A DNA stretch of 63,167 nucleotides, counting the filler, from Choristocarpus tenellus KU-1152 (lineage: Eukaryota > Protista > Phaeophyceae), in NCBI GenBank assembly GCA_964200185.2. It is 10 parts of 10 records of this genome, joined end to end, with 100 filler letters (N's around TTAATTAATTAA, not from the genome) between each part and the next. Parts side by side here need not be neighbours in the genome. Positions count along the whole stretch, not along the records: positions 28,224 to 43,962 come from CAXNAD020000936.1; 9 more parts are not named here. One strand, given 5' to 3'. Below the pieces are notes generated by a model. The model had not been told where the DNA came from, did not search any database, and saw only the letters and a list, made by a program, of their open reading frames with translations. Positions 1 to 63,167 of this stretch are shown here, piece after piece. Each line of letters begins with the position of its first letter. Positions within the stretch are counted from its first letter, which is position 1. Both the position numbers and the translations under genes were made by a program.

Positions 1-21
1 CCCCCCCAAGATACTTTGACC
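1..21. mobile_element. One terminus of G/C-tract MITE (family B), cut by the window edge
   Basis: cccccccaagatactttgacc matches the end of the complete family B copy at 1746-2189. Confidence 0.7.
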
Positions 22-1274
22 CGTTTGTCTTCAATTGTACTATGTTCTTCAAGGTGGTATCATCCATTAGCAACCAACGGCTTGGTAATTCTCCAAGTAA
101 TCCTCAGGGGGAAATCTCCCTAGCAGTTAACACATCAGATAAATCAATTCTGTAATTGCAGTTTCCTTCCATAGCGACCTTAGCTGTGCATCTAGGGTGA
201 ATGCTGCCTTGACTCCTCGCTACGTAGGTTCCCTACCACCTCAGAGAGCCAGGAGGGGTGCATACCATGTCAGTCCCAGCTCCAGCAGTCTCTACGACCC
301 AAGCCACAGTAGCACCTGGGATGCGTACCTCCCAACCCGAACCTATTCCTGATATCTGCAAGTGTATTTGTAGAATTTCCATATCAGTTTCAGCTACAAA
401 TTGAGGTTCTTGACTTGACAACAACACTCTTCCGTCTTTTTTCACCCAAATCCACTCTTTTTGTACCACTTTCACCACAAACCACATGATAGACCAAAAT
501 TATCAAATTGGAATGAACACTTCAATTTCCTGTTATGGAGGATCTTGTTGAGCAACATCAACAACAAGTTATTGGGTTGTCAATTATTGGTCAAGTGTGA
601 GAGATGAAAGATGGAGGAAAAGTGGATGTTGAATGGTGAGGTATGAAGAGGAGACACTGTAATTGCTGTGGTGATAAAATCGCCTTCCATATCGTAGAAC
701 AACGAACGAATTATTAAAAATGAGAATGGCTATATGAGACACGAACGTTAAAGAATAATTTTACAGGAAAAGGTATCCTCTCATATTTTAGCATGGTACA
801 AGTTAAGTACAGAACCGTTGTAGAACTGGTAGAATAGCGAGCTGATGATAACTCTAGGTGTAGGTGCTGCAACAGCCAAGGTGCGAGAGCACACCAACTA
901 GAGAGGATTACTTTGACTTTTGCAGTTTTAATCTCAACACCTTAACGGTGGAAAGTTTTGTGAACCTTGGAAAGCAAGACGAGAAGCTTCCTTGGATGAG
1001 CTACCCACACAGTAAGTGGGAGTGGGGTGGGAGGATACGGTAGGAAAGGGGCTGTCAAGTCTCGTTTGAGACAGATAGTGTCCGTTACTGCATAAGTGGC
1101 TCTCTCGAGACGTACATTTCAAGCTAGAGACACCAGGCAGATGGGCAAGAAGGGGCCTGTCAGATTCTTGGGATGCTTCCCTTGCTCCTCGCACACCTTT
1201 GTAGGCCTAACCTAGGTTAGAGAGCATAGTAGTGTACACATTACATTGTAATTATCAACCGTTAAGGGAACATT

Positions 1275-1533
1275 CAGTCAAAGTATCTTAGAGGTTAGGA
1301 CCGTGTCCTCTTGGGGTCCAAAATTCAATGTTTATATTTTGATGTAATTTTGGCTATCGTGTTTGTTAGGAAGTGTCAATATCCTTGTTCCGGACACACC
1401 TTTCGTAATCGTAAACATTTTAGGTAACTGTGATCACACAGAAAACCGAAAAATAGCATAAACAAATCATGGGAAGCCAAACCCCGAACGGACAAACAGG
1501 GCAAATCTCCTACCCTCTTAAATACTTTGGGTC
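1275..1533 (+). mobile_element. MITE family A copy (~260 bp)
   Basis: Terminal inverted repeats CAGTCAAAGTATCTTAGAGG...CCTCTTAAATACTTTGGGTC; 3-bp target duplication ATT/ATT; body matches seven other copies. Confidence 0.9.
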
Positions 1534-1745
1534 ATTGTGGTATTATTCGTTTTCAAATAGTAAATGCTTTTAGAGATATATCTTTTGAATTAACGACAAA
1601 TGGTTATTTTTCCAGTAGTCCTACTGATACAGTTTTTTTTTCCCAGACACCTTCAAAATGTCAGAGGGGGTATAGTAATATATATAGGAGCGAAGCTAGG
1701 TTAGAAGCATAGCAGCAGTGTACACATTACCAGAGAGAGTGGTGA

Positions 1746-2189
1746 GGCTCAAAGTATGGGGGGGTGAAGGCTGTCCATTTGGGGCCCATTTTTCCATGTC
1801 GCGATTTTTGTGTAATTTGGTTGCATGCGTCGGGGATGTATAAGAGGCACAGTATCTTAGAGGGTAGTGCCGCGTCCTTTGAGGGCCAAAAACTAATGTT
1901 GCGATTTTTGGTGAAAAATTGACTGTATATCGTGTTTGTTAGGAGGTGTCTATGTCCTTGTTCCGGACATACCTTTTCATAACGTATACATTTTACCTAC
2001 CCCGAAACACTTTGGAGTAGGAAAATGTCATAAAAAAAAACATGGGAAGCCAAGCCCCAAATGGACAAACAAGGCACTCGTACCCTCTAAGATACTTTCA
2101 CTCATAATGCAAGTTCACTTCTCCTTGTCAGGGTCCGAATGGACATCCTGGTGTCGAACCCCCCCCCCTCCCCCAAGATACTTTGAGCC
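1746..2189 (+). mobile_element. MITE family B copy (~180 bp net) carrying a nested family A insertion
   Basis: GGCTCAAAGTAT-G-tract...C-tract-AAGATACTTTGAGCC; target duplication TGA/TGA. Confidence 0.88.
1844..2103 (+). mobile_element. MITE family A copy nested in family B element
   Basis: GAGGCACAGTATCTTAGAGGGTA...TACCCTCTAAGATACTTTCACTC; flanked by ATAA/ATAA. Confidence 0.9.
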
Positions 2190-4895
2190 TGACTTACCAT
2201 TGACTACACCTGTCATACTAACACAGTAGTTAGTCCCTTTGACGTAGTTGTCATTTTTCCTTGGCATATCAGCACTTTTTTAGGGGGGTTCTCTAGTTGA
2301 TGAATTTTTCAACTACGTCGAGAAGTTTAGGTGAAAATTGTGCTTAATCCCATCTTGACCTGGTCCTTTCTGATGAGGGGTAGGGTCAAGAAAGGCTGGG
2401 GTGGGCGACACGTGCTGGGTCGCGGAGGGAGTTGGGAGTCTCAAGGAGGTGGACAAATATCTGCAAAATGTTAGAGGGCATAATAATGACATGGTATCTG
2501 AGAATTGGAAATTAAAACGGGTGGATAAGACAGACAATTGAGAGGAAAAAGTGTCATTAAATTATTTTATGGTTGGTATATAATCACGGTGCAAGTGGTA
2601 GAACATGGAGTGTGTCATTACAAATGAAAACGGTGGTGGTATGTGGTACCGAAATTGTTGAAGGGTTTGGCTTTTCCCTGGCACAGCTCAAAAACGTCAG
2701 AGGGCAAAATATATATATATTATTATGCGATGTGTGAGGGAAAACCCGATAAAAAGCTGTATCGTATATATATATATACCATGAGAATGAACCAGGATTT
2801 GGAATTGACAGGGGAAAGTGTCCTTTGGTCGGTGTGGTTTTTTCTCACCTGTGAATAGTTTCTATTCTATTTTTTACACATCTGGAAAATGTTAGAGGGC
2901 ATAATTAAGAAATATAGAACCACCGTGGAACCGGTGGAGCAACGAGCGGATGATTATAAATGAGAACGAGCAAAAACTATGAATTCCACAACGAGAAAGC
3001 GCCCTTTAACATTTTAGTGGTATGTAAAATTGAACCACCGTTGAAGCGGTAGAACAACAAATATATAATTCTAAATTAGAATGGTTCTCACGTTTAGGAT
3101 ATTTCTTTTCTTTAGGGCTCGTACTGACATATGTATAGTTTTCATTTGTTTTCCCCCTGACACATCTGCAAAATGTCAAAGAGCATAATAATATAATAGT
3201 GAGTTAAGACTAGGAATGTGAAAGGAAAAGTGTCTTCAGAGTCAAAACCATGTTACTAAACACAAAAAACGTTGAGACAGACTGTTACGATCCAAACTAT
3301 TCAGTAGCTTAATCGATCAACAATTACATTTTAATGTTTCGCAATCTAAACACAACGTTCACCAACTCTAGTAGACAAAAATCAAAATTAAAATCCGCTA
3401 GAACAGTCATACTATAAAAGGCTGAATCAACTGAGAGGACCTAAGGAAGCATTCCAATAATCTGACAGACCCCCTCTTGCCCACTTAATACTATTTAAGC
3501 CACTCACAGGACACGATTCTGGTTGAGCGTCTTGGAGGACACTGCTTGTTACTTCCGAAGTACCACTGTGAATTGAACTCGATAGAGATGGTCTGGGAGC
3601 GGGCGAAGCACTATGTACGAGGCCTGGAATGAGAGCCAACATTCCTGTCGATCTTAAAGAGGAAGGAGGGCTGTCCAGAGTAATTATGTAGAGGTTCTTC
3701 AGGATGAGTATTACTCACCACCTGATATATTCCAACGAGAAATGCATGGAATGCACCAAATCGGACAGGGTGTACAAGACATTTAAGTCTCTCACAGGAG
3801 GCCTGCACCTTCAGAATACCTCATTTGACTTGGCATGGATTGTCTAGTTCAGAGACCTGAGCCCCCATGAGTGAGCCTTAGTCAGCAAGTGACAACATCG
3901 CATAAACGGGAAATAATGGAAAGAGGATGGAGAGACAACAATGCCCATGTTCTCTGGGTGAAGATGCTTCTTCTGGGCTCAAAATCATCCTTAGATGTGG
4001 AGCTCGCGCGCACCGCGTGAAACCCCCGCGAACTGCGCGCGGAATACTTCATTTAAGTATGGTCCTGTATTTCTCACGATTACTGCAAGTTGACCAACCG
4101 AGACCAATCAAATAAGGTTGTGCATGCTGATGAGATTATAACACACGAATTTTCATGAAAAAAATTGTTGTTGATCAAAAGTTATGGCACGACAAAGTTG
4201 ATGCAGGAGGCGACTTCCAACACCATAGTACTTTCGTATTGCGTTCTATAAAGGTCAAAATTATTTCCCTGTTCGTAGAAGCTTAGTAATTTGATAACTT
4301 AATACAGAGCACAGAAGGCAAAACACCTGTGCCAAACATTGTGTGAGTCATGTTGAAATATTCCACACTAGACCCGCGTTGTGTGCCTTGATAGAGGACA
4401 AATAAATGACTTGTGTAGATACACAATATCAATGTTACAAGAGGCTTATGGTTTCGATTCCACTGACTGTACTTGTGGAGTGAGACAGGTGTAGACTACC
4501 ATTACTATTCCTAAAGTGTGGGGTTTGCAATTTTCCACACTAGTTGACAATGAATCACTTATTTACCTGTCTTGAATATTATAGCAAGTGTATATTGAAC
4601 ATGACACAAATCAATGTGGACACTAGTGAGTCAATGCATATGGTATATCTATCACTGACTCTCCATCCTATTATCTATCTCACTGGTGGTGTCTACAGTA
4701 TATCAGCACCACTATCCATGAACACTCTCCTCTGCTACACATACACTAATACACCCTCAAAATCTACTTCTCTGAAACTAGAGAAAAACAAACTTCTGCT
4801 AGCTTCTCAAAAACAAGGCCACAAATACACCCTAACATCCATGTTGACGTTCGGTCTGTGTAGGTCCAAGGAATCAGTGATCAATCTAATACCGT

Positions 4896-5572
4896 TATTG
4901 CAGTCTCACGTGTAAACATTCTCGGGTACATTCTCCTGTGGGTCCTTAGCAATACCATGTTGCGTCTCCCACGATCCATACACGTGTGTGGCATCTCCTA
5001 CAATAGTAATAGAAAAAACAGTAGTTACTATCAATATTAGTCTGGTGTCATTAAAAATCAGTCACCCATCTGTCCTATTGCAGTCTCATGCGTAAACATT
5101 CTGAGGTACTTTCTCCTGCGGGTCCTTAGCAATACCATGTTGCGTCTCCCACAATTCATGAAATGGCAGGGTCCTTTAGCAATACATGTAGCGTCTTCTT
5201 GCAATCAACAAAACCTCCCTAGTACATCACTACTGCAGGTCACTGGAACACAGGTGCTACCTCATATCTACTGCCCTATTGTAGTCTCCAGTGAAAACAT
5301 TCTCGGGTACTTCTCCTGCATGTACTTAGCCATACAATGTTGCATCTCCCACGATCCATGAAATCGCAGGATCCTTAGCAATACATGTAGCGTCTCCTAC
5401 AACCAACACAATCTTCCTAGTACATCACTACCAAAAGTCACTGGAATACAGTAATATGGTGGGGCTGTTGTTTCCTACCTATCCTATCGCAATCTCTACG
5501 AACACATCTGGGGTGTTTTTCTCCTGCGGGTCCTTAGCCATACCATGTTGTGTCTCCCACAATCCACGAAAT
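4896..5572. repeat. Degenerate tandem array of four ~180-208 bp units
   Basis: ~85-bp core tattgcagtctc...aaacattctcgggtac...gggtccttagcaataccatgttgcgtctcccacgatccat recurs at ~4896, 5076, 5277 and 5485. Confidence 0.85.
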
Positions 5573-5899
5573 GTCCCTTGTGCAACGCCTAAAGTGAATT
5601 TTTGGAAAAGAGTACCACTACTTAACCAACTCCCTTACAACTGACATACCATACACACACACACACACAAATCTCTCCCTGGCTTCAATAGCTCATCTAT
5701 CGAAAGCCAGTCTGCACACACAACATCACAGCTGCCACTTGACTATTGTGGGTATGCACTAAAGTACACAAGGCATAGGGGACAAACTCAAATTAAATAA
5801 GTTGCAAAGGATAACAAACACAAGGGAAGACAGTAACAAGGGGTAATGTTCTCTGTCACCGAAGTAAGAGCTTCTGATGAAGCCTTCTAACCTGTCCAG

Positions 5900-6339
5900 T
5901 CTCGAACTGATATCTTTCCACCTCTCGAGTTTCGGTTGGGGGAAAGAAGTTGTTGTCGATACCATATGCGCTCCCTCCTTAGCCCCCCTTCCAGAAGGTC
6001 TTCTTGTCGTCTCCCTGGCTCGAACAGTCAGGGGACATTCGCTCACTTCGTGACCTAGCCCTGTGCATCTCCCCCTAGTCTTGTAGCCCGATCGAGATCG
6101 GGGCAGTCGTACTTCGTGTGACCATCTTTGCCACACATAAAACAGACTACGCGGCCCTTTCTTCGACCCTTTCTACCAGCAGTCCCCCTTCCTGCATTCA
6201 CAACCAGAGTGTGGCGGTTCCCTTTGCCACTTGATGAAGAACTTGACGAAATTCATGCTGGAAGTTGTTAAAGTATCCCCAAAATCATCAAAGAACATAA
6301 AGGTGATAAACCTGGCGAGATTGCTTGGTGTCTGTAGAG
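5900..6339 (-). mobile_element. Retrotransposon gag/nucleocapsid remnant
   Basis: CFMCGKDGHTKYDC (CX2CX4HX4C zinc knuckle) at 6103-6144 and a frameshifted second knuckle RCTGLGHEVSEC at ~6033-6070. Confidence 0.7.
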
Positions 6340-6439
6340 NNNNNNNNNNNNNNNNNNNNNNNNNNNNNNNNNNNNNNNNNNNNTTAATTAATTAANNNNN
6401 NNNNNNNNNNNNNNNNNNNNNNNNNNNNNNNNNNNNNNN
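6340..6439. other. Artificial contig linker; also at 9399-9498, 12565-12664, 15185-15284, 22058-22157, 25501-25600, 28124-28223, 43963-44062, 57639-57738
   Basis: Same 100-bp N-run + TTAATTAATTAA + N-run (stops in all six frames) at every site. Confidence 0.97.
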
Positions 6440-6477
6440 CGTCAGATGGATAATGTAAATGCACCTTCCCTGCTTTT

Positions 6478-6532
6478 GACCCAAATGGACACCCTGGTGT
6501 AGCCCCGCCCCCCCCCACAGATACTTTGGGTC
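6478..6532 (+). mobile_element. Family B MITE end near contig start
   Basis: gacccaaatggacaccctggtgtag-C-tract-acagatactttgggtc. Confidence 0.8.
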
Positions 6533-7099
6533 CTAATACCTTCCTGGATATCATTCAAATATTCAAGGGTATACACAAAATATTGTGTCCGTTAGCACTA
6601 TATATATATTTCCTCGTTTTCTCTGAGACCTTGGGATAACTTAGTTGTCTAACGAGGAAATTGATGAGTGTAGGAGGGGAGAAGGGTGGTGCTACCCTCC
6701 TTGGCAAGGCATATACTTCGAGGTATTGTAGGTTGTGGTATCTACCTATCGTATTCCTACATATCACAATCTGTCGACTATACGTAACAACCTAAGGAAT
6801 TGGTCAGAACATTTAAAAGGTTGTCCCGAAACCATGCGGGTAAAATTTAACCTTACCAATTTATTTATTTTTAAATCCTTTGCACCAGTGATAGCTTAGA
6901 TCCAGAGCTTTCATTTGATATGCTCATAATTATTTAGCTCGTTGGCCAACCCTTTAAAAAAATCAACAGTCTCATCCTAGAGGCGACTGTCAACACTATA
7001 TGGTAAGTTATATATGTAATAGGTATTATTGTAGGACTCAAACTTCAAATAAGTCGGAAAGACGAAAATAGCTCTATACATACACAATTCAAGTTTGAA

Positions 7100-8300
7100 A
7101 GGGTAGATCCTACTTGGCAATATGAGGTATGTGAATGAGAGGGATGTAAAGAACTGTTTTTCTACGTTCCATTTTTTTTTCAAGAATGCGGGAACGCTCA
7201 GGCGAGCCTAAAGGTTCTCGGCAAGATGTTCTTCTATCGTTCTGCCTCAGTGCCTGATGCAATCGAGAGAGAGAGGTAGCGATGATCTTGAATGTGCCAT
7301 CAATGCAGGACACAGTGAGAGAGTGAATGGAGTGACCAGAGGGACCTGTCCAACCATCTGTGGTGATGGGCATATCCTGATCAGTGCAACATTTTTGGTG
7401 ACCTTGATCTGGTGATGATCTTCCTTGACCTTTTCCTGGGGTTTACATCGATTGGGTATGGCTGCCCTGTTGTTCAAGGTCTATGTCATTTCCTTGAATT
7501 ACACACTTCCCACGACCTGCCTCTGTAAGGTAAAGGTCGAGGGATGGATAATGAGGCAACAGTTCACTCTGACGTAATTTCAAGTTGATGTGGGAAAAAA
7601 CGCGTGTGGATGACAATATGCTCAAAAATCGAAGAACAAGGATGACAACTGATATCCACAATGCAAAGGTAGGTAGGGCAAAATATGAAAGGCTGAAATG
7701 TAAGACTGTCTCACTCAAGGCGACTGATCATTCACGTCGATGGTCCTGCAAAGAAGAGTATCTCACTCTGGTGTTTTGGCCAAAAAAATTGAGTTCACCT
7801 GTCGCTGACAATCTCACACGGATTTTTCAATCTCGTTCCCGATCCCCTTCTATCCATAAAAACCTATATATCCCGTGCCCAGACATGGAGCTCTGCAGGT
7901 GATTTCTAGTAATGATCGTTGACTTAAAATCCCAACACTTGATCTCAACTATTGTGAAGTCTCCATTCCTCAGACAAATAGAGAGCATATAACTACATTT
8001 AAGCATCCTCTCCCTCATGTACATTCTAAAGAAGTGACAAATACGAGCCCTTCGACCCGTGGGGCTTCATTGTTTGCCTCCACGCGGTTTTCCTTCCTCT
8101 TGGTAAGCCATTAAGCTCAAACACGTTCAAAGCAGCTTATGCATCATCTACCCCTTCACCTTCCTTGCTGTCATCCTCCACACATGGAAGGGCACATTTG
8201 TCAGATTGATCAATGTCCACAACATACTCATGCAGGAACCCACTTTCACCATCTTCAGAGTACCAAGGTACACTCATGGCTCATTTTGCAGTCCTAGAGA
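7100..8300 (-). pseudogene. Degenerate hAT-type transposase
   Basis: ITTDGWTGPSGHSIHSLTVSCIDGTF (~7296-7370) matches the first catalytic Asp motif of hAT transposases (TxDxWT...S.T.h.ID); many stops and frameshifts; boundaries approximate. Confidence 0.6.
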
Positions 8301-9343
8301 TGTTTATGGTCCTTTTCTTCTGGCAGAGTAAAAAAATATAAAACAATCGAAGAATTGTTTTTTAATTATTATGGTTCGTTTAAACTCCGATTCAATTGAA
8401 TCGATCAATTGAATCGCTACAATCCACAACACTACCACTACCATTGCAGGACTCGAACTTCAACGACATAAACTCATAAAGAGAGAAATCAGAGGTGTCA
8501 AAACGTACGGACAGACAGACCAACGGATGGACGAACAATAATTGCTTGCTTTCAGACGGTAAGGATATGGGAGGTGAACGGGCACCTGTATCCATTCAGT
8601 GTTGGTAAGACTTTATTGTTTTCCAGGATTTTTTATAACGAAGCAAGAATATGCGTGAACGTCCAGACGTGCCTACGTGTGAGGACAAGGGTCGGTACTA
8701 TGCAGCAAGGTTAAGTACGGAATTGTAAGGTGTATATCGGTTGTCTGGAGATTCAGATGTAAATAATAGGACTCAAACTCCAAACAGTAAGTTGTAAAGA
8801 AGAAACACGAGTCTACAGAGCTGATAGGTTTTGTTTTGTTGCTGTTTTGCTGGGTACTACACATGCAAGGAATCTCATTACGTTAAATTCAAGAAATTGC
8901 GTCGAAATCATCTGACCTACACAAGAAGCGTACTGTACTATAGTATGACTCAAACTTCAAAGAAGTTGCAAAGAGAAAGCATTTCAATTGTGCCTGTGGT
9001 CACACGCAGAGACAAACAGGCAAATGGAAAAACAGAAATGAACTGATTTCATGATACATACGCGAGAGATGAAAAGGTAGTCGTACAGAGCTGGTGCCCG
9101 TAAAGGGTTCTGCACTTTTCAGGATTTGCACCATAGTAACTTTAAGGGTATAAGAGGCCTTGGTTACTGCCTTCTGGTGCTTGCGCTCCTACCAATCTGG
9201 AGGGCGATTTTGCTCTGAGTAGGCTAACGCTTGTCTCCTCTTCTATGGCCGCAACCTCCTGATAGAGGTTAGTTTCATTTTTTTTTCGGTAGAAGATGTT
9301 TCGAGCTCCTTATAATCAAAAGAGGCTAAATCAACCCCCTTCT

Positions 9344-9398
9344 GACCCAAAGTATCTGTGGGGGGGGGAGGGTCTACACCAGGGTGTCCATTTGAGAT
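9344..9398 (-). mobile_element. Family B MITE end at contig end
   Basis: gacccaaagtatctgt-G-tract-tctacaccagggtgtccatttg. Confidence 0.8.
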
Positions 9399-9498
9399 NN
9401 NNNNNNNNNNNNNNNNNNNNNNNNNNNNNNNNNNNNNNNNNNTTAATTAATTAANNNNNNNNNNNNNNNNNNNNNNNNNNNNNNNNNNNNNNNNNNNN

Positions 9499-9960
9499 AG
9501 GAGAGGCCTAGACCCCCCGCACTTGTAGGCATCTGTGCCTGTACTTGTTAGTGGGTCTCTAGGCGGAGAGACCTATTGTTGCACCCTTCCTCAAAGAAAT
9601 ATGTCACATCTGTCGCATCAGCTCTCTTCATTATCCTCTCTAGTGTCCATAGGGAGGTATTGTCTGCTTGCTCCATGGTGGAGCGTGCCAGGAGGGGGGG
9701 AGTGACCCTCACAAGATAGCCTAGCCGAGAGGAGAGGGACCAGGAGTTGAGGAGCCAGGCCACCTGCTTGTCCTCCATCTCGAGCATCCATGATTCCACT
9801 GACAGACCTTCCGTCAGAATGAAACCATGGAATCTCTGCACGAGACCAATCCCACAGACTTGGGATAGTTCGTCATTCAGAGTTGTCACACATTGAAGAT
9901 CCACTTTGTTCTCACGTCTTGACTTGTAGTCATGAGACCCTTCTTTGAAGATGCTCATGA
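9499..9960 (-). mobile_element. Non-LTR retrotransposon (CRE-like clade) reverse transcriptase C-terminal remnant
   Basis: WLLNSWSLSSRLGYLVRVTPP followed after a stop by QAQMPTSAGGLGLS, resembling the LLR..rl.yl.R..PP and QA.LP...GGLG motifs. Confidence 0.65.
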
Positions 9961-10295
9961 CTCCTCAATTTACACTTGTCCAACCTTAACCTCGTACCCT
10001 TGGTTACGGTTCGTCTTTGTTCGTCTGATCCGTCTTGCTCGGTGATTCTGTTCACCACCCTTGCTTGAGTGAACCACGCCGCCACAGAATCACACGATTC
10101 ACACTCACTCATAATAATTATGGGATTGGTATATAACAGCATGTGAGAAGGAAAAAGGAACAGTAATGCAACTCGATTGACGGCAGTGTGGAACTTGTTA
10201 GACGGACCTGTTCCCGTCATTCTTCCAACCTGTTTCTATCTGTCTCTTCCTAGGTTGCACGGTTTCGTTCTCCTTTTGTCGGATCAAGGGGATAA

Positions 10296-10552
10296 GAGCC
10301 AAAGTATCTTAGAGTTTAGAGCTGCGTCCATTTGGGGGCCAAAATCCAATGTTGCGATTTCGATGTAATTTTGGCTATTGCGTTTGTTAAGAAGTGTCAA
10401 TATCCTTGTTCCGGACACACATTTTCATAACGTGTACATTTTACCTACTCCGAATTTTTTCGAGTAGAAAAATGTAATAAAACCCACAAGGGAAGCCAAG
10501 CCCCAAATGGACTAACAGGGCAAAACTCGTACCCTCTAAGATACTTTCACTC
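10296..10552 (+). mobile_element. MITE family A copy
   Basis: GAGCCAAAGTATCTTAGAG...CTCTAAGATACTTTCACTC; target duplication TAA/TAA. Confidence 0.92.
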
Positions 10553-11719
10553 TAACTGTGTATGTACCTCCGATGACAACAGAATATGTGCAGTTTGGGG
10601 CTAGGATCAGAGGATAGAATCATTGCCTGTGCATTGGCGGATAGTTAAAACCCACGTCGATGTCCTGGATGTAGCGTTTCCAGACTTACAACACGCGATA
10701 TCACTTGCAGAGTATTGAAATTGCACCTCCAGCCTTAGGGCCAGGCCTAGTATTTGAGTCAGTTCCATTGAAATACTAATGAGATAGCGAGGGTTGTGGA
10801 GGATGAACGGCGAATGTATCCTGTTGACGTAATGTCATGTTCAGATTTTCTTACCAGGGAAAATGTCGCGCAATATATTAATAAGGTGCAAAGTTATCTT
10901 TGGTCCAATATCCTCAATCCATTAATCTTGTTTCTAGTATGTCCCCTAAGAGCGATACACTATGCTGATATCAATTCTGCTACGTGAACAAAATATCATC
11001 TTGCACATTGTAACACATTTGCACTCACTGTCTTTTCTAAGCATGACACTAGTCCCAATTTGCAAATGTTTTCTCAGCACACCCTTACCAACTTCACATA
11101 CCCCTAAGGCTAGATCAAGAAATGATGCCCGAGCACTTGTGTGATGGTGACTGACGTTTGGGGTAAGGCGGGCAAAGTAGCACATGCCACTTAGTATGTG
11201 AAAGACAGGTAGAATAGTGGGGCAGTGTGTAGCAAAGGAACATTTTTGTGGGATTCTCACTGAGAACTGTAAGAAGAGAGAGAGAGACCAAAGCCTGAGG
11301 ATAAAACTGCAAGAGACTCTACCTCTACCCTAGCATCCCCCTTTTCATGTTTGGGATGGCACCATATGTGGGTAGCACACTCCCAGGGCTACGGGATGTT
11401 TTTGACAACATATCCAACCTATCCGATTTTCTCTCTGCAGGCACGCTTCTTCCTCTCTTCCACCCGTTTCCTCTCCTGCCTGATGTGCCGCTTGTAAGCA
11501 TTCAATACTGTAGCCCTGCAAAACACACGAAACGCCGAATGCACCAGTCAATCTATGACGGGGAAGCGGATGTATTGAGCAAGTCCAACTATCTCTTTGC
11601 ATTTCTAGGTACATTCTTCAGATTGAATTTAGGTGTGAGGATTGACTCAGAATTGCCTCAAGGGATGAGTTCCAATTATTCGCTTGTTGGTATAGGTTTG
11701 ACAATATATGTATGCAAAT

Positions 11720-11751
<32 letters not shown>

Positions 11752-12473
11752 GATGCATGGAGTTGATTGAGCATTGGACTTTTCTGTTCAGGATGGAAAC
11801 AACCAGGTAAGTCATGGGGACACTAGTAAGGAGAACTTGTAGGCAAAACGTAGTAGGAAAGAGTCCAAGATTGCAACAAATCGCTACCTGCAGTAGTGAC
11901 TGTATTGCTCACACCTCTTTCATGAGGTTGTAACTGCAATTATTGAGAGTGCTCTGAAAACACTAGTCCTCAGGGTTTGTAAAAAAAAAACATTCATTTG
12001 TTTCTTTCCATTGATTGCTCCAATCAATAGGTTTCCAATGGTGATAAGACATTTCTTGATCTATTAATGATTGGTCGTTGAGTTTCAGATTGGAAAATAC
12101 CATTATTAAAAATATATCCCCTTTGGATTAAATCTGGAAATGTCTCGCTGTCTAATTTTTCAGTTACATCTGTTCATTTCAGCACTATAAATATTGTTGG
12201 AATTATTGATCCAATATGGTGGTCGGTGGGCGGGATATTGCAGAATGAATTGCTGGCAACATTATCATTTCAACCTATACCACGAACAGTTGTTCTCTTT
12301 TATATAGAATTTTTACAATATTTGCAACAATCACAGGTTTTTTTTCGTGACAACAGTCCCTCCTAATTGCAAATATTGTAAAATCCAGGGGGCAGCCATG
12401 AAATCCACCATATTTTTCTGTCCTTCTCGTTTCACTGTTCAAACAAAGTTTTTGTTCAAACAAGATTTGTTCA

Positions 12474-12564
12474 GAGTGAAAGTATCTTATAGGGTACAAG
12501 CTTTGCCCTGTTTGTCCATTTGAGGCTTGGCTTCCCATGGGCTCTTTTATGACATTTTCCTACT
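12474..12564 (-). mobile_element. MITE family A copy truncated by linker
   Basis: GAGTGAAAGTATCTTATAGGGTAC...gtccatttgaggcttggcttcccatggg. Confidence 0.85.
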
Positions 12565-14305
12565 NNNNNNNNNNNNNNNNNNNNNNNNNNNNNNNNNNNN
12601 NNNNNNNNTTAATTAATTAANNNNNNNNNNNNNNNNNNNNNNNNNNNNNNNNNNNNNNNNNNNNTCCCGGGCCATCCTCCATTTTGAGGATCCCCTGTTA
12701 AATGCGTACATGAAATTTTCTGAGTTTTGTCTAAAACTTTCAAATAACACAGAAATCAACCCTCTAAAGTCAAACTTGTAACTTTAACACAAATATAGGA
12801 GAATTGGAAACGATGGGAAAACTGACTTGTAGTGCAAAACGACCAAAAAATGGGTACCTCTCATTCACTTTTGGGTCTTTGTTAATAACGATTCACAAGT
12901 GGGACCTTGGGCCATTTCCAGCAAAATATCTTAAAGCTGTAATCGATGAACATGCCGATCAAGTTATGAAAAATATAGGCCTAGAAATAGAAAAAAATAC
13001 CAAATCAATTGTTCTGACAATACCCCTCTGCTTGCGGCGGGGTTGTTTATTAACCACCAAAGTTAATAATTTGAACAAAGTGCTTAATATTACTATAGGT
13101 TATGATTCAAGGCCAAATGGGATGCAAATAATCTTTTATTTTGCTACAATTATACTTACATTCGGTATGATGAAATTTAGATCGCGAGTTTCTAAAGATG
13201 CTTAAATTTATTACAGAATTTGGTCCCACTCCCGGCGACACACAATTAGGTGTAAAATTTCTTGGCGTGAGGAATTAATTGAACACAAAAGTTGCAACGG
13301 ATCTCCTTAGTCATTAAGGAACAAGTCCATTTGGTGTCAAATGCGCACATATATTACAGAGGGCGCCGTTCACTGCCTGCATTTTTGCGCCTCGACACCA
13401 AGAGAACAACTCTAATGATTAAAACCACCATATTTCATCCAACCTACACCTTCCTATTAATGCTCCACAGCTGATGATAACAGAAAAATGAATCGATTAT
13501 TTACTGGAGAACAAAGTAAAACATATTTTGTTGAAAGTAAAACATTCCAAACATCGAAAAATGAAATAAAGATGACTCGCAACACAGACAACATCGGAAG
13601 GAACCAGAAATCCACTGCGCTTTCTGATGGTGGCAGCAATCAATGCCACTCTTAACAATACCTCATTATCATCTTAACTCATCAACAGGGGGTTGTTTCT
13701 GTGCATTATTTTTCTCAATAAAAACGAATGGCTGTTTACATCCTCAACTATCAGGACGAGCAAGGACAAGAGAACATACACATACATACATTGTACTGAT
13801 AGTGGACCACTGCGTTACATACACCCATGCACATCCTACTACTATGATTATATTATCCTCTTCCATTCCTCCCGCTCACTGCTGCTGCTTTATTAAACAC
13901 ACAACATGCTCAACTCTTTTACAATATTGAAGTAACAAAATCAAGGACTCCGATCACGTCCTTCTCACAAATGCAACATCTTCCTTGGCGCCCCACCCCT
14001 TCCTCTCCTTGTTCATCCTGCCTACGAAGTACTCCCAGTCCCCAAGTGTATGTACACAGAGGCACCACAAACCTCTTAGAACTCTCTTCAAATTGGTGCC
14101 CACAACACACAACAGATGAGGAGGGGTATGTGCATTGTTTGGTGTGAAATACTGCTACAGGGAGAGGCTGGTTGAAGGGGAGAAGGGGGCATGTCCAACA
14201 CAGCCCTGAAACCCTCCCCCATCCTTCAAAGCAAGCTAGAGTCCCCCCCAGCATCAGCAGTCCCCGTCCTCCTCCTCCACCCTCCTCTTCTCTTGAGTTC
14301 AGCAC

Positions 14306-14850
14306 ATGCTATACAAGACACACTTACTTGGAGGGACTCTCTGCTGTGTTGTACTGTTTCCTTGTACAGTGACATCCTTGACACCAACAACAGTACATCC
14401 TCACAGTGACTACGCAATAGGAGGATACATCAACACACTGATAGGTGAACTATCACGTCATTTCTGTTTGGGATTAACTTGGGGGGTTGCGCAGAGTCCG
14501 AGAGCAGTTTAGGAAGTCACACACAAGTATGGCATGTCTCAGGTACCGGCGAAACCAAGTCCATTCCAATAGCAAGTGCTGTTTTAATAGTAGGAAAAGT
14601 TCAACGGAATCCTCCCCACTTCCCAAGCAAGCGTATCATGCAACTGAGACCCTGCCCTTCCACCACCTATAGCAGCCATTGCAGAAACCTGTTGAGGCTG
14701 CAGCCACTAGAGCAAAATTCAGGGGTGAATGCTCGGAACCTCCCCTACATTCTGAGGGTATCTGCCCACAGATAAACCCTGCCAACACCTTCCTTTTCAG
14801 AGTACTCATCTAAATCATACGCCCTCACCTACCGCCTACCAACTACAGGG
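14306..14850 (+). mobile_element. Probable LTR-retrotransposon integrase remnant
   Basis: TPTTVHPHSDYAIGGYINTLIGELSRH...TW resembles the integrase TT.YHPQSDG..ER.N.TL...LRH motif; heavily decayed. Confidence 0.4.
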
Positions 14851-15147
14851 ATCGCTGATAATAATAATACCCCATAGGATGGATGTGCACCAGGAAGGTA
14901 GTAATGATTCCTTATCGTTGTTAATCCATTTCACACCAACCTCATAGCATTGCATACAGACTTACTATCCTTTCTCCACCTCTCAGAATGATCCAAACAA
15001 CCACTCACACAACAAAAAACATCAACGATCAAAATGTAACAAGACCAAAGGTTCCCTCTTCGAAGGATATTGGAGCAGTAGCTTCAGGTACTTCCCACTC
15101 AGGAGAGCAAAGTCAACCCCCCTCCTCCTACACGCACTCCATGCCCC

Positions 15148-15180
<33 letters not shown>

Positions 15181-15284
15181 ACACNNNNNNNNNNNNNNNN
15201 NNNNNNNNNNNNNNNNNNNNNNNNNNNNTTAATTAATTAANNNNNNNNNNNNNNNNNNNNNNNNNNNNNNNNNNNNNNNNNNNN

Positions 15285-15451
15285 GGGGGATGGAAGCAGG
15301 TCTATACCAGGGTGTCCATTCGGCCCTTGACCAGGGAAAGTGCACTTACATTATCCATCCGACGCATGCAACCAAATCAACCAAAAATCGTGGCATGTAA
15401 AAATGGGGACCGAATGGACAGCCACCATCACCACCCCAGATACTTTGAGCC
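15285..15451 (-). mobile_element. Family B MITE, near-complete, one end lost in linker
   Basis: ggtctataccagggtgtccattcgg...gaatggacagccacc...ccccagatactttgagcc. Confidence 0.82.
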
Positions 15452-16259
15452 TTTTGAACAATTACAGACTCAGTCTGGCGTGGTCAACTGTTGTTCTTGT
15501 ATTCTCTGCCTTGCATACTGTCCCCTCCATGAAAATACCTCCAAAATGTTAGTTGGCATAAACCAAGATGCTATTTATAGTATACTGACCTTTGCCTCAT
15601 CATCTTGTTTCGACAACAACTGTGTGTCGTTTTTTTTTAATCGATGGTATGATGTTGACAATCACGCCACCTGAGACTTTTCTTCAAAACCATGGACTTC
15701 TTGTCAACCAACAAAGAACTTTACCTTGGTATCTTTCACTTTCTGCTTGGTTCTGGAGTGGGAATGCTGTCAAACAGAAACGGAAAGGTTTCAGACGACG
15801 CAGTCTAAACTTTTAAGACACCTTCTGAAAAGAAAAATTACGCAAGAAGAAAAGGGCATCTATGTGAAATAGTTCATTCTATTTGCAAGGCGATTGGTTT
15901 CTGACTCAAGATAAACGAGAGGTACCCAGAGTTGTATCTGAAGGATAAATATGTACAAAATTCAGCTTTTAACTACAAATTTGTGCAGGGTATTTTCTGA
16001 AGTGTGTCCGAAAATTTCAAACAGAGAAAAAAACGGTCTCAAATCAAACTTAGAACTTCATCCATAGAAACACAGGTGGATTTTAAAAGATCGAAAAACA
16101 GGCTAAAAATGCAAAACGGTCAAAACATGGCTACCTCTCGTTTTCTTTGACTCTCTTGTCGTTACATATTGAGTAACTGTTGTGTAATCATATTAGCGTT
16201 CTTTTTTACAATTCTAGATGCATTGCCATCCTCTTGTTGTAACACCTAAGAAATTCCCC

Positions 16260-19200
16260 TTACACAATTTAAATGTGGCATGGCAGTCCATGATAACAAA
16301 GCAGAAGAGAAGAGTGGCCCACTTTGTCTGGTGCCTTAGCCTTGAGAAATAGTTCGCCATACATTACATTTGCTGACTGACTAAGGTAGACCATTTGTTC
16401 GTCCCAGACTCCTACTACAACCACAAAGAGGTTCTGAGTGCCCAGGGTTGGAGGTCTGGAGGCCATTTCTTAGTTGATTAGTGGACAACATACCACCCAG
16501 TTCCATTGTGAATCCAGAAAAGTTCCCACTCTTCACACAACAGGAAGATAAAGCATACGGCTGAATTGGCGTTATCTCCCTCGTACACACTCTAAACTAG
16601 CATCAGATGTCAACCCCCCACCCAGAAAGCTTCAGCAATGCTGACAACTCCTTCATGCACTTCACTCTCCACTACTTAGTAGTCACATTCTCAATCTCGC
16701 ACGCCGTGTCAGGCTCTTCATTGTTTTATACCACCCTTTGCCTTCTTGCTATCATGCAACACACACACAGGATCACGTATCTGGAAAATTGGTCAACATC
16801 ATCCTCTACGGACATGTTAGCAAATCAAATGTCCCCCTCGAGGAGGATGGGCAGGTCTTCTCGATACAAAACATTACATCTCAACTATTATCTTTGTTGA
16901 AAAGTGTTTTTCAGGTTGAACATTATTACGACCCATGTATTATACGTCAATTACTCTCTTTGCTGCACACAGATATAATTTAAAAGTCCAAGGTTTACAC
17001 TATTGTGTATCAGAGTCTCAACTCCACACCAAATTGCTCCAGCACAGTCCATGTCCTCTTCAATTTAATACTACTGCGCAACCTTAATATAAAATCTCAT
17101 AGTCAATTTCATGCTTAGACAACACCCGATGCTGCTGATGATGGAAGACATCACCGAACAGTTCACATGTTCTCACCATGTTTTCACTGCATGTACCTTT
17201 TAACTCGCAACCATACATAGGGGCAGGATATGTGAGCATGAAGAGGGACAGGACTGATGCGTAGTGTGCCCAGGCTGCACATGTATCGGGTTAGAGTGAG
17301 TGAGCACCCCCTTCAACCTGCATGAACATGCTGTGTATGCACATTGATTTTCCCTTTTGAAGTCCCAGTGGACATAGGCTGCTCCTCATTTAGGCATTCC
17401 AGTGCGGCCTCCAAAATTTGAATACACAAGTGTGGGGAGGGAAAGAGACCAGGTTATCACTATTCTTCTGTTCAGGCACACCATCTACAGCAAAGAGCAA
17501 CAGGATGGGGCACAGAAACAAGGGACAACATCTGCGGCATGGCATTACCTCACCATCAATATATTATGACATCAGAGTCACAGGATACACTATTTCTCTC
17601 CTTGAGGTCCAGCAGAATGAACAAAAACAGTTGACTTTTCCAAAAAGCACTGTACCGATAGTCATTCATGCACAGCAAGCAAATAGGGGAGGTTTAACAA
17701 TCTATCTTCACTGAAAAACTAAGCTGTACTAAAAAGGCAAAGGATACCAGTGCCAGCTCAGCCTAGCTCCTTGTGGTTGCACTTCTCACACCATACAAGA
17801 AAAGAAAACCCTTCAAATACGCATCTTTGACAACCATCAACTGAGAACAGACCTCATGGTTAGGATTAAAAACTACGATGTACACACCCCACTAATATGT
17901 CACCAACGGCATAGTGGAGGTGGGGAATTGTGGGGGTAGCCCAACACAAAGTTCTCAATATCACCACTGAGTACTCCAGAGTACACCAGCGTAGTGGTAC
18001 ATGTCTTTGCTTGGGCTCCCCACAAAGCTGACGAAAGATCTGGCTTGCACAGGATAAAGCAGTCCGGGGCATACAGTAGCACCTTGCAAACCTGTCTCTA
18101 GCAGCAACCTCCAACCCTCAATGACTTAAGAATAGAATCTGATCAAGATCGGAATTAATCCATCGATGCTATTCTTCGACCTCCACACCTAGTATCATCT
18201 ACTGGTTTATCACAGAGTCTGTACGTTTCAATCTGGAACCTACAATAATTCTAGATTTGACCCTTCACCTTAGGGCGCCACTAATGTGCTAAATGAGGGG
18301 AGGGCAGGGGGGTTGTAGTGTAACAGGTAATTGATGTGCACTCGGAAGTTCTTTCCTTCGTGAGGCCCCGTAGGCCTGCACAGGGATGATATTTTTCTAT
18401 ATTTTTCACCTCTTCCTCCTCCAGGCCACAGTCTTTCCCTAGCGATGCCCACAGCCAGTTCAGACCAAGCTTGATAGCATCCTTAGCATCACTGTCCGCA
18501 CCCCCTTTCTTCAAGAGAACTCGGCCAAGGTCCAATTGTATCAGGGCAATATCCCAAACCTAGCAACCAGTTTTTTAAGCATGTGTTCAAAGGAGACTCA
18601 AAATACTTTATCCCTATACAAGGCAAACAGAAGAAAAAGTAATGAGGGTACAATGCCAAGAGTAGAGAGTTGGTTTCCTCCACATCATCCACTTTGAAAA
18701 ATGCGACAAGTAGTATCATCAGTTACATAAAAAAACACACACACAGACACTTACATGTGACCAGTTTAGGCTTCAATTCGCATCCAAGAGCCAGAACAAC
18801 ATCATGCCGTTACTCGCACTGAGCATAGAGCCACGACTGATTCTTGTCCAAGTCAAAAACTAAGCTTGCCTCAACACAATCCGCACAAATCGGGTTCTCA
18901 AGAAGAAAATCTGATGCATGAGTGAAAGTATCTTAGAGGGTACGAGTTTTTCCCTGTTTGTCCATTTGGGGCTTGGCTTCCCATGGGTTTTTTAGTACAT
19001 TTTCCTACTCAAATGTAAAATGTTTCGGAGTAGGTAAAATGTATACGTTATGAAAAGGTGTATCCAGAAGAAGGATATTGACACTTCCTAACAAACACGA
19101 TAATAGTCAAAATTATGTCGAAATTGCAACATTGGATTTTGGCTCCCAAGTGGACGCGACTCTACCTTCTAAGATACTTTGGCTCGCACCTCACTTGTAA

Positions 19201-19940
19201 CCCTCAGAGGGAAAGGTCTTCCAAAAGGATGCATTTAACAAAATATAATGGCTCAAAAAAATAATAGTTTGAGTACAACCATACAATTTGCTGGTCAAAA
19301 ACTTGAAATGCATGCTAAATAGTAAAATCGTGAAGATATTATTTTTGGAAATGCCAAGCTGGTAAAAGAAAAGGCAACCTTGAACAGAGCACGACACATG
19401 GAGGAATCTACTCATGTTGGAGGTGGAAGATGGTGGATGGGGAACACATACCTCTGCTGCCCCAAACATGGTGACCATGGCCTGGAGCCAGTGCCGAAGG
19501 AAACCCTCAGCCCTGCTCCACCTTTGTGTTGCTATGGCCGCATAACTGGCATACCTAACAAAAGGAGGCACCAGAAATGAGGTGCTATATGCTCTCAAAG
19601 TAGTATCATACATACTCTCTGAAACATTGATGAATTAATTTAAGTTCAGTTCACGCCAGCAAAAACAGAATGTATGAATAGCATACCTTGTACCCGTTGC
19701 CAGTACCTCACCCTCCAGAGCGTATATAACAACGAATAATCTTCATCTTTGTCTGGGGGGACTATCCCACTCGGTGGTCACAGCCACTACATACACAATG
19801 CAATTGTTATTAATACTAACGGATATAACGAACTGTTGCATTACCCCTAATTGTCTTGCCTACATTCGTGTAGCTTCCTCAAATCTTGCTGTCCTGACCT
19901 GACCCCCCTCGGCATCACTCGGCAATGAAGCCTTGCCACA
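16260..19940 (-). pseudogene. Decayed multi-exon gene of unknown family
   Basis: Several protein-like segments ending in GT donors, with internal stops; one segment is split by the MITE at 18920-19185; not identifiable. Confidence 0.3.
18920..19185 (-). mobile_element. MITE family A copy
   Basis: GAGTGAAAGTATCTTAGAGGGTA...TTCTAAGATACTTTGGCTC; flanks GCAT/GCAC. Confidence 0.9.
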
Positions 19941-20564
19941 TTATTCTTGTTTCATTTTTTTGTGGTACAACGAGAGACGTGTAATCATACAGGAGTACGA
20001 TATGTAGAGATTGCCACGTGAACTTCGGATAATCGAACCAAATTTCCACGAAAAACGTTCGGGGGTGATGGGATTCGAACTCACGAAATCCGTTTGTACA
20101 TATTTATGTGTCGAAGTACGTTAGGTGAGACAGGATTGACCGGATTCGAATCTTATTGTTTGAAGAGCCCAGATTTCTTTCTACGAAGTATGATTCCGAT
20201 GGACCAACAAAAGGAAAGATCTGGACCGTGGTGGCAAAGGTTCAATACGGACGAAGGAAATACGCCCCAGATTCGAGGGAGAAGTGGAACGACGAGTGGT
20301 GGGATGATGGAACCCAACTCCTAACAAAAAAAATCAAGGCTCAGATGGAAGCAGTACCGTTAGTTGTGGAGAAAGCAGGGTAGCAGAAATAGTGCAGTTT
20401 GCACTGCCATCTAATCATGGGTCAACAAATTAGGCAAGGTGGAGGTAGGTATTATGGTGTAGAAGTTCTATTTTTTTAAAGTGAGCAAGATAAATCAAAA
20501 TAAGTAAAAATAAAACGGGAAAAGTGTTGTCTTACATCAAGAAGAGCCAAAATAAAAATACAAC

Positions 20565-20646
20565 CGACACCGGTGAGATTCGAACTCACGCGTGCAAAGC
20601 ACACAAACTTAGCAGGCTTGCACCTTAACCCCTCGGTCACAGTGTC
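20565..20646 (-). tRNA. tRNA-Ser (anticodon GCT)
   Basis: GACACTG/CGGTGTC acceptor stem, anticodon arm CAAGC-CTGCTAA-GTTTG, long variable arm, T arm GTGAG-TTCGAAT-CTCAC, G discriminator, T-runs downstream. Confidence 0.92.
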
Positions 20647-20949
20647 ATAAACTGATGGTATAAGTAGACACGAGGGGTTTGTCAACAGGTTGTTGCACTA
20701 CATAATCCAGAAAGTACTAATTCATTTACTGATTCTATTCGTCATTTCAACTGCCGTTTCACTCTTTGACTCGGCACCCCCTCTCTGTCAAATATTGAGA
20801 TACCATAGTCCTTCCACCAGCGCAAGATAGTCCCAAAACCAGCGAATAAGGTTGAAGGTGCAAATCCCAGGTGGACTCCTCCCCAAGTCCCTACAGCTCA
20901 GGGGTGATAACAGCTACTGAAAATAATAACTAGGGCTGGTAGTACAGGA

Positions 20950-21990
20950 CGAGGAGGGCTTGAGCAAGACTACCTCCGAACAAGCTTTCTTGATTATAGC
21001 ATGGGTGAAAGAGGAGAGAGAGCGAAGGAAGAGAACAAAGCAATGTGGGAAAAATTCATAGGAAGGAAAGGAAAGGAAAGGGAAGGGGTGAAGAAGAAAT
21101 AAAAACGATCGAAGGATGGGGGAAGAAAAAGGGTGGAAGGAAGCCGAAGAAGAGATGGAAGTACTAGCGGCTCAGAGGATGCAGAAGGAGATTGATCAAG
21201 CTCAGAGGGAGGTGGGCATCAGTGTGGAGGGTAAAGAGGAGAAGAATGGAGATGGGTAGGAGAAGGAAGGAGGAATGGACAGGGGAGGAAGTAACTGAAC
21301 TTCAAAGGATCGTCGACGAAAAAGCCGAGAGCCAAAGTATCTCAGAGGGTAGAATCGAGTCCATTTGGGGGCCAAAAATCTAATGTTGCGATTTTGATGT
21401 AATTTTGGCTATCGTGTTTGTTAGGAAGTATCAATGTCCTTGTTGCGGACACACCTTTTCATAACATATACATTTTACCTACTCCGAAATATTTTGAAGA
21501 AGGAAAATGTCATTAAAAAAAACGAGGGAAGCCAAACCCCAAATGGACAAACAGGGCAAAATCGTACCCTCTAAGATAATTTCACTCCGACGTTGCTGAA
21601 GCAGTGGCAAGGCAACTTGAAAACCTGTCATCCTTTAAGATGAAGGAATACGTCCCGAAGGAAGAGATAGGAAGAAAAACGAATAAAAGGGATAACAAGC
21701 TGCTGGATAATTTTGACTGCTTTGTTGCAGCGGTGGGAAAAATATGTAGGTATGGGGAAGAGTGGACACCGGGAAGAGGAGGATGGTGAATGTGGTCGAA
21801 GAACTAGAAGGAGCGAGTTGTGAGGTAAGGACTTTTATGGGGCCAACAAGACTATGTTGTTGGAACATCCATGGATAGTTGACTTGGTATACAGAGCAGG
21901 GGGGAGGATCTCGAATGTTGGGCCAAACAGATAGTTACAGCAATAGATATTGTTGGCAACAAATTTAACGGCCCCCCACCTTCGGAGACG
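20950..21990 (+). mobile_element. Possible LINE remnant (charged ORF1-like region followed by start of an endonuclease-like domain)
   Basis: Purine-rich coiled-coil-like frame re-joins (DEKA-D-VAEAVARQ) once the MITE is removed; RLCCWNIHG resembles the APE N-terminal WN..G motif. Confidence 0.35.
21329..21587 (+). mobile_element. MITE family A copy
   Basis: GAGCCAAAGTATCTCAGAGGGTA...TACCCTCTAAGATAATTTCACTC; target duplication CGA/CGA. Confidence 0.92.
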
Positions 21991-21999
21991 TGGATACCA

Positions 22000-22057
22000 G
22001 CCTCAAAGTATCTGGGGGGGGGGTGGCGGCTGTCCATTTGGGGTCAATTTTTTCATG
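22000..22057 (+). mobile_element. Family B MITE start, truncated by linker
   Basis: gcctcaaagtatct-G-tract-tggcggctgtccatttgggg. Confidence 0.8.
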
Positions 22058-22157
22058 NNNNNNNNNNNNNNNNNNNNNNNNNNNNNNNNNNNNNNNNNNN
22101 NTTAATTAATTAANNNNNNNNNNNNNNNNNNNNNNNNNNNNNNNNNNNNNNNNNNNN

Positions 22158-22315
22158 TATGTATGTATGTATGTATATATGTGCGTACGTATGTATGTAT
22201 GTATGTATGTATGTATGTATGTATGTATGTATGTACTATGTATTATGTATGTATTATGTATGTATTATGTATGTATTATGTATGTATGTATGTATGTATG
22301 TATGTATGTATGTAT
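22158..22315. repeat. (TATG)n microsatellite, imperfect
   Basis: Direct inspection. Confidence 0.95.
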
Positions 22316-22997
22316 TTGTGAATGTATCTCCACATTGGCCTTATGTTCTTCACAACAAATATACATATTAAGCACAGGCACACATACCTAAATGGAATAT
22401 TTCTTCCTTCCATCAAGTGCTCTTGGTAGAGTAGACAATAGGACGTAGAGTCAGTGATGGATCTACCAAGAATGTGTTGTCGGTATGTTGTCTCTGACAG
22501 AGGTTTCTGTTGTGTATCTGATGTATGATATGAACTAGATATGTTAATTGATTGATGTGCAGTTAACAGTTGTCCTGATCTAGGTATACTAGTCATACTG
22601 GAGACAGGTAAGTACGTGATTTGATGTTGTTCTGATGAAATCATTGAACACAATTTTTGAGGATAAAATGTTTTGTCTTCTTGATACTATTCTGTACTAC
22701 AAGTGTGGACTATTACAGAAACAAAGGGGTGCCAGCACTACGTAACTAATAATAGTTGCTTTATATCAGTGAACACTGCTACCAGTGGGGATGGAAATGC
22801 ATTTACTTTTCTGTACAATAAAAGTAGTAATTTGTAGACCAGAATAAAACTAGGGGGAGATTCGTGATACACCTGTCAAGGGGATGGTATAGACATTTTT
22901 GTTGTACCTGTGCACAACTTGCTTGGTGACAGCAGACTAAACCTCAACCATAACTACATCCACCTGCTACTCTCAACCGATCCTATCCCAACCACTG

Positions 22998-23037
<40 letters not shown>

Positions 23038-23113
23038 CACCCACGAAAAAATAATAATGATAATATAATGGGCAAAACCCAAAAGAAACCACACAAACAC
23101 TCCTCCCACCCTG

Positions 23114-25500
23114 CTATGTAGCTCTGGGCTTGGTCGACTCCCAGAGGATTTTTCCTCTGGGTGTGACTACCCGAACAGTCTTGTCCATTGTGATTTCCAA
23201 AGTGGCCTCATTAATATCACTTGAGTGTCTGAGCTTGTCCCACAACCAACCACGATGGCGTGGACTCTTGTAATACACAGTGCCTCTGGCACACACATAG
23301 AGGCGACCCCCCTTCACCGATGCAAAGGGTATGACCTCAGCCCTGCCAGTCTCATCCTTCTTTGAAATCTCGGCCTCCCTTCTTTGGTCATATTTAGCCA
23401 ATGAGGGTGACCTCGAGCCCCTTCTCCTCCAAGGAAATGGATTTTGCACCTTGAAGCGTCGGCTTAGGTGCTCCTCCATGACAGGGGGTGGTGGAGGTAC
23501 GACGAAGGTTGCATCCCCTGAATGTGGGACTGTGGGGTCACAGCCTTGGTAGGACATGAGTCCCCCATCCTCAATAAGCCATAGTATCGTACTTGCTGAG
23601 GCGGATTCTGCCATGAGGAACTCGCCAGGTACAAGTACTCGATCTTTGGGAAATAGTCATTCTCGGCAGATGTGTACATTCTTGCCACCCTCATATGGCC
23701 ATCGGTAGGTTGCATGTGGCAATGGGGTGTCAGCCTCCAACTTCGCGGTAGGTTGCCACCACAGGATCTGTCAGTCAGAGTTTGGTGGAGGAGGGCAGTG
23801 AGAGGGGCAGAGAGAAGAGAGTTAGGATGAGAGAATGAGTCGTATGTCAGGTGGACACTGGGCCAATGCAAGTATGTAAGGGATTCAACCCTTGAAACAC
23901 CTGTTCAACCTTTTCCATTTCCCGTATTGTTTTTCCAGGTAGCATGGCGGTGTGGGGAAGAGTTGTTAGTGACTCAGGTGCAAATTCCACTTGGAATGAG
24001 ACACACCTTTGGCAGGAACTCAATTAAGTCGAGCCCTCCCGCTCTCACAGCAAATATTGCCACTGCACTGAGGGCAACACTAGAAACAATCACAAATAAA
24101 ACCCCAAGCCTCTGCAGGATTATGCTTCCATAAGGTCCTTCCCTGTTCAGTGGTACAGAATCGAGGAGAGCTTCCCTCTCACCGCCCATGGTCACAACCC
24201 GTTGATTCGCAATATTGTTGGTCGTGTCATGTCCAATGTCAGGTGTGGGTGGAGAGGAGAGCACAGGAATGCTGTTGGTGCGTGAGCCAACAACGAGGGG
24301 CGGGGTAGTGGAGGGGGTTGTGTTGTTGTCTTCCCCACTGGTGCCGTGTTCCTCGCTGCTGTTTCTGTCCTTTCCGACAGTGATTTTTTCTTCCCCACCC
24401 CCTTCACCTCCCCCCATCATCGTCATCGTTGAGACAGGTTCAGGCACCTTCTTCCGGACTATGCTCTTTACTCTTATTGCTACAGCCTGGAGACCAGAAA
24501 TTCTGGTCAGGGGATTCGGGAGGGGGCCGCACGGACGTTTGTTGTTGACTGGTGGGGGATGTACTCGAACAAACACAAACACGCCCTTTTCATGGAAGCA
24601 TGCTTTTACAGACTGTTGTAGAAGTCTAGGGAACTTGATTATAGCTTCTTGTTGAAACGCCCACGGCAATGTAAGGTCTAGTCTTGGACATGCAACCTGA
24701 CATCTAAGAGGTCTCATCGTGTCAATGCTGTTCCCTTGTTCAAAATATTACCAAGACTGACAAGTGATACTAGCATGGCAACCCTTGTCAGAAGACAATC
24801 CATATTGGAGGAGAAAGGACTATCTCATCCCATTCTGGTGAAGAGCATTGGCGTGCACAAGGAGGGTGTCGACTAAGGACTCTCACCTAGTCCTGAAGCG
24901 GAGGATGGTGGCCTGACATTTTTCCCCGTCCTCAATGGTGGATGGTGGTTCGTCAACAATGAGGGCGCTGGAGGCACTATTCCTCTCCACGAAGAAGAAG
25001 ACATTGCCGATGATCTCTTTACCGTTCCTGGCGCACGAATCAAAATATTGTTGAAGCGCCCACTTAGCCACAGCTCATCACCGCACATGGTGGACAGGCC
25101 GGAAGCTTTCCATTCCCTTGTTTTCGGGAGGGAACATATTTTTCATTTTCAGCAACACAAAAACAGAGAGCTTGGGATCTTCCCATTCTTGAGAAGGACA
25201 GATGAATTCCACACGAACAGGAGCACATTACGTGCACGCTTGGGGTTAGGGTAGAGGTGTCATCAAGTACTCTCGATGCGAATGGAATGAAATGATAATT
25301 CAACAAGGCATCGTCGATTGGTGCAGATTGAAATACGGGTACGGATGTGCTTGGAGCTGGACTGGATTCTCACGGAGATTGATTGACTGAGAAGATGTAG
25401 GCACGAATGCTCGCGCGAAGCACTATACCCCTGGAAAGATCCCACCTCATGGCGACTTCACCCTCGTCCTCATTCCCAGAGGGGGCGATGGGCAGCTGTT
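23114..25500 (-). pseudogene. Spliced gene for a single-pass membrane protein with a C-terminal bulb-lectin-like region, interrupted by three in-frame TGA codons (5'-partial)
   Basis: Phase-compatible exons 25187-24887, 24625-24007, 23767-23114; hydrophobic segment LGVLFVIVSSVALSAVAIFAV; LVPGEFL...LWLIEDGGLMSY and TLEITMDKTVRVVTPRGKILWES resemble B-lectin repeats; TGA at 25080-25075 (two) and 23659-23657. Confidence 0.55.
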
Positions 25501-26777
25501 NNNNNNNNNNNNNNNNNNNNNNNNNNNNNNNNNNNNNNNNNNNNTTAATTAATTAANNNNNNNNNNNNNNNNNNNNNNNNNNNNNNNNNNNNNNNNNNNN
25601 TCTCAGGTGAGGGGATCATCGCCCCTCCCACCCACCCTCCTCTCCCTTTTGTCACCTTTGAGATTGTGCTGCTTGGACCCAGCTTGTTGAGCGTGTGACG
25701 TGGGTTAAACCCGAGATAGTGTTTTTTTTGGCTGATGCTCGAGGTTCAACCCGATAGTGATTCCCTTTGTTTTCCACTGTCCTCACCTTTTTTAGCTGTT
25801 ACAGTAACAATGGGTTGTTTTTGGTTGAGTAGTCTGTTTTTACATCCAGGGCCTCGGATTGAAACCAGTCAAATGTGATGGGACCAGCGCAAGAGCTGGT
25901 CCGAATGAAAACACAGTTCTTACTGTACCAGTCCAGGGTCACCTGAGAGTAGAACCGAACTGGGACCGCAGACGGACCGGAACCCCAAAAATGCACGAAC
26001 AGGTTCAGACCACCAGCGTTGACACCAAAATATATGCGAACGGATGGATCATGTTCGTATGTTTTTTGTGTGTGTGTGTGTGTGTGTGTGTTTGTGATTG
26101 CATTTTTTTTTTTTTCATGAATCTGCAATCTCCAAGAATGGGAACATTTTGTTTAGGTACAGTCTTTGCTTGGCCAAGACCAGAGACACTCTTGGGCAGA
26201 CAGGTTGGTTCATGGGATGACTACTATTGACTCCAATCTGTGATGACCGTTGCTCGCCAAATTTTGTGAAACCGAACGAAAGTGTGCCCGAAACTGTTTC
26301 CCTTGGCTTGGACCGCCACACCTGCTCTTATTGTCGGAAATCGTCTTCTGCAGGCAAACGCCATTCACCGGTATCGCATCCGTCTCAAGCAAGAGGAGGA
26401 GAAGAAGGTGAGAAAGATATATATATATATATATTTTTAAAGAAAGATAGATTTTATGTTTTTTTTTTTTGTACTATTAAATATGAACTATGTAGTAGCA
26501 AGAATAGTAGTAAGAATAATAGTAGTAATGGCAGCAGTTTTTTTTTGTTTTTATTGTTGTTGTAAAGGACCAGATGTCCTCTCCTGCTCTCCTCTCTCGT
26601 CCTCTACAAGCAAAGCCGTTTCTTTTGTGCTTTGTAACACGCCTTCCTGACCAATACCAGCATTGGTCCGAGTTTCTTGTTCTGCTCCGCCGTCCGTCTC
26701 GCCAACGACCTAGGGCAACATCGCCGCTGTATTTCTGGGATGTTGACTAACTCGTATCTGCGTTCCATCCCACACAG

Positions 26778-26923
26778 GATGTGGCTCCTGTCCACGCTGG
26801 CCAGGCCTTGCCACTGGCACGCCTCGAAAGCTCTAGGAGCTTTGACTATGATGAGGAGGAGGAGTTTAATGTTGAAGAGCTCGATGAGCAGCAGAGGATA
26901 GCCACGGACAGATACCTGCGCAG
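26778..26923 (+). CDS. Isolated putative exon of an acidic hypothetical protein
   Basis: cacag acceptor, open frame DVAPVHAGQALPLARLESSRSFDYDEEEEFNVEELDEQQRIATDRYLR, gtgggt donor. Confidence 0.35.
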
Positions 26924-27250
26924 GTGGGTTGTGGGCATCCTTGATGCGGACGTATGCTTGTGGGTGGGGCAGGGGGAGGGAGGTTGGTGAGACGCTTAAC
27001 ACAGTGTTCACAGTACGTTATTTCCTTTATTTTCCGTAGAATACAGGGTGCCATGGAGAGACATGGGGGTGATTTTAGGTGGACATTATTATGATTGCTG
27101 TGGTGCTCCGTGCTTAAGTGTACCTCCAGTGGAATACTTATCGTGAAGGGGTCTGGCTAGCCCACAAAGTGTTTAGCCTTGATAAGTATTTTGAGCAGAA
27201 TTGTGCGAAGTCCGCTTTTCTTGCATTGGCCCCTTCAACACACACTCATA

Positions 27251-27290
27251 GACACAGACACAGACACAGACACAGACACAGACACAGACA
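27251..27290. repeat. (GACACA)n microsatellite
   Basis: Direct inspection. Confidence 0.9.
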
Positions 27291-27360
27291 TGCACACACT
27301 TTATTTATCCGCTGCCCCTCCTGTTGTTGCTAATTTTTGGAACCCATCCTTTCCTCCTCC

Positions 27361-27403
<43 letters not shown>

Positions 27404-28223
27404 ATTCCTCTTTTCCCTCCCCCCCCCCCCCCCCTCTCCCCTCTTTTCCCCTTCCCTCCCCTNNNNNNNNNNCCTGTTTTTGCTAATTTTTTGAACCCCT
27501 CCTTTCCCCCCCCCCCCCCCCCCCCCCTCCCATCCATCTCTCGAAACTGTTGACTACCTTTACTCCAGGCACAACTCGATCTGGCTCTACTTTCCCCATC
27601 TGGAGCTGCTGTTCCTGCTCTTTGCCTATCAGGGCGCCTCTTCTGCTGAGGCACGCATGCTTCGCAGTGGATGTGTACCTCTGGTAGTCATTGGTGCAAT
27701 CGCCATGGTGAGCTAAGCAATCCATTCAAGAGAGAGAGCTCGATGTTCTCAAGTGACAAGCAATTCTCCCCTTACCTTTTTGCTCTCGTCCATGTGAGGG
27801 TGTCTGCTTGAAATCCCTCTACAACCTCCTCCAAACATCAGCATCCCCTGACGCTCTTTTGCTCCATATTGCATTCTTGCCTCCACCTCCCCCCCCCCCC
27901 CCCTTCCCCCTTCCCCTAAGAGTCTCAGAGCCACGACCTTTGCATCATTATCTCGCTGTCCTCTTGTTCCTTGTCCTCCCTTGCCTGGCGCTACCTCGTT
28001 CGTGCGCCCATCATTTCTCACCCTCCCCCCCCCCCCCCCCCCCCCCCCCCGTTCTGTGTGGCCCCGGTTTTTTTCCCCGTGCGGGTGGCTTTTTTTTTGT
28101 TTCGCATTTTTGGGGACAAGGGGNNNNNNNNNNNNNNNNNNNNNNNNNNNNNNNNNNNNNNNNNNNNTTAATTAATTAANNNNNNNNNNNNNNNNNNNNN
28201 NNNNNNNNNNNNNNNNNNNNNNN

Positions 28224-30404
28224 CCCCCCCCCCCAGGTCGCTCATCTCCTCCCACTCCAGCTTCCACCCCCCCGACCTGATACCGCAGTGCCTGCACCAG
28301 TTGCAGCAGGAAGGCAAGCAGCTCTTCGTCAGAGGCCCTGTGAAGGGCGTCCACAGCGAAGCGACGAACAACCTCAGCTTGGAAAGTGCGCTCCCGGCCC
28401 AGCAGCTTCAGAGCATCGGAGACATCGATGGGAGCACGTTCACGCCACTGTTCCAGAAGTCCTGGCACTTGTGCCACCTCTCCCTCAACCCCCCAATCAA
28501 CAGAGAGAAGTAGTTTGGTCAGTGCCTTCTTGTCGTCAGTGAGGCAGTAGCGGAACCTCCACAGCAGGTCTTTCTCCTCCATCTTGAGATTGTCACCAAG
28601 AGCGTGGCTCGAAACGATTGCATCAATACGCTGCCGTTCATCCAGGTTCGGTTTTAGCTCAAGGTCCACCAGCCCACGTAGCTGGTCGTGAGCCAGCTTG
28701 CGATATTTTTGCTCCACAGGATTGTCCTCTTCGGTTTCATAGTCCGCAACAGCAAGAAATGCCGCTCCTCCACCAAGAACATCTCCCTCCCAGGGTGGAT
28801 TATTCCCCCCCTCCCCCAATGCTCCTGTAATAATACCCTCATGCCCTGTGGTGGGAAGCGAGGTTGAGGAAGTGGAGGTGGGGGAAGTCATAGGGGTAAC
28901 CACAAGCCCCCCTCCTGCAGCCATCGCAGTTTTAGCTGCAGCTGCTGCGACAGCACTAACCCCTGGGTAAGGTCGCTCTTCATGTATGACAGGGTGGGCA
29001 AAGTAAGGCAATTCAATCACCATGAAAGGTTTGGAACGCAGTAGGGTCTCCACTTCAGACTGGTAGGCCTTGTGTGAACGGAGCTTGGCAGGGTCTGCTA
29101 GTGCAGTAGTCAGCTGTTCAACCCTCGCCAAGGAGGCAGGGTCTAGCCAATCCGCCCTGTCCACTGCACCCAGCTGGTATTTCTCCTTCATCTGAGCGAT
29201 AAATTGCAATTCATGTGTGAGGTCTTGTTTTGGGGGGCTTCATGAAACACCTTTACACTATTAAAAAATAATTGAGCATATTTAATCATCTTCCCCCTCC
29301 ATTCTCAGTAGATACGACTGACCCAACTTGAGCGACTGCATCACAAATAAAACGAGACAAAAATTTCTGATGCTTGACCACCTCAGGACGAAAAAATCTA
29401 GTTTGTAAAACTCAGCTACCCTAACAAAATCTCACCCGCTCAAGCCTGAAGCCCCAATCTTCCGACAAGGTGCGCTCAGAGACAGAATAGTCATCCCATC
29501 CTGGGCTCCCTTCTATCTTCTGGGGCAAGGGAGGGGCGGCCGGGTCCCACACGGGCGGACACTTACTAGAAAACTGGAAGGACTGCTTCTGCAATCCCAT
29601 CTTAAGTGACCCGTTTTCGTCAAAGAAGGGCATGGTTGTGAGACCGATGAGCCTGTCCCCGACTCCCCATACAGTTATCACCTGTATAGAAAGAAGGTTT
29701 ATGGTTGTGATCAGGGTTTTGGAAAAACACAGTGTTGGACAGTAGGTCCAGGGTTTTGGAAAAAAACAAGAGTGCTAACAGTAGTGGGGTACGTAACACG
29801 GAAGAAAGCTATAGAGACCAAGCTCATGTAGATGAATATCACCAACTCACCAACTTGGTGCTCCTGGTTAGATCACGGTAGCGCAAAGGGAAGCACAGTA
29901 CGTCATCCCATATAATGGCGTGCCTCTGAGGGTCATACCGTGAAGGGGTATGAGAGCTGTACAAGTTCAAGGGACGGGTGGGATCAGAGACTGTTGGACG
30001 ATGGTACGTGCAGTTACAGGGCCTCTTATACAAATTTTCAGGAGAAACATTGTAAAAAACGGGTGCATTCACCTCAAGGGTACGATGTGCATAGGCTGCC
30101 CGTCGGAAAATACACGAGCCGCGATGACGAGCTCCTCTTCAGCAACGAGACGCTCCATCATGGCCTGAAAACCTTCTTCAGTTGCATTTCCACCAACGTT
30201 TTCTCCCCCAGCACCACTCATAATTCTTCTCCATCTTTTATCACTCCCACCATGATTCCCGACATCTCCAAAGCAGCCCAAGGGAAGCTCGAGGCGAGAT
30301 ATGCCACAACGTATCTCAAGCGGAACGGAATGACTTAGGAAGAAGCGAAGCTCTTTGAAAGCATGAAGGCCCTTGGCATCTTCTTTGAAATCTATAGCAA
30401 CCAT
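28224..30404 (-). CDS. VPS34: Class III phosphatidylinositol 3-kinase (Vps34), 5' part: C2 and helical/accessory domains; kinase domain beyond the contig break
   Basis: Exons 30404-30073, 29956-29851, 29681-29436, 29191-~28278 or the gap; motifs WDDVLCFPLRYRDL, DNPVEQKYRKL, LKPN, EKDLLWRFRY..LT..KKALTK, DALKLL, LLQLVQALRY. Confidence 0.93.
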
Positions 30405-30936
30405 TTCATCCTCCCCTAGATGTGACCCTTGAGCAGCATCGACTATACCCTTTTGTGTAACTTTGTATTTAGGTTTAGGTTGTGTTCAATGTCACACCTT
30501 GGGGAGGCCTTCTCCATATACAGATGTTGCATATTTTTCTTAAATCAACATTTATTTTATTCAACATTTATCATGAACCATCACACGTCACACATGTAAT
30601 GCACATTTTTCAACAATTTTGTCTTGATCATTGAATAACAACGAACTATATAACGAAATAAGTACGTGTTCCAGATATAAACATAAAAAAATGTATGACA
30701 CAAACAAACAGCTGTTTTTGCTGAGGGAACAAGAAAACCGAAGTGAAAGAAACCACGCAGGGTAGGTACGAGTTGTCTGTTTTCATAACCAACTTGACCT
30801 GAGCTTAAGCATTTTGTTCAAGTATCTGATAATCAGCCATCCATCGCGGAATATTTCAACCTTTCCTGAATTTGCAACGCTGTATCCTACGCTCCATCAA
30901 GACCTGCATATATCCTCCTTTACCCATTGGATGAGA

Positions 30937-33157
30937 TGAAGACAGTAAGCGGCAAGTCGAAATCTGAACGTGGAGTGCTTGGGTGGTGGTGTGTAAGTTC
31001 TGTTGCGGCTTTGGTGTGCGCAATCTACATATGTGCCGGGAATGGATATATACCTTACGTTTCGGAAGGGTGCGAAGACGGCTTGACTACATCTAAAACC
31101 TGGTGTTCTTTTGATAAGCCGAGGTGAGGAACAGGCGGGAAGACTTTACAAGGCATATTCAGAACTGAGGATGGCCTGGTCATAACTACTTGCTTTGCAT
31201 TTGTTTATGATCGGTTAAGGGCACTCTACTGGGCATCGTTAGTAGTCCTTTTATCTAACATCCTTCACGTCTCGAAACTGAGAACAGAAATTCAAGAGAA
31301 CTTTTAGACCGAGCCTTTATTATTTTTGAGTAGTGATGGTAGCAAAGGTAAGGTAAATGCCGTACAGGAATTTACTTCGGGTTGTGGGGTAAGGAGAGGG
31401 ATGGGGTGATTTCCTCTAGGATCAATTAAGTACTAGTCACACAGATTACCGCTGTACTCCGATAGTCGTGGCGCAGGTTGCTCTTGTCATCCCTTTGAAT
31501 GCTAACTCTCCCTCTCGCGCACTGTTGCTCCGCACATGACGCAGTGGCTTCCAATTTGCTGCTCCATGTGCCTGTGTGAAGGATTGCGACTCCGACCACT
31601 TTCATGTCTGTCGGGTCAATTCCACAGGCCAGATAAGAGATTTTCAGGCCCTCATGCACGACACCGAAACGGTTTATTTGGATCAGCGACTGGAGGTGGC
31701 TGACGTTCAGGCTTTCCTGTCAGTTGATAGTATGTAGAGATGTGTTCATAACATGAGCAGGAAGAGCATATGGGGGTGTGGAGTAAGTTTTTTTTTCGAG
31801 AGCTGGGTGAATGTAGATAGTCGGGTCTAGTTATGGGTTCATAAACGGTTCGGGGCAGCCTCTTTTTTTGTATTCGGAGCAGTCTGTTGAGACGAGGCAC
31901 TTCTCGCCAATGCACATATCAAAATATATACAAACAGGTATTGGTAAATGAGGGTTTAGGTTCTGATATATGAAGTGATGATGTTTTGTCCTTGCTTGAT
32001 GGTCTAATTGCCTCGCCTGTTTTTTACCTGTTGATCGGGCCTAGCGGCTCGTACTGCTTACCTTGGTTTGTGCTGGAGAGATGAGCACTTCCTAGAATAC
32101 AACCTTACATTAAGGGTTGTCTGTGATACTAAGCATTGCAGGGAAATGGGCATACGCTGAGATGTTTGGCTGGCCTTCTCGTAGTATTCCTTATGACTCG
32201 CTTGGAGCGAGGGGCACAGGGCAAAATGAAGTGTAGATTGTGAAAAGTTCGAAGTGTATTGAGTACATGTTGATGGGTGATGGTTGTGAAATAGCCGTTG
32301 ATGTTACCCTCAAGAAGATTCCTCAGTATTTATGAGAAGAGGTATATTACTGTGTGCACTTGTGCTGTAGGTCTTACAATCTACTATTGGGGTGTTCCAG
32401 TGCAAAACAAGGCGTGCACAGCAAGATAAAAGTTTTTTGGGGTCAAGTGTTTCTGTTGTTGTAAGTGGGGGGTCAAGTCAAGTGCCTATGGAGATGTTGG
32501 TATGATGGGGTGCATGCATTACATTCAGTTAGACTGCAATAGTGTGTGTTTTCATGAGGAGCAGACATACAACATAATGTGTCAAGGGTCTATCCTGTTA
32601 CCCTTGTTCTGACTTAGAGCAGCCTCATAGAGTACAAGACTGGACGAATTTGTGAAAATTGGGGAGCTGGAAATTATGTTAGTAAGTTGGGTAGAAAGAG
32701 TAAGAATGGTGACGGAATAATGATAGACTGGTTGCCACAGTAGGAGAATGCCAGAAGCACTTGCAGCATTCTATATACTTTATGCATGAAATCATTTGTA
32801 TTGCTGTTGAATATATGGCACTTTCTAACTGGCTGTGTGTCTATTCAAAAGGAATTTGTATATTTAGGTATCCCAGTCTAGGACTCTTGTTTGGTGTTTT
32901 GTTATTAGTAAACAAATGCTATACTTGGCGTGAATCAACAAGAAAAAATATATATTCTTCATATTGGATCATCTTTTCCTCGTTTGCCTGTTGTCTTCAA
33001 TGGGGTCTCTACATTATTGTCACAGTGCTACGATAAGATAAGTGAAAAACCCCTTCAGGATGAGGGTACACTTTATCGTGCATTCATGATGCATTGGGGA
33101 CACCCAGTTCAACAGCAAAGACCCACCCCTTTCCAAAGTACAGATTTGGAACTGTAA
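30937..33157 (+). CDS. Small Cys-rich hypothetical protein with N-terminal signal anchor
   Basis: Exon 30937-31123 with hydrophobic VAALVCAIYICAG, phase-compatible exon from ~31545 (SGFQFAAPCACVKDCDSDHFHVCRV...), possible last exon ~33059-33157; head-to-head with VPS34. Confidence 0.45.
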
Positions 33158-35481
33158 ATCACCTTTCCGATTGATCACATCAACCTCGAAGTTCTCTAGT
33201 TGAATTGCACTCATGATAGTACGGGTTGTAGGTTTATCATGTAGCAAGCTGTCAAGCTCTCAATACGCGCACATGCTTTTTCCTTCATCCTCCCCTGGTT
33301 CTAAGTGGTGCTTTTGAGGTATGGAAAGTAAAATTCAGACTAACATGTGAGATTAGACATCCTGGAATCCAGATGTCTATGGTCATGTATCGGGAAAGAT
33401 TTCGACAAATGAAGGTGGGAAAAGATTAATTTTTTAATCAAATTGTGTACATAACGTGAGTTGGATAATATTATCAGTTTTAAATGGAAGATTTTCATTA
33501 CGAACCCTTATATTCTCAACTTCATACACCGGTTCTGCTTGAGCACTAAACAAACTTGTAAGGTTCCAGTGTCACCTAATTTGGTATTGCCGGATGATCA
33601 AGTAGGAGAAGCAAATGAAAGAGAACAGAAAGACATTTATTGCTGTCAAGGGTCCACCAAGGACAAATGAATCCGACTTGCCATGATCAAGTGATGTTGT
33701 TCGCGATATCAATCTGCAGGCAGGTACACTGCAGATTGTAGGCAATAATGGAAGGTGTTCATACCACAAAATTATACAATTTGGAAACACACCTTACAAG
33801 AAGAGATGATCAAATAAGACCATGAAGACTGTCCTCAGCATTAGACAACAGTATGCACATCCTATCTTTAAAAAGGGAAGACTATTTGGGTAAGATTTTT
33901 TTCTGCCAAATCAGGTATTCGTAAGTATTTAGGCTGACACTCTTCATCTCTCATCCCTCAAATGCAGTCAACCCTCCTTGGTCTGAAGCTGTGGCAGTAT
34001 GTTAAAGAGGAGACGAAAAATTGTCCCTTCCAGAGCGAAATCGCTCTAGGGACATGTTCTATTAGTGGTACTAATTTGTAGTACTTCGATCATATGGAAC
34101 TAGTTAGTATCAACATGATTATGACTTTTGTAATTCTTGGGTCAAGTCGGATGAAGTCCATTTCATCACAAAATCGGTAGGAGTATAAGGTGTGTAAGTC
34201 ACACTCCTTCGTAGTTGTGTTGGAAATAATAGTTGGTAGGAATACGACCATGAATTTTTAATTCTTGTCAAATCGGATGAGAAAAAAACGACGTGAAATC
34301 TGAAGGGCAAGGACCATCATCTGGTGGTGGTACGAGTCGAAAATGATTTGCGATAGGTAGGACATATATGAAGCTATTGAGGTGTATCGAGATTGTTGAA
34401 ATGGGGTGGAAATTTGATTTCGCTGGGAAAACAAGAGTGAGTGACATTTAATGGTTTACGCAAAAAAAGGATGAGCCGTTACGCAAATAAATGTGTTTTG
34501 TCTTGATCTGAACTTACCCCCTCTCTTCTTCTCTCACCGGAACCGGCCACCACTTGCCCGTTTTCTTCCTCTTTGTCCCATCCCTCGTCGAGTGACTGTC
34601 TCCAAAGAGCCAAATTAAACAAGAGGCACACAGGTTTTGGTCGTTTTGCATTTTAAGCCACTTTTTTTATCGTCTGTGATTCACTATATAGTTGCACCAA
34701 TGAAGTACAAAGATGGATTTGAGAACGTTGGTTTCTCTATTGTTTGAAAAATTTCCACAGGATGCAGAGAACCCCCTACACGCATTTGTATAAGAATATA
34801 TATTTTTAGTCGAAGTTTTGATGTTTCTGATATGTAGTTTGATTTTGGAGATCAAAAAGGACGGAATTGCACCCTCTCTCGTTTCCATCCACCAATGTGC
34901 AAGAGATGGTTTGCCCTCCATACGCAAGCCCAACGCAAGGAATAACCTCCTACCACATGTCATGCGAGTACAAGAGGTGGGTAAAGGGTCATGAAAAATA
35001 CTGCGTAGCGTGCATTATTAGTATTATTATAGAATCATTTCAGAGTACTTTGAACATGTATACTCAAGTTGTGTTATTCAGGTGGGGCTGACAGCCAGAG
35101 CATTGTTGTGTGGGGTGACAAAATGAAGGCAAGCATAATATGCTAATAAAGAGAAAATAACACAACATGTACCACTCAACCCTAAATCCCTGTAGATAGA
35201 GGACGTCCAGCCAGAGGCGGCAAAAACACCACACAGTACGCTGCGTTTGTCTCCATCACTATGATATCCTACTACCTACGCTTTCCACACCTGGGCACCA
35301 AAGACATTCCCACAAGAACACAGTACTGCAGTGCCGTAAAACAGCTGATTCCAAAAATTGAGGATGGAGCTTTTCATTGAGGATGAGCTTGACCCAAAAT
35401 TGACTGGGATAAAGTGTCGATATGTTTTTTTTGTATTACGTGTAATCCTCATTTTTTGAAATCTGCTGTTGTAACTGCGTA

Positions 35482-35760
35482 TTATCTAGAGAGACGGCTG
35501 TGCTTGGTAGTGACTGTGTTGCCAGGAGGGGAGAGCAAGCGTTCAGATGTAGCTGGATTGGCCTTTACGGGCAAATGCTTCCACGCAACTTTCTTAAATC
35601 TCGAGCAACTCTTCATCCACCGCGCCTTCCACCATTTGAGACGACCGCCAAGCTTCTCCACCAAATTGTTCGTATCCACTGTTGCATACCACAATATACC
35701 TCCTCCGGATGATATGCAGTTTATCGTCGTAGGTGATCTCCAACCATGCCCTCTTGTGGG
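35482..35760 (-). pseudogene. hAT transposase C-terminal dimerisation domain remnant
   Basis: LKWWK...FKKVAWKHLPVKANPATSERLLSPPGNTVTTKHSRL matches WW...A...L...a.sa.SER.FS..G..vt..R.rL. Confidence 0.8.
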
Positions 35761-36544
35761 CGCTTCCCTGATCCCTATCTCGAAATAAACTTTGAGAGAG
35801 CAAGAAAACGAGAGACACCCAAGTTTTGACCGTTTTGAAGTTTAACCCATTTTTTTCAAATTTTGCACTTCATTTTATTTTAATGGATGAACTGCTAATA
35901 ATAATAACTTGAGAACGTTGATTACAGCAACACAAATAAAGTGCAGCCACACTCCCTCCTTGGTCCCTGAGATGCTCCAACTCCAACCAGTAATGTTTTC
36001 CACGTATCAGAAGGTTTGATGAAGAGAGATCATTACCTCCATACGCCTACACAGACAGACCAACCTTCAACGAAAAGCTCATGTTGCCCAGTTCGAGTGA
36101 CAGGAAGCAGGTTGCAAAAATAATAGTTTGTCGGGAAGTTGGGCTAGAGACCCAGATCGTGCGTAACTCCATCGCATCACGAACAAATAATGAGTACGAA
36201 CAGAAGGGCAAGTAGTACCACACTGCTGTACCAAACATCGGACACTGAAAGTATTGAGTGCAAACCAAGCAAAAATATCCCCGAGGGGTACTCGTCTGGC
36301 TCACATGTGTGGCATTGGGTGCAAGCAAGGGCAACTACCTCCAACAATGTCTTTGGGTATCATAGTGGAAAAGTACAGATAACGCACCTTGCCGTTGTGG
36401 CGATGTGGGGCGCAAAATTGTTTTATAGGTGTCTCTATTCTGTCTTATTTCTACCATTTGTTTACCTGGTAAAATGATCCAGATCGATTTTCCTCATCCT
36501 TTCCTCATGGTACAGTTGGCCGAACAACATAGCAGAACCCTTAC

Positions 36545-36779
36545 GAGTGAAAGTATCTTAGAGGGTACGAGTTTTGCCCTGTTTGTCCATTTGGGGCTTG
36601 TCTTTCCAGGGTTTGTTCTATACTTCGTCCTACTCCGAAATGTTTCATAGTAGGAAAAATGTTTGTGAAAAGGTGTGTTCGGAACAAGGATATTGACACT
36701 TGCTAACAAACAAAATAGTCAAAGTTACATCAAAACCGCAACATTGGATTAGGCCCCCAAACGGACGCGGCTCTACCCT
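36545..36779 (-). mobile_element. MITE family A copy lacking part of one TIR
   Basis: GAGTGAAAGTATCTTAGAGGGTACG...ggacgcggctctaccct. Confidence 0.88.
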
Positions 36780-37949
36780 AGGTTTTCCGTTTCTTGAGAA
36801 AAGGTTGAGCAGATGCAAATGAACTGCCACTCTCCACATTTGCTGTCTCTCACGGGTTCTTGTTCACCTGAGGCAACAATTTTGGCGTAACTCCCCCTGC
36901 ATATCCCCCTCCACTCTTTTGGTCTTATAATTCGTCTGGAGGTGTTGGACTTTTCAGGAAGGATAATATTTTTATAATATGTAGTTGATGAAGAAGAGTG
37001 CTGCACACTTCATGCTAATAGTGACTATTACTTGAAAGAATAAACGAAGCAACTGAAGAAAAGGAAGCTAGCTGTCAGGTCTAAGGTGTGGGACACCTCA
37101 GCAAAACACCACTCACAGCTAACTACAATCCTCTATGCTGTATGGTGCATCTATGCGCTATCAATTTCCCTCTCTGTGTACAGCTATGTTATTTTTGGAC
37201 TGCTGATCCTTAATGGGTACAATATATTAGTACTTGCAAGAGCGAATCGTTGTAAAGGACGGGAAGACGCGGAGTGATCCACAAATGAGGGGTTATCGTA
37301 TCTGGTGAGATCAATACAAACCCTAATAAAATTTTCTCCTTACATATATGTATGTACATATGCAAGTCTGGCATATACCCACACCTGTACTGGCTGCACC
37401 TGTAGGGGAACAGTCAAAAACGCCTTGTTTCACACAATCTTAGCCAAATGCAAACAGTACCTACCGACATGGTAGGGACACTCACTTTTTGTCTCTATTA
37501 CCCCTACCTCACTATCATCATACTACGTCATAAATCAATACTACGGACTTGAACGAGATAACAAGACAGGTCACCCAGAAGGTGATTCATCTATAATAGT
37601 TCAAAACCATGTGGCTCCAGGGAGGGTGGTACAAAGGAAGCATAGCCCAACACCACTTCATATTATCTATCGGCAACAGAGGCCATATATAACAAATAAT
37701 CAATAGTTCCGTTGAGCACGGAGCTAAGTTACCACAAGGCACCGATACAAAACAGGAAAAACAAATCACATAATTCATGCAGAAAGTAATAAAATCAACC
37801 TACCCACATCTGAATCCATCATGTGACATCTTGTCATTCAATTGATGAAGTTGGTGGAACTTTGGCCTTGTTTCCTACTGTTGTTTGGTCACAACCCAAC
37901 CAGTTACACATAGTACACACATCACCGTAAATCGAGAACATGCATTACA

Positions 37950-40900
37950 TCAAGGTTCAGACTGGGATCCTTCAGCCAAGGTAGCCCCATTCTCCAATCT
38001 GAAGACGACACCATCCTCAAAGGAGTTACCAACCACAAGAGTTTCTGTGGATGCATCGAATCGCATCGATTCAATGTTCAAGAAGGTGTTGTCCCGGAAC
38101 TACGCCATGATGACATTCCAGGATAGAGGTCGGTTGGCCATGGAGACAACAGAAAAGGTCAAGAGTGTCAAAAGGGGGATAACGCACAGGATATGGGGAA
38201 ACGACTAAAAACACTGCCTCATGAATGTAAGTGTAAATTAGAAGTTCAATTGTACAACTTTGGAGTTGTCCTTTGCAGCAAAATACACAAAAGGTCACAC
38301 AAGGAGTTCAAGCATTGGAGTGCATCCCTTGAGCGTACCAGGCTATCTTGAAACAAGGCTTAAGCTGATATTACCCAAGGTCAAAACACTCTGTTGCACT
38401 ACAGGTCACTTCAGTAGTACTCCAGAGGTGAATAAATTTCAATTCATATCAATTTAGAGTGAGCTGAAGCAAAGGCAACAGCTGTTGAGGAAGAAAACTG
38501 CACAAAGAAATACTTCCCCTCTCTCACCTCATCACCATCTGATTCCTTGCATGCAATGCCCTGACCCTCCAGTGGTCCATCAATGGTGTTCTCCACGATA
38601 AGGTTGTTTCTTGGGCGTCCACCGTAGCTCAAGGATGCCTAACGTAGGAACAAATCCCAATCAAAAGATTTCGCAGCATATGGAATGCAAAATGTAAGGT
38701 GAAGGCTCTGACCATGCAACAGGAGGTCTTGAGTTACTAAATTGAAATTATATCCCTTAAACCAGTGCACCCCCCACTAGCATATCAGGGGAGCTACCTG
38801 TCCCTCCCTTCGCTCAAGCAAACTAAAAAATACTTCTCCAAAAAATATTGTCGTGAAATATCAGTACACCTGGTTGAATGAGTGGCATATTGTGCCCTGC
38901 TGAAGCTTTCTAGTGTGTCAAATGCAAAGCAGACTCTCCTCTTGCTCTCCTTCCACGATGAGCTCAAATTGTGTTCCTTTCAGCTGAAAGAAAGTCTATT
39001 CCCTGCGGTTCAACTTGAAAGCTCAACCTGAACCTCACTCAACCTTTGTTTATTGACTACTGGAACTGCCTTCTGCATGAAATACTTTGTGTGAAAAAAA
39101 AAAGTCAAGTACATATACTGCGCAGAAACCCCTCACTCCTTTTGTCGCTCTTATATCGGATTTAAAGTGTGTGTTCAGAAATGATTATCTATTACTTGGG
39201 CAGAGCACACACATTAAATTTTCCACAGTGAAAATTCACTCATTGTCGCTTGTTTTGCGTGTCATTATCGCAAAGAGTACAGCACTATAGATATGTCATA
39301 GGGCTTAGGAGTGATGCCTTCATTTCACCAGAAGAAAACAATAAGCTCCCATTCTCATATTACTGCATAAACCTCTAGCACAATACAAAATAAAATTTTG
39401 TCAGAAAGACCCTATGTGTCTCAATAAACATGTAAACATTAAAAAAAAAACTGTTCCTCAGAGCTCCCTCCACTTTGTACACCCTGCAGGTGTTCTACCC
39501 TCAATGCTTCTATCGCACCTGTGGATCATCACTCCCCATGTAGAAGAAGACACCATAGCGCTCATTATTCGTCCTGTAAATTACAGAAATTAGATGCAGG
39601 TTTAATAATGTGCGGTCATGAAAAGACACCGTGATAAACAGGTTCAACAGGCTGATATCTATATATACCAAACCAATCACAAAAACTCAAGACAACACTA
39701 CATCAGAAATATCACCATGGCATTTCTTGTCCCCTCTCGTCCTCAGAGTTACTGAGACTACCACCCAACAAATACCCTTTGTTCTTTTTTACAACATTAC
39801 TCCTGCAAACTGGACTAACATCTGACCTCACTGTCCAACAGAAAATACCACCATTCACAATACCAAACTACATAAAGTGGCAGTAGCACAGCAAGATTCT
39901 TGTAAGTATTTGGTATTCCAGATGTGTTATGATTCTACTTATTGATCTATGCATAATCAACCTGATCTGTTGTAGAACAGTGCTACACAAACTGTGTAAC
40001 CAACGGCCATCTGTGCACTCTCACATCTTGTTGTTCCGAACCACATTGTCGGCAGCACCAAGGCTCAGACGCACGCCATACCTGCCCCCCTGAAAGTCAC
40101 CGGAACAGAAAAGATTGGAGGTGGAGAGCGAGATTGGGTTGGGTATGTGAGGTGGGAATTATTCTTCTATCCATTTCTATTCTCATTTATTTATACTCTA
40201 CAGACAGAAACAAGAACGCACAGGGGGATGATCTGATCAATGGAGCAAATGCTCTTGACGCATGTAGCTCCCCAAGGAGGAACATTCAATTTCTACGCAC
40301 ACAATTCACCACAGTACTATGTGTGCTATGGGTGTGAAAACCCAGTAGTGATTATGTGACCACAGAATATTCACACACAGATTTTGTATGTATCGAAAAT
40401 ACGAATTCACCTCCATGATGTTGTTGTAGATCTCAACGCCATTGCTCTCCACAATTCCAAAGTCACCTTCCTCATTTCCACGGCAGATGTTATCATAGGC
40501 AACAGCATTGTCCACAGAGCGGTGGAAAAAGATACCTGCTCGAGCATTGTTCTCAACAGTGTTGCCATGCACTACTGCGCTGGTGGATTGAAGGTGAGGG
40601 AGGAGCAATGTGGAATAGTGATTAGGGACAAGACACAATTCATCTTTTCCAAATTTACATGCATAACATAGTACAACAGCGTCATGGTACAGTGCGATCC
40701 ATGATAGGATATATTCTCTGAAGGGATTGTGAAGTTGACAATATGTAAGAAACAGTGCAGGGCAAGTCTAGCGCAAGTGCAGTTCATACCAAAAGTACCC
40801 AGTCTGAAACAGCAGCGCTTGGTCCATGTTGCACAAGATGAAGTATTTGGTAGTGCTAAGGACAACCTACTAAAGTGTCGTCCTGATTTAGTCTTGGGCA

Positions 40901-43211
40901 ACAGAAGATGGGAAGAATTTTGAGCAGGGATGTATACCAATTTAAGGTATCAAACATAAACATGATTTAAGTATTGCATCGTGTTCTGAGATGACGTGTC
41001 AAATTATTCACAGGTAGTTGAAATGACACAATGAAGTCACTCAAGAACATTTACTCTGGAATTAACTTGACAGCTGCATGTCCAAAAAATTGAATAAAAC
41101 ATCGACCCCTTACCCCAGGCAGCGCTTGGAATACTCGATACCATGCCAGCCGTTGTTGTAGACCTGAAGAGTAAGAACACAACAGCAATAGCACAATTAA
41201 TGAGAGAGGTCAGGGTTATTGTGCACTTGGCAGTATCATTTGATGCACTGGAGCTCATCAAATGAATATCAAGAACATTTCACCCATGGGACTATTGAAG
41301 ATGGCACGCTCCCAGAAGTGTTGAAGTTCAGTCCTGCACTGTATCGGCAGGGCTACATTACATTTGAGGGAACTGAGGATGACAAAGAAAGCACATGATT
41401 CAATATAAACAGTATGTAATGCACCAAAAAAGATTCAATCATGTAGTGCACTGCCATTTGCCCACGTACACCATAGAAACAGTATTGTTGTGCATAATCA
41501 GACCAGGTGTTTGTGAAGGAGCCAGTGCAAATACCACTGGATTGAGGAGATCATTTTTGAAGTTTTGTAAACTCAAGCCTCACACACAATCATAAAATAA
41601 ACTGGGATTACAGCTAGCCCTACATCAGGTACAAGCACACTGCAGTGCTTACATAGAGAAATAAGGATCTAGAACTATGGTAGCAACATAATGATCCAAA
41701 CCTTGTTCTTTTTGAGGGTCATGTAGTCGCTGTTATCTTGAGGGTTGAGGCCGTTGAGGTAGTTGTCATGAACATCATTTGTTTTCCACACACTCTCGCC
41801 CTTCATCCCATAGCAGTCTTGGATAATCGGTCAGTGCAAGGAACAGAGGAATTTATAAGCTTCTGGGTCGTATTAGTACACACCACCTAATGCAGTGACA
41901 AAAAGCGCATTACTAGTTTACTCTGTCGTACAAGCAAATTCTAGCATTTTATTCTCCGCAGTCAAGCACTTGTGACTCAGATGAAAACTATGGGTATGAA
42001 CAATATCAGCAGCCTTAACATAACCACAAGTAAGGAAGCACAAAAGAACATTTATCTCTCACATGCTCCCATATAATTGTCGTGGAGGTTGCTTTTCTTC
42101 AGCTCTCCATAGACCCCACACTTATCAAAGAGGGCCAAATCATCCGGGTCGTAAGGGTAAGGGTCACGGTCATCAAAGCCCTCCACCTTCCAAACCACTC
42201 CATAGTCGTTGTCTGAAGATGAGGAACAAGCAAAGGGTTTGGAGTTTTGGCAGAGCTCGAGGTCGATGTGAGGATGTATTGGCTAACGTTTGAGGAACTT
42301 GAAGGAGGATGATCAAACGAAACGTCAACACCCCAGCGAGCTATCCCACTCACTAATGTCATTGTGGTAGTCGCCCTCGTTTCCCACAAAGGAAATTTCG
42401 CTCTTGATTATATCCATACGAGATGCCATACACACATCACCCTCCATATAAGACAGGGCGGCGATGTAAGCCCTCCCTGCTAGCCTCGTATCAGGGCCAT
42501 TCGTTTCAGGATCGTAGGATGTAATATCTGTTTCTAAAATGGAGATCTTGCCAGGTGACGCTATAATGGATACGCTTCCAGATGGACCGCTCTAAGAGGG
42601 ACAATAACATGAGCAACAATCAGAGAAACAGAAAATGTCAATACGAATTCTGGAGACTTATCAAAGGCATTGAGTCTTAAGCGCGGGTTCCCAACGAACA
42701 AAAAATAATCGAGTGTGTGACAAATGTGTGGAGCATCACACAGTTCAACAAGGCGGGATTTTATGTTCTTCACCTTCACAACGAGTTCACGACTTCCTTA
42801 TGGGCATACCTCAAGAAGAAGTTGTTCCACAGAGTCGGTGGTCAGTCCTCCTTGGACTTTCAATACCATAGAAGGGGACTCGATCACAATGCTGTGGTGG
42901 AGTGTCCACACATCGCCATCATTGGACACTGCCACACCACCTGTCTTGTCACGGATATCCGCTAGAGTGACCTTGCAGTTATTACCACCCGTTAACACCA
43001 CGAGCTTCTCGTCCTGTTTCCACTCGATTTTGGAAGCGGCACAGGTTGATGGACTACGGCAAGTACCAGCCCTGGTCCCACCATCCTTGCAAATTTTCGC
43101 CCCACAACACTCATAATCATATTGACAAGTCTCATCCTTTCCCTGGCAAACAGCCGAGCAACCTGTGACGAGAGCAAGTATGAGGACAAGACTAAAGGCA
43201 CGACCAAACAT
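37950..43211 (-). CDS. Secreted mannuronan C5-epimerase-family (right-handed beta-helix) protein with divergent active site and an N-terminal Cys-knot-like module
   Basis: Ten exons: 43211-42810, 42591-42354, ~42212-42063, 41817-41702, ~41164-41115, ~40579-40410, ~40089-40025, ~39572-39519, ~38639-38528, ~38099-37950; signal peptide; motifs ITSYD, GRAYI, RMDIIKSEISFVG, YGVVWKV, VYG, HGIEYSKRC, AGIFFHRS, ES, YGVRLSLG, GSD, GRP..N, MRFD. Confidence 0.88.
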
Positions 43212-44062
43212 GGTGCCGTAGTATTTGTTCCCCTCTCTATACTGGTGTCTTTCTTCTTCGAAACAATGACTGACAACAAAAGTTTAAAGGTAGGATCAAC
43301 ATTGATGTGTTAATATGGCAGATCACAACAACTAGTATAAAAACGAAGAAAAGTTTCGTTGCCCAACTTAATCAAACATACAGTGCAAATGAAAGAGAAG
43401 AATCCTAATAGACCGGTATGATAGGGAGATGATAAGTTGGTACATAAATGTATCTTATCCAAATTAATACACAGTTGAATAGAACAAAACCGCAAAGCAC
43501 TATATTTACAGTATGTCTTGAAGATTACTTTTCCCCATACAAAATACTTACTCGCTCTATGATACTATGAACTTAGAAAAAACAACCACCATATCATTTT
43601 GGTTTGAATGAGTGAGGGAGAAGTTCCACAAGATCTTTCTAGTAATATATTTAAGGCTTTCTAGATCATTTAGGGTCTTGAATAGATCAATCAGCCATAT
43701 ATATAATCTAGGGTGAAGAGACGATTCGTTCAGTTTAAACCATATTCTGTTTGATAGTTCCTTCGTCCATTCCTTTTATTTTCTTGAGTAGGAAGGATCA
43801 ATGAACGCTTCTAATAAAACGGCAAACTCATGTACAGTACCTACATCTATTTTATACCAACTATTATGAACCAACCCCATTTTGGTACCGCTTTTTTCGA
43901 CATACTCAAAAAAATAGGCTTTTGTACCGGAATTCTCGTATTCGGGCGATTTGGCACAAAACNNNNNNNNNNNNNNNNNNNNNNNNNNNNNNNNNNNNNN
44001 NNNNNNTTAATTAATTAANNNNNNNNNNNNNNNNNNNNNNNNNNNNNNNNNNNNNNNNNNNN

Positions 44063-44145
44063 ATGTGGGTAGCCAGCTCATCCAGGAAGCTTTCCGCTTG
44101 CTTGCCGAGGCGACCAAAACTTTCCACCGCAAAGGTGTTGAGGTT
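44063..44145 (-). mobile_element. Restriction-like endonuclease fragment of a CRE/R2-type non-LTR retrotransposon
   Basis: FAVESFGRLGKQAESFLDELA matches the E..G.lG..A..fl..La motif. Confidence 0.7.
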
Positions 44146-47100
44146 ATATATATATCCTTTTATATGTTTTTTGTACAAGTAATAACATGCCAGGGGCATA
44201 ACAATATAATTAAGTAGTTGAAGAATTTGAATTGAAGATTTCAAAAAAACATGATGCAGCTTTTCCTTCCAAAACATATGGAAATGCCTCTAATTTATGA
44301 ATGTGGATAATATGGCGAACTCTTTACTATTCCAACTGCTATCAAGAATTTAAACGATCACACACCTTCGAACGGACGGACGGACCGACCTTTCCTTTAT
44401 ACAACACCTATCTGTTCATAATTATTGAAGATAATGTCGTTATTGACAGGAACAAACTAGGAAAATGACCACCCAGTTTAATTATTGTAATGTTTTTGTA
44501 GCCTTGACGTTTGTCTCTTTCGTCCCATGACACTTCTCCAATACCTCAGCAGACATAATATATAAATAATGCCTCCCAGAAACCATTTTGTTTTCTACCA
44601 CAACTGCCACTACGTCCATTTCTTCGTGCCCAGTAAACATTGCACGTCGCTGCAGGCTTGAATAGGTTTCCGCAAATACAAGCGCACAGATGACCAACCC
44701 CTCCATGTCATAAAGACAGAGGGGCACTGGGGGAAGAACTGGTTGCAAAGGCATCATTGGTGATGGTGATCCCAGTTGAAGAATGTTTCGCGATCCTAGC
44801 TGATGAGTGAGGTGCACCCACTTGCAAGAGACTCCGGCAACTGATGATGCATGTGTGTCGAGGGTGGGGGTAAACACTTCTTTGACGTCTGGCATGCCTA
44901 CTAGGGCAGAATGCTCACACAGACTTCATGCCCGTCACACAAAATTGCTAAAGAACCGTTTTACTGCCTGCAGAGTTTCGGGTGGGGAATGGGTCTAACC
45001 TTCCGACACTTTGGTACTACTGATGGTGGTACCAAGGTGTAGGTGATAGATGTAACGGGACCGGTCTTGGATATTTCACAATACATTATATACATACATG
45101 GGACTGTAGGAGCTAGCTCATAAATGCCAAGATGTGAATGGTTGAACCTTCTTCTCAGGGTCTTACACAGGACCGGGTATCTGTGACGGGGCTGGACCAG
45201 TGGCCGGTCAGAAAAAGCTTTTTAAAACTGGGTTGATCCATGACCTCAAGGCTCTATCTTAACAGGGACAGTCCACAGGGCGACCCAGGTCAATAGGCTT
45301 ATCAGGGCCAACCTAGGGATCCGTCCATCCATCCATATATATATATATTTATATATATCAATATTTGACAGGGCAGGCTGGTTCTCAATGTGGTTTGACC
45401 AGGCTGGGCGGTTTTTCTGTGCTTTTGTGAATTGGTACTTAAATTTTGAACTCCAAACAAAGCAGATCTGTTAGGTCTACGATATTTTGTGCACGAAGCC
45501 AGATAGGAGGGAAATGTGAAAAGTGAGGACCATACATATTCTACTGTTTATTGTTTGGAGCTTGACGCCAAACCAGGTAAGTGTGATGGGGCTGGACTGC
45601 GAGTCAGTTGGGTAAGATGTTTTCTAACAGGGCTAGTTCAACACGTTGGGGATTCATCAAACAGGGTTTGTCTGCAAGCCAGCCTGGTGAAAATGCGTCT
45701 TTTTCCTTGAAATTTCTGAGTTTCTTTGTTTTTATACTAGAGGTTATATATAAATTATAATACTTTAAACTGTTTTTCTACAACAGTAGCTCTGCTTTTC
45801 GTAACATTTTCTTCTACTTCCTGATCTCCTTTAGTTGTGTTGCCTTCTAACAACCTGAAAAAAAAACTAACCTTCATGTGCTTAATTATTCAACCAATCA
45901 ATCATAGTCGGTTATTCCTCATGTCCCACTCACTCAGAGCCCCAGGAACCTTTTTGGAGGCAACATGTGGTTGAAGCAGGTGGGGTCAAGACTCCTCATC
46001 TTTGGTGAAACAGAGAATTGATGATTAGAGACTGTTTTCAAGCACCATATCAACTGTGCCTAAATAATCCTCAATACAAAGCAATGCAAGGAAAGCGAGT
46101 ACCAAGAAGTCACCATTCCCTGTTTATCAACTTCACTGCTAATTCGTAGTGGGGAATTGTGCTCATCCATATCAGCAAAAACTGAAATATCCCTGTCAGA
46201 GCATATCGTTTACCATGTCCTGATGGCATTATAGGCATAAACATTGTGCATCTAGAGACCAAACTCCCACCCCTAAAAACACTACTCTTGATTCCACAAC
46301 ATGCTTAACAAGCTAGATGCAGTCAGTTGCTATCCCAAAATCTCGCAAGTGATACATGGGGATTCGATACAAAGAACTACAGAATACATGGGTGCATGAG
46401 GTAGATTCCATTGGACTCCTTGCAAATATTCAGCAACTTTGGTGAAATCACTTAGTCTTACACTGCCCCCTACGGGTTTGAACCTCTGGTAAGTGTTCAA
46501 TTATTAAAGATAACTGTAGTAAGAGGTTAACAGATACTTGAGTCAGGAACCTTCCTACATGAGAGTAGGACAAGCTGGGTGCCACAGTTGACAACTTGAG
46601 AGGGTGATACATCAATGTACGAAATGTAGTTGCCATTATGTTCAATAATGCAATTTAATATTTGTCATCCTTCCATATCTTCAGCAAATCAATACATCCC
46701 ATCCAGTCCACAACATAGTAGATTTTCCCTCAAGCCATTATTATGCGAGCAACAAAAAGAGGTGCCCCCTGATGCCATGCAGCTAGCTTCAAATGGGCAA
46801 CTCTCACCTGCCCAACCCCACCTTTCCTCTTTCTCCAATGCTCGATGTCACCCACCCCTATGATTTGTAATTCAATAATCTATCTACAAGCAGGGCATCC
46901 CTGTATCCCTACCCCTACCCTCTCATCTTTCATTGCCCATAGGTTATGTGTCCATCACCACCCGCTCTATTACCACCTCCACAAACAAAGGCCACCAACC
47001 GAAATCTGCTCTGTAAGAGTAGCAGTTGGTTGTACGGCAACCTGAAACGTCCAACAAAGCACTAGTTGTACAACAACTTGTGATGGTTACAACTGCCCTG

Positions 47101-47590
47101 AGGGTCAGCACACTACAAAGAAAACAGTAGAACATCACTAACGTGAACCTGCTTTATTCCCCCCTCCCTAACCTCCCTTCTATGGAGATATCAACATAGA
47201 AAATTAAAAACGACTATGATAATCACACCCCAAGGTTTACAGAGCACCCCCACTGGGTGCAACTCAGACTTGACCTTGACTGCAGTTTCCAAGCTCAGGT
47301 TAAGAGAAAGGTGGCCATGCCAGGGGTAGTACAATTTTACACTACTTCCACTCCCAGCACACAGCCAAACACGGATACGCCTCCCAACCTCTCGACCTCT
47401 TAAACCTGGTCACACTCTCGAATGAGAGCGATGTGTCGGACGCCACCTGAGCAAATCGACTGCCCACCCTTCACAGATACTGATACTGAGAATATGAACA
47501 TATGAAGTCCCCCCCAAATCCTCATCCATGTTGCCCCAGTGGATCGCAGTCATTTCTAGATGCTGGATGTGAAGCAGCAAGAAACCTTCT

Positions 47591-48421
47591 CTAGAACGAT
47601 GCCACAGCGAGCTGAACCCCGTCACCGTTAGGTTGGGCGAGACGCATGTCCTCGAACTGACGCTGAAGTCTTAAGAGGAAGAATGATGATTGGGATAGAG
47701 AAGGAGATGGAGGCGAGTTTTCAAAGGGGGGCTGGGAGGCATCTGCGTCATAGACCCAGACGCCATCTTGGCCATTCTCACCTCTGTCAAACTTTGCCTC
47801 ACACCTATAGGACTCTCTACCTTCCACATGAGATTCGGGCTCAGAGTCTTCAGACCCGAAATCTTCAGATTCATCACAGAAGCCACCGATACTGAAGTCT
47901 CCATCCTCAGAGTCACCATCCAAATTGCAACACCAGTCAGGGTACACGTGGCTACTCAACTCTTCTTCAGGAACAGACTCAACGGTGGTCGACTCTGTGG
48001 ACATGGACCTTGGCCAACCCTCAGCAATTCTACTCTCACAAAAGTCACTCACACTATTGCTCTCTACCTTGTAAAACATATTGCCACGATTTGCCGAGCA
48101 TGGAGAGGATGCACGACACCTCGAGGCCGGTTCTTGTTCGTTGGGTTTGCAATATCCAACATTTTCCTTTTCGCAACAGAGTCGTGCAAGATTGGCAAAG
48201 GATTTGCTCCGTTTGAGACACGAGAGTCTTCCATCGCCGGATGCCATAGTACCCTTGTCGAAAGTCAGTGATCGCTTCATGTTCCACCATTCAATCGTTA
48301 TGGACGAGGTGACTGAACTGCGGAGGGACGCAAGGGGGGAATACCAACGGTTAATTGAATCTGCCAAATCCAGAGGGAAGCGGTAAGGGACATGCTCGGT
48401 GTTGCTGTTCATTTCTGTCAA
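47591..48421 (-). CDS. Hypothetical protein (276 aa single ORF; Ser/acidic-rich; start may be the downstream MKRS)
   Basis: Long uninterrupted ORF with protein-like composition, divergent from the RSPH gene; no recognised domain. Confidence 0.55.
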   Translation of the reverse strand: MTEMNSNTEHVPYRFPLDLADSINRWYSPLASLRSSVTSSITIEWWNMKRSLTFDKGTMASGDGRLSCLKRSKSFANLARLCCEKENVGYCKPNEQEPASRCRASSPCSANRGNMFYKVESNSVSDFCESRIAEGWPRSMSTESTTVESVPEEELSSHVYPDWCCNLDGDSEDGDFSIGGFCDESEDFGSEDSEPESHVEGRESYRCEAKFDRGENGQDGVWVYDADASQPPFENSPPSPSLSQSSFFLLRLQRQFEDMRLAQPNGDGVQLAVASF

Positions 48422-49577
48422 GCGATGGTTCCATTTTCATCCGTCAATGGGGGGTCAAACAGCTTCTACCTGCACTCAAAATGAGTGGCGAAAGGTTGAG
48501 TCCATGCCACCATATACCACCCGGCAAAGTCAACCACGGTCGCATATTCAACAACCGCAGCGGAGTTCATCTCACCTATTAAAAGGCGTACTTTCAGTCG
48601 AATAATCGACCACCACAACCTACTGAGTGTACTCTGTTGAGCCTTGAATCCGTGATTGAATGTTGTACCCCAACCACCCAATAGTTCCGCTTAAGCCCCC
48701 TTTATTCGTTCAGCGACGTACCCCAACCACCCACAACTGAGTACAGAATACAATATATTCTTCTAGTCACTTTGAAGTGACCTGTTTTGTTGTATGGCTG
48801 CGCTTTTACGAACTGTGACTTGTGGGAACGGTCAATGCGTGGACGTGAAGGTTGGGTTTGGACATAGGGCCATGGTTCAAGTCTAGACATTGAACCTGGA
48901 AAAAATGCGTGTGTGACAATACGACTTACGTGGGTATATACATTCGGCAATACGGCTTACGTAGGTAAAGGTTTCGGAAAATACGGATCGTATATCTTTG
49001 GAAGGAATATCTTTATTTTGGTTTATATTGGGTAGAGGTTGATGATTGGGAGAGATATCCATTTTTTTATATTTCTGATTCCCATACAATTCTTATTGTT
49101 GTTTTCTACATATCTCGTTTTTACTACAAATGACAACCTCTAGAAAATGTTAATGGATAAAATAATAAATAATATATTCTATATGGACATTTTCCCACTT
49201 GTCATTATGTTCCATAAAAACGTTTTCCAAAATATAAATGAATAATAGAATGTGATTCCGATACGACATACGACGAAATGGAGACGGTTGAAATGTTTGA
49301 ATATATCACAAGGAATTAGAGCTCAAAGAGGGTTCAGGGTTCAGGGTTCAAGTATTTGAGATTTTGAAACATAAACAGAAATTGGGAAATTGGATACTGG
49401 ATATTGAATATTGGAGATTGGAGATTGGAGATTGGAAAAGATGAAACGCCACGAATCTGCCCTCTCTCCACACTAATATATCCCAAAGTGAATCGACAAG
49501 AGATATGTCATGACATTTCACTGTCCGCTATATAAGAGTAGAAAGAGAAGGGAGAAGTGCCAACTAAAATCTCCGCT

Positions 49578-52500
49578 ATGTCAACTTACGAGGAGGCCCG
49601 GCAATTTCTTCAGAAGGAATCCCCTGGTGGCGTGAGCTTGTATGACCACCTCGCAGATGTTCTACTCAAGGTAATGGAGACAAAATATGAGGTTACGTGA
49701 AAGATCTCCCTCGAAGACATGCGCTGAAGCATGAACGGGGACAGATACAAGCAAGTTGCCTGGATGACTGAGTATGTGCTTCCCCTACCCATAAAAATGC
49801 CTTGACAGATACTGAGTGAGAAACCCTCGAATGTGTCAGCTGTTTTTGAGCACCTGAGCGCGTCTGTAAAAGATGCCAGAATCAGTTCGGACGACTATGC
49901 CCCCACCACTGGAGAAGTTGCAGCCCATACCTCACAGTTGAAGTGGGCAGGAACCAGTCAAGATTTATTCAGCATTCCTGATGAGCCCACAGAGGGGGGA
50001 CCCAACGTGCCTGACATCCTGGATGAAGCGAACATGTGGGAGTGGGCTGGCATCTCGTTCGGCCGATTGGAGACATACCGCTTGTATCTATCAGTCAGGA
50101 AGGTGCCCGCGGAGCTCTGGTTCCTACTTCTAGCTTATCCCTTTGTCCCATGCCTTTAGTACTGTCCCCGAGAAGTCCTGTAGGAAATACCGTTCGTGAA
50201 TCAACAAATCCAACCGAAATCATACTCAGAGGTGCTGATAGCATCTGCTTGTTTGATCTGGCCTTCGTTTGACTTGAATGCCCCCCTTCAGCTCGCAGAA
50301 TCTCTTCCCGGAGACCACGAATCCCTCCGCTTCTGGGGGAAAATCTCCACAAGAGAACAAGATTACTTTCTTGTTGAGGGTAAAGCTACAGATGAGGGAC
50401 TGGGCGAGTACGATGAATTCGCGCAGGAGGGGAAGGATGGAGCAAACCGCTACACGTACTGGGTGTCACGCTCTGCCTGTGGGGAGTGGCAGGAGCTTCC
50501 CCCTGTCACACAGGCACAAATTGTCTCTGCGCGGAAGGTGACATTTTCCATATAGTTATAGGGCAGTTTCAAGTCCTGGGCATCCTACTATGACACAGGT
50601 TTCGACATGGGGTCAACGCTGCGTCAAGCATGCAACAAACTCAAAATTGGCCATTTGCTCATTGCTCGACCTTTTGGGGGGGGGGAAGAGAGGTCAAAAA
50701 TATTTTGGTTGGGAATTATGATGGTTACTGTACATTCCTGTTGTTTCCTTACGATATTAAATACACACCACTATAAATTTGGAAGCAAATATGCATGGCT
50801 GTATATCAAGTTTGAACATTATTCACATGAGCATTGAGTGTTGAATGCCACCATGCTGATCGATGCCTTTGCCGTAGTAATAAAAGTGTTTGGAATCTAG
50901 ATATAATTGCGTCTGTAGATCAGATGACTCAAAGCTCTCGTCACGGTGGATAGGGGAAACATTTCAGTGACAGCAACACCAGAGGTTCTGTAAAAAGAAA
51001 TTGATGTTCAACTTCCATGTGTGCTCTGGTGGAGATGTATTGCATTGACCCTTATCTGTGAGGTACTTTGAAATGCATAGCACATACTTAACCCTTCTAA
51101 GGCATTTGCTTTTCTTTGCTGACCCTTGATCACATGAGCTACCTCAATCTTACGGCCCTCCATTTGGGGTATGCATGTTCAGTATATTCAGTATGTTCAA
51201 AAGCACCTTGATATTTTCGTAGCACAAGCTCAATTTTCCAATACCTTCATTTGGGGAATATCGTGTTGGACTTTTGGTGCATGGTGTTGTCGTAATATGA
51301 ATTTCTGATTCCCCCCCCCCACCTTGTAGGTATTGCATGCGAGGGTTGAAAAAACATGCTGAAACACATACACAAACTCCTCTGTTTTGGATTGCGATAC
51401 AAGGATCAGAAAAAATGCAAAGTTCCTCAGCTGAACGTAAATCTTACCAGTGTTTGCACATATAACTGCTTCAGGAATCCCGATCAGGAGATTTTGCTGG
51501 TGGGTATTTCCTCTGATTGATGCAACCCCCCTTGAGTGTTACCCAATGCTGAATTGAAATGATACATGTAGAGCCTCAGAGGTTGTTTATTTCTAGAGTA
51601 GCCGAGAGTGATTGTTATCTAGACTTTAGTCATCCTTCTTTCTTGTTTTGAATCAGGGCGTTTCTATCGTGTTCATTTGTTTAATTGACGAATAGTCAAG
51701 GTTCCAATTGAATTTTATCGACTAGTTGGCTACTATAGCAGTTATTCATATTTTTTGTATTACTCTGCAGTTGTTTTATTTTTTTATTGTAGAAATCGCT
51801 AATACTATCATTCAGTGTTCACTCAGGAAAAGTCTTGCGAAACTACAGAGAAAGGTGCCAATTGACGAAAAAAATGGCCTTTGATACGTGAATTGATTTG
51901 CAATTTTGGCGGATGCATTTGCAGTGATTTCTATGCGTGTTTCAGTACTTGAGGCAAGGGCAAGATAATGCCCACAGAAACAATTTTTTGACCCTGCATA
52001 TTCTAAAACCAAATTTACCACAATAAGGAAGGAAAAGACTAGAGTTTTTTCGGCAAGGTTTATGTAGGAAGGTGAAGGCTTTCACTATTGGGGAACTTTC
52101 ATACACTACTTGTTAGTAGAAAATTACAAGGGAATCTTACAAGTCTCAACCTTAAAGGGGCTCCCCAAAATGGGGACCTCATCTTGAGCTAGCTAGTACA
52201 CACTAAAATATATTGGAACCAAGGAGTTTCCATTTTTCCACCCTGGGGAAGAGACCCTCAGAAAATTATTTTACTCAGGTCCTTCTCAAAGAAAAATGCC
52301 CAGTTCTTCTGGACACGATTGATTTCATCCCACCCTTGCACTAAAAATATTCCATCCACATGTCCTTTGTGGACAACTTGCTTCCCATCGGTATATACCT
52401 TCTACATTCCAAATTGCCTTAGAATAGTACAGTCAGGTTCAGTTGCAGTGATTGTGCTAGTGCCATACCATGTAGTATTTCAAAGGTGCAGAAGTATGAA

Positions 52501-55027
52501 ATGAGTTGTTCTTCGTTTTTTTTCGTCTTCAAAACCTTCCTCACATGTTGTAACCGTGTCAACAGTCTTCAGGTTATTTATATACACCTCATCTCTCTTC
52601 CATCCAGTTGTTATCCCCTTGTTGAGCCACCCCAATCCTCTCGTTTCTATTTAGATCTCTTCCACTGTCTTTGACTGCCTCCCTCTCAAGAGGTTCCAGC
52701 AGTCGTGGACATCACAGACCAGTTTGTGGTCGAGACTGATACCTAACCCTCAATGCAAGATCAGCAATTGAGATGAAACAGTGGTCTATCGTGCTTGCTA
52801 TGTTGTGCTTTCGTCATGTTTAGCTTGACAGTTACTATTGCAATTGGTCTCTGTTCTTTGTATGGATCTATAATCTGATCTACTACCAAACAAATAAATT
52901 GCACTTCTACTACACAAGACTATGTAGTAGCACAGTTCACGCAAGTGGCAAAGCAACCATTTTTGGTCAAATCAGTCTTGGGTGGGGTGGTTGAAGCCTA
53001 GCAAACCAGAGATACGTAGGTCCCATTGCTTTCAGGTGTACAACCAAATAGCTTGAGACTTTTAGGAGCTCCCAGTTGTTTTATATCTTTCCCCTGCACT
53101 GAAGCACTTTTTGTTTTGTTGCTAAACCCCAACAGGTAGCACAGCAACATACTTTATACACCCCAACGCCTCTTCTGCTCACAAGTAAGAAATTTGGTAG
53201 AATAACATCTTTCTCCTCTCTTCATCTGTTTATTCAAGCACACCCTTGCAGATACAATCCATTCTTCATGGGAGGCCTTGCGCAATGAAATTCCACCATG
53301 GAGTTGTCTTTTCCTTTCTTGTGCTGCACTCCATCCCTATTGCTGTGCATGAAACAGATAAAGCGCTACTTCACAGGCAACCTGGATGCCTCAGTCCCTG
53401 GGTATCCACCTTTTCCAGGCACAGAGCGCAACCTTCTCCGTGCGCAGGTGGCACGAATCACTGCAGGTGTGTGTGTGAGTCCCAGTGGATTCTTCGAGCT
53501 TGATGAAGATGAAGAGCCTGCAGCAATCAAGGTGGCCGAGGAGGAAGCCATCAATGAAACCTTCCCTAAGGCTGTTGATGAGCTCATGACCCCTGATGGG
53601 TGGGTCCACCATGAACTAGAGCTGAACATCCTTGGCAGGTCAGTGCGTATACACACTCTTTCAGCTGTGCAAACCAGGTCTTTGGCGGGAAAGCACCAGG
53701 GGTGCCTGGGGAGGAGCAGCACGTGCAGTCTAGCAAGAAATGCAAAGAAGGATTACCCTACATCATACAGCATATGCACTGGGAAAAGTGTGTACTTTTG
53801 ACGTACAAGCTTGTATCTGACATAGTGCAACAAACAAAAAAAGTATATTCAGGGTACATAAGTAAGAATCTTAGATACAAGCAAATTTCTGCCTTTCGAG
53901 TTCTTACTTTTTCTTTATCCACAGGTCCAAAAGAATAATATGTTAAGATCCAACATAAACTCTGGAACATTCCCACCATCTGACTTGTGTTCACTAGATC
54001 CATTTTTAAATACTTGAAGATTCTATGCTGTGATGTATGCCTGCACTTCAACCTCGACAGTGTCCACATCTAGTGTCCTCTACCTTGCAGTTAAATACTC
54101 AATGCATAGTTTTCTTTTACTCACATACATGCGCACATGTAAAACACATGGGCCATGTTTGGAAAAAAGAGTGACATCCATTCAAAGTACCAATCATACG
54201 ATTAAATGATGAGCTTGGTATGGATGGAATTGCGAAATGGTCCTTACTTCTAAGAATATGACAATGGTAGACATGCTTGGGTGAGAGAGAGACTACACCA
54301 CCTGTAGTGTGTGGATTACACCTATCTACATCAACTGCATATTTATGCATGTACACCACTGTGGATGGAATCACTTGCCAGAGTAAAGACTATGGAAAAG
54401 ACCATGCTCTGTTGCCTTTCACCACATTTCAAAAGAAAAAAATGCTTTGGAGAGGCAGCCAACACCAGGGCCATTCTGTTTTGCTATTGTCTCAACTTGA
54501 AGGGCTTGGCGTAAGACAGTAGTCATCGCTTCAACCCATTCTGTCATGTAGCACCACATTGCCATTGATGTCATATCCTTCATTCCCCACGGATGCCGTG
54601 GACTTTACCCCTTTCCAGATGCCGCCCAATGCCAGAAAAGTTGGATGAAGAAGGAAATCCGGTGGAGGACGAAGATCCTCCTGAGGAGGTAGACCCACTC
54701 CGTCCCCTTGCTGATGACACGGAAGGGTCGTGGGGCTTCAGAACTTGCCCAGCAGGTGCTGGCCAGTCTTCCAACTCCATGGTCGCCGCCAAGTCCCTAG
54801 TCTGGCCTGGGGGGATTGCAGTTGCATATGGGAAGCGATTTACAAATATCTACTCGGGGGATGGAGTGAAATTTGGGGCTGATCCCTACCAGCCTCCACT
54901 GCCACCTCCTATCCAGGGTGAGTGGGCACCAGCAGAAGAGGAGGAGGCAGAGGAGGCACTGGTGGAGCAGGCTGATGTGTTGGTGGACCCCAACCCACCG
55001 GAAGGGGATGATGACGAAGATGAGTGA
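49578..55027 (+). CDS. RSPH4A: Flagellar radial spoke head protein (RSP4/6 family)
   Basis: Exons 49578-49670, 49809-50102, 50292-50537, 53358-53638, 54619-55027, all phase-compatible; motifs SLYDHL, WEWAGISFG, LRFWGKI, GANRYTYWV, W..LP.VT..QI, FTGNLDA.V..YPPFPGTERNLLRAQVARI, SLVWPG, F.NIY.G.G.K; symbol denotes the RSPH4/6 family. Confidence 0.95.
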
Positions 55028-55649
55028 GGTTTGATGACTCCAGTGGTGACAGTGAGAGAGAAACATGGTAGCAAGGCAATGAATTATCAGGTCACCTTGA
55101 GTCGATTACTTCATTTTTCAACGTCTTTGTGCTTTGCCAAAAGGATAACTTTTGGGTCGAGGTGCCACCTACCGACGAGGACAAGTGGGAAATAGTTCTG
55201 CACTCTAAGGGGGGAACCATTTCGACATACAAGCCAAGAGCGTAGCTAAAGAGTTGGTTACCGGGCAACGCATTTTCCCTCTTTTCACCATGTTCGTAAT
55301 TGCATAAAAGTATTTTTAGATTTGTTGGTGCCTTTCGTTGCTGATCATGGATACAATGATGTCCCCGTAATGTACGAGGATTGACATGTAGGAATCATGA
55401 GGGTGGTGTAGATAGTCTGCTAGTACAAAGAAAAACAGTGCAATGTTCAACATTGACAGCATTAGACAGAGGCGCGGCATATCAAAGGTTACATGAGGTG
55501 GGGATAGGAAGAATTTTACATTTGAATTCTTTGTGGATGAGTTGCACAAATATGATGAAGTGACAGATCGACTTGTCTTGCAAAGTGCAGGATCTCGTCC
55601 GGGTAATGCCCCAGCGTTACCTTCGCAATCTTGCACTTCAGGTGCACTT

Positions 55650-56900
55650 TAGCCTGCTGGAGGCAGTCTCGTGGGTCATTGTCGCTCACTCTTCAGTTCG
55701 GTGTATGTGTAGGGGACCAAGACAGAAATCTGGTATCCAGTCATCCTCGACTATTGGCTAGATACTGCTGTCCCTGCAGTCGTACAAAGATAATTTTACT
55801 ACCTCCATGGTACTCAGAGTGTTGTGAACATTCCAGCCCTGATACCCCCTGTGAAACAAGTTTTTCGATGGAACTACTAGCAACCTTGGCGAACGAAAGG
55901 CTCAACATCTTTGAGCTCAGATTTTTCGTCCCTCCACTTTCCCCCTCTTGGGTAAGGATGTCGCAACACCATCTTCGGTTTCTTGCGCCACTGCTGATTC
56001 TCCAGCATCCTCCTTTTCCTCCTGTAGTATTGGGTGACTGCCAAGTATAGGCAACGTCTTACAGGAGAAATGATTACCGACCGCACAGGACGTTTCGAGG
56101 TGAGGAAGGATACAGTCGATGGGTAAAGTCGCAAGCGGTGAAGTTAGGGTCACAAAGCTCCTTGAAAATGCATTGTTCGGGCCGAGGTAAGGTGAGGACG
56201 CCGATTGTTGTTCATGAGATGGTTTCAAGGTTTTGGCTCTTAACGTACCAGATCGGGCTTGTAAATGTCGTGCACAACGCTGGCACCTGCCAACATGGAA
56301 GCAATAGACGAAAGTACAAGGAATCCATGTTGCCAGGGCTTCAATGACATACTGCTACTTCTTAGGCGGGTCCTCTCTTCCTTTCCATCCTTAACTCCAA
56401 AATGTATCAACTACTCTGTTCGATTCGTCCGATTTCTCGTTGTTGGGAAGTGGATGATGTTGGAACACCCAACGTAACACTCAACGTCTACGTTGTCCTT
56501 TCATTTACCCTTCTTTTTGTATGTCATGAAAATGATTGTTGAGAATATGTTTGTGATTCGTGTCAACTGGAATTCGAACGCGAGAAGGTCCCTTTGTTTA
56601 CGTAGTCCATCGACCTCCAGAAGGTACATAACTTTGTCGATCGAGACCTCCTATGATGGACAGTACCGGTCAAATTTGTCGTGCCAGCTAAGATTTCGAT
56701 CATTCCTCAATTCCATGTCACAATGCGGACTTGTGTGTAGATGGACGATGGGGACTGCTGAGACTGATTTAATGTTGAACAACATCTCCGTCAAGGGTGC
56801 ATTCTCGCCCTGTTGCTGTTTAATCTCTTCTTTATTGTAGTGCTTACCGTAATACTGGCGAGGCTTAGCACCAAAGAGAGGACATTCATGAAGAAGATTT
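55650..56900 (-). pseudogene. Possible piggyBac-type transposase remnant
   Basis: FDRYCPS*EVSIDKVM followed by frameshifted PSGGRW resembles Y.P...lsIDEsM.pf.GR; numerous stops. Confidence 0.45.
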
Positions 56901-57511
56901 GTCTCCTTTAAGACAACAAGAAACTAGGTCATTTACTTGCATGGGGGATGAGTGACTTCCGTTATTGATGTTTGGTGGGGAAATTTCGAATGGAAAATGG
57001 AAGCAAGGTGGACAGGAGAAGAACTGGTGGTGGACACGCCTCCTAGACAACCTCGAGAGTTTGGGATTGGAGTTGAGGGTTGGAGCACGAAGGTCACTAA
57101 CCAACACGAGGGGTATGAACATGTATCTAATGGGCTTTATTTCAGAATGGCATCCCAAAGAATGCTGTAATAGCTAGTGCACATCCCACCAAAACTGCAG
57201 TTAAGGTCGCCCAAGGAACCATCACCACCACCACTGTTCTCTTTTTTGGCGATTTCCCTTGAATCCTTTGTTCAATTTCTTTCTTTTCTTCCCCTCACGT
57301 TTCTTGGGTGATGGTGAGTTTTCCCTCCAGATTCTACCATCGGTTCTCTTTTTCTCTTTCTGTTTCTATTTCTTCCACTCACTGTTATGTTTTTCTTTTT
57401 TGGTACTTGATGTCTGTTGTCCAACACTACCATCCATGTATTGCCTTCTTCAACTATCTCTTTTAGTCCACGTCTGTCATCGCAGACACTAATCTGATAA
57501 GGATAATAAGG

Positions 57512-57638
<127 letters not shown>

Positions 57639-57738
57639 NNNNNNNNNNNNNNNNNNNNNNNNNNNNNNNNNNNNNNNNNNNNTTAATTAATTAANNNNNN
57701 NNNNNNNNNNNNNNNNNNNNNNNNNNNNNNNNNNNNNN

Positions 57739-57802
57739 CTCAGCCCCCCCCCACCCACCCCCATCCCCACCCCCCACAAGCACCCTTTCAGATACTTTGA
57801 CT
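57739..57802. mobile_element. Family B-like MITE end at contig start
   Basis: C-rich tract followed by cagatactttgactc. Confidence 0.6.
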
Positions 57803-58603
57803 CAATAGTCCGTCGGAACTATTTTTTTTGAGTGCTGGTTGTTACATATATTGCATTGCAATTCAATAAAACACAGTATATTTTTCCACCAAACAAATAT
57901 CTTTTCCTATCAATTTCATGCCTTCATGCACAGTACAGATAGACTGACAAGAGCAGCTCGGTCGTGATTTGATGCTCAACTTACAAGAGGAGAGGTTAAG
58001 GTTAGGTTTGAGGTTAGGGTTAGAGCTCTAAAGGAGAAGGGCCTCTTGGGAAAAAAAATTAAGACGCATTCCTAATGCCAAATTGCATATAATATATTTT
58101 GTATATTATATGCTGTAGAGTCTTCTAGTAAGTAGTGCAGGTATCTGAGACCCATCTATTATTCCTCAATTTGGCACATGGTATGTCCCAAATGTGTGTG
58201 TATGTTTTTTCAATGTCTTCCTGCCCAATGAATCTGAAACTCTTACAGTATATAAAAAATATTCGTATTCATTATTATTATTATTGTTGTTGTTATAGTG
58301 AAAATAATATTTCTCTGAAGTGTTAGTAATAGAAGTAACATTTTGCACCTCATGTTTCTTTGAAGATGCTAAAGAGGTATGTGACACAGTTAAGTTTTCG
58401 CTACTACAACCTCATTATAATCTTTTATTCTTACTTGTAACAGGCTCCGTCAACCCTATCCTTTTCTCTCTTTGTGAATAATATTGATTATAATCCTTCA
58501 AATGTTCTGACTTTCCATCCTTACTTTCTTTTGTGTTTCCACTTGAAAAAAGAAAAATGTGCTTCTTTTCTCTCTTTCTCTCTCTCCCAATTTATTGTGC
58601 AAG

Positions 58604-61600
58604 AAGGTTCTGGATGACCTAGATGCCAACACATGGGTTCTGGAACCTGAGAAGCCGTCGCGATCCACAACCCACAGGCGCGTGGCTGCTGCCTCCCATT
58701 GCTCACTTACGCTGCAGCTTGACCCACAGGCCCCTCAGGCGGTGAGCAAGAAGAAGAAAGGAACAGAGGAACACCCTGCCCCTCCGTGATTTACTTATTT
58801 ACTTGAGAAACACTATCGACATCTCTTTTTGTCAAAATAAGAGATACAAGAAGAAGAAATATTTTTTTAATGCAAACTGGTTCAAAACTTGACTGGACCG
58901 GGTCAGGGCCTATTCCAAGTGAGTGAAGTGTGCGAAGTATTTTTCAATGGGACCAGTTGAAGGTCATCAGAGAGTACTACCGGACCGGACTGGACCGAAC
59001 TGAACCGCAGTACAGCCCTGGTTAAATGTTTACTACCTAGCACCAACAGGGCTGAACCAGAGACTTCGAGATTTGTGAACCGGACTGGTCCGTGGGCTGG
59101 CCCAAGTGAAGTGTGCCTTACCAAGGCTGAACCAGGACCAGATAGATTGTAGCTGGGAGTCAAAGTATCTTGGAGGGTAGAGCTGCGTCCGTTTGGGGGC
59201 CAAATCCAATGCTGCGATTTCGATGTAATTTTGGCTATCGTGTTCGTTAGGAAGTTTCAATATCCTTGTTCCGGACACACCTTTACAATATGTATACATT
59301 TTCTGTGTGAACCATATCGGAGTAGGTAAAATGTCATAAGAAACCCGTGGGAAGCCAAGTCACAAACGGACAAAGAGGGTCAAACTCGTACTCTCTGAGA
59401 TATATTCACTCTGGACTGAGCCGTGGACACTCATCACCCATCGATACTCATCAGAAAACGTATATACATACATTGTTAGTTAGATATTAATGCTTGAGCT
59501 ATAGTTCGTTCTGTGTTGTACTGTGAACCTTCCATACGAAGTACTCTCTGATATGGATCCCAGTCGTTGTCTTGGTTGTGCTACGTTCTCCTCTCCACAT
59601 GACATAAACTTCCTCTGCTCTGGTATGGCTGACGTCTCAATGATACTGACGGGGATGAATGTAGTAGATGGTGAACTATCGAATGGAGAACTATAATAGG
59701 TGCTTTTTTTTCTTTTTCTCAGTCCGAAATTAAGTTCCTCTTGCCAAGTCTGTACATGTATTCTCTGTGGCCTTCCTTGAGAAAAAGCACAACCGGTGTT
59801 CCCTTCGAGATATTACAGGAGATACATTGGTACCTCCGACAGTCGAGAAAGAGCTCATAGGTTATTGTTGCAATGGTGCAACAGTCAGAGTTCTTGTAAA
59901 CCGACATGGTGGAGACCATTCAGCAGGTGTTGGTCAATCTTCGCATTGCCAATATAGAGTGCCACGGTGAAGATGATTCGGACGTTGCAAAGCACACCCA
60001 TGCTCTCGCCAAGTTGAAGTGTGAAGTTCTCTCCTGTCCTTGTCCCCCCTAAGTTTCAGATGTTCAAAAAACATTTTTTGTTAGCCCCTCATGAGCCGAG
60101 GTTACATTTTCTGGATGTGAACGGACCCACATGTGTTCAGGAACAGAAGTGCGGCACGAGAAGAGAGAGGTGTGCTGATGTAGCAAGAGGTATGGGTACA
60201 AAACGTATGCAATGGTTTAAAAATCAAAATATGAAACTCTCCGATAGTCTTCGCCAAGTAGTCCCTGAGCGGTCATCTCAACCTTTGTGCTTCCCTTGTA
60301 GACCCTAGAGCATCCTCCGGGTAGAGCGACCACCTGCTGTGCAGGTTGTGAAAAATGTTATGCTGGTTATGTTCCTCTCAAGTGCTATACTCCCTCTGTT
60401 GCATTGGTCTGGGCTGTTATGTCTTAGCTCTTCGAGATGACCTCTGATTACGAAACAGTCTTTTGCATTGGATTCCTTGCAATATTTTACACTAGAAAAC
60501 TAAATTTCAAAGTATTATATGAAGAATTCTGTTTTGAAACGGTTCTGAAAGAATGGAACACAGAATGGGGCATATTCTTATCTTTTTTTATGTTCCTGCT
60601 GCAGCATGGAGTCGCACAATGCTCTCACAGTCCCCATAGCAAGTCCCACAGCCCATCATCCATAGCACCAAGCCCACCATCTTGGGAAAAGAACTGCGAG
60701 CTGACCGAGGAAGTTAGACCCCACTTGCTCTATGTTACGCATTGGCTCTTCCTCCATGTCACAAGAGGGTCCTGAGGTGTCTAAATTGGTGAAAAGAGTT
60801 TGGAGTGGGAGAGAGACACCCTAGACGGGTATGGGCATGGGTTAAAGAACAGTTAAGTTGGGGAAATACTGTCTCCCTGAAACCACAAGCATGATCTGGA
60901 TGGCCATTGGACTTTACGCCAATGAAACAAGTGAGGATACGGAAAATCAATGCCAGTAATCGCATGCTGATTATTGACCAACTTTCTGCCAAGCTTGCCA
61001 AAGCGGACCTCACAGTCGGCAGCTCAAAGCTTGGCTGAAAGTCAAGGGGGCAACGAGGGTTCGATTGCGCTTCACCGCTAGCCTTTCGTTTTCTCACAAG
61101 AAGAACAGGGTGGACTTCATCCTCTACCAGATCTCCTGCAACCACCAAACCTAAAGGACTGGCCTCAACACCCTTCACATCGACGAGGCGTGGCTGTACC
61201 TCATCCGCAAACAAGAGATGGTGTGCATGTTCCCAGGGGAGGAAAAGGTGGGCTTGATGAAGGTGCAGCACAAGAGTCACATTCCCAAAGCGAAGTTCAT
61301 CTCCACCGTTTCGCGCCCAGATCCTTCCCATGATTTTGACGGCAAGATTAGGATCTGGTGGGTTTGATTCACAAAGGTGGCACAATGGACTACAGCGCGA
61401 CACACGAAGGGTGAGGAGTACGAGGTCGATTTCACCGTCGACGCCGAGTGTTACACAGAGCAGCTGCTATCAGCGATCAAGGAAAAAATGTTGTGGCTGG
61501 AATTGGGGGGGACCTCCATACAGCAGGACAGCGCAACCCCGCATACAGGCAAGGGCATGGTGCAGAAGCTGAACACGGCAGGGATGGAGGAGGGATGGAA

Positions 61601-63063
61601 CATTGAGCTCATGACACAGTCAGCGCAGTAGCTGCATCTCAACATCAACGATTTGGGGGGGGGTTGTATCTCTGAAGAGCAGGTATTGGGCGGAGCATTA
61701 CAGCACTGTTGATGATGAACTTGTAGAGGGTGTTTCAGGCATATTCCACACATATGACGTAGACACGCTCAAGAGGGTGTGGCAGAGTCCGTTTAAGAGG
61801 TACAATCGGGTGTTACGGGCGCTGGGGGGGAACGATTTCGAGGTAGAGCACACTGGGACCAAAAAAGGGCTGCGGGAGGGCAGGTTGGCTAGATCAGTTA
61901 AAGCAGACCGAGGGACCTTCACGGCAGTCCCGGATTGGTGGGTTCATGGTGTCAAATTGAAGGCAAGACATAGTTTCTTAATGTAAAGCATTCCAAGGAA
62001 TCCAACCCAAAGGTGCATTTTGTGATCGGAGGTCATCCTGAAGAGCTACAACGTAATGGCCCAGACTTACGGGATAGAGGGAGTATCGTCCATTCTCTGA
62101 TGCGTTCTCTTGTGTGTGTGCAGTATCATTGTGAACTGAAAGCATTCACATGTGAAAGTTCATAGTTTTTCTTCTGTGTGCTCAATTGTATCATCAATTG
62201 AAACGTGCGAGCAGCGCGCATTCACACCAGGGAAGAAATAAAAAGTCATCAAAAGATTTCCCTTGATCTTTGGTTTTGATTCACTGTGGTTCTGTTGAAT
62301 CAGAGTGATTCAATGGAATCTAATATTTGCATGACTGGTATGTATTTGCGCTCTGCACCTTGCCAAAGCTGAACCTTCTGTGTTTCTTTTATCCACCTGC
62401 TGTAGGTGAGAAAAACAGCCTGCCTCAGCTGGGGTTTGATCCCAAACCGTGACCACTGATATTTGTCAAGAGGTATAGCCAAGTGTAGTGATACAATGTT
62501 CATCTTGATACCTCCGATCTCACGTACAGCTTGATACGATTATCGACTTACTTGAGAGCATCAACCATCCCTTCCACCCTTGATTTTAAATCCGATTTTT
62601 GTTGTTGTGGAATTTCTGTTGGGATCTGCGCACCTTGTCGTGGCCGAACTTGATAAAAAAAAAAAATTGGTAAATTCAAACACTGTCTTCACGGATTGAA
62701 ACTAAGATAATGAATATTCTTGGAAGCGCATATATATATGTATATCTATATATTGCTTAGGCGCGAGGTGCTTGTTATTTTCAGTAGTTTTAGGATTATT
62801 CTTCGGTGCAACGATACTTGCAAAAAAAAATCAGCACTTCTTTTATTATCATAGCCCCCTATTTGTTCTTTTTTTTACACCACATTGAGCCGATAGGATA
62901 TTTTCACCCGTGCAACCCGGCTTTATATCCACAAGAGTAACCTCTTGATTCTTTGATTTGGTCGGTGCCGTACTCAACAACAGGTACCCGAAGTTCGGTT
63001 TCTGGGTGCGCAGGGCATCGTAGGACCATTGCGCGAGACGTTCTCAAGGAACCTCATTCGTTG
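58604..63063 (+). CDS. FANCL: E3 ubiquitin ligase FANCL, two internal exons (partial gene)
   Basis: Exon 58604-58741 KVLDDLDANTWVLEPEKPSRSTTHRRVAAASHCSLTLQLDPQAPQA splices in phase to exon 62984-63063 VPEVRFLGAQGIVGPLRETFSRNLIRW, matching FANCL TWVLEPEKP.RS...RRI...DP..P...PE..FLGA...V.PL...LSRN...W. Confidence 0.9.
59157..59411 (+). mobile_element. MITE family A copy in FANCL intron
   Basis: GAGTCAAAGTATCTTGGAGGGTA...TACTCTCTGAGATATATTCACTC; target duplication TGG/TGG. Confidence 0.9.
60880..61900 (+). pseudogene. Tc1/mariner transposase pseudogene (plant-mariner DD39D-like) in FANCL intron
   Basis: HIDEAWLY (61176), KSHIPKAKF..VSRP...FDGKI, IQQDSATPH, TQSAQ*LHLNINDLG; 40 residues between second and third Asp; internal stops. 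Confidence 0.88.
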
Positions 63064-63167
63064 GTGAGTGGGGAGTCGTTTTTTTTGTGTCAACTTTGTA
63101 ATCTTCTTGTCTGTGATGCAATGGGGAGATGGGGGGGGGGGGGGGGGGGGGGGGGTGGCTTGTTTTT

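Follow-up and report, generated by a model that had tools for sequence, protein, structure and literature searches.

Analysis of a 63,167-nucleotide window (the whole stretch of DNA that was examined) from Choristocarpus tenellus, an early-branching brown alga, reveals a spliced gene on the minus strand of the window, in a part that comprises the whole of contig CAXNAD020000936.1 (assembly GCA_964200185.2). It is the Choristocarpus orthologue of Ectocarpus MEP14, and its features, with positions counted along the window, are as follows.

37950..43211, minus strand: whole coding gene, ten exons, 501 codons plus stop.
42810-43211, minus strand: exon 1, with the ATG at 43209-43211 (a contig from sequencing run X3, described below, extends to 43207).
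43149-43211, minus strand: signal-peptide-like start within exon 1 (residues 1-21), recognised by eye and from hydrophobicity.
43041-43148, minus strand: Cys-rich stretch within exon 1 (residues 22-57), with seven cysteines.
42354-42591, minus strand: exon 2, N-terminal beta-helix rungs, with joints 42591/42810 and 42212/42354.
42063-42212, minus strand: exon 3, defined by its spliced joints and open frame.
41702-41817, minus strand: exon 4, containing the rewritten motif.
41723-41770, minus strand: translates as HDNYLNGLNPQDNSDY, the string quoted in the initial annotation.
41726-41755, minus strand: NGLNPQDNSD (residues 285-294), replacing the canonical YGFDPHDDSD.
41744-41746, 41738-41740 and 41732-41734, minus strand: motif positions N288, Q290 and N292, respectively.
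41114-41163, minus strand: exon 5, VYNNGWHGIEYSKRCLG, with the clade-specific E312 at 41134-41136 and the retained SKRC at 41119-41130.
40411-40579, minus strand: exon 6, with the retained HRS at 40516-40524 and the switched EGDFG at 40456-40470, including D358 at 40462-40464.
40025-40089, minus strand: exon 7, a GGRYGVRLSLG rung in which R382 is retained.
39519-39573, minus strand: exon 8, defined by its spliced joints and open frame.
38528-38638, minus strand: exon 9, likewise defined by spliced joints and open frame.
37950-38099, minus strand: exon 10, with the stop codon at 37950-37952.

Three sequencing runs from one study (X1, X2 and X3), none of which is recorded as RNA, were compared with the window over positions 37900-43300. 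The X3 contigs, at depths of 560-940, omit nine intervals whose ends read CT..AC on the plus strand (i.e. GT..AG on the strand of the gene), and intronic X3 contigs are present at depths of only 1-10; X1 and X2 provide collinear genomic contigs across the same region at depths of 6-19. To bring them onto canonical splice sites, four of the exon joints were moved by 1-2 bases, which leaves the joined sequence unaltered, and the joined exons form an open frame with zero frameshifts. The joined 501-residue sequence was the basis for a local blastp against the collected proteins, the alignments, the tree, the intron mapping and dN/dS. The same ten exons were recovered by an independent exact protein-to-DNA mapper, and no base differences or indels relative to the exons of the window are seen in X1, X2 or X3. 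The X3 pattern is transcript-like, with spliced contigs spanning all ten exons, and the gene is thus spliced and expressed; formally, a processed DNA copy could give the same pattern, and no such copy is present in the genomic runs X1 and X2. The initial annotation had described an intact ten-exon gene, and the nine GT..AG joints together with the 501-codon frame bear this out.

The public annotation begins at an internal methionine, Met115 (window position 42869), and therefore omits the leader and first rungs; its product, P0068 ('unnamed protein product', Choristocarpus tenellus), matches residues 115-501 at 100% identity. The N-terminus of the full-length protein, MFGRAFSLVLILALVTGCSAV, has one basic residue, then a hydrophobic core and then the Cys-rich stretch, and the orthologues have similar hydrophobic leaders followed by Cys-rich linkers. 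Because a hydrophobic leader and a Cys-rich start are found both in this gene and in its orthologues, the protein is predicted to be secreted.

Searched singly, the exons are too short to match Pfam, with the exception of exon 6 (NosD, Beta_helix), and the motif exon (exon 4) alone has no match in either Pfam or the PDB. When exon 2, lengthened to the stop-free interval 42328-42591, was searched against protein representatives, it identified the Cladosiphon protein P0020, an orthologue which bears the same motif. P0020 contains the Pfam Beta_helix and NosD domains, and comparison of its sequence with the PDB matches only AlgG, with NPQD aligned opposite DPHD and SKR opposite the ISR of AlgG. 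An AlphaFold2 model of P0068 (residues 115-501, built from a 100-row alignment) has a pLDDT of 95.5 and a pTM of 0.94. Foldseek places AlgG first among its matches (E 1.3e-12), followed by AlgE6 and AlgE4, and VIA-align gives Z 38.7 and an rmsd of 1.7 A over 301 residues for AlgG, Z 34.5-35.5 for AlgE6 and AlgE4, about 30 or less for other beta-helix proteins, and about 28 for PL6 lyases and GH28 hydrolases. Sequence comparison and model together place the gene by descent in the mannuronan C5-epimerase (ManC5-E) family, with a predicted right-handed parallel beta-helix nearest to those of AlgG and AlgE4, which agrees with the family structure read by the initial annotation. The best structural match, AlgG, is a periplasmic epimerase of Pseudomonas syringae (PDB 4NK6) and shares about 19% identity with the protein. 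The A-modules of AlgE4 and AlgE6 from Azotobacter vinelandii (PDB 2PYG and 5LW3) are alike in fold and in the position of the YG(F/I)DPH(D/E) motif, but come from bacterial enzymes that are secreted, depend on calcium and have R-modules, and in them the motif is intact.

The translation of 41714-41821 on the minus strand, QDCYGMKGESVWKTNDVHDNYLNGLNPQDNSDYMTL, includes ...VHDNYLNGLNPQDNSDYMTL, and the YG(F/I)DPH(D/E) motif with its proton-abstracting His and its Tyr is absent, with NGLNPQDNSD in its place. Alignment with 202 DPH-type homologues identifies the substitutions as Y285N, D288N, H290Q and D292N, the same four changes that the initial annotation had listed. The His and the first Asp of the motif are each 100% conserved in the 202 homologues and both are replaced in this gene; among its orthologues the Tyr position is occupied by Asn or Val. 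In AlgG and AlgE the DPHD His probably abstracts the C5 proton and the Tyr holds a water molecule, itself the possible proton donor, and in AlgG an Arg shields the uronate carboxylate (Ertesvag 2015, PMC4444821). The SR of AlgG, which carries the charge-neutralising Arg, is aligned with the SKR of the window protein, and the position of AlgG Arg345 is thus occupied by a basic residue (SKRC, K315 and R316, within the segment aligned with ISR). However, where AlgG has its catalytic His and Tyr and an Ile, the window protein has Gln, Asn and Glu, respectively. With the roles of these residues in AlgG and AlgE as a guide, the gene and its orthologues lack the base and the Tyr and keep the basic residues. 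Both SKRC and HRS, which had been recognised as retained from the outset, are invariant across the family.

This rewritten motif is not peculiar to Choristocarpus. In a word search with P0020 the orthologues stand out as a compact group, beyond which identity falls abruptly to 37-38%, and ten orthologue entries share the sequences xG[LMI]NPQDNSD and WHGIE[YFI]SKRC, which occur in none of the 202 other homologues. They derive from Nemacystus, several Ectocarpus species, Saccharina japonica, Ascophyllum, Scytosiphon, Sphacelaria, Choristocarpus, Discosporangium and one Logan assembly, a range from Discosporangiales to Ectocarpales that covers at least five brown-algal orders; all have NPQD and none has DPHD. 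Since NPQDNSD is constant in nine additional orthologue entries from other brown algae and is absent from all other homologues collected, the change is not a matter of chance. DPH is present in 202 of the 223 aligned homologues, and both NPQD and the Glu of GIE.SKRC are confined to the orthologue clade, which appears to comprise approximately one cluster per species. A few bacterial relatives have other variants of the motif (TGIDLNDQSN and YG[IL]APH[NQ]), and these are independent events. That the change typifies a whole ancient orthologue group, including Ectocarpus MEP14, goes beyond what had been noted initially.

The gene itself is known, in that orthologues are already in public databases under epimerase names. 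Ectocarpus orthologues include MEP14 (CAB1098160.1) and CBJ31264.1 (UniProt D7FSX3, 'Mannuronan C-5-epimerase'), and that of Saccharina japonica is QGV16393.1 (A0A7L4XTJ3, 'Mannuronate C5-epimerase'). MEP14 and QGV16393.1 resemble the Choristocarpus protein in having NPQDNSD, WHGIE.SKRC, a similar length, and a leader with a Cys-rich start, but they are 51-54% identical to it and are filed as ordinary epimerases. Canonical ManC5-E proteins (Ectocarpus MEP10 and MEP12, and Choristocarpus paralogues P0162, P0178 and P0240) share the beta-helix domain, 53 of 72 family-invariant columns, SKRC and HRS, but are 33-35% identical, have YGFDPHDDSD and GIIASKRC, and belong to large multigene families.

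A canonical Ascophyllum enzyme, used as a second query, yielded many canonical brown-algal sequences, five of them from Choristocarpus. Phylogenetic relationships were reconstructed with IQ-TREE (LG+F+G4) from a trimmed MAFFT alignment of 78 rows and 457 columns, with support given as aLRT/UFBoot for bipartitions in the unrooted tree. The NPQD clade is monophyletic (100/100) on a stem of 0.99 substitutions per site, and is sister to all canonical brown-algal epimerases, which form a group with 98.9/100 support on a stem of 0.29 substitutions per site; the two together are supported at 99.6/95, and uncultured-bacterial proteins lie outside. The earliest branches of the clade are Discosporangium and Choristocarpus, with all other members united at 100/100, and the motif change therefore predates the brown-algal crown. 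Intron position and phase are common to Discosporangium at all nine introns and to Ectocarpus at seven of the nine, and none of the nine coincides exactly with an intron of three canonical paralogues, which argues for a very early split. Tree and introns thus indicate that the clade separated from the canonical epimerases before the brown algae diversified. Independent horizontal transfer was also considered as an origin of the clade and is disfavoured, as the clade groups with canonical algal genes.

Selection was assessed from dN/dS, calculated by the Nei-Gojobori method on exactly mapped coding sequences. The ratio is 0.14 between Ectocarpus sp. 6 and E. fasciculatus (433 codons, dS 0.20), 0.17 between Ectocarpus and Scytosiphon (dS 1.08), and about 0.13 between Choristocarpus and Discosporangium, for which dS is saturated; a canonical ManC5-E control gives 0.166 between Ectocarpus and Scytosiphon. 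The clade is thus under purifying selection as strong as that acting on a canonical epimerase. The occurrence of the motif throughout the clade, the low dN/dS and the retention of SKRC and HRS show this to be a maintained paralogue and not a decaying one, as the initial annotation had proposed. Judged by its sequence, the protein has the attributes of a pseudoenzyme: its catalytic residues are lost, it is under purifying selection, and it is represented by spliced contigs at high depth.

There are further changes around the active site. Among the 72 family-invariant columns (those with at least 90% conservation across the 202 DPH-type homologues), 53 are kept in the clade, seven are switched and fixed, and 12 are variable. 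The kept positions include H309, S314, R316, C317, H338, R339 and R382; the switched positions are D288N, H290Q, D292N, I312E, D356E, G358D and A360G; and the variable ones include Y285 (Asn or Val), E190 and E215. The changes are concentrated around the active site. Position 312 is Ile in 100% of canonical homologues and Glu in the clade, and the EGDFG of exon 6 stands where canonical homologues have D.GIA. The seven switched residues (N288, Q290, N292, E312, E356, D358 and G360) are 100% invariant within the clade, although identity to this gene among its members is only 51-64% and invariant columns number 145 of 353. Two negative charges have gone and two have been gained. When the rungs of the helix are aligned on their G-[IV] cores and compared with the strand pattern of the model, E312 would lie at the strand position of N288 one rung further along, and D358 would face the groove three rungs beyond the motif rung. 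The newly fixed acidic residues I312E and G358D are an addition to what had been noted at the outset.

What then might this protein do? Canonical epimerase chemistry is probably lost, as the conversion of mannuronate to guluronate in the manner of AlgG and AlgE would lack both its base and its water-holding Tyr. We favor, as the best explanation and with chances that we judge to be about even, that members of this ancient orthologue group of the ManC5-E family bind alginate and do not epimerise it. Along the stem leading to the clade, the His of DPHD became Gln, both flanking Asp residues Asn, and the Tyr either Asn or Val, with two new acidic residues, I312E and G358D, fixed nearby. The protein would be secreted into the wall, where a uronate chain may still dock in the retained groove (SKRC, HRS and R382), and the isosteric amides N288, Q290 and N292 may hydrogen-bond the sugar and bring about no deprotonation. 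A groove that is kept and amides that bond the sugar would therefore provide alginate binding in place of epimerisation. Such a protein could, for example, serve in masking, in cross-linking, as a sensor or as a guide for other enzymes of the wall, and the new carboxylates may bridge protein and polymer via calcium.

The replacement of acid and base residues by amides, together with the retained binding residues, fits a protein that would bind its substrate and not turn it over. Chitinase-like lectins are catalytically inactive homologues of carbohydrate enzymes, and are similar in that the enzyme fold and groove are kept, the acid/base residues are replaced, and the gene is conserved and expressed. 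They differ in fold and substrate, and the NPQD clade has extra fixed acidic residues that conversion to a lectin does not require. Two points weigh against plain binding. First, invariance of the replaced residues and fixation of two acidic residues amount to more constraint than a mere loss of catalysis calls for. Second, carboxylates in a groove for a polyanion would suit a metal site or catalysis at least equally well. Two invariant histidines, H309 and H338, also remain near the active site.

The second of these points leads to the strongest alternative, to which we give a substantial if lesser probability: that the uronate groove has been kept and the catalytic centre rebuilt, so that the protein carries out a different reaction on alginate or on another wall polysaccharide. 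One carboxylate would have moved by one rung (D288N with I312E) and another would have been added (G358D), permitting, for example, a calcium-assisted beta-elimination via the retained Lys and Arg, or hydrolysis via the two new carboxylates. The complete invariance of the seven replaced residues in a clade of such modest identity is in keeping with this, as are the balance of two acidic groups lost against two gained, and the long stem (0.99 versus 0.29 for canonical epimerases) followed by tight constraint. Epimerases and lyases have their first steps in common and AlgE7 performs both reactions in one site (PMC4444821), and pseudoenzymes with migrated catalytic residues are documented (PMC10211241). 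However, no known lyase or hydrolase motif is recognised in the protein, its nearest structures are those of epimerases (Z 38.7, versus about 28 for PL6 lyases and GH28 hydrolases), and the placement of E312 and D358 follows from the modelled register. Canonical epimerases have K315, R316 and H338 too, so that these residues are no marker of a new mechanism. Nonetheless, the newly fixed acidic residues keep alive the different chemistry that the initial annotation had raised beside a maintained pseudoenzyme. The fuller proposal, that the MEP14-type clade forms a fourth, hitherto unrecognised lineage within the brown-algal epimerase family and is also an enzyme with a centre so rebuilt (the D288N with I312E shift, and G358D added), is more tentative still, and we consider it rather doubtful.

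It is improbable that the protein is still a mannuronan C5-epimerase using an unconventional base or acid such as E312, H309 or H338. The fold and groove are conserved and the Ectocarpus and Saccharina orthologues are publicly named as mannuronan or mannuronate C5-epimerases, but those names are automatic or based on homology and not derived from assays. Moreover, the two motif residues without exception among the 202 homologues, the His and the first Asp, are both replaced, and the proposed proton abstractor and the water-holding Tyr are gone (PMC4444821). That the gene is a copy in decay or lately inactivated, or arises from faulty assembly or annotation, has nothing in its favor but the motif change and the N-terminally truncated public gene model, and we regard it as exceedingly unlikely given an intact, spliced frame at high coverage, the same motif in orthologues of at least five orders, dN/dS values of 0.13-0.17 (0.17 in the canonical control), and genomic contigs of two other runs that match the exons base for base; decay in particular is excluded by the clade-wide conservation and the selection data.

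The Ectocarpus MEP genes were reportedly named by Fischl et al. 2016 (Glycobiology 26:973). A search of the literature found no paper on the changed motif, on MEP14 or on the orthologue accessions, with an earlier mention in Fischl et al. 2016 being possible. Mazeas et al. 2024 describe three orthologue groups and report that all of the brown-algal ManC5-E sequences collected have DPHD, and Chi et al. 2017 describe five ManC5-E groups and do not discuss motifs. The NPQD clade qualifies the published claim that all brown-algal ManC5-E carry DPHD. Counts of 'epimerase' genes in brown-algal genomes accordingly include at least one that is non-canonical.

Brown algae have alginate as their main structural polymer, and to our knowledge only epimerases and lyases are credited with setting its stiffness. 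A family member in single copy that is present from the earliest-branching order to the kelps and Ectocarpus, and whose catalytic centre was rewritten and has since stayed frozen, points to a role in the wall that is missing from current pathway maps. The fixed D-to-N and H-to-Q changes resemble those of substrate-trapping mutants, and if the likeness holds the protein may provide a natural probe for alginate. If instead the centre has been rebuilt, all brown algae would have a single-copy wall enzyme performing a new reaction on alginate, calcium-dependent cleavage for example, with an activity distinct from those of both ManC5-E and the PL41 lyases, and such an enzyme would be of interest for alginate engineering and for the study of active-site migration.

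The positions and phases of introns are very stable across the brown algal clade of NPQD orthologues, as seen when the window gene is compared with the Discosporangium and Ectocarpus loci: all nine of its introns are common to Discosporangium in both position and phase, and seven of the nine to Ectocarpus. The loci, each in its own coordinates, are as follows.

L002, 5494-10647: Discosporangium orthologue
L003, 3001-13090: Ectocarpus sp. 6 orthologue
L005, 3001-10283: E. fasciculatus orthologue

Intron 1 is about 2.4-5 kb long in Ectocarpus, and the gene models of Ectocarpus sp. 6 and E. fasciculatus disagree in their last two exons, a mismatch that is probably a difference in annotation.

The public gene model for the window gene (P0068, 387 aa) takes as its first residue the internal Met115 (window 42869, minus strand). 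An upstream ATG at 43211 is backed by both transcript-like contigs and the orthologues, and the extension that begins there (42869-43211) contains a leader resembling a signal peptide and a stretch rich in Cys, both of which are absent from P0068.

Within intron 8 the genomic contigs of two sequencing runs (X1 and X2) are interrupted at the same place.

39440-39480: break in the X1 and X2 genomic contigs, intron 8

Both runs carry the same 255-base loose end here, which has no match to the window, and X2 has an additional AA after position 39440. The break looks like either a second haplotype or a homopolymer run at which the assembly graph branches.

Besides the epimerase paralogue, only one other gene is called on the contig, a phosphatidylinositol 3-kinase gene that runs off the end of the contig and includes a long stop-free frame (28175-29239).

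28235-30404, minus strand: partial phosphatidylinositol 3-kinase gene, Pfam PI3K_C2 and PI3Ka
29712-29784: tandem repeat, 37-base unit, 1.9 copies, inside the kinase gene region

The two genes are separated by about 7.5 kb (30405-37949), an interval with a G+C content of about 0.39-0.47 that contains no called gene, no Rfam match and only short ORFs. There is strong positive GC skew near 31700-32700.

Departures from the DPHD motif are also present in other homologues. P0036, a bacterial-type metagenome protein from ENA (692 aa) with a fused C-terminal array of GYWLVASDGGIFAFG-like repeats, has TGIDLNDQSN instead of YGIDPHDDSD; its catalytic Asp and His were lost independently. Three further metagenome proteins (P0119, P0138, named mannuronan 5-epimerase by JGI, and P0148) form a small long-branch group with the motif YG[IL]APH[NQ].S, in which the first Asp of DPHD is replaced by Ala and the last by Asn or Gln; this is a further natural variant of the DPHD motif.
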